The notes beneath the pieces are model-generated. The model was not told the origin of the DNA, searched no databases, and saw nothing but the letters and a program-made list of their open reading frames with translations. From the NCBI GenBank assembly GCA_965198005.1, contig CBDAOI010000004.1, positions 224,001 to 288,000 on the forward strand: a stretch of DNA of 64,000 nt. Direction: 5' to 3'. The first letter of the stretch is position 1, and each line of letters opens with the position of its first letter. Position numbers and translations under genes: made by a program. Of the stretch, positions 1-64,000 are shown in pieces. Source of the stretch: Spirochaetia bacterium (GTDB taxonomy: Bacteria; Spirochaetota; Spirochaetia; SZUA-6; Bin103).

Positions 1-97
1 GCCGTCCGCCAGCCCCGACATCAGGGCGCTGGGCCGAGCGGGTTGGCGCCGTGGTCGGAAGAGTTGGCCTCGCCGAGCACCAACAGCCCAGGCACCG
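1..97 (-). pseudogene. sdhA: Degenerate internal fragment of sdhA (second copy, may extend left of the window)
   Basis: Aligns by eye to 4602-4698 of the intact sdhA (VPGL.VLGEAN.SDHGAN.LG) with about 10 substitutions and one 1-nt indel. Confidence 0.85.
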
Positions 98-148
98 ACT
101 GTCAGGTGTTTGCGTGAACCACCATAGTCTCATACCGTGTGCCAGCCG

Positions 149-525
149 ATGAGCTACCGCGAGCCCCTACCGGAAGGATGTCCACCCGATGAGGCAGAAG
201 AGATCAACACCCAACGGGACGTGTTCCGCTTGGTGCGGGACAGAACGCCGACGGAGGAGGATTTCAGGTCACAGCGCGCGGAGAGACCGGGCCGTACATT
301 CCGAGGTGTCACCGAATGCCAGGCAAGCGGGTTGTCTGTGCACACCGATCGTCGCGATACCGAACGGCGCTGAAGATTCCCAGCCTGCGCGGGCGCTTTA
401 TCTGTCGACTACGATTGGAAGCAGGCGCGGGTAGGATTCAGCAGACGGGAGCGCCCTCCCATCACACTTGGTGGCCGCTGGCGGATTTTGATATTCTGAG
501 TCGTTGTAAAGTGGAAGGACCATGA
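149..525 (+). CDS. Small hypothetical protein, possibly ADP-ribosyltransferase-like fold; frameshift near 365
   Basis: ORFs 137-373 and 316-525 join into one protein if one G is restored at cggcgc (DTER-ALKIP); FRL, GLSV and SHHTWW motifs; ATGA overlap with the next gene. Confidence 0.55.
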
Positions 526-1667
526 AGGTAGTCAAGGCAGCGAGCATACTCTACTACTACGACGGCCCTCAGGTGATCGAGGCTCGCGACACCATCGGTG
601 GACACTATATTGCAGTGATGGTAGCCCCCGAGGAGAAACACGATCGCTACCTTGTGACTGGCGTTGCCCCGGAGCGGCTGCGCCAGTTTCGATCCGGCAG
701 GCTCGACTTGCGGGCGCTGCTGGCCGAATCGGACACGGGCGAGTGGTTTATCGGGTCGGCCCCGGCCGGCCCGGACCAGCTCATGGCGCTCGAGGCGCAG
801 CACACATCCCTCGTTCACAGCGGATTGCTGCCCGACGGTGGCTTCATGTTGCATGACCGGCCCTCGGACGATCTCGCACTGAATGAGGCTCGCTTGCGTA
901 ACAACTTGGTGATAGAGGTCACTACCGACCCTCCAGAGGCTACACAAGGGCATCGTATCCGAGTAGGTGCGCTCACCGGGCTGCTGAGTCACTTTCAATC
1001 CATGGTCACTCATGCTTATCGCGCCGCTTTCCGAGACCTGTCAACTAGTACTCGGCGCAACATCGATTCGGAAGATGCTCATCTGATGGATGTCGTAGTC
1101 CCTGCTGCCGCGGGTTCATTTCGTGTTGTGCTGGAGGCATCTCAAGAGCCAGACCTGTTTGGCCTTCGCGACCTGGCGCGTGCTTTACAACGAGTCGATA
1201 TGCTCTTCGAGCATACGGATGATCCGCAGCAGTCGCTCATTTCCTTGAAGCAACATCGTGGACATCTGGCCGGATCCTATCTGCGACTCGTCGGCTTCCT
1301 CCTACAACACAAGATGAGTTTCAGCTATTCGTGGGCACAGCCAACGTCAGTAAAGGCCAGCTTCCGATCTGTATCTGAGTCTCAGGCACAGTCACTCGTG
1401 GAAGTTCTTTCGGAAGTATCGAATCTCGGTAGCGAGTCAGTCACGCTTGTCGGAGAATTCGAGAAAGTGAACCGCGGTATAGGGTCCTGGGGATTGCTGA
1501 CGAAAGATGGAGTGCACTCTGGTAGGGTGAAGGATGGCGGGCCAAGTTTGAATGGTCTGAGAGTTGGACGGAGTTACAGATTTATCTGCGCCGAGGAAAT
1601 AGAGGAAGTCACAGGTACGGGTCGCGAATCTCGCACGCTATACTTGAATGAATTCGAACCAGCATGA
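522..1667 (+). CDS. Hypothetical protein with DUF6575-like N-terminal domain
   Basis: 381-aa ORF with GGAAGGA RBS; N-terminus ILYYYDGPQV...ERLRQFRSGRLDLR resembles DUF6575 from memory. Confidence 0.7.
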   Translation: MKVVKAASILYYYDGPQVIEARDTIGGHYIAVMVAPEEKHDRYLVTGVAPERLRQFRSGRLDLRALLAESDTGEWFIGSAPAGPDQLMALEAQHTSLVHSGLLPDGGFMLHDRPSDDLALNEARLRNNLVIEVTTDPPEATQGHRIRVGALTGLLSHFQSMVTHAYRAAFRDLSTSTRRNIDSEDAHLMDVVVPAAAGSFRVVLEASQEPDLFGLRDLARALQRVDMLFEHTDDPQQSLISLKQHRGHLAGSYLRLVGFLLQHKMSFSYSWAQPTSVKASFRSVSESQAQSLVEVLSEVSNLGSESVTLVGEFEKVNRGIGSWGLLTKDGVHSGRVKDGGPSLNGLRVGRSYRFICAEEIEEVTGTGRESRTLYLNEFEPA

Positions 1668-1937
1668 CCCTCAATGCTTCCGAATGGCTTAAGCGATTGG
1701 TACGCAAAGGATACTCCCAGGAGGCCTCCCGGTGGGAGAACCCTCAGCCTGGCCCGTACCCGATGGGAAACGAAACCAAATGAATGCGATGACGATGCAA
1801 TAGAGAGAGTAGGCCACTATGCTCCAACGGTGCGTGAAATCCCGAATATAGATCACGAACAGCTTCGAGGGAAGACTGGCGCTCCCATTACCCATTCCAT
1901 CGCGGTTCCTCCAGAGTAGCGGCGGCGCCGAGTGGCG

Positions 1938-2498
1938 TCAGCAACCCGGGAGCAGTGGGCGCGGTTTCGTTTGCAGGTCGCAGTCCTTCACCCCGTCGAT
2001 GTTGACGGTATTCCACCCCAACACCCCGGTCAGGTTGGCGGCATACAGGTTTGCGCCGCTCAGATCCGCATCGGTCAGATTGGCACGGCTCAGGTCGGCA
2101 ACACCCAACAACGCGAACTCAAGGGACGCGCCGGTCAGATCAGCGTCGGTAAGGTTCACCTCCCACAGACTTGCCCCGCTCAGCACGGCACCGCGCAGGC
2201 TCGCTCCGCTCAAATAAGCGCGGGTCAGAACGGCGAAGGTCAGGTTGGCACCAGACAGATCGACACGGAGCAGATTTGCCCCGATCAGGTCTGCGCCGAT
2301 CAGGTTCGCGTCGCGCAGGATTGCGTCGTCCATAATCGCGCCGTGTAGATCGGCGCCGCTCAGGTCCGTTCCGATCAGGATCGTTTCGCTCAGGTACGCG
2401 CGTGTCAACTCTGCATCGCTCAGATCGGCCCGGCTCAGGTCGGCCCGGTCGAAGTCGGCACGGGTCAGGCCTGCACCGCTCCGATCCACACCCGCCAA
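1938..2498 (-). CDS. Pentapeptide repeat protein (probably 5'-truncated)
   Basis: Continuous A(D/N)LxX repeats (ADLSR, ADLSG, ANLTG). Confidence 0.85.
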   Translation of the reverse strand: MAGVDRSGAGLTRADFDRADLSRADLSDAELTRAYLSETILIGTDLSGADLHGAIMDDAILRDANLIGADLIGANLLRVDLSGANLTFAVLTRAYLSGASLRGAVLSGASLWEVNLTDADLTGASLEFALLGVADLSRANLTDADLSGANLYAANLTGVLGWNTVNIDGVKDCDLQTKPRPLLPGC

Positions 2499-3250
2499 GT
2501 CGCGAATTGAATCGCTCCATCGTAGTCAGCCTTCGAGTAGTTGAAATGGTACTCTTTATCCAACGTACTAGCTAGATCGTGTATCGTATCGGACATGTTT
2601 TTTCGATTCTGTAAAGCGAAGTGTGTGAGCTCGAATACAAGATTGTAGCGTGACGTACCGTTGGGATTGAAGTTAGTCACTAGATCGATGAGCTTCTTCT
2701 TGCACCGGTCAATCCGATCTCTGTCGCGAATGAACAGTGCCATTCGATATGCAGCTACGATTGCCTGTGTTACCAACAGTCCGAAATCATGATTCGGATA
2801 GATGGCGTCCTGGTTCACGTAAGAATCAACACACTGCAAGTAGGAATCGACCGCTCGCCGTGCATGTGCCACCGTCCGCTCTGCTGCCGTCCACAAAACG
2901 TGGGCGTATCGCGCAACAAGCGTGGGATTATTAGTCCTGCTAAGTCGATGATTCAAGTACGAACGATGTTGCTTTTGGAACGTCATAGGATCCGGCCATT
3001 CAAAGGAATTGCCGTCTTTGTCAGTTCCGGAGAATGGGCCTACCAAGTCGCCATCTTGAAGATCGAAGTGCAGCGCATCGACTTCGATCTGAGCCAGATG
3101 CGCTTCATCAGTCTCGCCGGCGGCGTAAAGCCTGTCGCGAGTGTTCTGCGCAATCTCGCCAAGTGACTGGATATGCGGGAACTCGTGGGCGTGAGCGTCC
3201 GCGTAAGCTTCGAAATCGCTTAGTCGGTCGAAAGTGGGTAGGTCCGAACT
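2490..3250 (-). pseudogene. Truncated AT-richer hypothetical gene (resembles the N-terminus of DUF4209-type proteins)
   Basis: Protein-like reading (FSGTDKDGNSFEWPD...LVARYAHVLW) in the distal part of ORF 2465-3820; no clear start; runs into the pentapeptide gene. Confidence 0.5.
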
Positions 3251-3261
3251 CTTCGTTCGGG

Positions 3262-4026
3262 TCAGGGGGTGAGCTTGGCGGCGAGGAATTCGCGGTTGAG
3301 GCGGGCGATGTTGGCGAAGGAGATCTCCTTGGGGCAGTCGCCCTCGCACTCGCGCTCGTTGGTGCAGGCGCCGAAGCCCTCGGCGTCCATGGCGGCCACC
3401 ATGGCGGCGGCGCGGCGGCGACGCTCGGGGGCGCCCTGCGGCAGCAGGGCGAGTTGCGCCACCTTGGCACCGGCGAACAGCATGGCCGCGGCGTTCTTGC
3501 AGGAGGCGACGCAGGCGCCGCAGCCGATGCAGGCGGCGGCGTCCATCGCCTGGTCGGCGTCCGCGCGCGGCACCGGCAACGAGTTGGCCTCCGGCGCGCT
3601 GCCGGTGTTGACCGAGATGAAGCCGCCGGCCTGAATCACGCGGTCGAAGGCGGAGCGGTCCACCACCAGGTCCTTGAGCACCGGAAAGGCGCGCGCCCGC
3701 CACGGCTCCAGCACGATCCGTTCGCCGTCGTGGAAGTGGCGCAGGTGGAGTTGGCACACGGTCACCCCGCGCCGCGGCCCGTGGGCGCGGCCGTTGATCA
3801 GGAAGCCGCAGCTCCCGCAAATCCCCTCGCGGCAGTCATGCTCGAACGCCACCGGCTCCTCGCCGGCACGCTCCAGCCGCTCGTTGAGGACGTCGAGCAG
3901 CTCCAGGAACGACATGTCGGGCACCGCCTCGTCCATCTCGTAGCTCACGAAGCGGCCGGCGTCCCGCGGCCCCGACTGGCGCCAGATCTCCAGGTGCAGT
4001 TTCATGCCGCCGCTCCCATCACCCAT
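3262..4026 (-). CDS. sdhB: Succinate dehydrogenase/fumarate reductase iron-sulfur subunit
   Basis: [21 protein letters not shown] and [12 protein letters not shown] cysteine motifs; follows sdhA. Confidence 0.95.
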
Positions 4027-4031
4027 TCCCT

Positions 4032-5959
<1,928 letters not shown>

Positions 5960-5960
<1 letters not shown>

Positions 5961-6619
5961 CAGGCCAGACTCCGGGCGAAGAACACGATCGGCAGCGACG
6001 CGAAGGCCGCGGCGAACCCCACCGCCAGCACCAGCCCCACCCCGTGCAGCAGGGGCGTGTAGCGCTGGTGCTCAAGGCCGAGCGTGCGCAGCGCGCTCAG
6101 GAAGCCGTGCGCCAGGTGCAGGCCGAGCAGCACCATGGCGATCACGTACAGCGCCGCGTAGCCGGGCAGGGCGAAGGTCTCGGCGACCACCTTGTACAGC
6201 GATTCGCCCGCGGCCGCGCGCCCGAAGCGCGCCTCCCAGAAGAAGTTGCGCAGGTGCACGACGATGAAGATGAACACCACGCTGCCGCTGACGATCATGC
6301 TGCGCGAGGCCAGGGTGCTGAACCCGGCATGCCGCTTCACGCGGTAGCGCTGCGGGCGGGCGCGCCGGTTGCGGATGGTAAGCTGCACGCCGCTGACGGC
6401 GTGTGCCACGATCGCCAGGAACAGCACCACCTCGACGACCCGCACCAGCGCGTTGCCGGAGATCGACGCGGCGTGGTGGTTGAATGCCTCCTCGCCGACG
6501 TACAGGTACAGGTTCCCGTACAGGTGAACGGCGAGGAACAGCACCAGGAACAGGCCGGTGACCGCCATCAGCACCTTCTTGCCGATGGACGTGCAAAGCA
6601 GATCGAGCAACCAACGCAT
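5960..6619 (-). CDS. sdhC: Succinate dehydrogenase cytochrome b subunit (5-TM)
   Basis: [12 protein letters not shown] start, heme-ligand histidines, hydrophobic helices, operon position. Confidence 0.93.
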
Positions 6620-6740
6620 GGGCGAGTGAGAGACAGTCCTACTCTACCCTAGACCTCGGCGCCGCCGCCAGTGGCTGCTTGAGAGGATTGACAGGATGGA
6701 TACGCCGTCCAGGCCGGCAGCCCAAACGAGTCCACCAGAC

Positions 6741-8105
6741 TCACGGCGCCCGGAGCTCTACCGCGGTTTCATATAGCCTCGTACGTTGGTGCACGGTACC
6801 CACACGTACTGAAGAGTTGACGATACTGTTGCCGGTTCGTTTGCTTCGCACTTCGTGCAGTTCGACAACCTTGAATCCTTCTCTTTCGGCGATTTCCGCG
6901 AATAGTCGGTCCGTTTGAAACTCCATGCCTTGGAGGATGTTGTTTCCGATGACGACGACGACGGTACTACCGGGACGCATGCGAGAAAGTGTAAGGGCAC
7001 AGAAACGCTGACAGTCATTGAAGTAGGCGGCAGCGTAGTTGGCCCACCCTGCGCCACCGTAGGCACCTTTCTCCGGATGTAGCGCCCTCAGTTCCTCCAA
7101 TTGTTTGGCCAAGTGGTCGAGCGGTGGCTCAAGGGCGATTTCCGGACCGGATCGCACGGTCTGCCAGAATTGACCGAAGTTCTGCTGTTCCATTGTCTTC
7201 AGGTTGCTGGCCTCCTTGGTCATTCCCAACCAGAAGAGATGCGGGCGAGTATTCCTGATGTAATGATAGTTGTTCAGATATGGCGGCGAAGTGATAAGCG
7301 CATCGATGCTGCGCGCCTCCGTTCTCTGCACATGATCGAAGTATGACAGTGGATGGACTATCGCCCGCGGTACTTGTTCGTGTTGTTTCATCCAACCCTG
7401 AAACGTAACGATGTCATCACGCATTCCCAACAGCTTTCGGCGTACTATACCGAACACGTCGGCATGCTGGATAGTGGGTTTTCCGGCGCCGGCTCGCGTG
7501 CCGAGACTCGGCTCATAGGAGTAGTTGGAAAAACTCACCATCACCGAACCAAAGGCCACACGAAACAGGTCCATTACCCATGCTTTGGTACGTTGCATAA
7601 TGAAATCCATGCAGGCCAATACTTGTCGTTCTACGTCGTCGCTGAAGAACGGAACGCGACTCCGAAAGCCGCCGGGGCGTTTGGAAGATGGATTGATTGT
7701 CAACCAGGATTCGTCGTCACCATAGTCCTCGAACTGAGTGATTGAAGTCTCGAATTCGGCCACGTCGTATCGATTGGAAGCGGCCTTGACTCGGCAGGCA
7801 AGCGCAGCGTACGGGTTGATTTCGTAACCAACGGCGTCGTCGCCTTGTTTGAGCGCTTCGATCAGCGTGGTGCCGACTCCCGCAAACGGATCCAGAACGC
7901 GCATCCTGCGGCGGCGGGTCCGTACGCGGTCGAGCACGTCGGCTACGAACGATCCCGAAAATCCAGCGATCCACGGGACCCAGCGATGCAGAGTTCGATC
8001 ATGGTTCTCGGCAAACGCCGTGTCCCGGAATGTCGCCGCTTCCGGCGCAGCAAGCGTCGGCAGGCGGGTCCGGCTCACCATGCAGAGGGAACTATCTTCG
8101 CTCAT
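6741..8105 (-). CDS. Orphan DNA methyltransferase, alpha class, likely N4-cytosine
   Basis: Motif I VLDPFAGVGTT precedes motif IV ITSPPY; start uncertain (8105 or 8081). Confidence 0.88.
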   Translation of the reverse strand: MSEDSSLCMVSRTRLPTLAAPEAATFRDTAFAENHDRTLHRWVPWIAGFSGSFVADVLDRVRTRRRRMRVLDPFAGVGTTLIEALKQGDDAVGYEINPYAALACRVKAASNRYDVAEFETSITQFEDYGDDESWLTINPSSKRPGGFRSRVPFFSDDVERQVLACMDFIMQRTKAWVMDLFRVAFGSVMVSFSNYSYEPSLGTRAGAGKPTIQHADVFGIVRRKLLGMRDDIVTFQGWMKQHEQVPRAIVHPLSYFDHVQRTEARSIDALITSPPYLNNYHYIRNTRPHLFWLGMTKEASNLKTMEQQNFGQFWQTVRSGPEIALEPPLDHLAKQLEELRALHPEKGAYGGAGWANYAAAYFNDCQRFCALTLSRMRPGSTVVVVIGNNILQGMEFQTDRLFAEIAEREGFKVVELHEVRSKRTGNSIVNSSVRVGTVHQRTRLYETAVELRAP

Positions 8106-8234
8106 ATTCCCGTAAGCTATCTCAATGGTTACACAGATGAACGTCAAGGCCTCGGCCAGCGCAGGATCTCTGCAGGGGAACTATCTTCGCTCATATTCCC
8201 GTAAGCTATCTCATGGTTACACAGAGGTCAAGGC
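8081..8234. repeat. Imperfect direct repeat of about 65 bp covering the methyltransferase 5' end
   Basis: gggaactatcttcgctcatattcccgtaagctatctca..tggttacacaga occurs at 8081-8150 and 8171-8234. Confidence 0.9.
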
Positions 8235-8337
8235 TGAACCAGTCGGGGTGAACCTCGGTGTGCGCCAGCGGGAGCCGGCGGGGCCCGCGGCGGTGACTGG
8301 TCGCGGCGCCGGTTTGGGCGTAGATTGAGACTGGATT

Positions 8338-9666
8338 ATGGTTACCAAGGAACAGGCGCTTGCCGCGCTGGCGCAGATTGTCGACCCCGATCTGGGGCGG
8401 GACATCGTCGCGCTCGGGTTCATCACCAATCTGGAGATCGACGACGGGCACGTGCTGGTGGAGATTCGCATCACGACTCCCGCGTGTCCGGTGCGCGACC
8501 AGTTCAAGTCCGAGGCGGAGCGGCTGGTGGGGGCGCTACCGGGGACCCGCTCGGTCACCGTGACCATCACCAGCGCGCCGCCGCAGTCCGCCGCCCGACG
8601 CACCGCCACGCAGCGCCCGCCGGCGGAGCGCGAGAGCGGGCTGGGCCAGGTGGGGGCGCTGATCGCCGTCGCCTCCTGCAAGGGCGGAGTGGGCAAGTCA
8701 ACCGTGGCGGCGGCGCTGGCGTGCGAGCTGGCGCAGCGCGGCCACCGCGTCGGGCTGCTGGACACCGACATCTTCGGGCCGTCGATTCCGACCCTGTTCG
8801 ACTGCCGCGGCCTGGAGCTGCAGGCCGGTCCCGGCAACATGCTGCTGCCGGCGCAGGTCGGCGCCCTCAAGCTGATGTCGTTCGGCTTCTGGCTCGGCGA
8901 CGCCCCGGCGGTGATGCGCGGGCCGATGGTGACCAACTACATCCAGCAGCTCCTGCACGGCGTGCACTGGGGCGAGCTGGACTACCTGTTCCTCGACCTG
9001 CCGCCCGGCACCGGCGACATTCAGCTCACCATCACCCAGGCGGTGCAGTTGGGCGGAGCGGTGGTGGTCACCACCCCGCAGCCGCTGGCGCTGGCGGACG
9101 TCGGCAAGGGCATCCTGATGTTCGACAAGGTGAGGGTGCCGGTGCTGGGAGTGGTCGAGAACATGGCCTACTTCGAAGCCGGGGGCGAGCGCCACGCGGT
9201 GTTCGGCAGCGACGGCGCGCGCCAGCTCCAGGAGCGGTTCGGGGTGGACGTGCTGGGGCAGCTCCCGCTCGACCCACAGCGCTACGGGCGCACCTTCGGC
9301 GGGGAGCAGGACCTGCCGGAGGTCGCGCAGGCCGCGGACCGGATGGTGCGCGCGCTGGGCAAGGCGTCGGTGGCGCAGGAGAGCATCAGCGTCGAGCACG
9401 ACGCCGCGCGGATCACGCTGCGCTGGGCCGACGGCAAGACCGTGTCGGTGGCCAACCGGGAGTTGCGCGCAAGCTGCCGCTGCGCCCACTGCATCAACGA
9501 GTTCACCGGCGAGCGCACCGCCGACCCGGCGGCGATTCCGGCCGACATCCAGCCGCAGGAGATCCGCACCGTCGGCAACTACGCCCTGTCGATCACCTGG
9601 AGCGACGGCCACAGCACCGGTCTGTTCCCCTATCCGACGATCGAACAGCTTGCGGCCGCGACATGA
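8338..9666 (+). CDS. apbC: Mrp/ApbC Fe-S carrier ATPase with N-terminal DUF59 and C-terminal DUF971 (HCF101-like)
   Basis: DPDLGRDIV..TTPACP, ASCKGGVGKST, DLPPGTGD, LRASCRCAHC...WSDGHSTG. Confidence 0.92.
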   Translation: MVTKEQALAALAQIVDPDLGRDIVALGFITNLEIDDGHVLVEIRITTPACPVRDQFKSEAERLVGALPGTRSVTVTITSAPPQSAARRTATQRPPAERESGLGQVGALIAVASCKGGVGKSTVAAALACELAQRGHRVGLLDTDIFGPSIPTLFDCRGLELQAGPGNMLLPAQVGALKLMSFGFWLGDAPAVMRGPMVTNYIQQLLHGVHWGELDYLFLDLPPGTGDIQLTITQAVQLGGAVVVTTPQPLALADVGKGILMFDKVRVPVLGVVENMAYFEAGGERHAVFGSDGARQLQERFGVDVLGQLPLDPQRYGRTFGGEQDLPEVAQAADRMVRALGKASVAQESISVEHDAARITLRWADGKTVSVANRELRASCRCAHCINEFTGERTADPAAIPADIQPQEIRTVGNYALSITWSDGHSTGLFPYPTIEQLAAAT

Positions 9667-9979
9667 GTCACAGCCTGCGCATCTGCGTCGGGCCGACCTG
9701 CGGCGTCAACTTCTCGAGTGACCTGCTGGTCGAGGCCGAGGACCATCCCCGCGCCGACCTGGAAATGCAGCGTTGCGGGTGCCTCGGCCATTGCGAAGAG
9801 GGGCCCAACCTGATGCTCGACGGCACCGTGCACGTCGGCATGACCCCGGAGCGGTTGCGCGTGGCAGTGGCGGTCCTGCCGGCAGCGCCGGGAGCTGGTA
9901 CGGCAGATCAGCACGGAGCTGCGCGGCCGGCAGCCGCTGCCGCCGCTGTGCCCGGAAGCGCCGTGGAGCTGCGACCTGA
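9663..9979 (+). CDS. Thioredoxin-like [2Fe-2S] ferredoxin; 3' end uncertain
   Basis: ICVGPTC...GCLGHCEEGPN; ATGA overlap with apbC; the frame stays open to 10289, so the true stop at 9979 needs a frameshift. Confidence 0.7.
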
Positions 9980-9994
9980 GCCGCCGGATCGCCG

Positions 9995-10285
9995 CGGCCG
10001 GCCTGCCGCCGGCGCTGGCGAGCGCCCTGCAGGCGGCAGACTCCTTCTCGCGCGCCACGAGCTTGACGATGGCCGACGAGTCGAGGTAGCTGACCCGTTC
10101 AGCGCTCATCGCTGCGCAGGCGCGCGAGCCGGACTGACGGCGGCTCCGTTCCAGGATCGAGATCGACCGGCTCAGGGAGGTCGTTCGCCGAGCCCGTGGC
10201 CTCCTCCAGGTCGCCCGCCGCGCGCAGTTGGTCGAGCGGCGAGGAGTTGGGAATCGGGATCAGCAGGGCGATCGGGGTGCTACTT
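9995..10285 (-). pseudogene. Remnant antitoxin (3' part) and PIN/VapC toxin (5' part)
   Basis: PIALLIPI...SVRLARLRSDER overlaps MSAERVSYLDSSAIVKLVAREKES, which then degenerates. Confidence 0.7.
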
Positions 10286-10340
10286 GTAGCACTTTTGGAA
10301 GCATCGATCAACGCCCTCAATCTAGAGCGTTTGCGTCGGG

Positions 10341-11711
10341 TCAGTCGAGGACGGCGAGCATCTCCGTTACCGTGGTGAATTTCTCGCGTGGTTTGCCGTG
10401 CGGCTGGCCGCGCGCCACCTCGGCGGCGTCGATCCGCTGCCAGTCGGCGTAGCTGATCACGCGTACGTTGCGCGCTGCCAGCAGCTCCTGCAGCGGCGCC
10501 GTGTCCGGGTTCGCGCAACCCGGCAGCGACGGCAGGTCCTGCAGCAGCTTGGCCACCGTTTCCCCGCTGTCGGGCTTGTTGGTGCCGATCACGCCGGAGG
10601 GGCCGCGCTTGATCCAGCCGGCGGCGTACAGCCCCGGCACCGGCGCGCCGTCGTCGACGATCCGCCCCGCATCGTTGGGGAACACCCCGCGCCGCGCCTC
10701 GAACGGCACGCCCGGCATCTCGATCCCCCGGTAGCCGACGCTGCGGAAGAACAGGCCGCAGTCCATGGCCGTGGTCGCGCCGGTGCCTTCCGCCCACTGA
10801 TTGCCCGCGTCGCCGGCCAGCCGGTTGCGCTCCAGCACCAGCGACTCCACCCTGCCGTTGCCGGCCAGCTCGCGCGGGCTGCGGAAGAAGTGCACTACGA
10901 TGCGGCGGCTCTTCCCGGCCGGCTGCAGGACGCGCTGCTCCGCCAGCACCTTCCAGTTGCGGCCGGCGCCGATGTTCGCCGGATCGTCCAGTTCCGCCTG
11001 GCTCGCGGGGTTCAGCTCGAAGTCCCCCAGGTCGTTGAACACCAGGTCGCAGTCCGCCAGCTCGCCCAGCTCGCGGATCTCCTTGTTGGTGAACGCCGCC
11101 TGCACCGGCCCGCGCCGGCCGACCATGTGCACTTCCTTCACCTTGCTCTCGGCCAGGGCGTCGAGCGCATGGGCCGCGATGTCGGTGTGCTTCAGCTCGT
11201 CCACCGTCTTGGCCAGCACGCGGGTCACGTCCACCGCTACGTTGCCCTGGCCGATCACCACGGCCACCTCCTGCGAGAGGTCGAACGAGCGCCCCAGATA
11301 GTCGGGATGGCCGTTGTACCAGCCGACGAACTCGGTGGCGGTGTGACTGCCGGGCAGCTCGACGCCGGGAATGCCCAACGTGCGGTCGGTCTCCGCGCCA
11401 CAGGTAAAGATGACCGCGTCGTAGTGCCCGCGCAGCTCGGCCACGCTCAGGTCGCGCCCCACCTGCACGTTGCCCAGAAAGCTGAAGGCGTGATCCTTGG
11501 CGATTCGCTCGTAGACGCGGATCACGTTCTTGATCTTGGGATGGTCGGGAGCGACCCCGCCGCGCACCAGGCCGAACGGGGTCGGCAGGCGATCGTACAT
11601 GTCGACGGCCACCTCCTGATCCGCCTTGATCAGGGTGTCGGCCGCGTAGAATCCGGAAGGGCCACTGCCCACGATGGCGACCCGCGCGGGGCGCCCTGAG
11701 ATCGTGCTCAT
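10341..11711 (-). CDS. Ferredoxin--NADP+ reductase (adrenodoxin-reductase/FprA type)
   Basis: [29 protein letters not shown] and [14 protein letters not shown] motifs. Confidence 0.93.
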
Positions 11712-11881
11712 GCTGTCTCCTGGGGAATAACGCGTCTCGGCGATTGCTCCGGCTCTGGCCGCGGGCGCGCTTCGACGCTACTGTTCCATCATATGATGGT
11801 CCCTGCGGCTGTCAACCGCCGTCCAGCCCAGGTCGTGCGGGCCGTCCGCGCCGGAGCCCGGCGGCGTTCCGGAGCGCCCCG

Positions 11882-12046
11882 GTGCTGATCGCCGGGAAAG
11901 TGCTGCAGGCGGCGGCGCTGGCCTATCTGGGGGTGAGCTACGCCGTCACGCTGCCGGCCACCCCGCGCGGCCGCGACCTGGCGATCGCCGCCGGCGTGTT
12001 TGTGGTGGGCTGGCTGCTGATACGGGGCCGGGCGGGCAGGACGTGA
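11882..12046 (+). CDS. Small two-helix membrane protein
   Basis: Hydrophobic reading GKVLQAAALAYLG...GVFVVGWLL; start uncertain. Confidence 0.5.
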   Translation: MLIAGKVLQAAALAYLGVSYAVTLPATPRGRDLAIAAGVFVVGWLLIRGRAGRT

Positions 12047-12198
12047 CGCACGAGGAACCCGGCAGCGACCAGTCCCGCCGCACGGTTCTCAAGTTCGACA
12101 GCGGCCGCCGCGGCTTTATACGGGCCATCGTGACCCTGGCGATCGCCGCCGGCGGCCTGCTGGTATTTGCCGTGTACTTTTTCTGGAACCTGCTGTAG
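12043..12198 (+). CDS. Small single-TM protein (51 aa, not in the ORF track)
   Basis: GTGA overlap with the previous ORF; MTHEEPG...IVTLAIAAGGLLVFAVYFFWNLL. Confidence 0.55.
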   Translation: MTHEEPGSDQSRRTVLKFDSGRRGFIRAIVTLAIAAGGLLVFAVYFFWNLL

Positions 12199-12252
12199 CC
12201 GCTCCGTCCCGTGCAGTCTGTGTGGTACCGTAGCGCGGCGCCGGCAGCCGTG

Positions 12253-12582
12253 CTATTCCGCCGCGGCCGCTTCCGAACCGGATGACGCACCGGGGCCCAG
12301 GCTGCGGAGGGTGTCCTTTACCTGCCGGATCCTCTCAAACCCGTCGTGAATCTGATCGAACAGGTCGGCGCGCGCCTTGATGCCTTCCTGCACGAGGAAG
12401 GCGATGGCCGCCGCGCGGCTGGTCACGAGCTCCGCCTCGACCAGTTCGTCGATGCGTTTCAGGCTGTCGGCATCGGGGCGCACCGACACCGAGTTGGCAC
12501 GCGCATCCAGCGCGCCCGTGACGGCACCGGTGACGGCATCGGTCGCACCCGACACGATGTTCTCCACTCTCTTCTTGAGCAT
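12253..12582 (-). CDS. Ribbon-helix-helix-like protein
   Basis: GAGG RBS; SVSVRPDADSLKRIDELVEAELVTSRAAAIAFLVQEG. Confidence 0.7.
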   Translation of the reverse strand: MLKKRVENIVSGATDAVTGAVTGALDARANSVSVRPDADSLKRIDELVEAELVTSRAAAIAFLVQEGIKARADLFDQIHDGFERIRQVKDTLRSLGPGASSGSEAAAAE

Positions 12583-12666
12583 TCTCTTACCTCTTGTTCT
12601 TGGCTTGGCCGCATTCTGCGCAACGATGATTGTGAGCAGTGAAGTCTACTATAACATGTTCGAGCG

Positions 12667-13629
12667 CTATCCGGTCACGACGTTGCGCGGTGTCCCCTCC
12701 AGAAACGCGATCACGTTCTCGATCGCACCCTGGTTGAGCAGCTCGACGCCCTCGGGGGTCATGTCGGCGGCGTGCGGCGTCAGCACCACGCGCTCGCACC
12801 GCACTAGGGGGTCGTCCGGCGCCGGCGGCTCCTGCTCGAAGACGTCGACCGCCGCGCCGCCGAGGGTGCCGCGCTTGAGCGCGGCCGCCAGCGCTGCCCC
12901 GTCGACCAGTCCCGCGCGCGCAGTGTTGATCAGCAGCGCGCCGGGCTTCATCATGGCCAGTTGCCGCGCCCCGATGATGCTCCGGGACTGTTCACTCAGG
13001 CGGAGGTGCAGGCTGACCACGTCGCTTGCGGCCAGCAGTTCGTCCAGTTCCACGTAGCGCACGCCCAGCCGCGCCGCCCGCTCGGGGTGCGGCGCGAAGG
13101 TCCAGGCCATCACCTCCATGCCGACCGCATTGCCCAGGCGCGCCATCTCGGCGCCGGTGTCGCCGGTGCCGACGATGCCCAGCCGCTTGCCTTGCAGATA
13201 GACGCCGTCGGTGCGCGGCCAGTCGCCGGCGCGGATCCGGACGGTGTGATAGGCGGCGTGCTTGGCCAGCGCGAACATCAGCCCGAAGGCGTGCTCGGCC
13301 ACCACCGGCGCGGTGCGCCCCGGCTGATTGCTCACGACCACGCCGCACCGGTGCGCCGCCTGCAGGTCGATCATGTCGGTGCCGATCGAGCAGGTGGCGA
13401 TGAGGCGCAGCTCAGGCAGGCGCCGCAGCACCTCCGCCGGCCAGCGCACGGCCCCGCGGGAGTTGATCACGATCTGCGCCCCGTCGGCGCGGGCCACCAG
13501 CTCGGCGGCGCTCTGCGGCCGGTCGCGGAACACGAGCACCTCGTCGATCTCGGCGCGTGCGCGCAGCTTCTCGAGCTGGGATGACTCCTGGATCTGCGGC
13601 GGATCGTCACCGGGAACGACAACGCGCAT
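12667..13629 (-). CDS. D-2-hydroxyacid dehydrogenase family protein
   Basis: GIVGTGDTG, LINTARAG, DVFEQEP and LTPH motifs. Confidence 0.92.
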   Translation of the reverse strand: MRVVVPGDDPPQIQESSQLEKLRARAEIDEVLVFRDRPQSAAELVARADGAQIVINSRGAVRWPAEVLRRLPELRLIATCSIGTDMIDLQAAHRCGVVVSNQPGRTAPVVAEHAFGLMFALAKHAAYHTVRIRAGDWPRTDGVYLQGKRLGIVGTGDTGAEMARLGNAVGMEVMAWTFAPHPERAARLGVRYVELDELLAASDVVSLHLRLSEQSRSIIGARQLAMMKPGALLINTARAGLVDGAALAAALKRGTLGGAAVDVFEQEPPAPDDPLVRCERVVLTPHAADMTPEGVELLNQGAIENVIAFLEGTPRNVVTG

Positions 13630-13663
13630 CACGCGCCAACGCTCGCGCAGCGGCTGGTTTCCG

Positions 13664-14185
13664 TCAACCGGCTTCGTCCGGCGCGCCCTGCGTGTCCGCG
13701 CCACGGCAGGGAGCGGTCATCGCCACCACGACACCGGTGATGTCCCGGAACGCGCCGTGCTCACGCCACAGCACGTAGTGGAAGTGCAGGAAGGCGACCG
13801 CCACCAGGGTGCCGTGCAGGAAGCGGGGCACGGCGCGGGCGGCCACGGCGCCGCCGAGCACCGCCTGCACCAGGAACAGCAGGATGTTGAGGTAGATCTG
13901 GCCGGACACCGCCCCCCGGATGGCGCGCGCCCGGGCGCTGAGGTCCGGGCCCGGCGGCGGCTCGGGCCGCGCCTCCAGGTATTCGCGGATGTTGGTGGCG
14001 GTGCCCACGAAGAAGAAGATGGTGAGGGTCTGGGTGAACAGGTAGATGATCGAGGTCAGAAACGCGAAGGTGGGGTGCGGGGCGCCGAACACGGCAAACC
14101 CGAAGATCCCCTGCAGGCCGCTGAGCAGAAACAGCACGTAGGTGAGCGCCCCCATCAGATAGCAGACGTACATGAACAGCCACAT
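13664..14185 (-). CDS. Hypothetical 4-TM membrane protein
   Basis: MWLFMYVCYLMG start with four hydrophobic segments. Confidence 0.7.
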   Translation of the reverse strand: MWLFMYVCYLMGALTYVLFLLSGLQGIFGFAVFGAPHPTFAFLTSIIYLFTQTLTIFFFVGTATNIREYLEARPEPPPGPDLSARARAIRGAVSGQIYLNILLFLVQAVLGGAVAARAVPRFLHGTLVAVAFLHFHYVLWREHGAFRDITGVVVAMTAPCRGADTQGAPDEAG

Positions 14186-14250
14186 TGGAGTTGCTCGGGA
14201 TGGCGGGCGGCAGCCGGCGGTGCGCCTGACGGCCGGTGCCGCCTCAGGCG

Positions 14251-14586
14251 TCAGGCGTCGATGCCAATGCCGTACTGGGCTTCGAACTCGGCGGTCGGCA
14301 GCATCCGGATCGCGTCCCAGGTGAGCTGCGTGCACACCCGGGCGCAGATCTGGCAGCCGATGCACTCGTTGAAGCGAATCTGCACCGGCGGGATCGGACG
14401 ATTGTCGTAGACCTCCTGCTCCACCGCCTGGATACAGTCGACCGGGCAGAACGGCACGCACACCTGACAGCCGGTGCAGCTGTCCTCATCCACCACCGCC
14501 ATCAGCTTGGGCTTGCGCTTCTTGGTCTGCATGGCCTTGGGCAACTCGGGGATCGATTTGTAGAAATTCTGCCGCACTTTGGCCAT
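14251..14586 (-). CDS. 2x[4Fe-4S] ferredoxin
   Basis: CTGCQVCVPFCP and CIGCQICARVC motifs. Confidence 0.9.
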   Translation of the reverse strand: MAKVRQNFYKSIPELPKAMQTKKRKPKLMAVVDEDSCTGCQVCVPFCPVDCIQAVEQEVYDNRPIPPVQIRFNECIGCQICARVCTQLTWDAIRMLPTAEFEAQYGIGIDA

Positions 14587-14626
14587 GTCGTACTAAACCT
14601 CGGTCAACGTTCGTCCGCCAGCGCCG

Positions 14627-14881
14627 CTACTTGAAGTACTCGGCGTTGATCTCAGCGAAGTGAGCCCACTTGTCCGGGAGCTCGCTCTCCTCGAAGATGG
14701 CGTCCACCGGACACTCCGGTACGCACGCCGCACAGTCGATGCACTCGTCGGGATCGATGTAGAGCTGTTTGTCCGCCGGCTCATCGTACCCTTCCACCGG
14801 GTGGATGCAGTCCACGGGGCAGACCTCCACGCAGGAGGTGTCACAGGTACCGATGCACGGCTCAGCGATGATATATGCCAT
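14627..14881 (-). CDS. Ferredoxin (7Fe/FdxA type)
   Basis: MAYIIAEPCIGTCDTSCVEVCPVDCIH...CIDCAACVPECP. Confidence 0.93.
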   Translation of the reverse strand: MAYIIAEPCIGTCDTSCVEVCPVDCIHPVEGYDEPADKQLYIDPDECIDCAACVPECPVDAIFEESELPDKWAHFAEINAEYFK

Positions 14882-14940
14882 GGGTGAAAACTAATCTAAC
14901 GAACGGCGCGGGTTTGTCAAGCGGTACTTGAGCAGTGATC

Positions 14941-15972
14941 ATGGGAACCATGCCGACTCCCCCGCCGGTACGCTTCTACGCCCATCCGCTGTGCGCCGGC
15001 CATGAGGCCGGCCCCGGCCACCCGGAGCGGCCGCAGCGCATGGCCGCGGTCGCCGCGGCGCTGGCGCGCGCCGACCTCACGGACCGGCTGCAGGTGTGCC
15101 AGCCGGCGCCCGCCCCGCGCGCCGCCCTGGAACGGGTGCACGCCGCCTCCTACGTGGAGCTGATCCTGGGCCTGCGCGGCCACAGCCGCCGTCTGGACGC
15201 CGACACCAGCGTCGGGCCCGGCAGCGTGGCGGCCGCGCTGCATGCCGCCGGCGCCGCCCTCGAAGCGACCGCGGCGGTGCTCGGCGGCGCCGCGCGCACC
15301 GCGTTCTGCGCCGTACGTCCGCCGGGGCACCACGCCGAGCGCGACCGCGCGATGGGGTTCTGCCTGTTCAACAACGTGGCGGTGGCGGCCGCCGCCGCGC
15401 TCGCCGGCACGCTGCCGGCGCCCAATCCCGGTGCCGCGACCCCTCCCGCCGCCACTCCGCCCGGCCGCGCCTCCACGCCGGTGCAACGGGTGCTGATCTT
15501 CGATCCCGACGTCCACCACGGCAACGGCACCCAGCACGTCTTCTACGCCTCCGCCGCGGTGCACTACGTCTCCATCCACCAGTACCCGTTCTATCCCGGC
15601 ACCGGTGCGGCGCGCGAACGCGGCGTCGGTGCGGGGGCCGGCTACACCCTGAACGTGCCGCTGCCCGCCGGATCCGGCGACGACGAGTATCTCGCCGCGA
15701 CCGAGCGACTGGTCCTGCCGGAGGTGCGGGCGTTCGCCCCGCAACTGGTCATCTTCTCGGCCGGCTTCGACGCCCACCGGCGCGATCCGCTGGCGATGAT
15801 GCGGGTTACCACCGCCGGCTTCATGAGCATGTACCGGCTGCTGCTGGACGAGCTGGACCGGTCCCGGATCCCGCACCTGTTCGTGCTGGAAGGCGGGTAC
15901 AGCCTGCCGGCCCTGGAAGAGTGCGCCGCCGCCCTGCTCACCGAGCTGACCGACCGGTACGCGCCGCGGTGA
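14941..15972 (+). CDS. Histone deacetylase-family Zn-dependent deacylase
   Basis: HPERP, RPPGHHA, GFCLFNN, DVHHGNGTQ, SAGFDAH and LEGGY motifs. Confidence 0.95.
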   Translation: MGTMPTPPPVRFYAHPLCAGHEAGPGHPERPQRMAAVAAALARADLTDRLQVCQPAPAPRAALERVHAASYVELILGLRGHSRRLDADTSVGPGSVAAALHAAGAALEATAAVLGGAARTAFCAVRPPGHHAERDRAMGFCLFNNVAVAAAAALAGTLPAPNPGAATPPAATPPGRASTPVQRVLIFDPDVHHGNGTQHVFYASAAVHYVSIHQYPFYPGTGAARERGVGAGAGYTLNVPLPAGSGDDEYLAATERLVLPEVRAFAPQLVIFSAGFDAHRRDPLAMMRVTTAGFMSMYRLLLDELDRSRIPHLFVLEGGYSLPALEECAAALLTELTDRYAPR

Positions 15973-16002
15973 CGTCGAGGCGGGACTGCCGCGCGCTCAC
16001 GG

Positions 16003-16431
16003 TCACCAGCCGAACTCCGAGTAGGGGCGGCCGGCCAGGGCCAGGATGATGGCCTGACGGACGTAGGGAATGGTGTTGGCCGGCAGCGCGGCGGTGGAAA
16101 ACCAGCGCAGGTCGTCGCACTTGTGCGGTTCCCGGTTGCGCGGCGCTCCCGACCACCTGCGGCAGCGGAAGAAAAAGCCGACGCTCTCGCGGTCGGAGCG
16201 CCGGTGCATGACGTGGCACAGCTCCAGCGCGCCGGGCGAGATCACGATACCCGCCTCTTCGTGCGCCTCCCGGATCAGCGCGCGCGAGGCCGGCTCGTTG
16301 CCGTCGACGTGGCCGGCGACGACACTGTAATTGCCGTCCTCGTAGCCGGTTCCGTACCGCCGCAGCATCAGGATGCGGTCCCGGTCCAGCAACAGCAGGT
16401 AGACCTCGGGAACGAGTCGAAACCGCAGCAT
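16003..16431 (-). CDS. NUDIX hydrolase
   Basis: Nudix box AGHVDGNEPASRALIREAHEEAG; NREPHKCD. Confidence 0.92.
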   Translation of the reverse strand: MLRFRLVPEVYLLLLDRDRILMLRRYGTGYEDGNYSVVAGHVDGNEPASRALIREAHEEAGIVISPGALELCHVMHRRSDRESVGFFFRCRRWSGAPRNREPHKCDDLRWFSTAALPANTIPYVRQAIILALAGRPYSEFGW

Positions 16432-16574
16432 GCGCCATGCTACCCCGCGGCCAGCCGCCGCGGCACCCATCGCGCCGAGCTGGCCGCGGCCGCCGCGGGT
16501 TGCGTCCGCGGGGTCCGCGGGTCCGCGGGTGCCCGGTGTTGATGATGGCGCGGCATCTCCGTAGACTGCCGGGG

Positions 16575-17549
16575 ATGGACCCCGCCGACCAGCGGCCCGA
16601 GGTATCGGTGCCCGACCACAGTGGCAACGGCACGCCGCCCCCGGACAGCGTCAGGCCCGGCGCCAACGGCGCCCCGCCCGAGGCTGCCTCCGCGCAGCAG
16701 CCCGAGCAGCGTTCGTTCATCAGCGTCATCATCCATTCCTTCTTCATCATTCCGTTTCTGATCGCGGTGTTCGCCGGGCTGCTGGTGGTCACCTGGCGCA
16801 TCCTGACCAATGAGCCGCAGACGGTGTACGACTACATTGCCGACGTGAAGGTGGGCGGCGCCACCAAGCGCTGGCAGGCGGCGTTCGAGCTGTCCAAGCT
16901 TCTGGCCGACCCGGAGCGGGTCCCGCAGGAGCGGCGGTTCGTGGCGGAAATGCTGGGAGTGTTCGAGGCGGCCGAGCGCGACGACCCGCGCGTGCGCCAG
17001 TACCTGGCGCTGGCCATGGCGCGTGCCGGGCACGAGGCGTTCATCGAGCCGCTCGCGGTCGCGGTCGCGGAGGAGTCGGACGGGACCCGGTTCATGCTGC
17101 TGGTGGCGCTCGGGCTGTTCGGCGCCGGCGAGGTGCTGCCGGCGGTGGCGCCGTATCTGAACGACACCTCGGCGCGGGTGCGCTCGGGGGCCGCCACCGC
17201 CCTGGGACTGGCCGGGAATCCGGCGGCGGTCGCCCCGCTGCAGCGGGCGTTGCACGATCCCGAGCCCGCGGTGACCTGGGACGCGGCCCTGGCGCTGGCG
17301 CGGTTGGGCGATCTGAGCGGCAAGGAGATACTGCTCGAGCTGCTCGAGCGCGACTACCTGCAGACCTTCCCGAACGTGGACGACCGCGACGGCAACCTGC
17401 TCATGGCGACGGTGATCGAGGTGACTGCGCCGCTGGGCGATCCCGACCTGGAGGCGCGCATCGCCACCCTGGCGCGGGAGGATGCAAGTTTGAACGTAAG
17501 AAGAATTGCACAGCAGGCCGTAAGTGATTATGGTAAGCGCGGAAGGTGA
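16575..17549 (+). CDS. Membrane-anchored HEAT-repeat protein
   Basis: One TM helix then VRQYLALA, VRSGAATALG and VTWDAALALA repeats. Confidence 0.85.
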   Translation: MDPADQRPEVSVPDHSGNGTPPPDSVRPGANGAPPEAASAQQPEQRSFISVIIHSFFIIPFLIAVFAGLLVVTWRILTNEPQTVYDYIADVKVGGATKRWQAAFELSKLLADPERVPQERRFVAEMLGVFEAAERDDPRVRQYLALAMARAGHEAFIEPLAVAVAEESDGTRFMLLVALGLFGAGEVLPAVAPYLNDTSARVRSGAATALGLAGNPAAVAPLQRALHDPEPAVTWDAALALARLGDLSGKEILLELLERDYLQTFPNVDDRDGNLLMATVIEVTAPLGDPDLEARIATLAREDASLNVRRIAQQAVSDYGKRGR

Positions 17550-17610
17550 CCTACCGGGCGGCCCGGCAACCACCGGGGCCGCGAGTGTCCACGAGCATGA
17601 GTAGAGGAAG

Positions 17611-18417
17611 ATGAGCCAGGAAGACGCGAAAGCCGGCGAAGCGCCGCAAGCGGCAGGCCCGGCCGGCGGATCCGAGGAGCAACCGGCCGCGGCCGTGGCC
17701 GGAACGCCCGAGGCCGCGGAGCGGGCCCCCCGGTCCTCCCGAGCAGCCGCGGCCGGGGAGGGCGCTGCAGCCCCCGGCGGCGTGGCGGGCGGCGCGGCGG
17801 GACGGCCACCGGCTCGTGCGGCCGGCCGTAGTGCGCGCGCGGCCCGCGCCGGTGCCGCCGGCGCCCGCTCCACCGCAGCCGTGAGCGCGCGCCCCGGCGC
17901 CGCCGGGGCCGTGGCTGCGGCCGGCACCGGTGACGTGTCGCGGCGCGGCTTCCTGTCCTGGATCACCGCCGGCTGGCTGGCGTTCGGGGCGCTGACCGCC
18001 GGCACCCTGATCGGGACGGTGCGTTTCCTGTTTCCCAACGTGCTGTTCGAGCCGCCGCAGACCTTCCGCGCCGGGTTCCCCGAGGAGTACACCGTGGGCG
18101 ACGTGTCGACCCGGTTCAAGGACCAGTTCGCCGTGTGGATCGTGCGTACGCCGACCGAGATCTACGTCCTGTCGACCGTCTGCACCCACCTCGGCTGCAC
18201 CCCCAACTGGCTGTCCGGCGAGCAGAAGTTCAAGTGCCCGTGCCACGGCAGCGGGTTCCGCAAGACCGGCATCAACTTCGAGGGCCCGGCGCCGCGGCCG
18301 CTGGAGCGCTACCGCGTGACCATGGCCGACGACGGTCAGATCCTGGTCGACAAGACCCGCAAATACCAGTGGGAGAAGGACGAGTGGAGCGACCCCGAGT
18401 CGTTCCTGGCCGTGTAG
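17611..18417 (+). CDS. Rieske iron-sulfur subunit of bc/b6f-type complex
   Basis: Tat-like SRRGFL, CTHLGC and CPCHGS motifs; long Ala/Gly-rich N-terminus. Confidence 0.95.
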   Translation: MSQEDAKAGEAPQAAGPAGGSEEQPAAAVAGTPEAAERAPRSSRAAAAGEGAAAPGGVAGGAAGRPPARAAGRSARAARAGAAGARSTAAVSARPGAAGAVAAAGTGDVSRRGFLSWITAGWLAFGALTAGTLIGTVRFLFPNVLFEPPQTFRAGFPEEYTVGDVSTRFKDQFAVWIVRTPTEIYVLSTVCTHLGCTPNWLSGEQKFKCPCHGSGFRKTGINFEGPAPRPLERYRVTMADDGQILVDKTRKYQWEKDEWSDPESFLAV

Positions 18418-18455
18418 CGAGCGCAGCATGACGAACACGAGGAGCAAGGCGATCG

Positions 18456-19301
<846 letters not shown>

Positions 19302-19328
19302 AGCGCACCGGGACGCAGGCGTAAGGCG

Positions 19329-20435
19329 ATGCTCAAACAATTCTTCAACTGGGTCTCCAACCCCGCCGTTCTGTTCACGATCTTCATCGTCGGGTTCTTC
19401 TTCGTCTTTCCGCCCGGCGGCAAGCTGTACAAGCTCAACCGCCGCCTGAAGCTCGACCTGCTGTGGACGCCGGCGGGCGGCATCGTGTTCTTCGGGCTGC
19501 TGGCGATCTTCTTCCTGTGGGGCATCACCGACGCCAACTTCCGCCTCATCGTGTTCAAGCCGGACAACATCCCGATCACGGCGCTGCTGTTTCTGGTGCC
19601 GTTCTTCCTCTGGCACTCCATGAAGCAGGCGCGCGAGAACGACCTGCGCGCCGAAAAGGGCGAGCCGCCGCAGGAGGCGCTGGACAACGAGAAGGTGCTG
19701 GTGTGGCCCGACTTGGTGTACGTCGAGTTCATCTCGCTGATCCTGTCGATGGCGCTGATGATCGTCTGGTCGCTGTTCCTCAAGGCGCCGCTGGAGGAGC
19801 CGGCCAACCCGACCGTGTCGCCCAACCCGTCCAAGGCGCCGTGGTACTTCCTCGGCTTGCAGGAGATGCTGGTCTACTACGACCCGTGGCTGGCGGGGGT
19901 GGTGTTGCCGACCCTGATCATCGTCGGGCTGATCGCCATCCCCTACATGGACGTCAACGCCGGCGGCCAGGGGTACTACAGCTACAAGCCGCGCATGAAG
20001 TCGATCAGCATCTTTCTGTTCGGCTTCGTGGTGATGTGGATCTTTCTGATCCTGGTGGGCACCTTCCTGCGCGGCCCCAACTGGAATTTCTTTGGACCAT
20101 TCGAATTCTGGGATCCCAACAAGCGCGAGGTGTTGAACAACGTCAACCTCTCCGAGTACGTCTACATCTTTCTGCTACGCACCGGCTTACCTGAAAATAT
20201 TCTGGTGCGCGAGCTGTTCGGGATTCTGTTGATCCTGGGGTACTTCGCCATCGTCCCGGGGCTGCTGGCGCAGACCGCCTTCAAGCGGCTGTTCCAGCGT
20301 CTGGGGGTGGTACGCTACAGCTTCTTCATCGTGTTGCTGCTGATGGGGCTGGCGCTGCCGATCAAGATGTATACGCGCTGGCTGTTCAACCTGAAGTACA
20401 TCGTCTCGATCCCGGAATTCTTCTTGAACGTATAA
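19329..20435 (+). CDS. Cytochrome b subunit IV-like protein with extra TM helices
   Basis: VWPDL, APLEEPANP, KAPWYFLGLQE (PEWY equivalent). Confidence 0.9.
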   Translation: MLKQFFNWVSNPAVLFTIFIVGFFFVFPPGGKLYKLNRRLKLDLLWTPAGGIVFFGLLAIFFLWGITDANFRLIVFKPDNIPITALLFLVPFFLWHSMKQARENDLRAEKGEPPQEALDNEKVLVWPDLVYVEFISLILSMALMIVWSLFLKAPLEEPANPTVSPNPSKAPWYFLGLQEMLVYYDPWLAGVVLPTLIIVGLIAIPYMDVNAGGQGYYSYKPRMKSISIFLFGFVVMWIFLILVGTFLRGPNWNFFGPFEFWDPNKREVLNNVNLSEYVYIFLLRTGLPENILVRELFGILLILGYFAIVPGLLAQTAFKRLFQRLGVVRYSFFIVLLLMGLALPIKMYTRWLFNLKYIVSIPEFFLNV

Positions 20436-23363
20436 ATGGCAGTCCGTCCTCAACCACCGCCGCCGCCGGAAGAGCGGCACTACAAGATCGGGACCCTCAA
20501 CAAGTGGTTCGCGATCGGCAGCATCGTGCTGCTGATCACCATCATCGCCTCGTTCGCGCAGGATTACGGGCGCGAGTGGAAGCGCTGGCAGCGGCAGTTC
20601 CGGCGCATCGACCGCGAGGTCACGCGCGGCGCGTACGACGAGATGGCGGCCGAGATGGCGAACAGCGCGGCCACGGCGCGGGCGCGCGAGCAGGTAGCCG
20701 CCGCCGAGGAGGCGCTGCAGGCGCGCCAGGACGACGTGCGCGCCGCCGAACGCGAGGTGGACCGCCTGCAGGCGCGGTTCGACGTGGCCAACTCCCGCTT
20801 CCAGAACGTGAAGGCGCAGATGGAGCGCGCCCGTTATCGCGACGAGCAGGCCGCGGCCGGCACCGAGGGGCTGGGCCTGCGGCGCGAACGCACCTCCGGC
20901 GAGCTGGAGCGCTGGCAGACCGAGTTCGCCGGCGCTTCGGTGGCGCAGGAGGAGGCGCAGCTCGCCCTGGAGCAGGCGCAGGCGGCGTTGCAGGGTTTCG
21001 AGGACGAGGTGCGCGCGGCGCGGCGGGCGCGCGATGAGGAGTCGCGCGAGGCCGACCTGTTGATGCGGCGCCTGGTGCGGATGGACCCGGAGTTCTCGCC
21101 CATGGGCGTGAAGATCGCCAACATTATCCGCGACCTGCCGATTCTGGATCTGTCGCAGCCGACGCTGAAGGTGGAGCAGGTGGTCCTGCCCGACGTCAAG
21201 GAGAACCTCAACTTCGTCCAGGTGCCGCGCGTGGACCGGTGCGTGACCTGTCACCTGGGGGTGGACCGCGCCGACCTGGCCGGGATCGAGAACCCGCACG
21301 GGGCGCACCCGCGGCTGGCGCTGTTCGTGGCCAGCGATTCGCCCCATCCGCTGGAGGAGTTCGGCTGCACGAGCTGCCACGGCGGGCGCGGCCGCGCCAC
21401 CGACTTCGTGGGCACGGTGCACCGCCCCGACTCCGAGGAGCAGCTCCACGACTGGGAACGCCGCCTCGGCTGGGAGGAGTACCACCTGTGGGAGGAGCCG
21501 ATGCATCCGCTGCGCTATGCGGAGGCGGGCTGCTTCCAGTGCCACAGCGGCCAGGCGCAGATCCGCGGCGCCGAGAAGCTCAGCTACGGCCTGCACCTGA
21601 TCGAGCAGGCGGGGTGCTACTCGTGTCACGAGATCGCGAGCTTCGCCGGCCATCCGCAGCGCGGCCCCAGCCTGCGCAGCGTGGCGGACAAGCTCTCCCC
21701 CGAATTCGCGTTCCAGTGGATCAAGGACCCCGCCGGGTTCCGCTCCCAGACCTGGATGCCGGCCTACTTCGGCCAGAGCAACAACAGCGACCCCGTGGCC
21801 ATGGCGCGCGCTGATCAGGAAGTGCATGCCATCGTCGCCTACCTGTTCGCCAACAGCACCGAGTATGCAAGGGAGGAAATTCCGGTGGCCGGAGACCCGG
21901 TACGCGGCGAAGAGCTGGTGGCGTCGGTGGGCTGCATGGCGTGTCACGAGACACCGGACGAGACCACCGGCGCCACCGGGCGTACGGTCACCAGCCAGCA
22001 GGAGTTGCGCCGCCAGTTCGGTCCCAACTTCCAGGGGCTGGGCAGCAAGACCTCGGCGCAGTGGGTCTACAACTGGCTCAAGGATCCCTCCCGCTACCAT
22101 CCCGGAACCCGCATGCCCAGCCTGCGGCTGGCCGATCAGGAAGCGGCCGACATCACCGCCTACCTGACGGGCTCCACCGACGCGGCGTTCGCGGGGCGGC
22201 CGGTGCCGGCGGTGGACGAGGCGGTGATCGACCGGATCGCGCTCGACTTCCTGTCCAACACGGCGCCGATGATTACCGCTCAGGACCAGCTCGCGGCCAT
22301 GAACCGCGGAGAGAAGCTGGAGTACGCCGGCGAACGGCTGATCTCCCACTACGGCTGCTTCGCGTGCCACGACATCGCCGGCTTCGAGGACGCGCAGCCG
22401 ATTGGGACCGCGCTCACCGACATCGGCCGCAAGGCCCTGCATCAGTTCGACTACGGCTTTCTCGGCGACCGGATCGAGCACAGCCGTACCTCGTGGTGGA
22501 CGGCCAAGTTGACCGACCCGCGGGTGTTCGACCTGCACCGCGACCTGGAGCCGCTGCAGCAGAGCCGGATGCCCGACTTCCGCCTCACCGACCAGCAGGT
22601 GGAGGCGATGGTCACGGCGCTGGCCGGCTTCGTGGAGCTCGACCCGAACGTCACCAGGATCGTGCCGCGCACGCCGCGCGACCTGCGCCTAGAGACGGGG
22701 CAGCACCTGGTGCGGCAAATGAACTGCCAGGGCTGCCACGTGATCGAGGGCGAGGGCGGCGCGGTGGTGGCGCAGGTGGCCGACTGGCTGGAACGGTTCG
22801 GGGGACGCTCCAGCGCCGATGCCGAGACCCTGGCGCCCAGCTTCGCGCCGCCCGACCTGCTGGGCGAGGGGCGCAAGGTGCAGACCGACTGGCTGTTCGC
22901 GTTTTTCCACCAGCCGTCGCCGATCCGGCCGTGGCTGCGCATGCGCATGCCCAGCTACGGCATGAGCGCCGAGCGCCGCAACGCGCTGATCGCCTACTTC
23001 ACGGCGCTGGACGACGCGGCCTATCCGTTCGCCGAGCAGGTGCAGCCGGAGCTGACGCAGGAGGAACTGGACGCGGCCCTGACCATGTTCTCGCCCAACT
23101 ACTTCAACTGCACCACCTGCCACATCCAGGGCGACCAGGTCCCGCCCGGCACCCCGGACCGCTGGGCGCCCGACTTCGCGCTGGCGTCGCAGCGGCTGCG
23201 TCCCGACTGGATCATCGACTGGCTGGCCGACCCGCAGTCGCTGATGCCCGGCACCCGCATGCCCGCGTTCTACCCGCTCGGCGCACCCGGCGTGCTCGAC
23301 AGCGACACCGCCCACCAGCTCGAAGTCCTGCGCGACTACCTGCTGACCCTGGGGTCACCCTGA
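20436..23363 (+). CDS. Membrane-anchored octaheme cytochrome c with coiled-coil stalk
   Basis: Eight CxxCH motifs counted (CVTCH, CTSCH, CFQCH, CYSCH, CMACH, CFACH, CQGCH, CTTCH). Confidence 0.93.
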   Translation: MAVRPQPPPPPEERHYKIGTLNKWFAIGSIVLLITIIASFAQDYGREWKRWQRQFRRIDREVTRGAYDEMAAEMANSAATARAREQVAAAEEALQARQDDVRAAEREVDRLQARFDVANSRFQNVKAQMERARYRDEQAAAGTEGLGLRRERTSGELERWQTEFAGASVAQEEAQLALEQAQAALQGFEDEVRAARRARDEESREADLLMRRLVRMDPEFSPMGVKIANIIRDLPILDLSQPTLKVEQVVLPDVKENLNFVQVPRVDRCVTCHLGVDRADLAGIENPHGAHPRLALFVASDSPHPLEEFGCTSCHGGRGRATDFVGTVHRPDSEEQLHDWERRLGWEEYHLWEEPMHPLRYAEAGCFQCHSGQAQIRGAEKLSYGLHLIEQAGCYSCHEIASFAGHPQRGPSLRSVADKLSPEFAFQWIKDPAGFRSQTWMPAYFGQSNNSDPVAMARADQEVHAIVAYLFANSTEYAREEIPVAGDPVRGEELVASVGCMACHETPDETTGATGRTVTSQQELRRQFGPNFQGLGSKTSAQWVYNWLKDPSRYHPGTRMPSLRLADQEAADITAYLTGSTDAAFAGRPVPAVDEAVIDRIALDFLSNTAPMITAQDQLAAMNRGEKLEYAGERLISHYGCFACHDIAGFEDAQPIGTALTDIGRKALHQFDYGFLGDRIEHSRTSWWTAKLTDPRVFDLHRDLEPLQQSRMPDFRLTDQQVEAMVTALAGFVELDPNVTRIVPRTPRDLRLETGQHLVRQMNCQGCHVIEGEGGAVVAQVADWLERFGGRSSADAETLAPSFAPPDLLGEGRKVQTDWLFAFFHQPSPIRPWLRMRMPSYGMSAERRNALIAYFTALDDAAYPFAEQVQPELTQEELDAALTMFSPNYFNCTTCHIQGDQVPPGTPDRWAPDFALASQRLRPDWIIDWLADPQSLMPGTRMPAFYPLGAPGVLDSDTAHQLEVLRDYLLTLGSP

Positions 23364-23364
23364 C

Positions 23365-24153
23365 ATGCCGACCTTCGAACAGGGCTTCGCCGCGGTCGAA
23401 GCGGCCGCCGAGGCGGCGGAGGCCGCCGCCAAGAAGTTGGCCGCTACCGCCCGAAGGTTGCGGAGAGCAGCTCAGGAGGGAGCCATTGGCAAGATTCGGC
23501 GTGAGGGTGAGCAGTTCGTCGACGCGCTGGCTACGGCCGGCGAGACGGTAACCGGTGCGACGGCGAGCTGGCCATTCGCAGAGCCCGAGGAGACGGCCTA
23601 TCTGAACGAGCGATACGCAGACGAATTGCGTGGCGCGGCCGCGGCAGTCGGGCTTGATGTCAGCCTCCGTGACGATGCGCTCGTATGTTCGCCGTCCATT
23701 ATCCGACTGCTTCCTGCAGATCGCGCGCTGAAAGTCGACGGCAAGAAGCGCGCGGCCATTCGCCCATCGAGGCTGGTCGCAGATCTGCGTGCGATTCAGC
23801 AACGGATGCGGCCAAAGAGCGACGCCCAACACCAGCGCTTTCTGGAGGCGTTGTACAAGGCGTCAAAGGTAATCCGGGGCAAGTCGACGGATTCCCTGTT
23901 CGACGCCACTCGCGTCGTTTCGCTCGCAGACGTGTACGCGGTGTTTACGTCGCTGCCGGGGAGCAGCTTGCAGTACACGAAGACCGATTTTGCGCGCGAT
24001 ATCTACTTGTTGGACAGCTCATCGATCGCAAGGACCAAATCAGGATCACAAGTGAGCTTCACGGGCTCGGTCAGACAGAGTTCCGGGATCTTCTCGTTCG
24101 TTGACGCCAACGGCAACGTAATCCGCTATTATGGCGTGCAGTTTACGGAGTAA
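23365..24153 (+). CDS. Hypothetical protein, first gene of the ATPase module
   Basis: 262-aa ORF starting 1 nt after the cytochrome stop; helical N-terminus. Confidence 0.8.
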   Translation: MPTFEQGFAAVEAAAEAAEAAAKKLAATARRLRRAAQEGAIGKIRREGEQFVDALATAGETVTGATASWPFAEPEETAYLNERYADELRGAAAAVGLDVSLRDDALVCSPSIIRLLPADRALKVDGKKRAAIRPSRLVADLRAIQQRMRPKSDAQHQRFLEALYKASKVIRGKSTDSLFDATRVVSLADVYAVFTSLPGSSLQYTKTDFARDIYLLDSSSIARTKSGSQVSFTGSVRQSSGIFSFVDANGNVIRYYGVQFTE

Positions 24154-24158
24154 GGCCC

Positions 24159-25109
24159 ATGCACGTAGCTGAGTGGCTTGGAAGGGTCGAGGTGGACTAT
24201 CTCGCTACGTTCATCGAGCAAGGCGGGGCAGCGGTCAAGTTCGTCGTGGGTGACGGCCGGCTGCGATCAGAGGTCTGTTCCGGACTCACTACCGTCGCAG
24301 AGGAGCGCGGGTACTTGGTGCTGAGCGTGAATGCTGCTGAGCATCGGTTCCACATGCCACAGGACATTTTTTTTGCGCTTGCGGCTCAGGTTGACTGGCG
24401 GCTGGCGGCGCGTCGCTTCCTCCTCCAGTTGGCGCAAAGCGAAGGCTACCGAATCGATGGTGTGGAAGCGGCCCAAGAGGACGTGCTGCAGGCCGTTGCC
24501 GAGCGCAACGACGTGTCCAAGGCGTACCTCTTCACGAATCTGAATCCGCGGCTGCAGCGCCAAGTCTTCTTTGACGTGAACATGGCCAAGGATTTCCGCG
24601 TAGCCATGTCCCACTTGTGCGTGTTTGAACGCGCTCCTGACGTACCGTACCCGGGGCAGCCGATCGTCGACTGGCTTACCGGCGCCAACACGCGCATTTC
24701 AAACGTCAAGCCGTTTTCAATCTACAATCCGATAAATCGCACCACGGCACGCCACCTGCTGCGATCCGCCTGCTACTGGTTCCACAAGGCCGGCTATCCG
24801 GGGACGGTGCTGGTGCTCGACAACGCCCGAGTTACAGAACGGAAACGGCCGGCTGATGGATCGCGGTACTACACCAGAGCCATGACCATGGACCACTACG
24901 AGATACTGCGCGAATTCATCGACGGCGCGGACCGGCTGGTCGCAACCTTGCTCGTATCCTGCTCGGACGGTGCGTTTCTGGATCAGGAAGCCGATCGGCA
25001 GTCACGCGGAGTAGGCATTTACCCAGCCTTGCAGACCAGGATCATCGATGATGTGCGCGACAAACGGATGGAGAATCCATCAGCGGCGCTATGCCGGTTG
25101 ACGATTTAG
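24159..25109 (+). CDS. BrxD/DUF2791-like protein with degenerate P-loop
   Basis: QGGAAVKFVVG without GK(T/S); VLVLDN; YEILREFID; YPALQTRI. Confidence 0.7.
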   Translation: MHVAEWLGRVEVDYLATFIEQGGAAVKFVVGDGRLRSEVCSGLTTVAEERGYLVLSVNAAEHRFHMPQDIFFALAAQVDWRLAARRFLLQLAQSEGYRIDGVEAAQEDVLQAVAERNDVSKAYLFTNLNPRLQRQVFFDVNMAKDFRVAMSHLCVFERAPDVPYPGQPIVDWLTGANTRISNVKPFSIYNPINRTTARHLLRSACYWFHKAGYPGTVLVLDNARVTERKRPADGSRYYTRAMTMDHYEILREFIDGADRLVATLLVSCSDGAFLDQEADRQSRGVGIYPALQTRIIDDVRDKRMENPSAALCRLTI

Positions 25110-25118
25110 GAACAGAGC

Positions 25119-26366
25119 ATGGAAGACCTTCCTGAACAGCTTGCATGTCGTCGCGCCATAGAGGCGTTGCGCAACGGCGTTCCCAATCGGGAGGCGGTGC
25201 GCATTCTCGGGAGCACGCAGCCGCAGGCGGAGCAGCAGTTCCAGGCACGCTTAAGCCAGGGAGGAGCAGACAATCTGGGCGGCATGCTGATCTCCGGTGA
25301 CTTCGGCACCGGCAAGTCGCATCTGCTGGAGCATTTTGAGCACCTCGCGCTGGACCGAAACTTCGTCTGCAGTCGGGTTGCCGTAAGCAAAGAGACGCCG
25401 TTCTACGACTTGGCAAAGATGTTTCGCGCGGCGGCCGACAACGGTGCTCTCCCCGACGGCAGAGTGGGCGCCATGGTCGACGAGATCGGGACCCGGCTGG
25501 CGGGTCCCAAAGACGAACGTTACGCTCGGTTCTTCAGGTGGGCGGATGCTTCCGACAATGGGCTGCACCGCATCTTCCCTGCTACGCTGATGGTGCACGA
25601 ACGGCTGCCGGACCAGGAGGCACTCAACGCGATCAGGTGGTTCTGGTCCGGTGACAGGGTGGCCGTGGGTGACATAAAGCGAGGCCTCCGTCAGATCGGC
25701 CAACAAGGCGCCTACACGTTCCGCGCTCCGAAGCTCCGCGAACTGCCACCGCAACGTCTACGCTTCGTACTGGAGATGATCAAGACGGCCGGCTATCGTG
25801 GCTGGGTGGTGCTCATTGACGAGTTGGAGCTGATCGGCAGCTACAGCCTGCTGCAGCGTGCGCGATCGTACGCGGAACTGGCCCGTTGGATGGGCGCGGC
25901 GGACGACGACTCGTATCCCGGGCTGGTGGTCGTGGCGGCCATCACGGAGGACTTCGTCGAGGCGATCCTGGAGAAGAAGGGAGACCGCCTCAAGGTACCA
26001 GCGCGGCTGCGTGAGCGTGATGAAGCACGCATGGCGCGGCAGGCAGAACTCGGTATGCAATGGCTCACCTCACGTCGCGCAAGGCTGAGCGAGGTGACCG
26101 ACGACGCGGTGGAAGCCGCGGTCGAGCACATCAGACGCATCTACAGCCGGGCATACGACTGGGCTCCACCAGCCGGTACGGCTGCCATTGGCGGTGCCGG
26201 CCACCAGAAGCGGATGCGGTACAAAGTACGCGCTGCTATCACCACGTGGGATCTGCAGCGGTTGCGCCCGGACTCTGACCCCGATGTGGAGACCGAGGAG
26301 TACCACCTGACGTACCGCGAGGATCACGACCTTGAAGTCGAGGCCCCGGAAGACTCGACGACCTGA
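25119..26366 (+). CDS. BrxD/DUF2791-like P-loop ATPase
   Basis: IEALRNGVP, Walker A GDFGTGKS, Walker B VVLIDELE. Confidence 0.85.
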   Translation: MEDLPEQLACRRAIEALRNGVPNREAVRILGSTQPQAEQQFQARLSQGGADNLGGMLISGDFGTGKSHLLEHFEHLALDRNFVCSRVAVSKETPFYDLAKMFRAAADNGALPDGRVGAMVDEIGTRLAGPKDERYARFFRWADASDNGLHRIFPATLMVHERLPDQEALNAIRWFWSGDRVAVGDIKRGLRQIGQQGAYTFRAPKLRELPPQRLRFVLEMIKTAGYRGWVVLIDELELIGSYSLLQRARSYAELARWMGAADDDSYPGLVVVAAITEDFVEAILEKKGDRLKVPARLRERDEARMARQAELGMQWLTSRRARLSEVTDDAVEAAVEHIRRIYSRAYDWAPPAGTAAIGGAGHQKRMRYKVRAAITTWDLQRLRPDSDPDVETEEYHLTYREDHDLEVEAPEDSTT

Positions 26367-26406
26367 TGTGTCGGCGTGCGCCATGATGGGGAAGACAACA
26401 CGTTAA

Positions 26407-27003
26407 CTGGGCACTCTGAGGCCGTTCAGCGACATCGCAGGGCGCCATGTCTTACGGCTAAACAATACTCCTCAGCAGCGTCAGCAGCTTGCGCAGCGAT
26501 TGCAGGCCGCTGGTTGTCCGGTGAAACTGGACGGAACTGACTGGCAGACTCAGGGTGACTTTGATGCAGCTCTCAAGTTGGCGCAAGTGTCGCGTGATTC
26601 AGCAGTGACAGTCGAAGATCCGCAACTCACTACAGAGGCAAAACACGTACTTAGCGAAGCGGCACTGGATGCTGATCGGATGATACACAAGATCAGGACC
26701 CTCGGTGGCATGGAAATCAGGACCCATGGCACGACATTCGGAACAATGGGTGACCCTGAGTCGGAAGCAAACTGGGAAGGAGCTCTTGGTGAGCTGGTGG
26801 AGCGGGGACTTGCCAAAGACAAGAATAACAAGGACACAGTTTTCCTGGTGACCCGTGAAGGTTTTCGAGTTGCGCGGCAACTGTCGAATGGTGCGTCACA
26901 ACGAGCCTACTCAACCCCTTCCGACTATCCGGACATGGAGCGTTTGAGCCACGCAATCGTGCAGTTCCTCGGGCTGCGAAAGACCACGGTCGCCACCGTG
27001 TAG
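26407..27003 (+). pseudogene. 5'-truncated CAP12/Pycsar-type TIR-like protein with C-terminal extension
   Basis: The frame opens after TAA 26404 with LRPFSDIAGRHVLRLNNT...LAQRLQAAGC..GTDW, resembling the end of this TIR family. Confidence 0.65.
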
Positions 27004-27083
27004 GCGGGAGCCGGGTGTGCCATGCGTAAACGCTCGCTGTCTTGATTCTGACCACTGGTGCCGGTGGCTGATTCCACTGTTCA

Positions 27084-27557
27084 TCAGCGGCGGGTGTCGC
27101 CCGAGCGGGCGCTCTGCGCGGCCTGAATGTCCGGGGGCCAGTGGCTCTTGATGTATGCAAGCACGGCCCATACGTCGCCGTCGTCCAGTACGTCCTCGTA
27201 TACCGGCATGGCACTCTTGAAGCCTGGGCCGGCCACGGAGGCAGAGCCGAACTTGGTGATCCGGAACAGGATCTGATCGGAATGGTGCCAAGTGTGGCCG
27301 GTTACGTCGTGGGGCGGCGCCGGCAGGGTACCGTCGGGCTTCATCTGCCGCCAGTTCGGCTGCCCTTCGAGACGCAGGCCGTGACAGGATGCGCAGTTCT
27401 CCTGGTAGACGATCCGGCCGCGCGCCACCAGCTTCGCGTCGCTGGCGTCGGCTTGGTCGGGTTCGTCGTTCTGGCGTACGACGTAGCCCGCCGCGGCGAG
27501 GATCGCGGCCGCCGTCAAAGCGGTAACGGTGATGATGGTGAGGACGCGTCTGCTCAT
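27084..27557 (-). CDS. Monoheme cytochrome c
   Basis: N-terminal TM, CASCHG, APPHDVTGHTWHH, SAMP. Confidence 0.92.
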   Translation of the reverse strand: MSRRVLTIITVTALTAAAILAAAGYVVRQNDEPDQADASDAKLVARGRIVYQENCASCHGLRLEGQPNWRQMKPDGTLPAPPHDVTGHTWHHSDQILFRITKFGSASVAGPGFKSAMPVYEDVLDDGDVWAVLAYIKSHWPPDIQAAQSARSGDTRR

Positions 27558-27583
27558 GCGACTCGGCAAGGGGCAATGGACCT

Positions 27584-27605
27584 CACCCCCCTGGGGTATT
27601 ATACT
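27584..27605. promoter_or_regulatory. Putative CsoR operator overlapping divergent -10 boxes
   Basis: ACCCCCCTGGGGTAT C/G-tract pseudo-palindrome; TATACT on + and TATAAT on -. Confidence 0.65.
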
Positions 27606-27635
27606 GGTTTTGTGCCCTTGCAGGAAATGGCAGGA

Positions 27636-27947
27636 ATGACGGCCGACCGCAGCGATGACACCGCCACCCGCCGCGGCCCCCATCCGGTCGACGAAGCCGC
27701 GTTGCGCCGGTTGCGCAGTATCGAGGGGCAAGTCTCCGGGATTCGCCGTATGATCGAGGAAGAGCGCTACTGTACCGACATCCTGACTCAGGTGTCCGCC
27801 GTGCGTGCCGCCCTCAACTCCCTCGGGTTGACCGTGCTCAAACGCCATCTCGACCACTGCGTGGCTGACGCCGCCCGCAGCAACGACCGGGAATTGCCGC
27901 AGGTGGTAGACGAGCTGATGGCGGTGCTGGCGCGGACCAGCTTCTGA
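27636..27947 (+). CDS. csoR: Copper-sensing repressor CsoR
   Basis: [19 protein letters not shown] and HLDHC motifs. Confidence 0.92.
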
Positions 27948-27949
27948 CC

Positions 27950-30193
<2,244 letters not shown>

Positions 30194-30281
30194 GGCAGCG
30201 GGCAAACAGCATAAGCTCCAGTTGCATCAAGTGGGGCCTCACGTCGGCCAGATCGGGTGTGTACTCGTCCTTCAGGGAGCG

Positions 30282-33104
30282 CTAGCCCGTGTTGCGCAGG
30301 CCGGCGGCGAGGCCGTTGACGGTGAGCAGGATCGCCCGCTCGAGGCGCGGGTCCACCTCGGCGGCGCTGCGGTGGCGCTCGAGCAGGACGATCTGCAGCA
30401 GGTGGAGCGGCTCCAGGTAGGCCGAGCGCACGTCCAGGGTGCGCTTGAGCACGGGGTAGTCGGCCAGCAGCGCGGGCTTGCCGGTGGTGGCCAGCACCTG
30501 CTCTACCGAGCGCTGGTGCTCGGCGGCGATCAGCTCGAAGATCTGCCGGTGGGCGGCCGGCACCAGGGCGTCCACGTAGCGTTTGGCGGTGACCAGATCG
30601 GTCTTGGCCAGGGTCATCTCCACGTTGGAGACGAACATGCGGAAGAACGGCCAGCGCTCGTACATCTCGGTCAGGCAGTCCACCCCCGCCGCGCGCGCCG
30701 CCGTCAGGCCGCTGCCCACTCCGTACCAGCCGGGCACCACCTGCCGGGTCTGGGTCCAGCCGAACACCCACGGGATGGCGCGCATGCCGTCGATGCCGGC
30801 GCCGGTGCCGGGCCGGCGCGACGGGCGCGAGCCGATCTTGAGCGACGCCAGCTCCTCCACCGGGGTGGCGGTCAGGAAGTAGGGTACCAGGGAGGGATGA
30901 TCGACCAAGCCCCGATAGGCGGCATAGGCGGCCCGCGAGGCGATCGCCATGGCGGAGTTCCAGCGCTCCAGGTCCGCCGCCGGCCGTTCGGCGCTGCGGT
31001 GCAGCACGGTCGCCTCGATCGAGGCCGCCAGGGTCAGCTCCAGGTTGTCGCGCGCCAGCCGCGGCAGGCCGTACTTGTCGGCCACCACCTCGCCCTGCTC
31101 GGTGATCTTGATGGTGCCGTCCACGGTGCCCCAGGGCTGAGCCAGAATCGCCTCGGCGGTGGGGCCGCCGCCGCGCCCGACGGTGCCGCCGCGGCCGTGG
31201 AAGAAGCGCAACCGCACGCCGCATTCGGCCGCCACCTCGCGCAGGCGGCGTGCGCACCGGTGCAGCCCCCACTGCGCGGTGGTGATGCCGCCCAGCTTGT
31301 TGGAGTCGGAGTAGCCGAGCATCACCTCCTGCGGGCCGCCGCGCAGCCGCAGCAGCTCGCGGTAGGCCGGCGTGCGCAGCAGCGTGCCGAGAGTGGCGTC
31401 TGCCTGCCGGATCGAATCGGGGGTCTCGAACAGCGGCACGAATCCGATCGCGACCTGTCCCGCCGCCAAGTCCACCAGGCCGGCTTCGCGCGCCAGCACC
31501 ACCGCGGCGAGCACGTCGTCGGCGCCGAGGGTCTCGGAGATGACGTAGCTCTCGATGGCGCGCGCCCCGAACCGGTCCAACGCGGCGCGGACCACCTGCA
31601 TCGTGGCCAGCGTCACGCCCGCCTCGTCGGGCAGCCGGGTGGCCGGGGTGCCGATGGGGCGCCGGTGCGCCAGCTCGGTGGCGAGCAGCTCGAACCGCTC
31701 CGCGGGGGAGAGCGCCGCGTAGTCGGGCGCGTCGGGCAGGCGGCGGTACAGCGCGGCCAGGGTGGCGTGGTGCTTCTCGGCGTGTTCGCGGACGTCGAGC
31801 GTCGCCAGGTGGAAGCCGAAGGCGGCCGCCCGGCGCAGCAGGCGGCGCACCGGCCCGTCCGCGATCACCCCACCGCGGTGGGCGCGTAGCGAGCGCTGCA
31901 GCAGTTCCAACTCCGCCACCAGCTCGTCGGCGGTCAGGTAGTCGTGGCGCGGCACGTGGCGCGCGTGCTCGGCGATCCGGCGGCGCGTGTTCTCCAGCCG
32001 GCGGCGGATGAAGGCCAGCTTGAGGCGGTAACTCTCGCCGGCGTTGCGGCGCCGCGCCGCCTGATCGGTGGCCGGCAGCGCCGCGGCATCGCGCCGCAGA
32101 CTGGCCGCCAGCTCCGCCGACACGCCGTGGACGTGCTCGGAGCTGCTGAGCTCGGCGGACAGCGCGTCGACCGCACGCAACAGCTCCTGCAGCGCGCGGT
32201 CGTGCTGCAACTCGAGCACGGCCGTGGTCACCTCCGCCGTGACCAGGGGGTTGCCGTCGCGGTCGCCGCCGACCCAGCTCCCGAAGCTCAAGGGGCGGGC
32301 GTGGGCCGGCAGCTCGACGCCGACGCGCGCGAGCTGGGCGTCCAGCTCGTCGAACAGGTCGCCGCTCACCCCGCGCAGCAGCTCCTCCAGGTAGTAGATC
32401 GCCGCCCGTGCCTCGTCGGTGGGGGTGGGGCGGTGGACGCGCAGTTCGTCGGTCTGCCAGATCAGGTCGATCGCCTCGGCGAGCCGGCGCCGGATGCGGG
32501 CTTGGTCGACCGCGGTCTGGCGCGGATCGGCGCGCTCGTACAGCAACTCGCCGACGCGCTGCAGCTTGGTGAGCACGGAGCGACGCGCCGCCTCGGTGGG
32601 GTGGGCGGTGAACACCGGCCGCACGTCGAGGCCGGCGGCCACTTCGCGCACGGCCGCGCGCCGTGGCGGGTCGACCTCGACGTGGTCGAACAGGGCGCGC
32701 AGCCGGCCGCGGGCGATGCCGCTGCGCGGTCCGTGCTCGTCCACCCGATGGGTCTGCTCGGCGACGTTCGCCAGATGAAAGAAGGTGGAGAAGGCGCGCA
32801 CCAGATTGGTGGTGTCGGCGATGTCGAGCCCGGCCAGCAGCGCGTCCAGCTCGGCACCGGCGCGGTCATCGGCGCCGGGATCGCGGGCCTGCTTGCTCAG
32901 GGTGCGCACCCGCTCGACCAGCTCCAGCACGTCCCGGCCGTGCTGCCGCACCAGGGTCTGCCCGAGCAGCTCGCCGAGCAGCCGGATGTCGGCCCGCATC
33001 GCCGCGTCGCGGCCCGCGCCGCGCCGGCCGCCGCCACCGTCAGTCGCCGTCATCTCCCCGGTCGGCGTCGTCACGCTCATCGCCCGGCCACCGAAGGATG
33101 CCAT
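30282..33104 (-). CDS. ppc: Phosphoenolpyruvate carboxylase
   Basis: VFTAHPTE, GGDRDGNP, VMLGYSDSNK, FHGRGGTVGRGG, RAIPW and RNTG motifs; start uncertain. Confidence 0.97.
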   Translation of the reverse strand: MASFGGRAMSVTTPTGEMTATDGGGGRRGAGRDAAMRADIRLLGELLGQTLVRQHGRDVLELVERVRTLSKQARDPGADDRAGAELDALLAGLDIADTTNLVRAFSTFFHLANVAEQTHRVDEHGPRSGIARGRLRALFDHVEVDPPRRAAVREVAAGLDVRPVFTAHPTEAARRSVLTKLQRVGELLYERADPRQTAVDQARIRRRLAEAIDLIWQTDELRVHRPTPTDEARAAIYYLEELLRGVSGDLFDELDAQLARVGVELPAHARPLSFGSWVGGDRDGNPLVTAEVTTAVLELQHDRALQELLRAVDALSAELSSSEHVHGVSAELAASLRRDAAALPATDQAARRRNAGESYRLKLAFIRRRLENTRRRIAEHARHVPRHDYLTADELVAELELLQRSLRAHRGGVIADGPVRRLLRRAAAFGFHLATLDVREHAEKHHATLAALYRRLPDAPDYAALSPAERFELLATELAHRRPIGTPATRLPDEAGVTLATMQVVRAALDRFGARAIESYVISETLGADDVLAAVVLAREAGLVDLAAGQVAIGFVPLFETPDSIRQADATLGTLLRTPAYRELLRLRGGPQEVMLGYSDSNKLGGITTAQWGLHRCARRLREVAAECGVRLRFFHGRGGTVGRGGGPTAEAILAQPWGTVDGTIKITEQGEVVADKYGLPRLARDNLELTLAASIEATVLHRSAERPAADLERWNSAMAIASRAAYAAYRGLVDHPSLVPYFLTATPVEELASLKIGSRPSRRPGTGAGIDGMRAIPWVFGWTQTRQVVPGWYGVGSGLTAARAAGVDCLTEMYERWPFFRMFVSNVEMTLAKTDLVTAKRYVDALVPAAHRQIFELIAAEHQRSVEQVLATTGKPALLADYPVLKRTLDVRSAYLEPLHLLQIVLLERHRSAAEVDPRLERAILLTVNGLAAGLRNTG

Positions 33105-33133
33105 TTAGCCAGTCACGTGTGACAGGAACGCGG

Positions 33134-33355
33134 TCACGTCGCCGGTGGGCACGCGCTGCCCGCCAGTCGGGCGGCTCGAAGTGCTCGGCCAGATCGAAAA
33201 TGAGCAAGTGAAGATTGGCTCGCTTCAGGTCCACGCGGCCGTTGCAACCGATGATCCACAGCGCCCCGCAGGCGCTCTTCCCAGTCCTCGACGCGTCGCC
33301 GGATGTGACCCGCGTCGATTCTTTCGTCGGTAACGTCGTCAAGAACAGTGCTCAT
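33134..33355 (-). pseudogene. Internally deleted hypothetical gene remnant
   Basis: Protein-like start MSTVLDD..HIRRRVEDWEERL, then frame change. Confidence 0.4.
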
Positions 33356-33405
33356 GGACCCACCCCGGTCGATCGATCCCAGACTGCATCATCCCTCGAC
33401 CGAAT

Positions 33406-33873
33406 TCAAGCACTGCTGCTGGGTCTCCTGTTCCGCGCGCTTGCGCCGATGAGAAACCGTGCTAACATGCGTGCCGTAGTCGAGGGCATTGGTTCGTCCT
33501 GCACGAACTGCTCCCGAAGAAGGCTTCCGACACGGCAACATTGCAGGTCTGAAAGAACGCCGGCACCGATCGCGACGGCGGCGATCAGGCAGTCGATCAG
33601 CCGCCGCACCGTCTCGCCTTCACGGCGGCAGCGGCGGTACAGCCTCGCCGCCTCGTCGTAGTGCGCAGGTTCGGTGGGTAACACGCTCGCCCGCACGAGC
33701 AGTCCTCGAAGCGCTTCAAGGTGGCTCTCGTCTCGCGCGCCAGCGAGTACTTCCATACGGATCGCATCGCAGATCGCGATGTCGCCGTCCAGCTCGGCGT
33801 CGACCCGCGCACTGATAACCGACCCGGTGTCGCGGAGGAACTCCACCCACGCCGAAGTGTCGATCAGGATCAC
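33406..33873 (-). CDS. vapC: VapC PIN-domain toxin, C-terminus apparently replaced
   Basis: MILIDTSAW, RMEVLAG, IDCLIAAVA; the final HxDxDF motif is absent. Confidence 0.8.
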   Translation of the reverse strand: MILIDTSAWVEFLRDTGSVISARVDAELDGDIAICDAIRMEVLAGARDESHLEALRGLLVRASVLPTEPAHYDEAARLYRRCRREGETVRRLIDCLIAAVAIGAGVLSDLQCCRVGSLLREQFVQDEPMPSTTARMLARFLIGASARNRRPSSSA

Positions 33874-34073
33874 GTTGTGCTACTGCCGCGCATCTCCTCC
33901 AGATCACCTTCCCAGCCCGATCCGCGCAGGCGCCGGGCCGCCGCTAGGCTCAGGGGGCCAGCCGCGAGCGTGCGCAGCGCGAGGTTGACCGCCTCCCGCT
34001 TGGAAACCAACCGGTAGCGACACATGATCGCCGCGCAGGCCTCGTCGTCGATATCGATATTGGTGCGTGCCAT
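33870..34073 (-). CDS. vapB: VapB antitoxin
   Basis: MARTNIDIDDE...SKREAVNLAL...GWEGDLEEMR; overlaps vapC. Confidence 0.88.
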   Translation of the reverse strand: MARTNIDIDDEACAAIMCRYRLVSKREAVNLALRTLAAGPLSLAAARRLRGSGWEGDLEEMRGSSTT

Positions 34074-34294
34074 ACACCAACCATACACCTTTGGAGCGAG
34101 TCTGGCCCAAGCGGTCGAGAGCGGCGACCTATACCGATCGCGGAAGATCATCGACCGATTCGAGAAGATGGGTGAGAATCTCGGGGAAGCTCTGCGCGAC
34201 CAGGACTATGAAAGCGCACGTGACTTGATCGACGAGTTGGAGGGCAAAGAGGACGAGTGAATTACCCGTGACAGTGGTAACGTAAATATTCGGT

Positions 34295-34875
34295 CTACTG
34301 GTTGGGGTGAGGATCGAGCGGGGCGCAGAGGCGGCGGCGGAAATCCCGGCGGAGCGGATAGAGCCAGATGTCCTTCTTGGGCAGAGCGTGTTGGTTGTGG
34401 ACATCGAGTTTGCCGCGGCCTTGGGTTTGCCCGACGTGGATCCAACATCGAGTTTGCCGCGGCCTTGGGTTTGCCCGACGTTGGCGGCACGGTAGCAGGA
34501 AGCGGGCGTTGTTGACCACGAGGGGCAAGCGGGCCTCGCGTTGGGCCGCACTCCAGCCGATGAACCGGTCGCGCGGCGCCACCTTCCAGGCGCAGGCGGC
34601 AAACCCCAGCACGGCGAGCACCTGCGGCCCGCTGAGCACCAGATAGCGCAGTTGTGCTCCCGCCAGCGGGGTGTAGCCGAGGTCACGGTGCATGCGCAGC
34701 AGGGCGACCCGGCAACTCATATCCTTCAGTCCCCCGTTGGGGCGCCGCCAGTCGAGCCGTTCGCAGACCAGCCGCGACAGGGCCAGCCGATGGTGGCCCG
34801 GATGCTCGGCCATGAGGCTGCGGATCAACTCCAGCTCCTGCGCGCTGAAGGTGCGCCCGCAGTAGCGCACCAGCG
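34295..34875 (-). pseudogene. Deleted DUF4338 (DruA-like) gene
   Basis: RYCGRTF, WRRPNGGLKDMSCR, GAQLRYLV, RDRFIGW and VVNNARFL motifs with internal deletions and a 37-bp duplication (34401-34437, 34445-34481). Confidence 0.75.
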
Positions 34876-35014
34876 TCAGGCGGCGCGCTGCGGGGCAGCC
34901 CCTGGCGGGGCTGGCGAGGCGCGCGGTGCTTGCCCGTCGCGGCGCGGTTCCAGGGCAGGAAGCGCTCAAAGTCCTCCGGCACCCGACTGCCGGCGGCGGC
35001 GCATGCATTCAGGT

Positions 35015-35150
35015 ACTCGGTCAGCCAGTCTCTGCGCCAAGTCGGTGGTGCGGGAGTAGAGCACGCGGTAGCCGTTCTCGACCAGGGCCAAGCCGATGGC
35101 GGCCGACAGGTGGCTCTTGCCGCCGCCAGGCGGACCGATCAGGATCAGGT
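35015..35150 (-). pseudogene. istB: IS21-family istB, 3' piece of a split gene
   Basis: NLILIGPPGGGKSHLSAAIGLALVENGYRVLYSRTTDLAQRL. Confidence 0.88.
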
Positions 35151-36586
35151 TGAGGTGGTCCTGGAAAATTGGACAGGAGGTTAAGGTGTATTCGAGGCCA
35201 TGAGGAGGGCCAAGGAGATGGCGACGACACGACGTCGATTCACAGCGGAGTTCAAGGCACGGGTAGTGGTGGAAGCGTTGCGCGGTGACCGCACGATCCA
35301 GGAGATCGGGGCCAAGCACCACGTCCATCCGAACCAGGTGAGCGGCTGGAAACGGCAAGCACAGGATGGTCTGCGGGAACTGTTCGCGGACGGCGCCAGC
35401 CGCCGGCAGGCGGATCACGAGGCGACCATCCACGAGTTGCACGCGAAGATCGGCGAGTTGACGGTGGAGCGGGATTTTTTAGCACGCGGGCTCAAGCTCT
35501 GAGACGGGACGAACGACGGAAGATGATTGAACGTGACTACGAGAACTTGAGCTTGAGCCGGCAGTGCACCCTGCTTGGACTGAGCCGCTCGGCGTTGTAC
35601 TACACGCCGGTCGGCGAGAGCGCGGCGAACTTGGCGCTGATGCGGCGCATCGATGAGTTGTACCTGCAGTACCCGTTCTACGGCGCTCGGCAGATGGTAC
35701 GCCATCTGGCGCGTGAGGGGGTGACCGTCGGTCGGCACCGGGTGCGGCGGCTGATGCGGCTGCTGGGCTTGGAGGCGATCTACCGCAAGCCGCGGCTCAG
35801 CGTCGCGAACCCGGAGCATCGGGTGTATCCCTATCTGCTGGCGGGGGCTGACGATCGACCGCGCGAATCAGGTGTGGTGCGCGGATATCACCTACATCCC
35901 GGTGCAGGGCGGGTTCCTGTACTTGGTGGCGATCATGGACTGGGCCAGCCGGCGGGTGCTGGCGTGGCGGCTGTCCAACACGTTGGACACCCGGTTCTGT
36001 GTCGAGGCACTGGAGGAAGCGCTGGAGATGTACGGCACCCCGGAGATCTTCAACACCGATCAGGGGAGCCAGTTCACCAGCATCGCGTTCACGGAGCTGC
36101 TGGAGGCAGCGGGCGTGCGCTGTTCGATGGACGGTCGCGGTCGTTGCCTGGACAATGTGTTCATCGAGCGGCTGTGGCGGTCCCTGAAGTACGAAGCGGT
36201 CTACCTGCACGAGTTGGCGGACGGCTTCGTGGCGCAGCGGGTGATCGACGAGTGGATCGAGTTCTACAACGAGGTGCGACCGCACTCGGCACTCGGTGGC
36301 CGGACGCCGTCCGAGGCCTACCGCGGCGTCGCGGCGCCCGGACGGGAGGTGGCGTAGCGGACATGAGGAGCAGGTGGCAATTGCGGGTTCCGAGGTCAGA
36401 GGGCGAGCGGGTGTGCGATCCGGTGCGGGGAGTTATCCACAATGTCCACAGGATCAAGCCCCCCCTCCCCCAGACCCCCACCCCCTGTTACCGCCACCTG
36501 TTTTTGACAGGGAGGGGTGGGTTGACAGACAACGGAATACACCTTAACTTACCCCCCGGGCTGTCCAACCAACCGGGACCACCTCA
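35151..36586 (+). mobile_element. IS3-family element, copy 1 (orfA 35218-35502; orfB 35523-36357 with 1-nt frameshift)
   Basis: TG...CA inverted repeats TGAGGTGGTCC..TTGGACAG; WCADITY, NTDQGSQF and IERLWRSLKYE motifs. Confidence 0.95.
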
Positions 36587-37255
36587 GATGAAGCGGCGGC
36601 ATGACGTGGCAGCGCTACCTATCACGCCACCACGATCCGGTCGGGCACCACCGGCCAACCGTCACTACCGGTTGGCCCGCGACATCAGCACAATGGCGAT
36701 ACCTGCGATCCGGCAAAAGGGGCCATTGGGCGATTCAGAGGGAGCGCGAAGGCCCCTTCGACAAGCGGAGTGCAGACCAACCTCGGCCTGCTCTTCGTAG
36801 CGATGCGCCATCCTTCCTTGGTCTCCTGTCGCGCCAGAGCACGACGCCGACTGACGTTTTTGTCAGCGTCGCTCGGCCGCGAGCGCCACTTCTCTGCGAT
36901 GGCCCGTAGTGTCCGGTCACGGGGCCCACGAACGGACGACGCGTCAGTCGTGTGATGAGTTACCCGTGCACTTCGCCGACTGGGTCTGCGGTGCCCGATG
37001 ATGCGCAGACACTACGATGCCAGGCGCTGCTTCGAGTTGACCGGCCAGGTCACGCCCATCCACCGCCCGGCGCTCGTGGACCTGGTCGGCCGCGTTCCGG
37101 GCGCGCCTCCGGAATAGCCAAGTCGCTCCCAGCCCACGACGTCCTGTCGCGGGGCCAGGAGCTGCATGCCACCCGTGGCGCCAGGGAGGGTGCCACGGGT
37201 GGAGGTCACCGTTCCTCCGGCGTGACACCGGGTCCGGAGCCGCATGATCGCTCTC

Positions 37256-38188
37256 TTAAACCGACCTGGCGGCAACGGCACCCAGACGTCCACCACCGCC
37301 CCGCAGCCGCGGGTCGAGCAGGTCCCTTAGTGCATCGCCGAACATGTTAAAAGTGTAAACGACAATCGTCAGGCACAGCCCCGGCCAGAGCGCCAGCCAT
37401 GGCGCCACCTCCATGTACTGACGCCCTTCCCGGCTGAGCAGCCCTCCCCAGCTGGGGATCTCGGTCGGCAGACCGAAACCGAGGAAGCTCAAGGAAGCCT
37501 CAGACATAATCACCGCACCGATGTTGATGCTGAATATGACGATTACGGTAGGCGCAATATTGGGCACGACATGTCGAATAAGTACTCTCAGTTTTGTATT
37601 GCCAATCACCTCTGCCATCTGAAAATAGGCATTCTCCTTTACACCAATAACAGCGCTTCTAATTAATCTCGAGCCGCCGATTCCTCCAGATATCCCCAGC
37701 ACCAGTATTATCTGTAACAGCCCCCGGCCGGCTATGGACATTATGGTCAATAACACCAGAAGTCCTGGGAAGGCCATCCAGGCATCGACGAATCTCTGCA
37801 CGACCAAGTCGAATTTGCCACCGAGGTACCCCGAAGTGCCGCCTATCATGACAGCCACCACAACATTGAGAGCAGTCGCCGCGAGACCGACAGTCAGCGA
37901 AAGACGAGCTCCGTAGATAAGGCGGCTCAACAAATCTCGCCCCAGCTGGTCGGTACCCAGCAGATACTGGGCTGATGGGGCTTTCAGCCTGTCTATCATG
38001 TGCACTTCAAGGAATCCGTAAGGAGCCAGAATATCAGCAAAGATAGCAACCAGAATCAATATCAATATGATAATCCCGCTGGCAGTACCTAGCGGCTTCT
38101 CCCTCCACAGCCTGACTAAGAAACCGAGCGGCCCCGCATATCTCTCTGATTGGCTTACTGCGGATGGTATCCCTTTGGCGTCACTCAT
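37256..38188 (-). CDS. Peptide ABC transporter permease (DppC/OppC-like)
   Basis: LGTDQLGRD and EASLSFLGFG motifs. Confidence 0.93.
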   Translation of the reverse strand: MSDAKGIPSAVSQSERYAGPLGFLVRLWREKPLGTASGIIILILILVAIFADILAPYGFLEVHMIDRLKAPSAQYLLGTDQLGRDLLSRLIYGARLSLTVGLAATALNVVVAVMIGGTSGYLGGKFDLVVQRFVDAWMAFPGLLVLLTIMSIAGRGLLQIILVLGISGGIGGSRLIRSAVIGVKENAYFQMAEVIGNTKLRVLIRHVVPNIAPTVIVIFSINIGAVIMSEASLSFLGFGLPTEIPSWGGLLSREGRQYMEVAPWLALWPGLCLTIVVYTFNMFGDALRDLLDPRLRGGGGRLGAVAARSV

Positions 38189-38204
38189 GCTGGTTGTTTC
38201 CCCT

Positions 38205-39224
38205 TTAACTATAGCGGACCCTCGGGTCCAAATAGGGATAAATCAGGTCTATCATGAGATTGATTCCCACAACCGCGGTGGCGAACAACAGGTTTACTCC
38301 GGAGACCACCGGGTAGTCTCTTTCACTGAGCGCGATCACCATAAGACGACCCAGACCCGGCAGGTTGAATATGTTCTCCATGATAACCGAGCCACCTACC
38401 AGGATAGGCAACTGCATGCCCACCAGGGTAACAATCGGCATGAATGCATTCTTGAGGGCGTGTCTCATGATGACTACCCTCTCCTTCAATCCCTTGGACC
38501 AAGCCGTCCTGATATAGTCTTGCCTGAGCACCTCCAGCATCATCGTACGCGTCATCCGCATGGTGGCAGCGGACATGGCCGTCCCCAGAATAAGGCTGGG
38601 AATGATGAACACCCGCACATTCCCCAGCGGGTCTTCGGTCAAAGGAATCCACTCCATCGGCGGTGACCAACCCCACCAGATCGCAGGGAAGATCATGACC
38701 ATAATTCCCAGCCAGAAGTTAGGCGTGGCCAGGCCGATGATGGCGACCGAGCGCCCCAGGTAGTCGGCGGGCGTATCCTGGCGAATCGCCGAGTAAATGC
38801 CCACCGGCAGGGCTATCACCAGCCCGATTACGATTGCCATGACGCCAACCTCAATGGTTACCGCCAATCTACCTACTATATGCTCCTCTACCGAAAGAGG
38901 GCTGAACAGAGATTGGCCAAGGGTGCCTTGGAGGAGACCTTTAAAGTGCGACTCACCGGTAAACCAGTCAGGGATCGGCAACACTCCCATCCAGCGTCCA
39001 TACTGCACCCAGACAGGCACGTCTAATCCCATCATACGTAGAAGAGCTTCACGGTCTATCGCCGACTCCGACCACCCGGGGCCACCAGCAATGGAGTCCA
39101 CCCGAGCTTGAATTACGTCTATTACATCACCGGGAAGGAAGCGGACCAGGAGAAAGACCAGGATGGTCAATATGAAGAGGGTGGGAATTATCAGCAATAA
39201 CCTCCTGATGATATAGGCTCTCAT
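38205..39224 (-). CDS. Peptide ABC transporter permease (DppB/OppB-like)
   Basis: MRAYIIRRLL, DYIRTAWSKGL and LDPRVRY motifs. Confidence 0.93.
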   Translation of the reverse strand: MRAYIIRRLLLIIPTLFILTILVFLLVRFLPGDVIDVIQARVDSIAGGPGWSESAIDREALLRMMGLDVPVWVQYGRWMGVLPIPDWFTGESHFKGLLQGTLGQSLFSPLSVEEHIVGRLAVTIEVGVMAIVIGLVIALPVGIYSAIRQDTPADYLGRSVAIIGLATPNFWLGIMVMIFPAIWWGWSPPMEWIPLTEDPLGNVRVFIIPSLILGTAMSAATMRMTRTMMLEVLRQDYIRTAWSKGLKERVVIMRHALKNAFMPIVTLVGMQLPILVGGSVIMENIFNLPGLGRLMVIALSERDYPVVSGVNLLFATAVVGINLMIDLIYPYLDPRVRYS

Positions 39225-39470
39225 GTCACACTCCTCGTTGCACTCTCTCCCCCGTCATTGCGGTGAAAACCGCAATCCACTCAGACCATCCCCTTGCCCG
39301 GCTGGCGCGGCACTCTCTAAGGTGCGGATCACTCGATAGCACACCGGTAGCCCATCCTTGGTGACGGCCCCATCCCCCCGCCTGCCAAAGCCTTGTGCGG
39401 CCTGCCTGCGCTAAAGCTTCAGCGAAGGCAAGCGGGGAGGCTCATCGCTGACGCTCCTCGCAATGACAAC

Positions 39471-39515
39471 GGAAATGGGAGCTGGGAAGCCTGAACCTCC
39501 CAGCTCCCTTTTTCC
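39471..39515. terminator. Intrinsic-terminator-like hairpin between the binding protein and permeases
   Basis: gggagctggga-loop-tcccagctccc followed by ttttt. Confidence 0.6.
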
Positions 39516-39681
39516 GCTGAGGTCAGCCACAAGGGGTGGCCGGGTAGAAGCGCGGACCAGCTCGCTCTTTCGATTGCGAGGCAGGTCACTACGTACCCAA
39601 ACTGGCGGTGCGCCGCCTGCGATAATTGATACGGCCGGTCCTTCCCCGGCTGGAATGCAGTCTTGTCGGCTGCTCGAAACC

Positions 39682-41514
39682 CTAATGACCCATTGCTTCC
39701 TTCAGCGCACTATCAATCCAGAGGCGGGCGAAGACAACATGGTTTTGGGCTGTTCCAAAGCCGCCTTCGGCGTTATAACCTTTCACCCACGGCTGGTGTA
39801 CGCTAAACACTGGGGCCAAAGGTCCCCAGAGGAACCAGTGCTGCTCTACGATGCGCATGTCCATCTCTTTAGTCAGCCTCATCGCCTCCTCTATCGTGGT
39901 AGCCTGTAAATTGGCTTCATAAAAGGCGTCATATTGCGCGTCGGAGACTCCAGAAAAACTCCGTGCAGTGGCCGAGTAAAACTGTGACTGTGCCCACAAT
40001 GGGTAGAACGGATCAGCCTTGATGCCCGCATTCCACCAGGCCATATCATAGTCTGCCGCGCCTATTCGAGCCCCATATTCTGCACCACTTGAAGGTACCT
40101 CAATAACCACATCAACGCCAATCTCACGCCAGTATGCTGCCTGTAATTCTGTCCAGCTCAAATCCTCCGCGGGGTGGAGCACAAACGTGGCCTTGAATCT
40201 AATGCCGTCAGCGCCACGAGCATATCCAGCCTCATCAAGCAACGCTTCTGCCCTTGCCTGGTCATAGGTATAGTATCCCTTAAGCTCTTGGGGCCACTCT
40301 TCAAATGGTACGTGCCACCCCTTGAAGTCCCTGGCGATCAGCCCCCGAGGTATCGTATCCGCCTGACTCTTATAGTAGGTAGCATTCATCGTCTCGAGGT
40401 CCAGTGCCATCTGCAGTGCGTGGCGCACCCTGATGTCGTCCCCCCAGAGCGGCCTGCGCTGGTTCAAACTGACAGAAGTATTCGACCGTTCTGACCACGT
40501 GTGGAACACGAGTTCGGGGTTGGTCCGCATGATGCTCTCTGCCAGGTCTAGAGCCGTTAATTGAGAGGCGCCCGGCCAACCTATGAAATGGATCCTTCCA
40601 CTGCGCAGTCCTGCCAGAACTGTTGCGTTTTCCGTGATAGAGAGGCTCTTTAGCTCGTCAATATACGGCAGGAGGTTCTCCGGGAATTTTTCGTCGTAAC
40701 CCCAGTAGTTGGGATTCTTGGTGAAGGTCATAGAGCTGCCCGGCACCAAGTCAGTTAGCATAAAGGGGCCGGTGCCGACCACGCTCTGCCACTCCCAATC
40801 GGCCCCGTATTCCTCGAGTAGCTCGGGGGGCTGCACAACCGCATTGTTCCAGTCCAAGATAAGGCCCAGGCCACGGAGTCTTTGCTCCTTCAGCTTCATA
40901 ACGACCGTATATTTGTCGGTGGCCACTATCGATTCCCAAGGCAAATCTAGAAGGTTACCTCCTCCTGGGGAAGGTTCGGCTTCACTGAACTCGGTCCCTG
41001 TCAATTTATTTCCCAACAAGCGGTGAAAGGAATGTTCTACATCCTCGGCAGTTAGCTCCCGACCGTTCACCGGCGGCTTATCATGCCAGTGAACGCCCTG
41101 GCGGATGTGGAAGATATAGGTTGTGTCGTCAGGCTGTTCCCAGCTTTCCGTCAGCGCCCCCCGTAGGGCGTATACAGGTGTAAGGTAGCCGCCGACAAAG
41201 GGATATGTGTCCCTATCTATTGCCCAGTTCGTCATGGCCAGTTTCTCTATAACGCCACTGAGAATGTTTAGCGTTCCCCCACCGCCAATATGGGCATCCG
41301 GTCGACGGCTGGCGGGATCCAATCTCATGACCTGGGTCATTGTCCCGCCATACTCTGGCGCGGGCACCACCTGACCTGTGCTGGGGTCGGTCACATACTT
41401 CTTGTCGGCAGCGGCTGCCGGCTCCTCTTCTGCGCCAGCGGCCCAGAGGCCGGTCGCGGTCATTACGAGGACCAACGCAACCGCGAAGGTCTTCGTCATT
41501 CGTACAATATTCAT
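39682..41514 (-). CDS. Family 5 ABC substrate-binding protein
   Basis: Signal peptide ...LWAAGAEEE; FHIRQGVHWHD, VGTGPF and NPNYW motifs. Confidence 0.92.
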   Translation of the reverse strand: MNIVRMTKTFAVALVLVMTATGLWAAGAEEEPAAAADKKYVTDPSTGQVVPAPEYGGTMTQVMRLDPASRRPDAHIGGGGTLNILSGVIEKLAMTNWAIDRDTYPFVGGYLTPVYALRGALTESWEQPDDTTYIFHIRQGVHWHDKPPVNGRELTAEDVEHSFHRLLGNKLTGTEFSEAEPSPGGGNLLDLPWESIVATDKYTVVMKLKEQRLRGLGLILDWNNAVVQPPELLEEYGADWEWQSVVGTGPFMLTDLVPGSSMTFTKNPNYWGYDEKFPENLLPYIDELKSLSITENATVLAGLRSGRIHFIGWPGASQLTALDLAESIMRTNPELVFHTWSERSNTSVSLNQRRPLWGDDIRVRHALQMALDLETMNATYYKSQADTIPRGLIARDFKGWHVPFEEWPQELKGYYTYDQARAEALLDEAGYARGADGIRFKATFVLHPAEDLSWTELQAAYWREIGVDVVIEVPSSGAEYGARIGAADYDMAWWNAGIKADPFYPLWAQSQFYSATARSFSGVSDAQYDAFYEANLQATTIEEAMRLTKEMDMRIVEQHWFLWGPLAPVFSVHQPWVKGYNAEGGFGTAQNHVVFARLWIDSALKEAMGH

Positions 41515-42662
41515 AACGAACTCCATAGAGTAGTTTCTTGAGAGTATTGCGTAGCGGATTACCGCTCCCTGGCTACTCTCGGGCCCGCAACGCGGACGGC
41601 CAGTCTGAGTCAGATTCACTAAGCGCGCGGCGTGTGACTCAGCGGGTTCACCCCGGCTCACGCCGCGCGCGCGTGCGGTTCTTTGAGTATCATTCGAACC
41701 TCCTTCTTCTCTAGATCTACGTCGGGATCTGCGTTACAATCCCACGCGGGGCGGTGGCCGGCGAAGCAGCGAGTCTGAATGGCCGGCAACGCCGGCGGTG
41801 AGTCTTGCCGGCAGTCAGTCGCAGGCGGGGATCCGGGACGGTTGCGATCGCCGGGAAGGGCGTGGCCGGTCCGCATGCCGGTTTTGCGATGGACCGAGCC
41901 GGCGCAACCGATAGCTATAGCTACGGCGGTGGTGAAGGCGCCCGCGTGCGCGGGGTCGCGTACGCGGCGATCAGCCGGGGCGGTTAGTTGTTTGTCGGTT
42001 CGAAAAAGTGTGTGTGGGGGGGGGGACTCCTCACCATTAAGCAAGCGCGCCGCGAGCTGATTTTCAGCAAATCTCGGCGAGCGGCTGTCAGGGGAACAGA
42101 GTGTCATAAGCGTTGACGTGTTATAGGTCACTCAAGCCCTCCGCAGGTGAGGCACAGCCCTACCCAGATGTAGTCGCGATGTCGCGATTGACTGCATCCC
42201 ACCCTAGAATAACCTCCGCTCCCGTGGACGTCAACCACGAATGATGGCCTGAAGAGACAGTCTGGGGGGCCCACCATTTGTCAACCCCCGCCGCGAAAGG
42301 ATTTCCGGGGAGGGGGGGATGGGCAAGGGTAGGACACGCCGGCTGCGCTGCCGCTAACCGGTGGCAGCGCTGAGTAGCGTTTTCAGCCATCTTTTGCATC
42401 CGTTCAAACCTGAGACTCTTAGTATACCACCTCTGCGGCAACCAATCAACAGAAAAAAACAGGCGAATTGAAGGTTTCTTGAGATTTCTTTCAGGCAGCC
42501 GCGGCAGCCGAGAGCCCCTCGCGGCGCCGACTCGGGCGCATCGCCCCTCCGGAGCCGTCATTCGCCGGCGATGTGGCCGTCCCCAGGCCGTTCACCGTCC
42601 ACGTCGGCCTCACAGCGGCCCGCTGAGGGCCTTCCAGCCCCTCGGGGGTAAGCCTGGGGTAC

Positions 42663-44573
42663 GAGCGCCAGGCTAACTGGCATATGACAGAGGGTGAAAG
42701 TCCCTCGGAACGAAGGAGCAGCCAATCCACGTTTCTCCGCGAGCCGTGCGTTGGCACCTGCGAGGGTGCAGGCGAAGCGTCGGCAGCGGTGCGTGCGGGC
42801 AGAGTTATGGAGCGCCGCAAAATACGACATCTGGAGTGCCGAGACTCTGTACTCGGTCGAAGGCAACACCGGTCGAGCCAGTATGGTGAGGATCGACCGG
42901 GCTCCACGGCGTCGAAGAACTCAGGCACGTACGTACGTCATATACCGGGACCTGGGAGGTCTTCGGGTCGTCCCGGCGAGTCGTCGCCGGGACCGCGGAG
43001 GGAAGGCGTGAGGCTGGACCAAAGATGAACGACCCGAAGGAGTCGGACATGGGCATAGTAGCGGCGAAGCCGGCGAACAAGGGAGCGCAAGCGACTGCGG
43101 AGACGGTGGAGCGAAGGCCCATGACCAACGGGAATTCGCAAGGCCAAAGCACGGGCCGGACGCAGAGTCGGGCAACCGTGACACAGGCGGCCGAGCGGAT
43201 ACGGCAATTCGTAAAGAGAGAACCGCAGGAGAAACTCACTGCGCTGCTGCACCACGTGACGCCGGAAGCGCTGGGTGGCCTATTACGCGCTGAAGCGCGA
43301 AGCGGCCCCGGGGGTGGACGGGATGACGTGGCGGGAGTACGAGACGGGGTTGGAAGTGCCTTGCACGACCTGCACCGGAGAGTACACACAGGAGCGTACC
43401 GAGCGACCCCGGTACGGCGGGTCAACATCGACAAGCCGGACGGAGGCACACGACCGCTGGGGGTGGCCGCGCTGGAGGACAAGATCGTCCAGAAGGCCGT
43501 GGTGGATGTGATCCTGACACCGATCTATGAGGAGGAATTTCTCGGGATCAGCTATGGGTTTCGACCGGGGCGAGGGGCACACGATGCGTTGGACGCACTG
43601 GCCTACGCCATCGAACGGCGCAAAGTGAACTGGATATTGGACGCGGACATTCGCGGCTACTTCGATTCGATCTCGCGGGACTGGTTGATCAGATTCCTGG
43701 AGCATCGGATTGGAGATCGGCGGGTACTGCGGCTGATAAAGAAGTGGCTGCGCGCTGGGGTACTGGAAGAAGGCCGACAGATCGACGCGGGGCGGGGTAC
43801 AGCGCAAGGGTCGGTGATTTCACCGATGCTCGCGAATATATACTTGCACTACGTGTTGGACCTGTGGGTCACCAAGAAGTGGCGGCCGCAGGAGGCGCGC
43901 GGAGACATGATCATAGTGCGCTACGCAGATGACTATGTCGCCGGGTTCGAGCATCGTGACGATGCGGAACGCTTCCTGCGGGAACTGAAGGAGCGATTCA
44001 GAGGCTTCGAGCTGGAACTGAACGCCGACAAGACCCGACTCCTCGAGTTTGGACGGTATGCCGAAAGGAACCGCCTGGCGCGCGGAGAAGGGCGACCGGA
44101 GACGTTCGACTTTCTGGGTTTCACGCATTATTGCAGGAAGGACAGGAAAGGACGCTTCGGGCTGGGGCGGAAGCCAATTCGGAAGCGGATGAATCGTACC
44201 TGAAGAGGATCAAGATCGAGCTCCGCAGACGCATGCATGATGACGTGATGGAAACCGGGCGCTGGCTGGGACGGGTACTGCGCGGATGGCTCAACTACTA
44301 CGCGGTACCCACCAGCTACCGCTACCTGTTCGATTCGTGTGGCGTCTGCGAGGAATCTGGGTAAAGATTCTACGCCGGAGGTCCCAGAAGGACCGATTCT
44401 CCTGGGCTTGGATGCTGGCGATCAGCATCAAGCTGTGGCCCCAACCCCGAATCGTACACTCATGGCCGGACCGGCGATTTGCCGTCAACCACCGAAGGTA
44501 GGAGCCGGATGGTTTAACGACCACGTCCGGATCTGTGCGGGGGGCGCCGGGTAACCGGCGTTCCTACCGCGCC
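42663..44573 (+). mobile_element. Group II intron, copy 1 (bacterial class E-like)
   Basis: 5' GAGCG; domain V GAGCCGGATG...CACGTCCGGATC and domain VI; boundaries defined by comparison with copy 2 (3' end +/-1 nt). Confidence 0.9.
43025..44501 (+). CDS. Intron-encoded reverse transcriptase/maturase with several frameshifts, no endonuclease domain
   Basis: KPDGGTRPLG, SYGFRPGR, QGSVISP, RYADD, FDFLGF and GWLNYY motifs. Confidence 0.9.
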
Positions 44574-44771
44574 CCCCTGCAACACCCGTCAACGCCGATT
44601 CCCGGCACCGCTGGCTCCGTATTGACCGCGCCGCCACCGCCCGCAGCCCAGCCTGGTCGGGTCGCAGCCACCTCCAGGACCAGCTACAGGAGTCTGTCGG
44701 ATTGCGACAGACTCATAGCGGTCGGACGGGATGGGCCAAAAGCGGCGCCCCGGCGGTTTTGGGGCGCTAGG

Positions 44772-45027
44772 CGACGGCAGACCTCCTCGAGCGTCAAGCC
44801 GCCGCTCCGTCAGTCGCCGCGCGCGGGGGGAATGGGCCGTTGCTGCGGCCGTCGCGGCGCTCCGGAGGTGCAACCGCGAGCCGCTCGTCGGTTGAGTTCG
44901 AGGCTGCTCGGACAGGAGCGGCAGCACGAGCGCCGCCGCGGCGACGATCTCGGCACTCGGACCCGTTCAGGGCCGGCATTCACCGCCGATTGGCCGGCCC
45001 CCTGAGGGCCTTCCAAACCCAGGGAGG
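44772..45027. repeat. Repeated GC-rich non-coding element, copy B
   Basis: Near-identical to 46072-46363 apart from a roughly 35-nt gap. Confidence 0.9.
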
Positions 45028-46068
45028 TGCTCACCGGGGCGCGCATCCGTGAAGACCTGCAGGGCTGCGACGGGCTGCGCTGGATCACGACCTTGCGCGT
45101 GCCTACCATCCGCAAGCTGATTGCGAACGGTCAGGTGGCGCAGTCGATGTTCGACCAGCGTGATCTGGCCGAGATCAGCTCACCCGACTTCCCCCGCGAG
45201 CGGCTGATCGTGTGCCGCAACCCGGTGTTGGCTGACCAACGCCACCGCAAGCGGCTGGAGTTGCTGGCCGCCACCGAGGACAAGCTGGCCCCCATCGTGA
45301 GAGCCACGCAGCGTGCCAAAGATCCGCTGCGCGGCGCCGCTGAGATCGGTATGCGGGTGGGCAAGGTGATCAATCAGCACAAGGTGAGCAAGCATTTCAT
45401 CACCACGATCACTGAGGACTCATTCACCTATGAACGTGACCTCGAGAAGATCGCTGCCGAAGAAGAACTGGACGGGCTGTACATCGTCCGCTCCAACGTC
45501 GAGCCGGAGTTGTTCGACGCCGATCAGACGGTACGCGCGTACAAGGACCTGTCCAAGGTAGAGCGCGCCTTCCGCAGTATGAAGACGGTGGATCTGAAGG
45601 TGCGCCCGATCTACCACCGGCGCGCTGACCGGGTACGGGCGCACGTACTGTTGTGCATGCTGGCCTACTACGTGGAGTGGCACATGCGCAGCGAGTTGGC
45701 GCCGGTGCTGTTCGATGACCACGATCCGGAGGCGGCACAGCAGCAACGGTCATCGGTGGTGCGACCGGCACAGCGGTCGCCCCGGCGGCACAGAAGAAGG
45801 CGGCCAGGAAGCGCACCGCTGACGATCTGCCGGTGCACAGTTTTCGCAGCCTGATGAACGACTTGGGGACTCTGACGGTCAACAAGATGCAACTTGCCAA
45901 GGCAGGGAGCACGTTCTTGCTGCCGACGCAGCCGACACCGGTGCAGCAGCGCTGCTTCGAGCTACTGGGGGTATCGCCCCGGATGTAGCCACGCACGGCA
46001 CATGCCATTTTGAGCGTAACTATATGACCCCTCGTGACTTACCAAGCATTTGGCTCTGGAACTTCGGG
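45027..46068 (+). mobile_element. IS1634-family transposase 3' half with right end
   Basis: RLIVCRNP, LDGLYIVRSN, YKDLSKVERAFR and RVRAHVLLCMLAY motifs; frameshift near 45780; end GGAACTTCGG. Confidence 0.85.
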
Positions 46069-46071
46069 CTA

Positions 46072-46363
46072 CGACGGCAGACCTCCTCGAGCGTCGAGCC
46101 GCTGCTCCGTCAGTCGCCGCACGCGGGGGGAGGGGCCGTTGCTGCGGCCGTCGCGGCGCTCCGGTGGTGCAACCGCGAGCCGCTCGTCGGTTGAGTTCGA
46201 GGCTGCTCGGACAGGAGCGGCAGCACGAGCGCCGCCGCGGCGACGATCTCGGCACTCGGACCCGTTCAGGGCCGGCATTCACCGCCGATTGGCCGGCAGC
46301 GGGCCGCTCGGCGTCCGAGTCGGCCTCATAGCGGCCCCCTGACGGCCTTCCAAACCCAGGGAG
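46072..46363. repeat. Repeated GC-rich non-coding element, copy C (continues at 51191 after intron copy 2)
   Basis: Direct repeat of 44772-45027; diverged homolog at 42555-42662. Confidence 0.88.
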
Positions 46364-46726
46364 GGCGCGGTAGGAACGCCGGTTACCCGGCGCCCCCCGC
46401 ACAGATCCGGACGTGGTCGTTAAACCATCCGGCTCCTACCTTCGGTGGTTGACGGCAAATCGCCGGTCCGGCCATGAGTGTACGATTCGGGGTTGGGGCC
46501 ACAGCTTGATGCTGATCGCCAGCACACCGACCCTTGCGCTGTACCCCGCCCCGCGTCGATCTGTCGGCCTTCTTCCAGTACCCCAGCGCGCAGCCATTAT
46601 GGGCCCCCCGCTAATATGGGAACCTGGGCGCCATGAGCCGTTGCGTGGCAAGCGGTTAGGGGCTGAACAGGTTCCCATAACGTGCTGTCATCTCCCGGTG
46701 GTTTCTTACCACGAAGGAGATGAATC

Positions 46727-48274
46727 ATGGTCCTACCTTTCCGGCCCCATGCCTCACCCGGGGTCATCCAAGCGCTGGGGGAACGGGTCCTTCCGCCCTA
46801 CGAAGCGCATTTGAACGATCAGGGCTGTTCACCCGGCCTCTTGCACCGGTCGACAGCCACAGCCCGCCACATGATTGCGTGGCTGACGATCAACGAATCG
46901 GAGGTTGCGACACTCGACATCCGCGGCGTGTACCGCTTCCTGCGCCACGACTGCCACTGCCCAGCCGATGTCCGCAACCAGTCGGCCGCGCCGTCACCAT
47001 GGCACGCGCATCGTTTCCTCGGTTACTTGCTCGAAACCGGGCAGGCCGCGGTTCCCGCCTCGATCGTCACGGGCGGCGGACTGGTGGAAGCGTTTGCGGC
47101 CACCCTGGTGGCTCAAGGCTACCGGGAAGGGACCGTTCGCGGGGTGCGCAGCTCCTGTCGCCACCTCGTCGTCTGGCTGTACCGTTCGGAGCTCGCGTTG
47201 GGAGAGATCGAGGACCGCGTTCTGCAGCGGTTTCTCGACCATCGCTGCGATTGCGAGCACCCTGGATTCTTCGGCCGGTCCAGTGCATTCGCTGGAAGCC
47301 GCCGCACCCAGGCGGAGATCGCCAAGTTTGCCAGCTTCCTGATCGACCGGGATGTGGTTGCCGACTGGCGGGAGCCACTGCCGAAGGCCAGCGGCGGGGC
47401 CCATACCGACGCCTTCCTCCGCTGGCTGCGCCAGCACCGTGGTGTCCGCGACACCACCCTGAAGGCATACCGCCAATCCCTGCAAGCCCTGTTGCCGTTG
47501 CTGGGCGATGCCCCGGGCGCCTATGACGCCGCGTCGATCCGCGCGGTCATCCTGGGCCGTGCACAGTCCGGCTCCCGCAACACGGCCGAGGGCAGTGCCC
47601 TGCGATCGTACCTGCGCTTCTTGGCAGTCCAGGGGCTGTGCCGTCCGGGGCTCGTTGCTGCGGTCCCTACGATCCCGCGTCGGACCGCCTCGCAGTTGCC
47701 CCGGTATGTCGAGCAGGAAGACATCGAGGCCCTGATCGCGAGCTGCGACACCGCCACTTCCATCGGATTACGGGATCGGGCCGTCCTGCTGCTGCTGCTG
47801 CTGGCACGGCTCGCTCTGCGCCCCGGAGAAGTTGCCGCCTTGAGGCTCGACGACATCGACTGGGAGCAGGCGTTGGTCGCGGTCAGCGGGAAGTCGCGCC
47901 GCAGCGCAGCGCTGCCGTTGCCGCAGGAGACCGGGGACACCCTCAAGGACTACATCCTGCGAGCGCGACCGCGCACCGCCTGCCCGACGGTGCTTCCGCG
48001 ATTCCGTGCTCCGCACGGCTGCCTGTCCGCCTCCGCGGTCAGCGCAATCGTGCGCCGGGCCATGCAGCGGGCCGGGATCGACGGCGAGGGCCTCCCGGCC
48101 GCCTACGTGTTCCGTCACTCGAGAGCCACCCATCTGCTGCGCAGCGGAGCTGCGCCGGAGGCCGTCGGCGCCCTCCTGCGCCACCAGTCGGTGAAGACGA
48201 CCGCACTCTACGCTCGCGTGGATGCTCCGATGCTGCTCGCTGTGGCGCAGCCCTGGCCGGGGGAACCCCGATGA
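46727..48274 (+). CDS. Tyrosine recombinase RitA-like
   Basis: RDRAVL..LALRPGEV, FRHSRAT, LLRHQSVKTTALYA. Confidence 0.9.
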   Translation: MVLPFRPHASPGVIQALGERVLPPYEAHLNDQGCSPGLLHRSTATARHMIAWLTINESEVATLDIRGVYRFLRHDCHCPADVRNQSAAPSPWHAHRFLGYLLETGQAAVPASIVTGGGLVEAFAATLVAQGYREGTVRGVRSSCRHLVVWLYRSELALGEIEDRVLQRFLDHRCDCEHPGFFGRSSAFAGSRRTQAEIAKFASFLIDRDVVADWREPLPKASGGAHTDAFLRWLRQHRGVRDTTLKAYRQSLQALLPLLGDAPGAYDAASIRAVILGRAQSGSRNTAEGSALRSYLRFLAVQGLCRPGLVAAVPTIPRRTASQLPRYVEQEDIEALIASCDTATSIGLRDRAVLLLLLLARLALRPGEVAALRLDDIDWEQALVAVSGKSRRSAALPLPQETGDTLKDYILRARPRTACPTVLPRFRAPHGCLSASAVSAIVRRAMQRAGIDGEGLPAAYVFRHSRATHLLRSGAAPEAVGALLRHQSVKTTALYARVDAPMLLAVAQPWPGEPR

Positions 48275-49197
48275 CGCTGGCCGACCACGTTCTGACCTAT
48301 GCCGCGTTCAAGCGCGCCACCGGCCTGGCCTTCCGGGAACAGGAGCGGCTGCTGGCCAGCTTCGCCCGGCACGCCGAAGCGCGGGGCGAGCGAAGCGTGC
48401 GCGTCGAGACTTGTCTCGACTGGGCGTCGCAGTCTGCGTCACCGCATAAAAAACAACAGCGGCTGCACCTCGTCTGCGGGCTGGCAGCCTACTTGCATGC
48501 CGAGGACGAACGCCACGAGGTGCCCCACCGCGATGCACTCGGTCGCCAGAGGTATCACCGCCCGCCGCCGCGGCTCCTGTCGCTGGAGCAGATCTGCCAA
48601 GTCATGGATGCGGCGCTGGAGCTGCCTCCCGCCGGCTCCATCACCCCCGTGACCTTCCATTACCTGATCGGGCTGGTCGCGGCGACCGGCCTGCGCCGCG
48701 CGGAAGCCACGGGCCTGCGGCTCGATGACGCCGCTGCGGACGGATTGCAGATCCGCCACGCGAAAGGCGGCAAGCAGCGGCTCGTGCCCCTCCACGGGAG
48801 CGTGCGGACCGCACTGAACCGGTATCTGCAGATCCGCGGGCGATGCGGCAGCCCCAGCGACCGTCTCTTCGTGCTCGCCGGCGGCCGGCCCGTCCAACCG
48901 GACTACCTGTCCCATACCTTTGTCCGACTCGCGCGCCAGATCGGCCTGCGTGGGGGCCCGGGCGAGCCCGGCCCGCGCCTGCATGACCTTCGTCACAGCT
49001 TCGCGACGCGTGCCCTGGAGACCGCTGTGTCCGGCGGTCGGGCAGAGACCAGCCGGCACCTGCTCGCGCTGTCCACCTATCTCGGCCATGCCAACGCCAC
49101 TGATACCTACTGGTACCTCGAGGCAACCCCGGTCCTGCTGAACCAAGTGTCGGCAGCCACCGAAAGACTGCATGCGGGGAGGGGGGACGATGACTGA
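48271..49197 (+). CDS. Tyrosine recombinase RitB-like
   Basis: TGLRRAEA, RLHDLRHSFA, LSTYLGH..TYWYL. Confidence 0.92.
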   Translation: MTLADHVLTYAAFKRATGLAFREQERLLASFARHAEARGERSVRVETCLDWASQSASPHKKQQRLHLVCGLAAYLHAEDERHEVPHRDALGRQRYHRPPPRLLSLEQICQVMDAALELPPAGSITPVTFHYLIGLVAATGLRRAEATGLRLDDAAADGLQIRHAKGGKQRLVPLHGSVRTALNRYLQIRGRCGSPSDRLFVLAGGRPVQPDYLSHTFVRLARQIGLRGGPGEPGPRLHDLRHSFATRALETAVSGGRAETSRHLLALSTYLGHANATDTYWYLEATPVLLNQVSAATERLHAGRGDDD

Positions 49198-50014
49198 GCT
49201 CGCAGGGCCGCTGGCGGCCTTCCTCCAGGAGCACCTGCCGCGCGACCGCGGCGCCAGCCCGCATACCGTGGCGGGCTACGCCGCCAGCTTCAAGCTGCTG
49301 GCGGTCTTCGCGGCGGAGCGTCACAAGCTCCGGCCGTGCCGGCTGCAGGTCGGACATCTCGACATCCCGACGCTGCTCGCCTTTCTCAACCACCTCGAGA
49401 CGGACCGCGACAACGGCGTGCGGACCCGCAACGCCCGCTTGTCTGCGATCAAGTCCTTCTTCCGCTACCTGGAGTTCCGCCACCCGGAATGCTTGGATCT
49501 GGCGGCACAAGTGCATGCGCTGCCCCAAAAGAAAGCCGATCTGCCCCCGCTCGACTACCTCGACCGCGACGAGGTCCGGGCGCTGCTCGAGGCCCCCGCC
49601 ACCCACACGGTCACCGGCCTGCGGGATCGCGCCATGCTGTGCCTGGCCTACAATGCCGGCCTGCGCGTCTCGGAACTGGTCGGCCTGGCCCTGGACGACC
49701 TCCAGGCACCGGGACTCGACCGCATCCGGATCCTGGGCAAGGGCCGCCGCGGCCGCGTCCTGCCGCTGTGGAAGGAAACCCGCGGCGCGCTGCGCACTTG
49801 GCTCGGTGTCCGGCCGGACTGCCCCGACCGGCATCTGTTCCTGAACGCCTTCAAAACCGGCCTGACGCGACGCGGCTTCGCCAAGAGACTCGCCTTGCAC
49901 GCCAAGGCCGCGGCACGCGCAGTACCTTCGATCGCGGGCAAGGCCATCACGCCACACGCCCTGCGCCACGCCTGCGCACTTCATACGCGTTATGGGAACC
50001 TGCTCAGCCCCTAA
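49190..50014 (+). pseudogene. Tyrosine recombinase RitC-like, truncated before the catalytic Tyr
   Basis: GLRVSEL, TPHALRHACA, then breaks at about 49988 into the inverted repeat. Confidence 0.88.
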
Positions 50015-51379
50015 CCGCTTGCCACGCAACGGCTCATGGCGCCCAGGTTCCCATATTAGCGGGGGGCCCATAATGGCTGTTACCGGAACGTTCCGATAAC
50101 AGCCACTTCTTTATCAGCCGCAGCACCCGCCGATCTCCAATCCGATGCTCCAGGAATCTGATCAACCAGTCCCGCGAGATCGTGTCGAAGTAGGCGCGAA
50201 TGTCCGCGTCCAATATCCAGTTCACTTTGCGCCGTTCGATGGCGTAGGCCAGTGCGTCCAACGCATCGTGTGCCCCGCGCCCCGGTCGAAACCCATAGCT
50301 GATCCCGAGAAATTCCTCCTCATAGATCGGTGTCAGGATCACATCCACCACGGCCTTCTGGACGATCTTGTCCTCCAGCGCGGCCACCCCCAGCGGTCGT
50401 GTGCCTCCGTCCGGCTTGTCGATGTTGACCCGCCGTACCGGGGTCGCTCGGTACGCTCCTGTGTGTACTCGCCGGTGCAGGTCGTGCAAGCGCACTTCCA
50501 ACCCCGTCTCGTACTCCCGCCACGTCATCCCGTCCACCCCCGGGGCCGCTTCACGCTTCAGCGCGTAATAGGCCACCCGCAGCGCTTCCGGCGTCACGTG
50601 GTGCAGCAGCGCAGTGAGTTTCTCCTGCGGTTCTCTCTTTACGAATTGCCGTATCCGCTCGGCCGCCTGTGTCACGGTTGCCCGACTCTGCGTCCGGCCC
50701 GTGCTTTGACCTTGCGAATTCCCGTTGGTCATGGGCCTTCGCTCCACCGTCTCCGCAGTCGCTTGCGCTCCCTTGTTCGCCGGCTTCGCCGCTACTATGC
50801 CCATGTCCGACTCCTTCGGGTCGTTCATCTTTGGTCCAGCCTCACGCCTTCCCTCCGCGGTCCCGGCGACGACTCGCCGGGACGACCCGAAGACCTCCCA
50901 GGTCCCGGTATATGACGTACGCACGTGCCTGAGTTCTTCGACGCCGTGGAGCCCGGTCGATCCTCACCATACTGGCTCGACCGGTGTTGCCTTCGACCGA
51001 GTACAGAGTCTCGGCACTCCAGATGTCGTATTTTGCGGCGCTCCATAACTCTGCCCGCACGCACCGCTGCCGACGCTTCGCCTGCACCCTCGCAGGTGCC
51101 AACGCACGGCTCGCGGAGAAACGTGGATTGGCTGCTCCTTCGTTCCGAGGGACTTTCACCCTCTGTCATATGCCAGTTAGCCTGGCGCTCATACCCAGGG
51201 CACCCCCCGGAATCCCGCAAAATGCCCGTCAAAGCCGTTTCCCACCACCGCCGACACCGCTGACACCGCGCGGTCCGCCACCCGGCTCCCGTGTGCCACC
51301 TCGAACATCAATCCGAGACCGGCACTGATCAGCGCTTGCAGGTCAGGAACGACGTGAGGTGCGGGCTGCGGAACCCCCC

Positions 51380-51661
51380 TCAGTCGCGCCCATACCCGCG
51401 CGGCGGCTCGACGCTCTCCAGTTCGGCAAGATCAAGCCCGCACATCGCCTCCAGCCGCTGTGCGACCGCGGACTCCTGGAGACTGTCGGGCAAGTGGTCG
51501 AGCCACGCTTGATACTCACCCTGGAGGTCGAGCAGGGTGCCCACCGCATCCTGCCAGCGCTGCGGTCGGGACCTGCGGTCTTGCGGCCTGCGGTACTGCA
51601 CCCGGGGCTGCGCTGCCTTGCGGCGCTCTCGATAGCGCCGTTCCGCGTTACTTACCGCCAC
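51380..51661 (-). CDS. Hypothetical protein
   Basis: GGGAAG RBS with GTG start; basic N-terminus, YQAWLDHLPDSL...PPRGYGRD. Confidence 0.65.
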   Translation of the reverse strand: MAVSNAERRYRERRKAAQPRVQYRRPQDRRSRPQRWQDAVGTLLDLQGEYQAWLDHLPDSLQESAVAQRLEAMCGLDLAELESVEPPRGYGRD

Positions 51662-51828
51662 TGCTCTACTTCCCGTTACGCTCCGTTACGTAACAGGTTA
51701 AAAGTTCGGATTTCCGTGCACCGGTGCCGGTTCGCGCCGAGCAGTCTCACCGCGCCTCCTGCCGGGTCTCCGGTCGCTCCCGTGAGCGGCGGGGACGACG
51801 CTTCCCGCGCCCGGCCCACCTTCCCCCA

Positions 51829-53091
51829 TCAGGCGGTCAGCGGTCGCGGAGCCCGGTGCTGTGGATCAAACTGCGTGCGGTCACGCAGCATCGCGCACGC
51901 CACCGCGAGCAACCGGTCCGCGACCGTACGCAGCGCCCGGCCATGGCGCTGCCCGCGCGCGCGCAGCGCCGCATACCGCTCCCGACTCACCGGATCGTGC
52001 TGGATCGCCACCCGCGCCCAGTGATACATCGCGTTGCTCAGCCGCTGGTTGCAGGCACGGCGCATGCTCACCTGGCAACTCTTCCCCGACCGCTTGGTCA
52101 CCGGCGCCACCCCGGTCAGAATCCGCAACCTGTGGTAGTCTCGCTCAGCCAGCAACTGTGAGGCCTCCGCGAACAGCGTGGCGAGCACGATCCGACCGAC
52201 ACCGGGCATCGAACGCAGGATGACGGCGTCACGCTGCTCTTCTGGTTCACCCGAGTCGTCGGCGGCCACAATCTCGGCCAGCAGTTCGTCGAGCCGGCTG
52301 TGCGCCTGTTTGAGTTGCTGGTCGACCAGCTTCAGCCGGGCGATGACGCTCGCGATGTGCGCCGTAGCCGCCGCTATCGTCCCGCGGCCCACCTCAAGCG
52401 GCTGCTGCCGCAGGATGCGCAGCACACCGGCAGCAGCGTGGCGCCGGATGCGGTTGCGCTTCAGGATGGCCGCGACCGACGCCTTCCGGACCCGCGCTGC
52501 CTCCGCCGGCGTCGGCGCCTTCTCCCACAACTCCAGAACCCAGCCCGCGCCGAGGTCACCGCCCAGCTCGATCAGCTGCGGGTAGTAGCGGCGCAGTTGC
52601 TCGCGCATGCGATTGATCAGCCCGTTGCGTTCCTCCTGCAACTCGGCAGTCAGGCGCGACCATTCCCGCAACTCGATCACCGGCGGTGCCTGCACCTGCA
52701 ACTGACGAAAGCTGCGTCGGTCGGTGCGCAGCGAGTCTGCCAACACCCGCGCGTCGCGCCGGTCATCCTTGGCGCCGGCCACCGTAAACCGGTCACGAAA
52801 TCGATCCAGCTGCTTCGGATTGATCGCGTACACCTGCACCTCCCGCTCCAGCAGCATCTCGACCACCGCGCCATGCGGCACCTCGATCCCCGCGTGCACG
52901 CGCTCCGGGTGCCCGCCGGATAGCTCGTGCAACCACGCGCACAAGTCGGCGATGCCGGCGCCGCTATGGGCCACCTGCCGTTCCGCGACCACCTCCCCGT
53001 CACCCTCAAGCACACAGATCTGATGTTGCTGGGTCGCCCAATCGATACCCACGAACCACTGTTCGGTCTGTTCGGTCTGTTCGGTTGACAT
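51829..53091 (-). CDS. IS110-family recombinase
   Basis: DEDD residues FVGIDW, GIE, KDDRRDA; PGVG and APVTKRSG motifs; GGAGG RBS. Confidence 0.95.
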   Translation of the reverse strand: MSTEQTEQTEQWFVGIDWATQQHQICVLEGDGEVVAERQVAHSGAGIADLCAWLHELSGGHPERVHAGIEVPHGAVVEMLLEREVQVYAINPKQLDRFRDRFTVAGAKDDRRDARVLADSLRTDRRSFRQLQVQAPPVIELREWSRLTAELQEERNGLINRMREQLRRYYPQLIELGGDLGAGWVLELWEKAPTPAEAARVRKASVAAILKRNRIRRHAAAGVLRILRQQPLEVGRGTIAAATAHIASVIARLKLVDQQLKQAHSRLDELLAEIVAADDSGEPEEQRDAVILRSMPGVGRIVLATLFAEASQLLAERDYHRLRILTGVAPVTKRSGKSCQVSMRRACNQRLSNAMYHWARVAIQHDPVSRERYAALRARGQRHGRALRTVADRLLAVACAMLRDRTQFDPQHRAPRPLTA

Positions 53092-53119
53092 CCTGTCACC
53101 TCCCGAGATTGTGGAGCTC

Positions 53120-53305
53120 GGCTGCCACGATGTCGTTCCACCCCTGTACTGGTGCTCCGGTGCTCCGGTGCTCCTGGCACCTTCCCACCTGGCACTACTC
53201 CTCACTGGGTATCCATCGCGGCACTCCTACCGGGGCACATGTCCCCCCCGGGCGCTCTACGGCGCGGGGGGCTCAAGGTTGCTCCCGGTAGGCTGCCTTG
53301 CCCGC
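53120..53305 (-). ncRNA. Putative IS110 bridge RNA
   Basis: Two stems with internal loops (CCTACCGGG/CCCGGTAGG and TGCCGCGATG/CATCGTGGCA); the second loop carries two 9-nt matches to the element end at 53352-53371. Confidence 0.75.
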
Positions 53306-53416
53306 CTGGGATTCTAGCAGTCCCTGGCGAACTATCTAATCTCTATAAAGGGTACAGGGGGGACTCCTCACCATTTGTCAACCCCCGCGAAACGAATTCT
53401 TGGAACTCCCGCCGGG

Positions 53417-53962
53417 GGGGGCGCAGCGAGGCTAGCTGCTGAACTTGCGGGTGTAAGTCCCGCCGGCGCAAATCCCAGTGTGGCGCCGTAGTTATATCCG
53501 GCAGTCGACAGGGGCGACTCTGACGGCTGAAAGCCCGGAAGTAAACGTACTCAGGGGAGGGCGTGAGCCCGACCGACCAACCTAGGAGGCTAACAACCAG
53601 AAGGGCCGTAGCGAGAGCGAACGGACTAATCGCCGAAAACCTCCCCAGCGGGAAGTTGGTTGCTGGATCTCGGAGTGCCAAGGGTTTCCCCCTCCTACCC
53701 GATGGCCAGTGCTGCTGCGGAAGAAACTGGGAAGTGCACGCGGTAGGCTCCCGGCGGAAGTTGAAGGCGGCAATTCTGGATAGTTCAGCAGTGAAAGCCC
53801 GGAAGGTGTGCTGCTCAGGCAGGATGATCCTCGAATGCCAAGGACCGGACCTATAACCGCTGGATGGCGGGAAGTGGAACGGAGAGCAGCAGACTGGCGG
53901 ATGAGGCCACCAAGCGACGATGGCCGCGACAACATAACGCGGCTGGAGCGAGGGCCTCAGGG
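53417..53962 (+). mobile_element. 5' fragment (domain I region) of a different group II intron, cut by IS3 copy 2
   Basis: GGGCG..GGTGTAAGTCC start, structured non-coding sequence, GACAACATAAC motif; no RT ORF. Confidence 0.6.
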
Positions 53963-55397
53963 TGAGGTGGTCCTGGAAAATTGGACAGGAGGTTAAGGTG
54001 TATTCGAGGCCATGAGGAGGGCCAAGGAGATGGCGACGACACGACGTCGATTCACAGCGGAGTTCAAGGCACGGGTAGTGGTGGAAGCGTTGCGCGGTGA
54101 CCGCACGATCCAGGAGATCGGGGCCAAGCACCACGTCCATCCGAACCAGGTGAGCGGCTGGAAACGGCAAGCACAGGATGGTCTGCGGGAACTGTTCGCG
54201 GACGGCGCCAGCCGCCGGCAGGCGGATCACGAGGCGACCATCCACGAGTTGCACGCGAAGATCGGCGAGTTGACGGTGGAGCGGGATTTTTTAGCACGCG
54301 GGCTCAAGCTCTGAGACGGGACGAACGACGGAAGATGATTGAACGTGACTACGAGAACTTGAGCTTGAGCCGGCAGTGCACCCTGCTTGGACTGAGCCGC
54401 TCGGCGTTGTACTACACGCCGGTCGGCGAGAGCGCGGCGAACTTGGCGCTGATGCGGCGCATCGATGAGTTGTACCTGCAGTACCCGTTCTACGGCGCTC
54501 GGCAGATGGTACGCCATCTGGCGCGTGAGGGGGTGACCGTCGGTCGGCACCGGGTGCGGCGGCTGATGCGGCTGCTGGGCTTGGAGGCGATCTACCGCAA
54601 GCCGCGGCTCAGCGTCGCGAACCCGGAGCATCGGGTGTATCCCTATCTGCTGCGGGGGCTGACGATCGACCGCGCGAATCAGGTGTGGTGCGCGGATATC
54701 ACCTACATCCCGGTGCAGGGCGGGTTCCTGTACTTGGTGGCGATCATGGACTGGGCCAGCCGGCGGGTGCTGGCGTGGCGGCTGTCCAACACGTTGGACA
54801 CCCGGTTCTGTGTCGAGGCACTGGAGGAAGCGCTGGAGATGTACGGCAACCCGGAGATCTTCAACACCGATCAGGGGAGCCAGTTCACCAGCATCGCGTT
54901 CACGGAGCTGCTGGTGGCGGCGGGGATACGCTGTTCGATGGACGGTCGCGGTCGTTGCCTGGACAATGTGTTCATCGAGCGGCTGTGGCGGTCCCTGAAG
55001 TACGAAGCGGTCTACCTGCACGAGTTGGCGGACGGCTTCGTGGCGCAGCGGGTGATCGACGAGTGGATCGAGTTCTACAACGAGGTACGACCGCACTCGG
55101 CACTCGGTGGCCGGACGCCGTCCGAGGCCTACCGCGGCGTCGCGGCGCCCGGACGGGAGGTGGCGTAACGGACATGGGGAGCAGGTGGCAATTGCGGGTT
55201 CCGAGGTCAGAGGGCGAGCGGGTGTGCGATCCGGTGCGGGGAGTTATCCACAATGTCCACAGGATCAAGCCCCCCCTCCCCCAGACCCCCACCCCCTGTT
55301 ACCGCCACCTGTTTTTGACAGGGAGGGGTGGGTTGACAGACAACGGAATACACCTTAACTTACCCCCCGGGCTGTCCAACCAACCGGGACCACCTCA
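53963..55397 (+). mobile_element. IS3-family element, copy 2 (orfA 54030-54314; orfB 54335-55168 intact)
   Basis: Same inverted repeats and ORFs as copy 1 with a few substitutions. Confidence 0.95.
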
Positions 55398-55522
55398 GGT
55401 TGGCGCCCTCAGCGAGCCACTGGTCGCCGGCCGTGAGGGCCATCACGTGCGCCTTGGAGACCATGGGAACCACGCTGAAATCGAAATTGGCGAGGGTCTT
55501 GCCGGGTGGCAGGCGCGCCTGG
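55398..55522 (-). pseudogene. istB: IS21-family istB, 5' piece of a split gene
   Basis: Minus strand reads QARLPPGKTLANFDFSVVPMVSKAHVMALTAGDQWLAEGAN. Confidence 0.88.
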
Positions 55523-55613
55523 TTTGCGCGTATTGTCAAGCCCCGTTACATTGGGGAGCGTAACAACCGTGCCGGGCGACACAGAGACTAGGCACGACGT
55601 AAGGACGGTCGAA

Positions 55614-55859
55614 ATGAGCGACATTCTCCAGACCGAGAAGGACTATCTCAAGACCAAGCAAGCAGAGCTGGCCAAGGAGCACCCCGGCAAATACCTGGTG
55701 ATCCGGAAGGGAGAGGTGATCGGAGCGTACGATTCGTACGACGAAGCTGTCGAGGCGGCCGATTCTCTCGGTATTGGACCGTTCCTCGTCAGGTCGGTCC
55801 ACCGTCCCGAGGACGATCCAACACTCGTCGTACCAGCCCTGGCGCTTGGCCTCCTGTGA
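55614..55859 (+). CDS. Small DUF5678-like protein
   Basis: ELAKEHPGKYLVIRKGEVIGAYDS; GTGA overlap with the protease gene. Confidence 0.7.
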   Translation: MSDILQTEKDYLKTKQAELAKEHPGKYLVIRKGEVIGAYDSYDEAVEAADSLGIGPFLVRSVHRPEDDPTLVVPALALGLL

Positions 55860-56371
55860 TACTCAACAGCCGCTACGAACCGGGCAAAAGCAAGGCCAAC
55901 GGCGGCGACAAGATGCTCCCGCCCCGAGTGGGGCTGCGAGAATTCGGTCCCCGCGTCAGGGTCAGCGTTTCACCAGTCGGGCGTCCGGGAGCAAACCTAG
56001 TACATGGTCACGCGCTGGTGGATACAGGGGCGGCCATCACATGCATCGACCAGAACGCCGCCGAGAGAGCCGGCCTTACTGTCGTCGGGAGCGGACCCCT
56101 GTCTTCCGCTACCCACTCTCAAGAGACGGTCCCGATATTCGCCGGGAAACTGGATGTCGTGGGGTTCGGAGCCGTAACGCTCAGGCGTGCCTACGGGGTC
56201 AAACTCGCTTCACAGGACATGGCCGCGATCATAGGGCGGGATCTCATGGAAACTGTGCAATTTTGCCGGCATTGGGGTATGCACTTCCGGGCCGGCCATC
56301 GTGGCGGCGATTGCGTCCGGCGGATGCACCGGAGCGCCGTCGCAGCGAAGGGCGCTCTCAGGGTAGGTTGA
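55856..56371 (+). CDS. Retropepsin-like aspartyl protease
   Basis: ALVDTGAAITCI and IIGRDLM motifs. Confidence 0.8.
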   Translation: MILNSRYEPGKSKANGGDKMLPPRVGLREFGPRVRVSVSPVGRPGANLVHGHALVDTGAAITCIDQNAAERAGLTVVGSGPLSSATHSQETVPIFAGKLDVVGFGAVTLRRAYGVKLASQDMAAIIGRDLMETVQFCRHWGMHFRAGHRGGDCVRRMHRSAVAAKGALRVG

Positions 56372-56375
56372 GCGC

Positions 56376-56804
56376 ATGCCGGTCAAGGAAAGTCCCGACT
56401 TCGTCTATCCGATCACCGTGCGGCTGCACCACACCGACGCCGCGGGCGTTCTGTTCTGCTCACGGCTGCTGGAGCTGGCGCACGAGGCGTACGAGGCGCT
56501 GCTTGAGCGGGCCGGGCTGAGCGTGGCCCGGATCCTGGCGGACGGCGAGGTGCGCCTGCCGGTGGTGGCGGTGGAAGCGGAGTTCGCCCGGCCGATCCGC
56601 GTGGGCGACCGGTTGTTGGTGGAGCTCACCGTGACCCGGCACGGCGACCACTCCTACCAGGTGGCGTACCGCTTCCGCGACTCGGCTGGCGAGGAAACGG
56701 CTCGGGCGATAACCCGCCACGTAGCGCTGGACGGCACCCACGGAAGGCCGACCGCGTTGCCGGAGGCTCTCTGCCGCGTCGTGGATGGCGCCGCGTCAGG
56801 GTAG
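56376..56804 (+). CDS. Hotdog-fold acyl-CoA thioesterase (4HBT/DHNA-CoA type)
   Basis: VRLHHTDAAGVLF, AHEAYE, LPVVAVEAEFARP. Confidence 0.9.
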   Translation: MPVKESPDFVYPITVRLHHTDAAGVLFCSRLLELAHEAYEALLERAGLSVARILADGEVRLPVVAVEAEFARPIRVGDRLLVELTVTRHGDHSYQVAYRFRDSAGEETARAITRHVALDGTHGRPTALPEALCRVVDGAASG

Positions 56805-56902
56805 CTGACACAGCTCAGCTTCGACGTACGATACTTGCGATTGGCGGTCAGTCGTGGGTCTTCCAATCGCAGCGCAGGACGTGCTCGACGGTGGCCTTCA
56901 CG

Positions 56903-57361
56903 TCAGGGTGCGGCAGATCGTAGTTGGAGCCGAGATCCACGCAGTGCCCGCTTCTCGTACCTCGCCATCACCTGCTCGAGGTGCTTGTCGTCGGGGTCGC
57001 GATGGTGCGCCAGCCACGCCGCCATCTCGTCGTTGATTTCACGCTCGAATTGGCGCCAGGCGGTCTCCCGCACTTCCGACACGATGTCCTGCTCGCGCAG
57101 AATGACGTAGTCCTCGTCGTCGTAGTGATCCTCCGCCAGCGGCTCCGTGATGATGATCACCGACTCCGCTCCGGCGCCTTCGTCATCGAGTTGCGCGGCG
57201 ATTTCCGTGTGCTTGGCGTCCCACTCCGCGTCAGTCCAGGAGTAGCCGCCGAACCGATCCAGGGGGTCTCCGGGAGCGGTCGCCGCGGACCGTTCGATGG
57301 GATACTCCTGCTCGACTCCCCGTCCCCAGACCCGGATCGAAATCAGTTCCCCATAGCTCAT
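56903..57361 (-). CDS. Acidic hypothetical protein
   Basis: GGAGGA RBS before ATG 57361; follows the nuclease gene. Confidence 0.6.
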   Translation of the reverse strand: MSYGELISIRVWGRGVEQEYPIERSAATAPGDPLDRFGGYSWTDAEWDAKHTEIAAQLDDEGAGAESVIIITEPLAEDHYDDEDYVILREQDIVSEVRETAWRQFEREINDEMAAWLAHHRDPDDKHLEQVMARYEKRALRGSRLQLRSAAP

Positions 57362-57389
57362 GGGCGTTCCTCCGGCATCGCGCGATCGG

Positions 57390-59087
57390 TCAAGCATCGA
57401 TGCGCCAGATGGTGGTGGCTTGGCGGGCCATCCATGCCTGGCGCGCGCGAATCTTGTCCGGGGTCCAGGTGTCGTAGTCTTCGGCGAGCTTGCGGGTGAT
57501 GGCGAACTCGCTGTTCCGGTAGATTGGCCGCTTTTCAGGGTAGCCGGCATTGCCGGCGTCGCGATTGCGGCTGGCGGTCAGCAGCGTGAGGTTGCCGAGG
57601 CGATAGGTGGCGGCTGCGCGCTGTTGATCGTCGAACTGTTGCCAGTCATCGCCCGGGTGCTCGGGCAGCACGTGCTCCAGGTCGTATCGGGCACTCTCGA
57701 AGTCGAAGCTGCGGCCGGAGGCACGCCGCTCGAACTGGAACAACACGAGGCGGGCCACCTTCCTGTTCCGGCTGCTGGTGGTGCGCAGCGTCTTGTCGGT
57801 AAACGCCGCCCGGAACTCGGCGTCTTCCGGATAGACCGGGCGCAGTTGCGCGATCGCCGCGCCCGGAGTCGTGACACGCTGCTCTGCTATCGCCACCGCT
57901 ATCTGGTTGTAGACCGACTCCTGCTCGTTGCTCTGCCGCCCGCAGATCACGTTGTACCGGAGCGAAACCACGGCTACCGCGCGCAGCAGACGCGCGAACC
58001 CGGTCCGGTCCGCTTCCGAGAACCGGTCGAACGCCGCCAGCAGCAGCGCCAGCGGCTGGCGCACGTTGAACATCTGCAACTGCGACAGGCCGGCGTGTTC
58101 CTCGGCGGTCCACGAGCCGTCGTCCGCATTGCGCAGCGCCGCGTACACCCGCGCCTGCCGGTCGAGGTCGCGAACCAGCGCGAACGCGCCGGAGCGGTCG
58201 TCGATGACGCCGCGAATGGTCTTGAACAGATCGGCCTTGCGCACCAGGCGATGGCGGCTGTTCCAGTACACGCGCAGGAACTCGGGCAGGCTCTCGCTGC
58301 CGAGCAATCCGACGATTCCTTCCCAGCGGCGTTCCAATGCCTCGATTTCCGACTCGTGAGCACCACCGCGGGCGACCACCGAGAACAGGTAGTTCTTGAG
58401 CAGGTCGGTGGCCGAGAGGCGTACGCCGCGGGCGTTCAGCGTTTCGAAGACCTTGAACGCGTTCAGCTCGTCGGTGACCGTGATCACGGTGAAGAACAGC
58501 TTGTCGACCGCTCCATCGACGAAGCTGGCGACCGCGGTTCCATCGTCGGCCGCCCGCTCCTTGATGCGCTCCTTGAACCAGGAGAACGCGTGCCGCAGGA
58601 GCTGCTCGGAGGCGTTCAGTCCCCGCCGCGGCAGCCGCTCCAGCGGCACCAGGTAGTCCTGGTAGAAGCTGTCGTTGTGGCGATTGAGCGTGAGCTTCGA
58701 CCGCGGCACCAGGCTGACCGGGTCCAGGTAGCCGACGTAGCTGGCGCGCAACTGCTCCGCGCGCCGCGTCTGCGGGTCGCGCGGATCATCCGGCGCCGCC
58801 AGATCCGACAGATGGGACACCGCCGCGAGCATCAGCAGGCTGAGCGTGGTCATGCGCTGCTGGCCGTCGATGATGTCGAATGCCCGGTTGTCGGCGGACT
58901 GCAACACCAGGTAGCCCATGTAGTGCGCGGGTTCCGGGTCGGCGTCGAACAGGGCGACGAGGTCCCGCCACAGGTCGTCCCACTCGTCGGGGCCCCAGGA
59001 GTAGTCGCGCTGGAACAGCGGCACCCGGTAACTGAGCCCGTTGCCCATCAGTTGGCGGAACGTGTTGTTGGTGGTGTTGAAGTTCAT
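57390..59087 (-). CDS. DUF262-DUF1524 GmrSD-like (type IV restriction) nuclease
   Basis: FQRDYSW, IIDGQQRMTT, FETLNARG, LEHVLP and LGNLTLL..RN motifs. Confidence 0.9.
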   Translation of the reverse strand: MNFNTTNNTFRQLMGNGLSYRVPLFQRDYSWGPDEWDDLWRDLVALFDADPEPAHYMGYLVLQSADNRAFDIIDGQQRMTTLSLLMLAAVSHLSDLAAPDDPRDPQTRRAEQLRASYVGYLDPVSLVPRSKLTLNRHNDSFYQDYLVPLERLPRRGLNASEQLLRHAFSWFKERIKERAADDGTAVASFVDGAVDKLFFTVITVTDELNAFKVFETLNARGVRLSATDLLKNYLFSVVARGGAHESEIEALERRWEGIVGLLGSESLPEFLRVYWNSRHRLVRKADLFKTIRGVIDDRSGAFALVRDLDRQARVYAALRNADDGSWTAEEHAGLSQLQMFNVRQPLALLLAAFDRFSEADRTGFARLLRAVAVVSLRYNVICGRQSNEQESVYNQIAVAIAEQRVTTPGAAIAQLRPVYPEDAEFRAAFTDKTLRTTSSRNRKVARLVLFQFERRASGRSFDFESARYDLEHVLPEHPGDDWQQFDDQQRAAATYRLGNLTLLTASRNRDAGNAGYPEKRPIYRNSEFAITRKLAEDYDTWTPDKIRARQAWMARQATTIWRIDA

Positions 59088-59260
59088 CCCCGGAACACCC
59101 GATGCGTCACCCGCCATGGTATCACACAACGGAATCGGGCAGGCGGCGTGGCGTGACTCGAACCGGTGCAAGCGGATGCGGAGATCGTGCGCGCCGCGAG
59201 TGCCATCACGCTCATCGGCCCCGCCATTGTGCATTGATTGTGCATTGTTTGGCGCCGTTC

Positions 59261-59346
59261 GGTACGCTGGCGCCATGCCGGGTCCGGAACCGTGCGGCTG
59301 CACCACACCGACGCCGCGGGGGTGCTGTTCTACGCGCGGCTGCTGG
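59261..59346 (+). pseudogene. Remnant of the thioesterase 5' end
   Basis: 59289-59320 is identical to 56415-56446; similarity extends on both sides. Confidence 0.85.
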
Positions 59347-59419
59347 CGCGCTTGGCGCGCATGGCCGACGGCGCCGGCTGCGCGTAAGTTGCCATGACGC
59401 GAATGAGACGAGACCCAAC

Positions 59420-60259
59420 GTGCTGACCGAGCTGTCCTTGAGCGGCTTTCTGGCGTTCGCCACGGCGTATCCGTTGTGCTTCTGGGCCAACGCCGGGAGC
59501 ACCATCGAGCGCGGGTTCTACCGCTTCAACCTGGGGGTGAGCTGCTTCATTCTGAGCCTGGGGCTGTTCGCGCTGCTGTTCGCGCCGGCGGTGCCGGCGG
59601 GCGGCCGCTGGCACGCCGGCGGCGCCACCGGTGCGGCGGGGCTGCCGGCTGCGGTGCTGCCGGTGCTCGCCGTGGCCTGGCTGCTTGCGCTGCTGGGGGT
59701 GACCTGGGCGCAGTGGGAACGGGCGCGGCCGCGGCTGGCGCTGGTGACGCTGCCGTCGCTGGTCGGGGTGGTGGTGACCGCGGCCGTGGCCGTGGCGCGG
59801 GCGCCGCCGCCGGCGGCGCCCGTCTGGGCGGCGGCGCTCACCCTGCTCGGCGGCGTGACGCTCGCCCTGGCGCTGTACGCCATGGTGCTGGGGCACTGGT
59901 ACTTGAACGTCACCAAGCTGCCGATCGCGATTCTGGCGCGCGCGGTCGCGGTGTACGCCGGGTTCCTGGCCGTGCGTCTGGTCTGGGACGGGCTCGCCCT
60001 GGCCACGCACAGCGTGCCGTACCAGGGCTTCCCGCTGCCACTGTACGCTTTCGTCGGCACGCTGGACGGCTTCCTGGTAGCGGTGGCGGTGTTCTTCGGC
60101 ACGCTGTTTCCGCTGGCCGCCACCTGGCTGGTGCAGCGCACCCTGCAGGCCAAGTCCACCCAGGCCGCGACCGGCATCCTCTACGTGGTGGTGATCGCGG
60201 CGATCATCGGCGACTTCTCGTACCGGTTCTTCCTGCTGCGCTACGGGGTGGTGCTGTGA
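59420..60259 (+). CDS. Multi-pass membrane protein
   Basis: About 8 TM helices; AMVLGHWYL and STQAATGILY motifs. Confidence 0.85.
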   Translation: MLTELSLSGFLAFATAYPLCFWANAGSTIERGFYRFNLGVSCFILSLGLFALLFAPAVPAGGRWHAGGATGAAGLPAAVLPVLAVAWLLALLGVTWAQWERARPRLALVTLPSLVGVVVTAAVAVARAPPPAAPVWAAALTLLGGVTLALALYAMVLGHWYLNVTKLPIAILARAVAVYAGFLAVRLVWDGLALATHSVPYQGFPLPLYAFVGTLDGFLVAVAVFFGTLFPLAATWLVQRTLQAKSTQAATGILYVVVIAAIIGDFSYRFFLLRYGVVL

Positions 60260-60747
60260 AGCCGGCCGCGCCGGCCGGCACCGTGGTCGAGTTGCGCGCG
60301 CACTGCGACCGGTGCGAGGCGCCGCTGGTGCGCGCCGGCCGGCCGGATCTCCTCGCGTGCGACTCCTGCGGTCGCCGCTACGCCATCGACGAGGCGGCGC
60401 AGCGCCTGGAGCAGTGCCCGATTTGCGACTGCCGCCGCTTCTTCCGCCAGAAGGCGTTTCCGCGCGCGCTCGGCATCGGGCTGGTGGCTGCCGGCGCCGT
60501 GCTGGTGCCGTTCACCTACGGCGTCAGCCTGATGGTGCTGGCGCTGGTCGACCTGATCATCTACCGGCGGGTACCGGTGATGGCGGTGTGCTACCTGTGC
60601 CGGGCGGAGTTCCGCGGCGTGCCGGTGCCGGCCCGCATCCTGGCGTTCCGCCACCACATGGCCGAGGGCTACGAGAAACGGCGCGAGCGGCGACGGCAGC
60701 CGGGCGGATCGGACGGACAGGGCGGATCGGGCGGACAATCGGGTTGA
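60256..60747 (+). CDS. Membrane protein with four CxxC pairs
   Basis: CDRC, CDSC, CPIC, CYLC; two TM helices; GTGA overlap. Confidence 0.8.
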   Translation: MKPAAPAGTVVELRAHCDRCEAPLVRAGRPDLLACDSCGRRYAIDEAAQRLEQCPICDCRRFFRQKAFPRALGIGLVAAGAVLVPFTYGVSLMVLALVDLIIYRRVPVMAVCYLCRAEFRGVPVPARILAFRHHMAEGYEKRRERRRQPGGSDGQGGSGGQSG

Positions 60748-60882
60748 CAGTGCCCGCGCCGATGGCTTAGGTTCTTGCACGGTTGCGGGATGCAACGCTG
60801 GCGCAGCCCCGGTGCCGATTTCAGACGATTTCAGACGATTTCAGAAATGCTTGATTCAAGCCGTTTCCCCGAGGAGGCCTGC

Positions 60883-61734
60883 ATGCGCACCAGCCATATG
60901 CGCTTCGTTCCCATACTCTCGTGGTTCACTCCACGCGTCCGCCTCGCCCTCGCGGGCGCCGGGCTGGCGGTGGCGCTGGCCGCCTGCGGCGGCGACGGTG
61001 ACGACGGCACGGCGGAGGCGGCCGCCGGCAGCGACCAGGGCGGCGCCCAGGAGCAGGCGGCCGCGGCGGTCGAGGACACCAACGACGCCTCGATCAGCGG
61101 CACCGTGACCTTCAGCGGGGACGCGCCGGAGATGACGGTGCTGGACATGGCGGCCGATCCGGTGTGCGACGAGAAGAGCCAGGCAGACCCGAAGCGCCGC
61201 CAGGCGTTGGTGCTCGGCGACGATCAGCGGATCGCCAACGTGCTGGTGCAGATCAAGGGCAACGTTCCTGCCATGGAGCACGCGGTGCCCGACGCGGTCG
61301 TGGAGTTCGATCAGAACGGCTGCCAGTACAGCCCGCACGTGTTCGCGCTGCAGGTCGGCCAGACCCTCAAGATCCTCAATCCCGACGGCACCCTGCACAA
61401 CGTGCACGTCTTCGCCAAGGTGAACGCGGAGTTCAACGAGGCGATGCCGCAGTTCCGGACCGAGTTGGAGAAGGTGTTCGACAAGGCGGAGCCGACCCCG
61501 TTCGCGTTGAAGTGCGACGTCCATCCGTGGATGAACGCCTGGGCGGCGGTGTTCGATCATCCCTACTTCGCGGTCACCGGGGCCGACGGCAGCTTCACCA
61601 TCGGCAACCTGCCCGCCGGCACCTACGAGGTGGAGATCTGGCACGAACGCCTGCCGGCGCAGACCCACACGGTTACCGTGGGAGTGGGTGAGAGCGCCAC
61701 CATCGACGCGGTCATGGAGGTGCCTTCGAGCTGA
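60883..61734 (+). CDS. Lipoprotein with cupredoxin-like and carboxypeptidase-regulatory-like domains
   Basis: Lipobox LAAC; HNVH and KCDVHPWM; GTYEVEIWHE. Confidence 0.8.
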   Translation: MRTSHMRFVPILSWFTPRVRLALAGAGLAVALAACGGDGDDGTAEAAAGSDQGGAQEQAAAAVEDTNDASISGTVTFSGDAPEMTVLDMAADPVCDEKSQADPKRRQALVLGDDQRIANVLVQIKGNVPAMEHAVPDAVVEFDQNGCQYSPHVFALQVGQTLKILNPDGTLHNVHVFAKVNAEFNEAMPQFRTELEKVFDKAEPTPFALKCDVHPWMNAWAAVFDHPYFAVTGADGSFTIGNLPAGTYEVEIWHERLPAQTHTVTVGVGESATIDAVMEVPSS

Positions 61735-61790
61735 GCCGCGACCGGACGGACGCGGCCGCGCACGCGGGACGAGCAGCAGGCACAGGCGGA

Positions 61791-63602
61791 ATGAGCACGG
61801 CAGACGGCCAGCACCACGGACACGACGGCGGCGCGCACGGCGACGGCGGCCACGGCCATGGAGGCGGCGGCCACGGCGACGGCCACGGGCCGCCGGAAAG
61901 CTTCATCCGCAAGTACGTCTTCTCCACCGACCACAAGGTGATCGGGATCCAGTACGGCATCACCGCGCTGGTGTTCCTGCTGCTCGGCTTCACCTTCATC
62001 CTGCTGATGCGCTGGCAACTGGCCTACCCCGAGCAGGCGCTGCCGGTGATCGGCCGGTTGTTCGGCGCCACGCGCATGCCCGAAGGGGTGATGCTGCCGG
62101 AGTTCTACAACCAGCTCGGCGCCATGCACGGCACCATCATGGTGTTCCTGGGCGTGGTGCCGCTGGCGGTGGGCGCCTTCGGCAACTACCTGGTGCCGCT
62201 GCAGGTGGGGGCGCCGGACATGGCGTTCCCGAAGCTCAACGCCGCCAGCTACTGGCTCTTCTTCGCCGGCGGCGTGGTGATGCTGATCAGCTTCTTCGTG
62301 CCCGGCGGCGCCGCCAAGTCAGGCTGGACCTCCTACCCGCCGCTGGCGGTCATCGAGACCGCGGGCCAGACCTGGTGGCTGCTGGGGATGGTGTTCCTGA
62401 TCAACTCCTCGCTGCTCGGCTCGATCAACATCATCACCACCATCGTGCAGCTCCGCGCCCCCGGCCTGCAGCTCATGCGCATGCCGTTCCTGGTGTGGGC
62501 CCAGCTCGTCACCAGCTTCCTCCTGGTGCTGGCGTTTCCGCCGCTGGAGGTGGCCGGCTTCATGCAGCTCCTCGACCGCGTCGTCGGCACCAGCTTCTTC
62601 ATGCCCTCCGGGCTGGTGGTGAGCGGCGTAGCCTATCCCGGCAGCGGCGGCGGCAGCGCCTTGCTGTGGCAGCATCTGTTCTGGTTCCTGGCCCATCCCG
62701 AGGTGTACGTGCTGATCCTGCCGGCCATGGGCATCGTCTGCGAGATCCTGGCCAACAACTCGCGCAAGCCGCTGTACGGCTACCGCGCCCTGGTCTATTC
62801 GTTGGTGTTCCTGGGCTTCATGTCGTTCATCGTCTGGGCCCATCACATGTTCCTGACCGGCATGGGCACCGCCATCAGCACCTTCTTCCAGCTCACCACG
62901 ATGATCATCTCGGTGCCGTCGATCGTGATCCTCACCGTCATGATCATCTCGCTCTGGGGCGGGTCGATCCGGTTCACCACGCCGATGCTGTTCGCGCTGG
63001 CGTTCATTCCGATGTTCGGGATCGGTGGCCTGACCGGCCTGCCGCTGGGACTGGCGGTGGCCGACATCCATCTGCACGACACCTACTACGTGATCGGCCA
63101 CTTCCACTTCGTGGTCGCGCCCGGGACGCTGATGGCGCTGTTCGCGGGCATCTACCATTGGTATCCCAAGGTCACCGGGCGGCGCATGAGCGATACCCTG
63201 GGCCGCTGGCACTTCTGGCCGACCCTGGTGTTCATGTTCGGAACCTTCATGCCGATGTTCTGGCTCGGCATGGCGGGCGTCTCGCGCCGCCTGTACGACG
63301 GCGGCGCCACCTACGCGCACGCGCAGGACGTGCTGTGGATCAACCAGCTCATCACCTTCTCGGCGTGGGGGCTGGCGCTGGCCCAAGTGTTCTTCATCAT
63401 CAACTTCTTCGTGAGCCTCAAGCGCGGGGAAAAGGTGGACGACAACCCGTGGCAGGGCACCACCCTGGAGTGGGCCACCACCTCGCCGCCGCTCGGGCAC
63501 GGCAACTTCCCGCAGCCGGTGCAGGTGTTCCGCGGACCGTACGAGTACAGCGTGCCGGATGCCGCGCGCGACTACTCGCCGCAACACCTGGAACGGGTCT
63601 GA
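61791..63602 (+). CDS. ctaD: Heme-copper cytochrome c oxidase subunit I (A-type)
   Basis: STDHKVIG, HGTIM, HPEVY, WAHH and HFH motifs. Confidence 0.96.
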   Translation: MSTADGQHHGHDGGAHGDGGHGHGGGGHGDGHGPPESFIRKYVFSTDHKVIGIQYGITALVFLLLGFTFILLMRWQLAYPEQALPVIGRLFGATRMPEGVMLPEFYNQLGAMHGTIMVFLGVVPLAVGAFGNYLVPLQVGAPDMAFPKLNAASYWLFFAGGVVMLISFFVPGGAAKSGWTSYPPLAVIETAGQTWWLLGMVFLINSSLLGSINIITTIVQLRAPGLQLMRMPFLVWAQLVTSFLLVLAFPPLEVAGFMQLLDRVVGTSFFMPSGLVVSGVAYPGSGGGSALLWQHLFWFLAHPEVYVLILPAMGIVCEILANNSRKPLYGYRALVYSLVFLGFMSFIVWAHHMFLTGMGTAISTFFQLTTMIISVPSIVILTVMIISLWGGSIRFTTPMLFALAFIPMFGIGGLTGLPLGLAVADIHLHDTYYVIGHFHFVVAPGTLMALFAGIYHWYPKVTGRRMSDTLGRWHFWPTLVFMFGTFMPMFWLGMAGVSRRLYDGGATYAHAQDVLWINQLITFSAWGLALAQVFFIINFFVSLKRGEKVDDNPWQGTTLEWATTSPPLGHGNFPQPVQVFRGPYEYSVPDAARDYSPQHLERV

Positions 63603-63625
63603 GCGACGAGCGCGGACTGACGGAC

Positions 63626-64000
63626 ATGGTGGAGATTCCCTACGATCAAGAGAACCATCCGGTTACCGGGGTCTACAACGGCAAGCTCGGCATCTGGCTG
63701 TTCCTGGCCTCCGAGGTGCTGTTCTTCGGCGCCTTCTTCTCCTCCTACATCCTGCTGCGCATCGGCGCCGGCGGCATCGCGGGGAGCTGGCCGTACGGGG
63801 CCGACTTTCTCAACGTCACCCTGGCCACCATCAACACCGCCATCCTGATCGGCTCGTCGCTGACCATGGTGATGGCCTGGGCGTCGCTGAAGCTGGAGCG
63901 GTTCGTCGCGTTCCAGGTCTACTTCGGCCTGACCATTCTGCTGGCGCTGGCGTTCCTGGTGATCAAGGGGTTCGAGTACGGCGAAGAGTTCGCCCACGGC
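63626..64000 (+). CDS. ctaE: Cytochrome c oxidase subunit III (partial, runs off the window)
   Basis: KLGIWLFLASEVLFFG and NTAILIGSS motifs; GGA RBS. Confidence 0.9.
   Translation, partial: MVEIPYDQENHPVTGVYNGKLGIWLFLASEVLFFGAFFSSYILLRIGAGGIAGSWPYGADFLNVTLATINTAILIGSSLTMVMAWASLKLERFVAFQVYFGLTILLALAFLVIKGFEYGEEFAHG

Follow-up and report, generated by a model that had tools for sequence, protein, structure and literature searches.

The stretch of DNA analysed here (the window; 64,000 nucleotides) carries three closely spaced genes, which we call A, B and C. The features of the locus are as follows.

20436-23363: multihaem cytochrome c gene (975 aa), upstream of gene A.
23365..24153, + strand: gene A, whose 262-aa product belongs to no named family (ORF call).
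24159..25109, + strand: gene B, encoding a 316-aa degenerate BrxD-like pseudo-ATPase (ORF call, PF10923).
25119..26366, + strand: gene C, encoding a 415-aa BrxD-like P-loop ATPase of the ORC/Cdc6-type AAA+ class (ORF call, PF10923).
26407..26586, + strand: remnant of a CAP12/Pycsar-type TIR gene, C-terminal tail only (tblastn against the protein of locus L001, blastn synteny).
23365..27003, no strand: low-GC accessory stretch, GC 0.55-0.63 (composition), with a respiratory operon on one side and CsoR and CopA genes on the other.

A tight run of three genes in DNA of atypical composition

The gaps between the genes are 5 nt (A/B) and 9 nt (B/C), and the ATG of A lies 1 nt past the stop codon of the 975-aa cytochrome c gene. 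The sequence GGAG is found 9 nt 5' of the ATG of B and AGGAA 8 nt 5' of the ATG of C. GC content is 0.58-0.63 between positions 23500 and 26500, compared with 0.68-0.73 upstream and 0.70-0.75 from position 28000 onwards. The initial annotation of this DNA had described a tight three-gene run, headed by a 262-aa gene and inserted 1 nt after a respiratory gene in an AT-richer stretch. The ORF coordinates and composition agree in full, and the respiratory gene encodes a multihaem cytochrome c.

The respiratory operon lies upstream of the trio; the TIR remnant, CsoR and CopA are downstream. No gene for PglX, PglZ or a helicase was found flanking the trio by inspection of ORFs, Pfam or PADLOC, and a 167-aa ORF 3' of C has no Pfam match. 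A scan for promoter-like and terminator-like sites returned no more than the shuffled expectation, with none at the junction of the cytochrome c gene with A. Four sponge metatranscriptome libraries contain short contigs identical (0 differences) to A, B, the B/C junction and C, and the cytochrome c gene is also covered; such RNA-library contigs can contain DNA.

Gene C encodes a putative active ATPase and gene B a degenerate one

The C protein matches PF10923 (E 1.4e-22, 80.7 bits, gathering cut-off 22.2) and also AAA_16. Its Walker A (SGDFGTGKSH) and Walker B (VVLIDELEL) motifs are each at least 95% conserved among 70 orthologues. Intact GDFGTGKS and LIDE motifs had been noted before, and this conservation strengthens the observation. 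Judged by its motifs (GxxGxGK[ST] plus hhhhDE), C should be an active P-loop/AAA+ ATPase, whereas B should not. Clusters related to C number at least 2138 at E<=1e-5 among 8000 scored, and none is named.

The B protein also belongs to PF10923 BrxC_BrxD (E 2.8e-9, 36.8 bits, cut-off 22.2, residues 18-315) and matches the PADLOC BrxD model (E 1.6e-9). It had been described as a DUF2791-like protein without the Walker A lysine. In fact the entire P-loop is missing: there is no GxxGxGK[ST], and the P-loop position (~31-50) is unconserved across 72 orthologues. The Walker B motif is degenerate, with DE replaced by LDN. The same alignment of 72 orthologues shows that B keeps many invariant residues of its own. 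The likeness between B and C is weak, and alignable over 44 columns around Walker B only (hhalign probability 33%, E 4.5e-4).

Searched against PDB sequences, the profiles of the three proteins recovered nothing beyond marginal P-loop or coiled-coil matches. The best PDB match of the C profile is a TnsC AAA+ ATPase (E 0.0075), which is what might be expected if the trio served a mobile element as its ATPase for target selection or transposition, in the manner of TnsC or TniB. In one related locus (L035) a DDE transposase follows the trio. However, the TnsC match covers 49 residues around the P-loop only, and no transposase or integrase recurs as a neighbour in the related loci. We give this explanation the least credence of those considered.

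Gene A encodes a protein without a named relative

No family in Pfam, NCBIfam or PADLOC includes the A protein, and none of its 68 homologous clusters has a name. A profile search found 923 clusters (50% identity) at E<=1e-3, nearly all of ~260 aa. Structure models of A (pLDDT 89.1 and 88.9) predict an N-terminal helical hairpin (residues 4-66), a small alpha/beta domain (~72-148) and a winged-helix-like C-terminal domain (~151-262). The most conserved motif, Y..TDFARD, sits in helix 206-218 of the predicted fold. Foldseek searches of the PDB, with full-length A or residues 68-262, gave no match at E<=1e-3. VIA-align returned only coiled-coil look-alikes for full-length A. Its other matches were weak: a frataxin-like chain at Z 6.6 and many winged-helix chains over ~151-262 at Z 5-6. 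A search of the ESM Atlas found only clusters without names. The earlier description of the first gene as an unknown agrees with the results from the HMM libraries and Foldseek.

We considered A as a PD-(D/E)xK nuclease (D103, then D125-x-K/R127). This candidate was rejected; the lysine is not invariant and structure comparison recovered no nuclease fold. More generally, we recognised no fold of a nuclease, NADase or other effector in any of the three proteins (Pfam, NCBIfam and PADLOC for all three; Foldseek and VIA-align for A).

The trio is conserved, mobile and accessory

We identified 74 related loci in about ten phyla, and the order A-B-C is the same in all. Genes A and B are present in 74/74 loci and C in 73/74; the exception (L063) ends at a contig end. 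Such recurrence is far beyond chance. The three genes evolve together, with correlated pairwise identities (r 0.88-0.93). The proposal that they belong together as a conserved unit, in which one BrxD-like ATPase is live and the other dead, is thus supported by both gene order and motif conservation. The cassette is unnamed in Pfam, NCBIfam and PADLOC, and we found no description of it in the literature; the supplementary tables of PMC12839542 might list such loci.

A tree of the ABC genes intermixes Spirochaetota, Chloroflexota, Acidobacteriota, Binatota, Pseudomonadota, Actinomycetota and Thermodesulfobacteriota, which shows that the cassette crosses phylum boundaries. Full-length C is encoded by the window's own genome and 12/40 relatives, and by 0/17 genomes from other families of the order. 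In a genome of the same genus (G007) the site is cleanly empty: ~116 bp stand where locus L003 has a 3.8-kb cassette-bearing stretch. The empty site confirms that the unit is an accessory insert. Searches with C for plasmid-borne copies (tblastn) and for copies in viral contigs (scan with the C alignment) gave no match. Broken copies occur elsewhere: C is split between two frames in L005 and L047, B likewise in L064, and all three genes are truncated in L071.

The site directly 3' of the cytochrome c gene is fixed in six loci of the genus (the window, L001, L002, L003, L004 and L007). This raises the possibility of a housekeeping or regulatory module for DNA transactions, acting in repair, in chromosome maintenance or in control of the upstream respiratory operon. 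The lack of a promoter-like or terminator-like site before A, the RNA-library contigs that cover the cytochrome c gene together with A, and the absence of the cassette from plasmid and viral collections all fit such a role. Conversely, the cassette has an uneven distribution inside a single family, and the locus of G007 is otherwise identical yet has none. Furthermore, in the sister genus as well as in other phyla the cassette lies in different genomic surroundings, its transfer between phyla is evident, its GC content is atypical and its sole named relatives are defence proteins (BrxD). We consider a housekeeping role unlikely, even with the neighbour counts described below.

Many related loci encode a SNF2 helicase downstream of gene C

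Directly after C, 43/73 loci encode a SNF2 helicase of ~700 aa, which we call D (PF00176 2e-43, Helicase_C 4e-21). It is absent from the other 30/73, among them the window and all 8 Spirochaetia loci. On the ABC tree the presence of D switches 5 times, and well-supported branches require at least 4 of these switches. Loss or gain of D has occurred repeatedly. D is carried on every deep branch of the tree and is therefore probably ancestral. The helicase core of D matches ZorD (1.4e-76), DpdE (2.5e-62) and DrmD (1.5e-38). Its N-terminal 250 aa are poorly conserved, variable and of no family, with no Pfam match and nothing usable from the ESM Atlas. An extra ORF in L051 and L054 also has no Pfam match. 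The window's own genome (90% complete) has 0 matches to the N-terminal domain of D at E<=1. Across 24 genomes of the family, all SNF2 matches are at <=38% identity and none reaches the N-terminal part of D.

The initial annotation had proposed a stand-alone module and asked about dependence on a downstream partner. These data support it in part. The trio is indeed conserved without a helicase in many loci, but it is not a kind of its own; rather, it represents a larger, unnamed cassette in a form from which the helicase is missing.

The trio is under purifying selection while an adjacent TIR gene has decayed

In the closest relative of the window (L001), C is followed by an intact gene for a 321-aa CAP12/Pycsar-type TIR protein (PF10137, E 9e-25). 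The remnant in the window corresponds to residues 222-281 of that protein (73% identity, E 1e-17), and ~730 bp of the gene, including the TIR domain, are missing. Hence, tblastn and synteny with L001 substantiate the TIR remnant that had been reported after the trio. In L003 the same gene is reduced to its two ends. The TIR gene has thus decayed twice, by two different deletions, and is a neighbour outside the trio.

A, B and C are all uninterrupted ORFs in the window, and likewise in 7/8 Spirochaetia loci. For the window against the 8 Spirochaetia loci, dN/dS lies at 0.14-0.24 (A), 0.10-0.21 (B) and 0.08-0.18 (C), with dS 0.6-1.7. In the lineage of the window, comprising two Spirochaetia genera, ABC is kept by purifying selection without a cognate D anywhere in the genome.

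These results bear on whether the trio is a decaying leftover, a piece of the four-gene cassette that remained, without function, when the helicase was lost. The probable ancestry of D, the frameshifted and truncated copies listed above and the TIR remnant in the next gene are all compatible with decay. However, the selection data largely refute it, the adjacent TIR gene was destroyed twice over the same time, and helicase-less forms arose several times and persist. We therefore regard decay as very unlikely. Nor is the trio a truncated copy of a larger described system; besides being selected and frequently free of D, it belongs to a larger cassette that is itself undescribed. Taken together, the loss of the helicase and the decay of the TIR gene, set against retention of the trio by selection, point to the dead/live BrxD-like pair and its adaptor as the functional core.

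Defence genes are frequent but not significantly enriched neighbours

We counted ORFs with PADLOC matches (E<=1e-15) among nearest-neighbour ORFs and among far-flank ORFs of the same loci. The counts were 18/224 near and 6/146 far, a difference that is not significant (odds ratio 2.0, Fisher p 0.19) and so leaves room for the housekeeping role considered above. The near matches include TmtA, NsnB, DrmB, DruE, HmaC, a type I MTase, Cas5/6g with Cas8g, a DpdE-like protein and TIR. Many helicase-less loci lie amid housekeeping genes (glyoxalase, AcrB/HlyD, SelB, TetR).

The trio could also act in trans, as an accessory to a BREX-like system located at another place in the genome. The window's own genome has a single PglZ-domain ORF (550 aa), ~660 kb from the trio, beside RelA_SpoT-like, GmrSD_N-like and DUF6079 ORFs. 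However, that ORF and the trio are unlinked, C falls far under the cut-off of the BrxD equivalog, and neither PglZ, PglX nor BrxC recurs as a neighbour in the 74 related loci. Moreover, BrxD of genuine type 2 BREX adjoins BrxHI (PMC12839542). An accessory role of this kind seems highly improbable.

A model for the cassette

The conserved gene order, purifying selection without D, decay of the TIR gene and the empty site together argue that the trio is neither BREX nor a rotting fragment. On balance, we think that it is functional and belongs, as a form without helicase, to an unnamed A-B-C(-D) family that spreads horizontally; its likeliest role is defence against phages or plasmids. We infer the defence role; defence genes are frequent neighbours, but their enrichment over far flanks is not significant. 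The cassette is widespread and probably guards bacteria against foreign DNA.

In our model, the cassette would encode, in order, a coiled-coil and winged-helix adaptor (A), a dead ATPase (B), a live ATPase (C) and usually then a SNF2 translocase (D). B and C may assemble into a hetero-oligomer with C as the only subunit that hydrolyses ATP, and the winged helix of A could tether the B/C pair to DNA. The complex would then scan for DNA that is foreign or aberrant, and in four-gene cassettes it may load or activate the SNF2 motor on such DNA, by analogy with the proposal for BrxD-BrxHI. In the three-gene form the ATPase complex might itself act on foreign DNA, through a replication block of the kind imposed by nuclease-free BREX-type systems. 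Alternatively, the three-gene form may hand a signal to unlinked effectors.

A bolder idea, which we hold only tentatively and think rather doubtful, is that A-B-C alone could suffice for immunity, as a minimal module that has neither nuclease nor helicase. An ORC-like pair of live and dead ATPases with a winged-helix adaptor would both recognise and neutralise foreign DNA, and the SNF2 helicase or TIR that accompanies it in other genomes would be an exchangeable add-on effector.

Should the cassette prove to serve defence, it would be a widespread system without a name in any database (A, 923 clusters; C, >2000 clusters). The lineage of the window offers a natural experiment, with no helicase and a decayed TIR gene but the ATPase pair and adaptor retained. 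The role of BrxD-type ATPases in BREX-like immunity is poorly understood, and a three-gene system makes it testable.

Comparison with known systems

Type 2 BREX (Pgl) consists of the PglX methyltransferase, PglZ, PglY/BrxC, PglW, BrxD and BrxHI. The cassette is without PglX, PglZ, PglY and PglW. Both B and C pass the cut-off of the Pfam BrxC_BrxD superfamily (PF10923), whereas against the NCBIfam BrxD equivalog NF033438, with a cut-off of 350 bits, C scores 67 and B 33.6. Of the type 2 BREX components, PADLOC gave only BrxD-like matches for B and C, and A matched no PADLOC family. The view that this is not BREX thus holds, given the equivalog scores and the lack of any adjacent BREX core gene.

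Shango consists of SngA (a TerB protein), SngB (an ATPase) and SngC (a helicase). It resembles the cassette in combining an ATPase, a helicase and a third protein, and PADLOC SngB matches C (E 2.3e-6). However, this match is confined to residues 56-92 of C (37 residues, the P-loop), A has no TerB, and there is no SngC-type helicase. With Zorya (ZorD), Dpd (DpdE) and DISARM (DrmD), D shares the helicase core alone; the partner genes of those systems do not recur.

In type 1 BREX, BrxB is an inactive STAND protein paired with the active ATPase BrxC (PMC12839542). The cassette is similar in that a dead ORC/STAND-like P-loop protein accompanies a live one in a nuclease-poor system; sequence membership was compared through PF10923. 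BrxC differs in its size (~1200 aa) and extra domains, and the PADLOC BrxC match to C covers the P-loop only (E 0.008).

Another close parallel is the BrxD-BrxHI dyad. In type 2 BREX, BrxD has been proposed as a loader or activator of the helicase BrxHI, its gene neighbour (PMC12839542). The four-gene form of the cassette similarly links a stand-alone BrxD-type ORC/Cdc6-like AAA+ ATPase tightly to an SF2 helicase. Unlike the Ski2/Lhr-like BrxHI, the helicase of the cassette is SNF2-type where present, and the window has none. The cassette differs further in that its ATPase is duplicated, live and dead, and is accompanied by an extra adaptor, A.

Organisation of the ABC genes

Genes A, B and C follow a respiratory operon. 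The features are as follows.

17611-23363, respiratory operon: Rieske protein, cytochrome b, second membrane subunit and 975-aa multihaem cytochrome c
23365-24153, + strand, gene A, ORF of 262 aa
24159-25109, + strand, gene B, ORF of 316 aa
25119-26366, + strand, gene C, ORF of 415 aa

The multihaem cytochrome c gene is the final gene of the Rieske/cytochrome b operon. Its stop codon is 1 nt ahead of the ATG of A, and no promoter-like or terminator-like site was seen at this junction. The intergenic gaps are 5 nt (A/B) and 9 nt (B/C). A Shine-Dalgarno-like GGAG is located 9 nt before the start of B, and AGGAA 8 nt before the start of C. The GC content drops from ~0.70 to 0.58-0.63 over the trio and is 0.55 immediately past it.

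Gene A matched no family in Pfam, NCBIfam or PADLOC. Both B (36.8 bits) and C (80.7 bits) pass the cut-off of 22.2 for PF10923 (BrxC_BrxD), the Pfam family of BrxD-type ATPases. Both are far short of the cut-off of 350 for the NCBI BrxD equivalog (33.6 and 67 bits respectively). The motifs GDFGTGKS and VVLIDE are present in C; B has neither. Everything that the initial annotation had seen here is borne out: the ORFs, their spacing, insertion site and motifs, the lower GC and a TIR remnant.

An ORF of 167 aa with a TTG start and a GC content of ~0.55 is found at 26500-27003. It opens with 29 residues from the TIR gene tail, and what follows them matched no Pfam, PADLOC or NCBIfam family. Further downstream, a c-type cytochrome ORF (27084-27971, - strand) overlaps a + strand ORF of 268 aa. 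The latter is CsoR/RicR-like in its last ~80 residues only and is probably over-extended. A copper P-type ATPase (27950-30193) lies downstream of it.

The trio is a conserved unit

One genome per species was searched with an A-homologue alignment, which yielded 74 loci, all from MAGs. Using tblastn with the window proteins, we detected A and B at 74/74 loci and C at 73/74; at the exception, L063, the contig end cuts the locus. The order A-B-C was constant wherever the genes were found, and the three genes have correlated pairwise identities (r 0.88-0.93). The trio is a conserved unit. Some copies are possibly broken: C is in two frames at L005 and L047, B is in two frames at L064, and A, B and C are each truncated at L071. 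More widely, the A profile recovered 923 representatives with E<=1e-3, of which 301 reach E<=1e-30; almost all of them are ~260 aa in length. The search with C gave 2138 clusters at E<=1e-5 among 8000 scored candidates, none of them named.

Across 70-73 orthologues, the Walker motifs of C are at least 95% conserved. The P-loop region of B is unconserved, yet 31 of B's own residues are invariant. Using hhalign, B could be aligned with C around Walker B only (44 columns, probability 33%, E 4.5e-4). On sequence grounds, B is an old, strongly diverged and dead paralogue rather than a recent pseudogene.

Related genomes have stand-alone ORFs of 106 aa that share 46-50% identity with C residues 348-413, at these positions.

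G014:C2:1539876-1540073, C-tail-like ORF
G018:C1:3647204-3647401, C-tail-like ORF
G020:C3:855705-855899, C-tail-like ORF
G023:C1:903191-903385 and C2:12661-12858, C-tail-like ORFs

Because of this resemblance, the C-terminal part of C may be an independent domain that exists also as a separate small protein.

An SNF2 helicase gene frequently follows C

Recurrent neighbours were sought by clustering all flank ORFs of the loci. Only one was found, a gene of ~700 aa immediately past C, which we call D. The product is an SNF2 helicase (PF00176, 2e-43; Helicase_C, 4e-21) with a core similar to those of ZorD, DpdE and DrmD. The N-terminal 250 residues matched no family and are poorly conserved. D follows C at 43 of the 73 loci reaching beyond C and is missing at 30; L060 entered this tally from the flank-ORF clustering. 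The D-less loci include the window and every one of the eight Spirochaetia loci. Genes after C at D-less loci are diverse and mostly ordinary (glyoxalase, HlyD/AcrB, SelB, TetR, transposase, DUF3800 and a DUF1998-type helicase), and no substitute partner for D was evident among them.

We built a tree of C (70 rows) and a tree of concatenated ABC (68 rows, 996 columns). On each, the presence of D needs 5 changes, of which well-supported branches force at least 3 (C tree) or at least 4 (ABC tree). Since D is carried on all deep branches of both trees, for which the root was not inferred, repeated loss of D is the simplest reading. Phyla are freely intermixed on both trees, which indicates horizontal transfer of the cassette.

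Some loci have further variations. An extra ORF of 341-344 aa lies between C and D at L051 (10302-11336) and L054 (13014-14039); it has no Pfam family. A trace remains at L060:13031-13240, and the ORF belongs to a gammaproteobacterial subclade. At L021, D is split (180 + 727 aa) and possibly broken. In two Bryobacterales loci (L062:5656-9801 and L069:5640-9770), a gene directly upstream of A encodes an SNF2 helicase of the DpdE-like kind (1376-1382 aa; PADLOC 2.4e-175), besides D downstream.

Selection maintains the three-gene form

The genome containing the window (4.89 Mb, 4 contigs, 90% complete) has no match to the N-terminal domain of D at E<=1. In the other SNF2 genes of this genome, similarity to D is confined to the helicase core, with 35-36% identity. 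Among 24 same-family genomes, no SNF2 match exceeded 38% identity or extended into the N-terminal part of D, and the same SNF2 paralogues occur with and without ABC. All three window genes are under purifying selection.

Table. Substitution rates for the window genes versus relatives.
A: dN/dS 0.14-0.24, dS 0.6-1.7
B: dN/dS 0.10-0.21, dS 0.7-1.6
C: dN/dS 0.08-0.18, dS 0.6-1.4

The closest relative, L001, is 86.6% identical to the window in nucleotide sequence across the locus. There, the gene after C (13081-14043) encodes an intact 321-aa CAP12/Pycsar-type TIR protein. In the window, this gene is reduced to the C-terminal tail (residues 222-281, at 26407-26586). At another locus (L003:13102-13458), the two ends of the gene are left and the TIR domain is deleted. 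The TIR gene, a neighbour of defence type, has decayed twice, independently, next to an intact trio with low dN/dS; thus, selection has retained ABC. The window adds the three-gene form, and evidence that selection maintains it.

The cassette is mobile and has an accessory distribution

Full-length C was found in the window's own genome and 12/40 relatives: 7/10 genomes of the same genus and 5/13 of the sister genus. Three further sister-genus genomes have just the 106-aa ORF like the C-terminus of C. In other families of the same order, C was found in 0/17 genomes. In G007, a same-genus genome in one contig (97% complete), the same cytochrome c gene is followed by ~116 bp and then a 1636-aa gene, which is the gene beyond the trio at L003 and L007. 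The stretch with the trio is a clean 3.8-kb presence/absence difference between L003 and G007. In the sister genus and other phyla, the cassette occupies unrelated contexts.

On either side of the cassette, we took the two closest ORFs of >=120 aa (286 ORFs, or 224 with one per sequence cluster). At E<=1e-15, 18/224 match PADLOC. These include Tiamat TmtA, Menshen NsnB, DISARM DrmB, Druantia DruE, HmaC, a type I methyltransferase, Cas5/6g and Cas8g, a DpdE-like helicase and the TIR protein; two, PolA-like and UvrD-like, may be housekeeping. A rough control came from the outer 3.5 kb of these loci: of 152 deduplicated ORFs there, 146 were included, and 6/146 match. Against this same-loci, not genome-wide, control, the difference does not reach significance (odds ratio 2.0, Fisher p 0.19). 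Neither the plasmid collection nor the viral contigs yielded the cassette. The neighbourhood therefore points to defence islands in a manner that is suggestive, not decisive. A defence function of the trio is plausible.

Elsewhere in the same genome, an island ~660 kb from the trio (L087, G000:C4:902000-918000) has a 550-aa PglZ-domain ORF, RelA_SpoT-like and GmrSD_N-like ORFs, a DUF6079 fragment and an XPB-like helicase. At L088 (G000:C4:1798000-1814000), a second, weaker PF10923-like ATPase of 365 aa adjoins a 677-aa unknown. The vicinity also has ORFs for a reverse transcriptase and an HTH protein, besides one that is SocA/Panacea antitoxin-like and one that is MazE-like.

The trio stretch is present in 17 public runs from 6 studies; four of these runs are sponge metatranscriptome libraries of one study. 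Short contigs from those four fall on the cytochrome c gene, A, B, the B/C junction and C, and show 0 differences there. This is only a hint of expression, as RNA libraries may hold DNA and contigs cannot show transcripts. Another RNA-library contig falls on 26564-26847, within the 167-aa ORF. A further one (run X14, record 29; window 23234-23350) tracks the final part of the cytochrome c gene and then diverges. The diverging part appears to open with a variant A-type start, and the contig is presumably from a related strain arranged in the same way.

Predicted structure of A and a possible mechanism

Confident AlphaFold models of A (full length, pLDDT 89.1; residues 68-262, pLDDT 88.9, pTM 0.83) predict a long helical hairpin at the N-terminus, followed by a small alpha/beta domain and, at the C-terminus, a helix-plus-wing domain. 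Foldseek gave 0 matches to either model at E<=1e-3. In an exhaustive structural scan, the middle domain weakly matched a frataxin-like fold (Z 6.6). The C-terminal domain weakly matched many winged-helix domains (Z 5-6), including those of ORC, RPC62, kleisin C-terminal domains and histone H1. The most conserved motif of the A family, TDFARD (207-212), sits in the would-be recognition helix of the model. No nuclease fold was found in the scan. Tentatively, A could be a DNA- or partner-binding adaptor.

In PMC12839542, BrxD is described as an ORC/Cdc6-type AAA+ ATPase whose gene is tightly paired with that of the BrxHI helicase in type 2 BREX, and is proposed as a loader or activator of BrxHI. 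The same paper describes BrxB and BrxC, a dead/live P-loop pair, as sensor plus scaffold. By analogy, live C and dead B may form a hetero-oligomer that A would anchor to DNA, and the complex could detect foreign DNA. In the four-gene form, this DNA would be passed to the SNF2 motor; the three-gene form of the window would have to act alone or with unlinked effectors. The anatomy, conservation and mobility of the cassette, the recurrent changes in helicase presence (most simply losses) and the purifying selection are demonstrated here; the complex, its DNA binding and an immune role are inferred.

Relation to known systems

A literature search, with the supplements of PMC12839542 outside its scope, found no description of the cassette. 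The defining partners of BREX, Shango, Zorya, Dpd and DISARM are each missing from the window trio, which is hence none of these systems. The initial annotation had proposed a stand-alone, non-BREX defence system with an active and an inactivated BrxD-like ATPase. This interpretation is supported in part: the assignment outside BREX holds, and the three genes are one conserved unit with a live and a dead BrxD-like ATPase, but "stand-alone" needs revision. The trio represents a live variant, without the helicase, of a larger, undescribed BrxD-pair(-SNF2) cassette.

Follow-up and report, generated by a model that had tools for sequence, protein, structure and literature searches.

Two decayed, oppositely oriented copies of an endonuclease-less group II intron in a spirochaete repeat family, with probable homing into the lagging-strand template

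The window analyzed here, a stretch of 64,000 nucleotides from the genome of a Spirochaetia bacterium (GCA_965198005.1, contig CBDAOI010000004.1, positions 224,001 to 288,000), harbors two copies of one group II intron, at 42663-44573 on the plus strand and at 46364-51190 on the minus strand, each of which splits a homologous repeat unit. Most probably, these are two decayed copies of an endonuclease-less intron that homes into the lagging-strand template, whose orientation in the A and B types of unit is set by the strand on which the target motif lies. The same explanation, which we consider likely as a whole, takes the repeat unit to predate the intron and the intron family to have expanded recently. 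Intron-free A and B units are present elsewhere in the genome, and the exact limits of both introns were set by comparison with these empty sites. The features of the locus, in window positions, are the following.

42616-42662, plus strand: left part of an A-type unit, i.e. the 5' exon of copy 1, placed by sequence and by alignment with empty A sites
42663-44573, plus strand: group II intron copy 1, 1911 nt, dead, GAGCG...CCUACCGCGCC
43025-44203, plus strand: truncated reverse transcriptase ORF of copy 1, 392 aa (493 aa in intact copies)
44574-44687, plus strand: right part of the A-type unit, i.e. the 3' exon of copy 1, beginning CCCCTGCAAC
44772-45027, plus strand: left half of a B-type unit, ending abruptly at an IS fragment, direct repeat of 46072-46364
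45027-45854, plus strand: DDE transposase gene fragment (PF01609)
46072-46363, plus strand: B-type unit, left part; read on the minus strand, it forms the 3' exon of copy 2 (CTCCCTGGGTTTGG...)
46364-51190, minus strand: group II intron copy 2, dead, with a RIT element inside and 598 nt missing at the 46524/46525 junction
46597-50099, plus strand: RIT (recombinase-in-trio) element inside copy 2, three tyrosine recombinase genes
46727-48274, about 48271-49197 and 49172-50014, plus strand: RIT recombinase genes, with Phage_integrase matches in three ORFs
51191-51640, plus strand: right part of the B-type unit, its first bases being, on the minus strand, the 5' exon of copy 2

Upstream of copy 1, the 5' exon contains a G+C-rich hairpin, TTCCAG, a G-run (42644-42648) and the IBS1 GGGTAC (42657-42662); for copy 2, the IBS1 is GGGTAT, with 51191-51196 as its reverse complement. 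The sequence at empty A sites is ...CCTGGGGTAC^CCCCTG... and at empty B sites, on the intron-receiving strand, ...CCCTGGGGTAT^CTCCCTGGG..., which bears out the claim of a previous sequence-only reading that removal of each intron restores homologous loci. A 1911-nt skip with the limits of copy 1 is also found in metagenome contigs; in those from RNA libraries, spliced exons and empty sites are indistinguishable. Both copies match Rfam RF02005 (group-II-D1D4-6) at 42697-42921 (+) and 50932-51156 (-), scoring 169.5 bits apiece (gathering score 49), and form 98-99% identical inverted repeats in blocks of 632, 391, 165, 87 and 72 nt.

Concerning their decay, copy 1 shows four small deletions (5 nt in all) with respect to the 1916-nt family, for which metagenome contigs show the extra bases at 43272, 43359, 44199 and 44328, and its reading frame is frameshifted; copy 2 is split by a 3.5-kb element and carries a 598-nt deletion. 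The frameshift of copy 1 and, in copy 2, the inserted element and the 598-nt deletion had all been missed in the sequence-only reading. The inserted element has inverted ends of 92 nt (99% identical) and a 6-bp duplication, CAGCCA, at 46591-46596 and 50100-50105, as seen against an uninterrupted paralogue; with its three tandem recombinase genes and long inverted ends, it has the make-up of a RIT element. A paralogous locus (C1:201500-207500, C1 to C4 being the contigs of the assembly) is colinear with the window, its A site being empty and its B site filled by an intact intron with neither RIT element nor internal deletion. Since this intron also has the same relative orientation as in the window, copy 2 is not the product of a local inversion, an origin that the sequence-only reading had named as speaking against its proposal.

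Genome-wide, the family comprises 15 full-length copies of 1916 nt, 98.1-100% identical, with an intact 493-aa reverse transcriptase/maturase frame in 13 of them, and appears to be still active. As previously proposed, homologous units hold the intron in opposite orientations: it runs with the unit in 7/7 occupied A units and against it in 10/10 clearly occupied B units. Insertion is not confined to the palindromic repeat site, as had been supposed, since 6 of the 24 5' junctions lie in unrelated sequence outside the repeat family, one of them inside a gene.

These orientations would be uninformative on targeting if the intron had spread passively, through duplicated or inverted units or blocks, or if copy 2 were due to inversion or misassembly. 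Nearly all of the 36-55 kb region recurs genome-wide, 2-76 times, the window locus duplicates the C1 locus and the flanks are chimeric at two loci, the last of which suggests recombination between intron copies. Passive copying nevertheless seems very improbable: three 100% identical introns lie in diverged A units with differing 5' exons, the upstream flanks of which are 93-96% identical to the window A unit; flank homology between occupied loci is short and mosaic, ending after 40-1077 nt, so that occupied units do not all share multi-kilobase flanks; and precise empty sites exist. The strict orientation rule, the B-site intron of the C1 paralogue and the replication-strand bias (see below), which passive copying would not lead one to expect, speak in the same direction. 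Genomes of the same genus carry the repeat unit, and the five searched contain only fragments or 68-73% relatives of the intron, any match being found in three of the five. Identical introns in diverged units, short flank homology, empty sites and the same-genus genomes together argue for independent homing rather than duplication.

The repeat unit spans ~350 nt and carries a ~26-nt G-rich motif, located on the top strand of A and on the bottom strand of B; the intron faces opposite ways in the two types of unit because the motif lies on opposite strands there. Relative to the unit, the two insertion points are ~15 bp apart, at 26 nt (A) and 11 nt (B) from a shared left module, and the motif around the site agrees in 22/27 columns between A top and B bottom, as compared with 20/28 for the same strand. 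The symmetric palindromic site envisaged in the sequence-only reading is thus only partly retained. The core of the unit is indeed an imperfect palindrome, with a centre, GGGGTACCCC, that presents GGGTAC plus a following C on either strand. Yet the two orientations use different points, and the centre is occupied on A top alone, A bottom and both B strands being unused.

Two elements of domain I are relevant to how the target would be read.

42849-42854, plus strand: EBS1 GUACUC, the final six of the eight bases in loop CUGUACUC, which belongs to a hairpin of the Rfam model
42820-42833 (approximate limits), plus strand: internal loop at the position of EBS2 in relatives, placed by Rfam alignment and by comparison with relatives by eye

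EBS1 GUACUC pairs with GGGUAC, GGGUAU or GGGUGC, and in relatives the corresponding loop covaries with the last six exon bases, giving 14 different loop/exon pairs among 31 junction contexts, this intron's own included, a count that is partly circular since the junctions were located by requiring complementarity. Independent support comes from the junctions falling where the conserved intron 5' sequence begins and, for multi-copy relatives, where the flanks diverge. The Rfam model loop and the covariation thus displace ATACC near 42942, the earlier candidate for EBS1, and this comparative evidence shows the predicted pairing of EBS1 GUACUC with GGGUAY as the way in which the intron RNA reads its DNA target. 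The insertion site is always followed by C. However, IBS1 plus C alone are insufficient for specificity, which they do not explain: the genome contains 2867 unoccupied GGGTRYC sites, of which 476 reach 50% G or more between -20 and -7. The internal loop, which carries a covarying EBS2 in relatives, makes at most 3 bp with the natural targets (UAC with GUA, judged by eye). Because of this mismatch, the intron-encoded protein (IEP) probably reads the distal 5' exon, where a G-run plus UA at about -19 to -12 may provide the additional determinant.

A different way of filling this gap would be DNA hairpin targeting of the kind known from class C introns. An E/F-type, IIB-like intron that lost a working EBS2-IBS2 pairing would instead recognize, on the lagging-strand template, the structure of a G-run/C-run stem-loop (GGGGGGTACC / GGTAT^CTCCC) in single-stranded DNA, the near-symmetry of which would allow entry from either strand. 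The poor pairing of the EBS2 loop and the many unoccupied IBS1-plus-C sites are as expected from this proposal, and the relative on a Klebsiella plasmid sits directly after a CTGT..ACAG palindrome. The folds themselves give a divided picture. In B and C units a 10-bp hairpin is predicted whose 3' arm does contain the insertion site (z -3.2 and -3.8), as the sequence-only reading had stated for both introns, but in A units the fold amounts to a weak 4-bp hairpin, no better than that of shuffled sequences (z -0.8), with an alternative 7-bp stem and 9-nt loop drawn by eye. The B stem would, moreover, compete with EBS1, because it ties up four of the six IBS1 bases. Of the ectopic sites, two were folded, and neither has a comparable hairpin (z -0.2 each), no hairpin common to the targets of related introns was found (18/19 distinct targets fold no better than shuffles, z > -2), and the symmetric centre is unused on three of its four strands. 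On balance we regard stem-loop recognition as unlikely, and homing guided by EBS1 and the distal 5' exon as the better account. If the stem-loop reading were true, structure-guided targeting would have arisen independently of class C introns, and the near-palindromic stem would explain the colonization of both strands of one repeat family.

Introns of class C (IIC) and of the IIC-attC type, to which the sequence-only reading had referred and which PMC4424553 describes, likewise have no endonuclease and insert at stem-loops (terminators, attC sites). The hairpins of class C targets are upstream of IBS1. In the present intron the site is inside the 3' arm of the stem instead of downstream of it, EBS1 has its full 6 bp and relatives carry a covarying EBS2 loop. 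Class C-type insertion just downstream of a terminator or attC stem-loop, through no more than a short IBS1 and IBS3, was rejected on the position of the site within the 3' arm, the 6-bp IBS1 and the 6/24 junctions in non-repeat sequence.

Replication strands were assigned from GC skew, which is positive on C4 0-2.12 Mb and on most of C3; C2 and the part of C1 past 80 kb have negative values. The change to positive skew on C3 falls at dnaA (C3:366 kb). The G-rich strand would correspond to the lagging-strand template. The 15 full-length copies all share the direction of the locally G-rich strand, and among 33 motif sites the motif is on that strand in 15/18 occupied and in 4/15 empty ones (Fisher p = 0.0016, which overstates the evidence, the intron copies being related). 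The three copies on the wrong strand are all broken, window copy 2 among them, and four empty B sites are on the favoured strand. It should be noted that these strand calls rest on a weak skew (mean 100-kb values of 0.00-0.03) in a rearranged, IS-rich four-contig assembly, that gene-strand bias agrees only weakly with them, and that at two C3 sites, at 142-153 kb left of dnaA, the skew is about zero. By the proxies of GC skew and site occupancy, insertion thus appears to be biased toward the lagging-strand template, although selection against head-on copies could give an equal strand bias.

Such a bias is known from Sinorhizobium meliloti. According to PMC5894124, PMC8914252 and PMC6698660, RmInt1 homes without endonuclease into single-stranded DNA of ISRm2011-2 at the fork, recognizes a target from -20 to +5 whose distal 5' exon is read by the IEP, and, as here, inserts ectopically and leaves inactivated copies; in contrast to RmInt1, the mechanism is in our case deduced from GC skew and site occupancy only. 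A close parallel is RmInt2 of strain GR4, a class D intron described in PMC4615759 and PMC5894124, which is also endonuclease-less and multi-copy, tolerates poor EBS2-IBS2 pairing and is biased to the lagging-strand template. Its sites are the two inverted repeats of ISRm17, which it enters on opposite replication strands, so that its target, as here, lies on opposite strands of a repeated element and gives both orientations. In contrast to RmInt2, the host element here is a ~350-nt tandem repeat unit and not an IS terminus, the two target orientations are found in two diverged unit subfamilies and not at two ends of one element, and the ribozyme, with its GAGCG...CC ends, falls in the RF02005 type.

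By analogy with RmInt1 and RmInt2, the proposed sequence of events would be that the EBS1 of the excised intron RNA pairs with GGGUAY at the DNA target, the intron reverse-splices into the single-stranded lagging-strand template and the nascent strand primes cDNA synthesis, the filling of a unit depending on whether its motif sits on the G-rich strand. The window locus was most likely copied from a C1-like locus whose B site was already filled, and would have landed with its replication polarity reversed; the A site, then exposed, would have been invaded by copy 1, and both introns would have decayed afterwards.

As regards the intron class, the core elements of copy 1 are the following.

42697-42921, plus strand: domain I core, Rfam RF02005, 169.5 bits
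44502-44533, plus strand: domain V, AGC triad and 2-nt bulge
44535-44573, plus strand: domain VI, bulged branch-point A at 44566, with the CC end seven bases after it

The triad, bulge and bulged A were read by eye, in a layout kept in 15 relatives, and the domain V region scores 31.2 bits with RF00029, under its gathering score of 40. The AGC triad sets the intron apart from IIC introns, which have CGC instead, and so does its assignment to the D1D4-6 family of Rfam. The termini depart from the consensus GUGYG...AY, with GAGCG at the 5' end in 15/15 full-length copies and CC (12/15) or AC (3/15) at the 3' end, while the 5' ends of relatives are GAGCG, GAACG, GAAAGCG or GUGCG. The intact 493-aa IEP matches TIGR04416 with 351.2 bits (cut-off 300) and, in a Pfam search, RVT_1 only (E = 4e-35), neither an HNH endonuclease domain nor the maturase model GIIM being matched, in accord with the earlier identification of a group II intron without endonuclease.

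With ~434 nt outside the ORF, the ribozyme is small and probably IIB-like, of the RF02005 type. PMC3753933 describes IIE and IIF introns (Cl.be.I2, Pe.th.I2) as IIB-like ribozymes of 450-700 nt without the ORF, with an IEP lacking the endonuclease, a 5-nt domain V loop and an EBS2 dispensable for splicing. Several relatives (L015, L024, L026, L028 and L030) also have 5-nt domain V loops, whereas that of the present intron reads as 4 or 6 nt and its termini are non-consensus. The previous label of class E-like is plausible in view of the small ribozyme, the lack of endonuclease and the 5-nt loops of relatives; class F has these traits in common with class E (PMC3753933). The closest named relative is Kl.pn.I5 / Se.ma.I1 (name from PMC6764390), the ltrA intron of Klebsiella and E. 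coli plasmids, with an IEP 52% identical over its full length, the same EBS1 hairpin architecture and the ...CCCUACCGCGAC 3' end. It differs in its canonical GUGCG...AC ends, and follows a CTGT-N8-ACAG palindrome, with a colicin-like gene downstream.

Taken as a whole, the intron probably follows retrohoming of the RmInt1/RmInt2 type, which calls for no new targeting principle. It would add a different ribozyme type and a host element made of tandem repeats to that picture, and its clade, with unusual 5' (GAGCG, GAACG or GAAAGCG) and 3' (CC or AA) ends, is testable by ribozyme biochemists. The host would appear to be a sponge-associated, uncultured bacterium, as sponge metatranscriptome runs contain the sequence. 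Its genome would offer a natural example of colonization by an endonuclease-less group II intron, in a recent burst that left 15 near-identical copies, where filled and empty sites can be directly compared and occupancy tracks the replication strand.

Two Rfam matches of 169.5 bits each mark domain I of one group II intron in the window, at 42697-42921 (+) and 50932-51156 (-), and the two copies are inverted repeats of each other with 98-99% identity. Their limits were set from intron-free copies of the flanking repeat, a unit of ~350 nt whose subfamilies are here called A, B and C. The empty A sites read ...GGGGGTAAGCCTGGGGTAC^CCCCTGCAAC... and the empty B sites, on the strand receiving the intron, ...GGGGGGTACCCTGGGGTAT^CTCCCTGGGTTTGG..., so the intron extends from GAGCG to ...CCUACCGCGCC; a 1911-nt skip with the limits of copy 1 is also found in metagenome contigs. 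Intron-free A and B sites exist in the genome, which bears out the claim of the sequence-only reading that excising the introns restores homologous loci. The features are:

42663-44573, + strand, intron copy 1, limits from empty sites
42663-42667, 5' terminus of copy 1
44572-44573, 3' terminus of copy 1
46364-51190, - strand, intron copy 2, limits from empty sites

A blastn search of the whole genome (4.89 Mb, four contigs C1-C4, 66% G+C; the window corresponds to C4:224001-288000) yielded 15 full-length copies and many fragments; identity among the full-length copies is 98.1-100%, three being mutually identical, and the intact length is 1916 nt. An open frame from intron position 228 to 1844, present in 13 of the 15, gives from its first ATG a 493-aa intron-encoded RT/maturase (IEP), which scores 351 bits against the group II RT/maturase model TIGR04416 (cut-off 300). 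RVT_1 is its sole Pfam match and the same search showed HNH endonuclease to be absent, in agreement with the earlier proposal of an endonuclease-less intron. Across the clade (this genome and the related loci L004-L045) the ends deviate from the consensus GUGYG...AY, with GAGCG, GAACG, GAAAGCG, GAUAGCG or GUGCG at the 5' side and CC, AC, AA or AU at the 3' side; in this genome the 3' end is CC in 12/15 copies and AC in 3/15. In domain V (44502-44533) the strand facing the AGC triad is GGAUC, not GGUUC, in most clade members, hence the middle G of the triad faces an A. The IIE/IIF description (PMC3753933) appears to fit: the ribozyme is small (~434 nt lie outside the ORF), its IEP lacks an endonuclease, and several relatives have 5-nt domain V loops. 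Among named introns, the nearest by sequence is Kl.pn.I5 / Se.ma.I1 of Klebsiella/E. coli plasmids, whose IEP is 52% identical. A related intron on a Klebsiella pneumoniae plasmid (L056 ~810-835) lies directly after a CTGT-N8-ACAG palindrome, which we take to resemble a LexA box, upstream of a colicin-like gene. A class for Kl.pn.I5 / Se.ma.I1 was not found in the literature searched, nor was a class mapping for group-II-D1D4-6 in two Rfam papers. The genome also hosts a second RF02005-type intron family (181-186 bits) with canonical GUGCG ends, whose exon-binding segment EBS1 is complementary to CCUCCU and whose EBS2 loop covaries among its copies. Its loci are:

C4:360094
C4:380865
C4:411628
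C3:760519
C3:979111

Both window copies are, to judge from their sequences, dead. Copy 1 shows four small deletions, 5 nt in total, with the ORF shortened to 392 aa. In copy 2 a recombinase-in-trio (RIT) element of 3.5 kb (46597-50099) separates the two parts of the intron, and 598 nt are missing in addition. The RIT element carries three tyrosine recombinases and 92-nt inverted ends, and the 6-bp CAGCCA is present in duplicate (window 46591-50105); a 32-bp near-perfect palindrome at its right end (50074-50105) consists of 20 bp of element sequence between inverted copies of this 6-mer. Colinear with the window, the paralogous locus C1:201500-207500 has the A site empty and the B-site intron intact, without the RIT element and without the 598-nt deletion. 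It apparently preserves the earlier state of the window locus, and it rules out a local inversion as the origin of copy 2. Between direct copies of the left half of the B unit (44772-45027 and 46072-46364) lies a DDE transposase fragment (45027-45854); the first half ends ...CCCAGGGAGG right at the IS fragment, with an identical junction in the C1 paralogue, and the two Gs at its end might be the final remnant of an earlier intron copy. Further along, after an IS110-family transposase gene (51829-53205, -), comes a fragment belonging to a different group II intron (53445-53616, +; RF02003, 51.6 bits), and in this fragment neither an intact ORF nor a domain V match was found.

The intron flanks belong to units in tandem arrays (e.g. 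an array in C1 with period 352 and 2.7 units), and tandem repeats are located as follows:

L001 886-1835, tandem repeat
L064 5719-6953, tandem repeat
L065 5520-6754, tandem repeat

In this genome the arrays adjoin an IS110-family transposase gene, and in the same-genus genome G003 they lie immediately 3' of istB in an IS21-family element; the repeat family also accumulates the DDE IS fragment, the intron and the RIT element. The unit has long open frames on both strands, in DNA of 66% G+C, units vary by single-base indels, and Pfam gave no match in the ORFs near it. Some match to the unit is present in 12/31 relatives, and within the genus it reaches 82-96% identity in G001 and ~75% in G003 (arrays of 4-5 units), and is found in G004 too. 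The intron, searched in five same-genus genomes, appears in three only as fragments or 68-73% relatives, with no match in the other two. The unit is thus older than the intron burst.

The opposite intron orientations in homologous repeats, first noticed for the two window copies, are confirmed and valid genome-wide: the intron is co-oriented with the unit in 7/7 occupied A units and opposed to it in 10/10 clearly occupied B units. Both unit types have a common left module, a G+C-rich hairpin then TTCCA, and a common right module, CCCGTCAA..., separated by a core of 37 nt in A and 46 nt in B. Against the reverse complement of the B core, the A core agrees in 22/27 columns, a score reached in 0/2000 shuffles, whereas on the same strand agreement is 20/28 columns and 5/2000 shuffles reach the score; each core is partly self-complementary. 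The insertion point is 26 nt from the left module in A and 11 nt in B, so these are not one phosphodiester bond viewed from two strands. The two orientations are explained by the motif lying inverted in one subfamily relative to the other, and not by one symmetric hairpin site entered from both strands, as had been proposed. What stands of the palindromic site is the partial self-complementarity and an exact palindrome, GGGGTACCCC, in which GGGTAC then C is available on either strand of A and of B units, but it is occupied on the A top strand only.

Concerning target reading, the intron was searched for segments that complement the six terminal exon bases of nine site variants. Just two segments do so for all nine, GUGCC (position 174) and GUACU/GUACUC (position 187), and of these positions only 187 falls in a hairpin loop; EBS1 is GUACUC, 42849-42854, the last six bases of an 8-nt hairpin loop in the Rfam model. 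In relatives this loop covaries with the exon over 31 junction contexts with 14 different loops including that of this intron, a count that is partly circular, as junctions were located by required complementarity; in the relatives the conserved 5' sequence of the intron does begin at these junctions. As the sole complementary segment in a loop, covarying in relatives, GUACUC displaces the earlier candidate ATACC near 42942, which falls beyond the limits of the Rfam domain I model and is absent from the complementary segments. The EBS2 internal loop pairs with the exon over 4-6 bp in relatives and at most 3 bp here (by eye), and no alternative C-rich loop for this role was found in this intron. 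The base following the insertion site is always C, yet the exon segment IBS1 plus this C are far from sufficient, given 2867 unoccupied occurrences of GGGTRYC in the genome versus 24 occupied 5' junctions. The G fraction at -20 to -7 has a mean of 0.50 at occupied and 0.34 at unoccupied sites; as the missing determinant it does not suffice, since 476/2867 unoccupied sites reach 0.5. Some specificity may come from the IEP recognising the distal 5' exon, as in RmInt1 and RmInt2 (PMC4615759).

The sequence-only reading had placed each intron in the 3' arm of a hairpin, and this holds for the B and C targets, with predicted 10-bp hairpins (z -3.2 and -3.8), but the hairpin predicted for the A target is weak (z -0.8). 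That the intron is guided by such structure nevertheless seems quite improbable: 6/24 5' junctions lie in unrelated sequence outside the repeat family, a hairpin comparable to those of B and C is missing at the two ectopic sites folded, and for related introns the folds of 18/19 distinct targets are no better than those of shuffled sequences. Moreover, the B stem takes up four of the six IBS1 bases in its own pairing and would thus compete with EBS1, and recognition of sequence is the preferred reading. One ectopic copy, C3:964601, interrupts a 539-codon frame in sense orientation (L054 874-1599, 3519-4406), with an IrrE/Peptidase_M78 domain in the downstream part.

Of the sampled words, about half occur in sponge metatranscriptome runs, whose contigs extend over most of the intron, with DNA carry-over possible. 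A 162-nt contig in library X14 joins the exons exactly, but the X1 library (type not given) has a contig with the identical joint and empty sites are present in the genome, so the joint was discarded as splicing evidence.

GC skew, a weak signal as replication-strand proxy and in weak agreement with gene-strand bias as second marker, is positive in C4 from 0 to 2.12 Mb and most of C3, and negative in C2 and in C1 beyond 80 kb; dnaA is at C3:366 kb, where skew becomes positive. All full-length copies (15/15) read with the locally G-rich strand. Over 33 motif sites, the motif is on this strand in 15/18 occupied vs 4/15 empty ones (Fisher p = 0.0016, for intron copies that are related to one another), and the three wrong-strand exceptions are all broken copies, window copy 2 among them. 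Selection could mimic an insertion bias toward the G-rich strand, which would be the lagging-strand template; an insertion bias toward that template is shown experimentally for RmInt1, RmInt2 and Sr.md.I1 (PMC4615759, PMC5894124).

Two full-length copies, C3:813795 and C3:153305, have chimeric flanks: in one a non-repeat 5' exon is combined with a B-type 3' exon, in the other the types are swapped, which suggests rearrangement through recombination between intron copies. Spread appears to be by active homing rather than by passive copying: the three identical introns are found in A units that differ in their 5' exon (three variants) and have upstream flanks of 93-96% identity to the A unit of the window, and flank homology between occupied loci stops after 40-1077 nt. 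The closest behavioural precedent is RmInt2 (PMC4615759), whose targets are the two inverted repeats of ISRm17; these are "located in opposite replication strands", and the lagging-strand template therefore always includes one of the two sites. From GC skew and site occupancy we infer that the mechanism would be the known endonuclease-less, replication-linked retrohoming.

Follow-up and report, generated by a model that had tools for sequence, protein, structure and literature searches.

An IS110-group element with a bridge RNA probably programmed for cytosine runs in transporter-operon leaders of a spirochaete

The window, by which we mean the whole 64,000-nt stretch analysed, comes from a Spirochaetia bacterium (GCA_965198005.1, contig CBDAOI010000004.1, positions 224,001-288,000), and the part flagged for study lies at window positions 53,120-53,416. 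On the minus strand this part precedes an intact gene for a recombinase (Table 1). The protein matches PF01548 over residues 14-171 (2.2e-34), the N-terminal DEDD RuvC-like domain, and PF02371 (1.3e-15), the C-terminal Tnp domain, so that a DEDD RuvC-like domain and a Tnp domain with the catalytic serine, both hallmarks of the family, are present. Among PDB structures it matches the recombinases of IS621 and ISCro4 only. D17, D110 and D113 align opposite D11, D102 and D105 of IS621 (chain 8wt6_A), an I-E pair falls at the E60 region, and the S-G of ..KRSGKS.. aligns with S241-G242; the first stretch of this alignment is weak taken singly (i-Evalue 0.26). According to the part of the structural report drawn on here, D11, D102, D105 and S241-G242 are catalytic residues of IS621 (PMC11208158).

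Table 1. Features of the insertion and its surroundings, in minus-strand order (positions are those of the window).
Feature	Positions	Strand	Details
Leader upstream half X, left flank of the whole insertion	53422..53700	-	five other copies, 94-100% identity
C8 run left of stub	53414..53421	-	read from sequence
Right-end-like stub, 51 nt, outside the IS	53363..53413	-	ends TTGACAAATG-GTGAGGAGT; bounded by C8 and C6
C6 run	53357..53362	-	presumably the last four nt of the left target plus core CC, by positional homology
Left end TGTAC to putative internal promoter	53311..53356	-	TGTAC 53356-53352; TAGATA 53338-53333; extended -10 TGCTAGAAT 53319-53311
Bridge RNA, about 200 nt, ends approximate	53100..53304	-	probable start placed from the -10 box, probable end from the last conserved helix
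Target-binding loop	53241..53279	-	left target guide (LTG) ACCUUGAGCCC 53279-53269; core-binding CC 53268-53267; inner hairpin 53265-53252
Target-binding loop, 3' side	53241..53251	-	right target guide (RTG) CCGGGGG 53251-53245; core-binding GG 53244-53243; handshake AC 53242-53241
Donor-binding loop	53141..53205	-	left donor guide (LDG) GUGAGGAGU 53205-53197; inner hairpin with GGAGCACC repeats
Donor-binding loop, 3' side	53141..53149	-	right donor guide (RDG) GUACA 53149-53145; core-binding GG 53144-53143; handshake GG 53142-53141
IS110-family recombinase gene	51829..53091	-	420 aa, intact; stop codon 51831-51829; PF01548, PF02371
3' non-coding stretch, repeat-unit mosaic	51195..51828	-	sub-stretches recur singly or in tandem elsewhere
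Group II intron in the 3' stretch	46357..51194	-	5' end GTATGAGCGCC at 51194; Rfam RF02005, 169.5 bits
Second group II intron copy, inverted	42644..45100	+	reverse-transcriptase ORF 43025-44200
Right-end module, 618 nt	42026..42643	-	ends TTGCTTAATG-GTGAGGAGT (42034-42026)
C10 run after right end (presumed core CC and right target)	42016..42025	-	followed by (AC)4 and leader half Y
ABC-transporter substrate-binding protein gene, leader split by the insertion	39685..41661	-	PF00496, 5.8e-62

Upstream of the gene, the minus strand reads TTGACA (53381-53376), AATG, GTGAGGAGT (53371-53363), six C (53362-53357) and TGTACCC from 53356, and the box TGCTAGAAT follows at 53319-53311. Copies of the sequences on the two sides of the C-run recur inside the leader, GTGAGGAGT at 53205-53197 and GTACAGGGG at 53149-53141. 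By chance, a 219-nt leader of this base composition should contain the two 9-mers 9.4e-4 and 2.6e-3 times, and both in the correct order about 1.2e-6 times. The positions that the earlier note had assigned to the 9-mers, to TGCTAGAAT and to TTGACA on the minus strand all hold. The same note had divided the region of the six C and TGTAC as CC followed by CCCCTGTAC.

A promoter scan of 53000-53480 finds exactly one sigma-70-like site, TAGATA-16 nt-TAGAAT with TG before the -10 box, where shuffled sequences yield 0.1; the proposal of an extended -10 is thereby confirmed, and it is the sole such site in this region. Most likely this sigma-70-like extended -10 TGCTAGAAT, internal to the element, drives the bridge RNA. 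Eight RNA-labelled public runs contain part of the stretch, and the contigs of four runs were aligned over 51150-53800. Two sponge metatranscriptome libraries of one study supply contigs at 53190-53361 and 53111-53288, with no differences from the window and a depth of 6-10. At 52930-53107 there is no contig from either RNA library, and contigs of two unlabelled, DNA-type runs cross it. These contigs give a weak hint that the bridge RNA is transcribed; DNA carried over into the RNA libraries is a possible source, and the copies are identical.

Folded singly, the leader forms two internal-loop modules (-108 kcal/mol, z = -3.44), and one of 200 shuffles folds as well. A homolog search returned 31 loci with 44-84% protein identity, from Spirochaetia, Hyphomicrobiaceae, Bradyrhizobium, Acidobacteriota and others. 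The alignment comprised 20 leaders: 17 came from the 31 loci in other genomes, two from diverged copies within the window's own genome and one from the window itself; loci lacking the 5' part and near-duplicates were left out. RNAalifold places an outer and an inner helix in each of the two modules; a fifth helix, pairing donor guide with donor guide, was dropped before pairs were counted. Over the remaining four helices, with 29 pairs, 96.0% of cells in the 20 leaders are paired as against 85.6% in shuffles, and two-sided, compensatory change is seen in 20 of the 29 pairs as against 11.5. None of 500 shuffles matches the real alignment on any measure, and displacing the helix partners by 1-3 columns lowers pairing to 25-57%. 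No Rfam family matches the leader at E up to 1. The two internal-loop stems that had been proposed are thus recovered both by the single-sequence fold and by the 20-leader alignment, and, judged by this covariation, the bridge RNA is real and has two internal-loop modules.

The bridge RNA geometry applied here follows the portion of Durrant et al. 2024 (PMC11208160) used in this work, and the two handshake letters 3' of each right guide follow the corresponding portion of Hiraizumi et al. (PMC11208158). Guide columns were taken from the leader alignment and flanks from the loci themselves, 18 of which were examined. With a search that allowed at most one mismatch and demanded a TTG box within 13 nt (a filter of our own), right ends were identified at 13 of these loci; contig ends cut four of the other five, and in L031 none is present within 1.4 kb, a true miss. 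On the 5' side of loop 2 stands the left donor guide. Its nine letters are identical to the terminal 9 nt of the right end in 10 of the 13 loci and differ at one position in the other three. The exact matches comprise three guide/end types, GTGAGGAGT, GTGGGGAGT and ATAGGAGGT, and a fourth pair (L028) is off by one letter. CC follows the right end in 12 of the 13 loci. The right donor guide GUACA with its GG is nearly invariant among the relatives; in L031 the change is compensatory, with TATAC as the left end in the DNA and GUAUA as the guide in the RNA. Furthermore, the two letters after the core-binding GG fit the final two of the left flank in L025 (AG/CT), L028 (GC/GC) and L017 (GA/TC).

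The target loop can be read in the same manner. Directly 5' of a conserved GGAC stands the right target guide, whose reverse complement agrees with the right flank over 8 letters in L017 and over 7 each in L022, L025, L028 and L029. The left target guide, which follows GGGAGC, matches the left flank over 10 letters in L020, 9 each in L015, L028 and L032, and 8 in L029. The mean longest common run between left target guide and own flank is 6.73 (15 loci), compared with 4.19 in 210 non-cognate pairs; the values for the right target guide are 6.31 (13 loci) and 3.67 (156 pairs). Every right end closes with GT, to which the conserved AC of GGAC is complementary, as would be expected of a handshake. 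Across homologs, the guides therefore track the element ends and flanks, and the assignment of loop 2 as the donor loop stands: on its 5' side it repeats the final 9 nt of the right end, and its 3' side reads as the reverse complement of the core joined to the left end. In the window itself, the donor loop agrees with the right end at 42034-42026 in nine of nine positions, and GUACAGG agrees with CC plus TGTAC. An RNA with two internal loops is encoded in the stretch from the left terminus to the recombinase gene, and the core dinucleotide is the same at both junctions (CC after 21 of 24 right ends, and at least five C before TGTAC in nine of nine left ends). By these features the element is a member of the IS110 group of the IS110 family with its bridge RNA in the left end, and the Pfam and PDB matches, the conserved two-module fold and the tracking of guides, ends and flanks together vindicate the earlier note on this point.

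Transferred to the window, this register makes specific predictions. The donor would be GTGAGGAGT-CC-TGTAC. GUGAGGAGU in the donor loop is a same-sense copy of the terminal 9 nt of the right end, whose bottom strand it would pair with, and the final GG of the loop would serve as the handshake dinucleotide for a left target ending in CC. The two sides of the target loop, ..CCUUGAGCCC-CC and CCGGGGG-GG-AC, would program a target ..CCTTGAGCCC-CC-CCCCCGG, that is, GAG, about ten C and then GG, and its AC would be the handshake for the GT that closes the right end. Because this target is a homopolymer, the two target guides would be mutually complementary and would form a helix with each other in the free RNA; by positional homology, the C-run and G-run paired in the free-RNA fold are these two guides. 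An earlier view of the C-run and G-run as a mere stem was rejected, since both are guides by the register derived from homologs. It had also been claimed that loop 1 specifies the target; CCTTGAG is indeed part of the left target guide, but the right guide is CCGGGGG plus GG, 5' of AC, and not ACATGTG, which consists of the handshake AC and letters that lie partly in the outer helix (pairs 96-98 with 154-156). A first guess at the target, built from the loop-1 strings of that note, gave 69 genome matches at no more than three mismatches and no repeated site, and was dropped.

The right side of the window's insertion fits the target guide over 7 letters, CC plus C-run. The left flank fits the left target guide over a run of 6, all of them C, and in the same-genome copies the fit is likewise in C positions only. 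No site matching the full predicted target occurs anywhere in the genome, and the pattern TTGAGC{6,} has 12 genome matches, which are nine bridge-RNA genes and three hairpins without the predicted right half. Compared with loop 1, the insertion sites give a mixed picture: the right side fits C-runs, but the left guide fits the flanks in C only, and this misfit is the weakest point of reading C-runs as the target. The exact core register within the C-run would follow from TGTAC as the left end, which is placed by alignment columns. Homopolymer lengths come from a long-read assembly and may be wrong.

The boundaries of the element emerge from its copies. In this genome (4.89 Mb, 65.8% G+C), nine left-end copies have 5-12 C before TGTAC, agree from the C-run on (53361/53362) and differ in the sequence upstream. 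The earlier note saw no end after the transposase, which is true for the first 9.8 kb. Beyond the stop codon comes a mosaic of non-coding repeat units and then a group II intron, in which a 3.5-kb insert (50099-46597) carrying two tyrosine-recombinase ORFs on the plus strand interrupts the reverse-transcriptase gene at 50100; downstream of the insert lie the remainder of the intron and a DDE-transposase ORF. An inverted second intron copy and a right-end module complete the series, and AATGGTGAGGAGT followed by ten C is found at 42038-42026 of the minus strand; TTAATGGTGAGGAGT has 20 copies in the genome. The order of 5' IS part, intron and right-end module recurs at C1:208800-202150, C4:1722400-1718050, C4:1655400-1651500 and C4:1384200-1380100. 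Because it does so at these four other loci with different outer flanks, 42026 is taken as the right end of the element. Three copies, those of the window, C1:208769-202238 and C4:1722343-1718132, have both ends between differing outer flanks. Reading all this as a single element rests on the recurring order, there being no uninterrupted copy in the genome; the 3' stretches of the relatives L014 and L015 are not homologous to that of the window and were of no use for defining one. Of 24 ends that read AATGGTGAGGAGT, 21 have CC next and 15 have at least seven C, and these C-runs agree with the right target guide. The copies thus support a right end at 42034-42026, 9.8 kb past the stop codon and behind two group II introns and the tyrosine-recombinase insert. 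Within 53356-42026 there is, in addition, a piece resembling a leader that carries a stub of a second kind.

The insertion splits the leader of a substrate-binding protein gene that lies 355 nt from the C-run, inside the range of 81 paralogs. Indeed, 81 of 156 paralog matches have a same-strand run of at least eight C within 1.5 kb upstream, mostly at 100-440 nt, and, counted from the other side, 89 of 160 C-runs of at least eight stand upstream of such a paralog. C or G runs of at least nine number 121 in the genome and are over-represented, with a heavy tail to 20 and beyond. At C2:12707 there is an empty paralogous site, where X-C13-Y is contiguous and matches the outer flanks of the window, X (53700-53422) and Y (from 42015 downward); all of 53413-42026 is therefore inserted in a leader C-run. 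On the strand opposite X, 53445-53616 gives a weak Rfam match to group-II-D1D4-4 (51.6 bits, cut-off 49). Ends next to C-runs (..GCATCATA, ..GCGCTTATG, ..CCTACCCTTG) were considered as right ends of other IS110 elements and rejected, as they are leader halves. The genome has 14 PF01548 matches, at most two places of which (C2:198742-199176 and C4:366371-366649) lie off this element's copies and fragments, and no transposase ORF was found upstream of such ends in two loci checked. Nor are these ends the 3' ends of group II introns, an idea discarded after an Rfam scan of five loci gave one unrelated intron match.

What stands directly before the left end bears on how the element arrived. GTGAGGAGT at 53371-53363 lies outside the element, because the nine left-end copies agree only from the C-run onward, and it is absent upstream in all eight other copies. 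It is the tip of a 51-nt stub with four copies in the genome, each between C-runs in leaders and three of them without an adjoining IS. Over its last 25 nt, the C that follows included, the stub is 100% identical to the right end of relative L014, and its likeness to the element's own right-end module (TTGCTTAATGG..) is limited to the last 13-15 nt, the preceding 36 nt being unrelated. A second stub type, ..TTG[AG]CAAATGGTGGGG, occurs about nine times in leaders. With core CC and left end TGTAC placed by positional homology, a circle joint GGAGT-CC-TGTAC should contain 2 C, and the window has 6. By manual count, the -35-like box stands 21 nt from TACC(C/A/T)T here, compared with 17 nt both in predicted joints of relatives and in the joint predicted from the element's own right end. 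The promoter scan pairs the stub's TTGACA with no -10, and a junction promoter using this TTGACA was accordingly rejected. In public-run contigs over 51150-53800, a stretch that ends short of the right end at 42026, no joint of right end and left end is listed, and the joints that do occur are internal deletions seen in other copies.

The earlier note had taken the site for an intact chromosomal junction of right end, core and left end, which would derive from a tandem dimer or a re-integrated circle joint and supply a full donor site with a junction promoter. Both 9-mers do match the donor loop, and TTGACA stands upstream as it does in the right ends of relatives. However, that reading leaves unaccounted for the unrelated 36 nt of the stub, the same stub standing alone at three other leaders, the six C where two are expected, and a spacing of 21 rather than 17 nt from TTGACA to TACCCT with no -10 paired by the scan, and we hold it to be very unlikely. 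Only part of the earlier claim is thus supported: the donor-loop matches are genuine, but the site appears to be the stub of an earlier element's end and not the closed-circle joint of the present one. It is also conceivable, if unlikely, that the donor loop rather than the target loop placed this copy, the circle having joined the stub (GTGAGGAGT plus CC) by half-match to give stub, core and left end. Two preprints describe, in their excerpted text, half-match recombination and expanded IS110 loci whose boundaries are enriched in LD-only matches (10.64898/2026.08.31.748434, 10.64898/2026.08.14.744561); moreover, the stub's 9-mer fits the LDG in nine of nine positions, whereas the left target guide fits its flank in C only. 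Yet after a crossover at the stub core, GGAGT and TGTAC should be separated by 2 C, or by at most 4 if the left end starts two C earlier, and there are 6. This objection is mild, as homopolymer slippage or an assembly error could mask the difference. In addition, the eight other copies entered C-runs with no adjoining LD and in the same register of 5-12 C, which makes a special mechanism unneeded.

A more radical alternative is that the fold is not a functional RNA, the leader being a region of protein binding or translational control and the end matches being terminal repeats. The leader matches no Rfam family, as noted above, and a transcript of discrete size is so far a deduction, which would suit such a control region. 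The compensatory change in 20 of 29 pairs speaks against it; so does the co-variation of guide columns with flanks outside the element, which terminal repeats cannot explain, and the architecture is the one shown experimentally for IS621 in the excerpted report (PMC11208160). This alternative is almost certainly wrong.

We therefore favour, with a probability of roughly 0.7, an IS110 bridge-RNA element programmed for leader C-runs that entered a C-run beside an older right-end stub, the site not being a circle junction. The element would land between the two leader halves of operons for substrate-binding proteins of ABC transporters. As we infer the order of events, an older element would have left its right-end stub in the C-run, and the present element would later have entered the remaining run; an LD-like 9-mer, six C and a left end standing side by side would then be a head-to-tail pile-up in a shared landing pad. 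Two group II introns and a recombinase element would since have expanded the copy in the window to 11.3 kb (53356 to 42026), and the IS may be active to this day. A bolder extension, which we consider distinctly unlikely, starts from the right end and C-run (..GAG(T)CCCCCC..) that an insertion leaves behind, which resemble the target ..GAGCCCCCC. Each insertion would then restore the pad, and transporter leaders would collect head-to-tail arrays of elements and right-end stubs. Sites of stub plus left end would be near-donor sites able to recombine with 80-odd other leader C-runs without prior excision, and the stub's TTGACA could be a portable -35 for the downstream operon. If this were true, near-donor sites could invert, delete or re-wire transporter operons.

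The locus offers a natural bridge RNA whose guide, core and handshake register can be read from about 20 relatives. It would also illustrate that a homopolymer is a possible target for a bridge RNA system, in which case the target loop is able to close on itself. Furthermore, the element would colonise a single regulatory feature, the leader C-runs of dozens of transporter operons in a sponge-associated spirochaete, where right-end stubs and nested mobile DNA accumulate. There is a warning here too, as a donor-loop match adjoining an element need not mean a circle junction.

Among known systems, IS1111-group elements with their seekRNA belong to the same recombinase family and follow the same RNA-guided logic, but their RNA lies downstream of the recombinase gene, whereas here it lies upstream, in the left end. 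The closest parallel is IS621 of E. coli, of the IS110 group, as described in the portions of PMC11208160 and PMC11208158 used here. It likewise combines a DEDD RuvC-like domain with a Tnp domain whose S-G aligns, carries the RNA in the left end upstream of the recombinase, with a first loop that reads the target and a second that reads the donor, and uses a 2-nt core read by both sides and handshake dinucleotides 3' of the right guides. Nevertheless, the two proteins resemble each other little (PDB E = 3.3e-8, for the most part over the Tnp domain) and have 326 aa there and 420 aa here; the core is CT there and CC here; and the predicted homopolymer target with self-complementary target guides, the putative internal extended -10, the weak junction promoter and the 11.3-kb expansion are features of the present element. 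The expanded IS110 loci set out in the consulted part of Hu et al. 2026 (10.64898/2026.08.14.744561) also grow by nested or adjacent DNA and by re-insertion into occupied sites, and short non-coding units ending in left-donor sequence pile up in them. There the growth involves plasmid and resistance cargo, while here it consists of group II introns and a tyrosine-recombinase element, and the pile-up could be explained by a homopolymer pad left partly intact at each insertion. The locus may thus serve as a natural case study for the ideas of expanded IS110 loci and half-sites put forward in the 2026 preprints, to the extent that these are represented in the excerpts. ISPpu10-type IS110 elements, from the excerpted text of 10.64898/2026.03.19.712850, similarly occupy a conserved intergenic landing site present in many copies, although it is a REP-type repeat there and a C-run in operon leaders here. 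Overall, the system is of a known kind, and what is unusual about it is its homopolymer target.

Paralogs of one SBP_bac_5 substrate-binding protein gave 156 tblastn matches, which is a very large transporter family for a 4.9-Mb genome, and half of these matches are located behind leaders with C-runs, the predicted target of the IS110-family element. In addition to the first, 51-nt stub type, a second right-end-like type, ..GGAATCCTTTCGCGGCGGGGGTTG[AG]CAAATGGTGGGG, is found between C-runs in about nine leaders genome-wide, and one stub of this type lies within the 618-nt right-end module of the element itself, 273–280 nt ahead of the module end.

The same genome carries ~20 copies of a single group II intron, present within the element in both orientations. 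The 5′ ends of the copies read GTGCG, GTACG or GTATG, and the site at which the intron lies in either orientation is near-palindromic (..GGGGGGTGCCCTGG|G.. and ..GGGGGTAAGCCTGGG|..). In one copy, the reverse-transcriptase gene is interrupted at 50100 by a 3.5-kb insert containing a pair of tyrosine-recombinase ORFs. Intron copies break up some of the tandem arrays listed below. A weak intron match lies at the left flank of the whole insertion: on the opposite strand to X, the putative upstream half of a transporter-operon leader, Rfam group-II-D1D4-4 is matched at 53445–53616 (+) with 51.6 bits (cut-off 49), and depth over this interval is high (80–340) in two RNA libraries. X may represent a leader or a piece of an intron, or combine the two.

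Features in the window and at sites elsewhere in the genome (C1–C4)
Feature	Location	Strand	Remark
Second-type stubs (examples)	C4:826313; C4:685856; C2:458312; window ~42310
Tandem arrays	C1:19984-20683; C4:167766-173168		units ~350 nt, made of window 51290-51195 and adjoining pieces
Group II intron	window 51194	-
Group II intron	window 42644	+
Group II intron	C4:1380852; C4:1652208; C4:1718769
Insert	window 46597-50099
Tyrosine-recombinase ORFs	window 46727-49194	+	two, overlapping; Phage_integrase, one also with SAM-like N-domain
Guide-matching hairpins	C3:682970; C3:457297; C4:589270

The left target guide is the part of the bridge-RNA target loop that would specify the left half of the target. 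Three hairpins, GGGGGGC-TTGA-GCCCCCC, match its string; at these three, the predicted right target half is absent and no insertion is seen. At the related locus L020, on a Bradyrhizobium MAG contig, a second left-end copy upstream of the recombinase gene is fused directly to DNA coding for the left target guide (..GCTGCCTAATCCACC|TGTACC..). Apparently all or a portion of this element has landed in the DNA coding for its own guide, a sequence that mimics the left half of the target.
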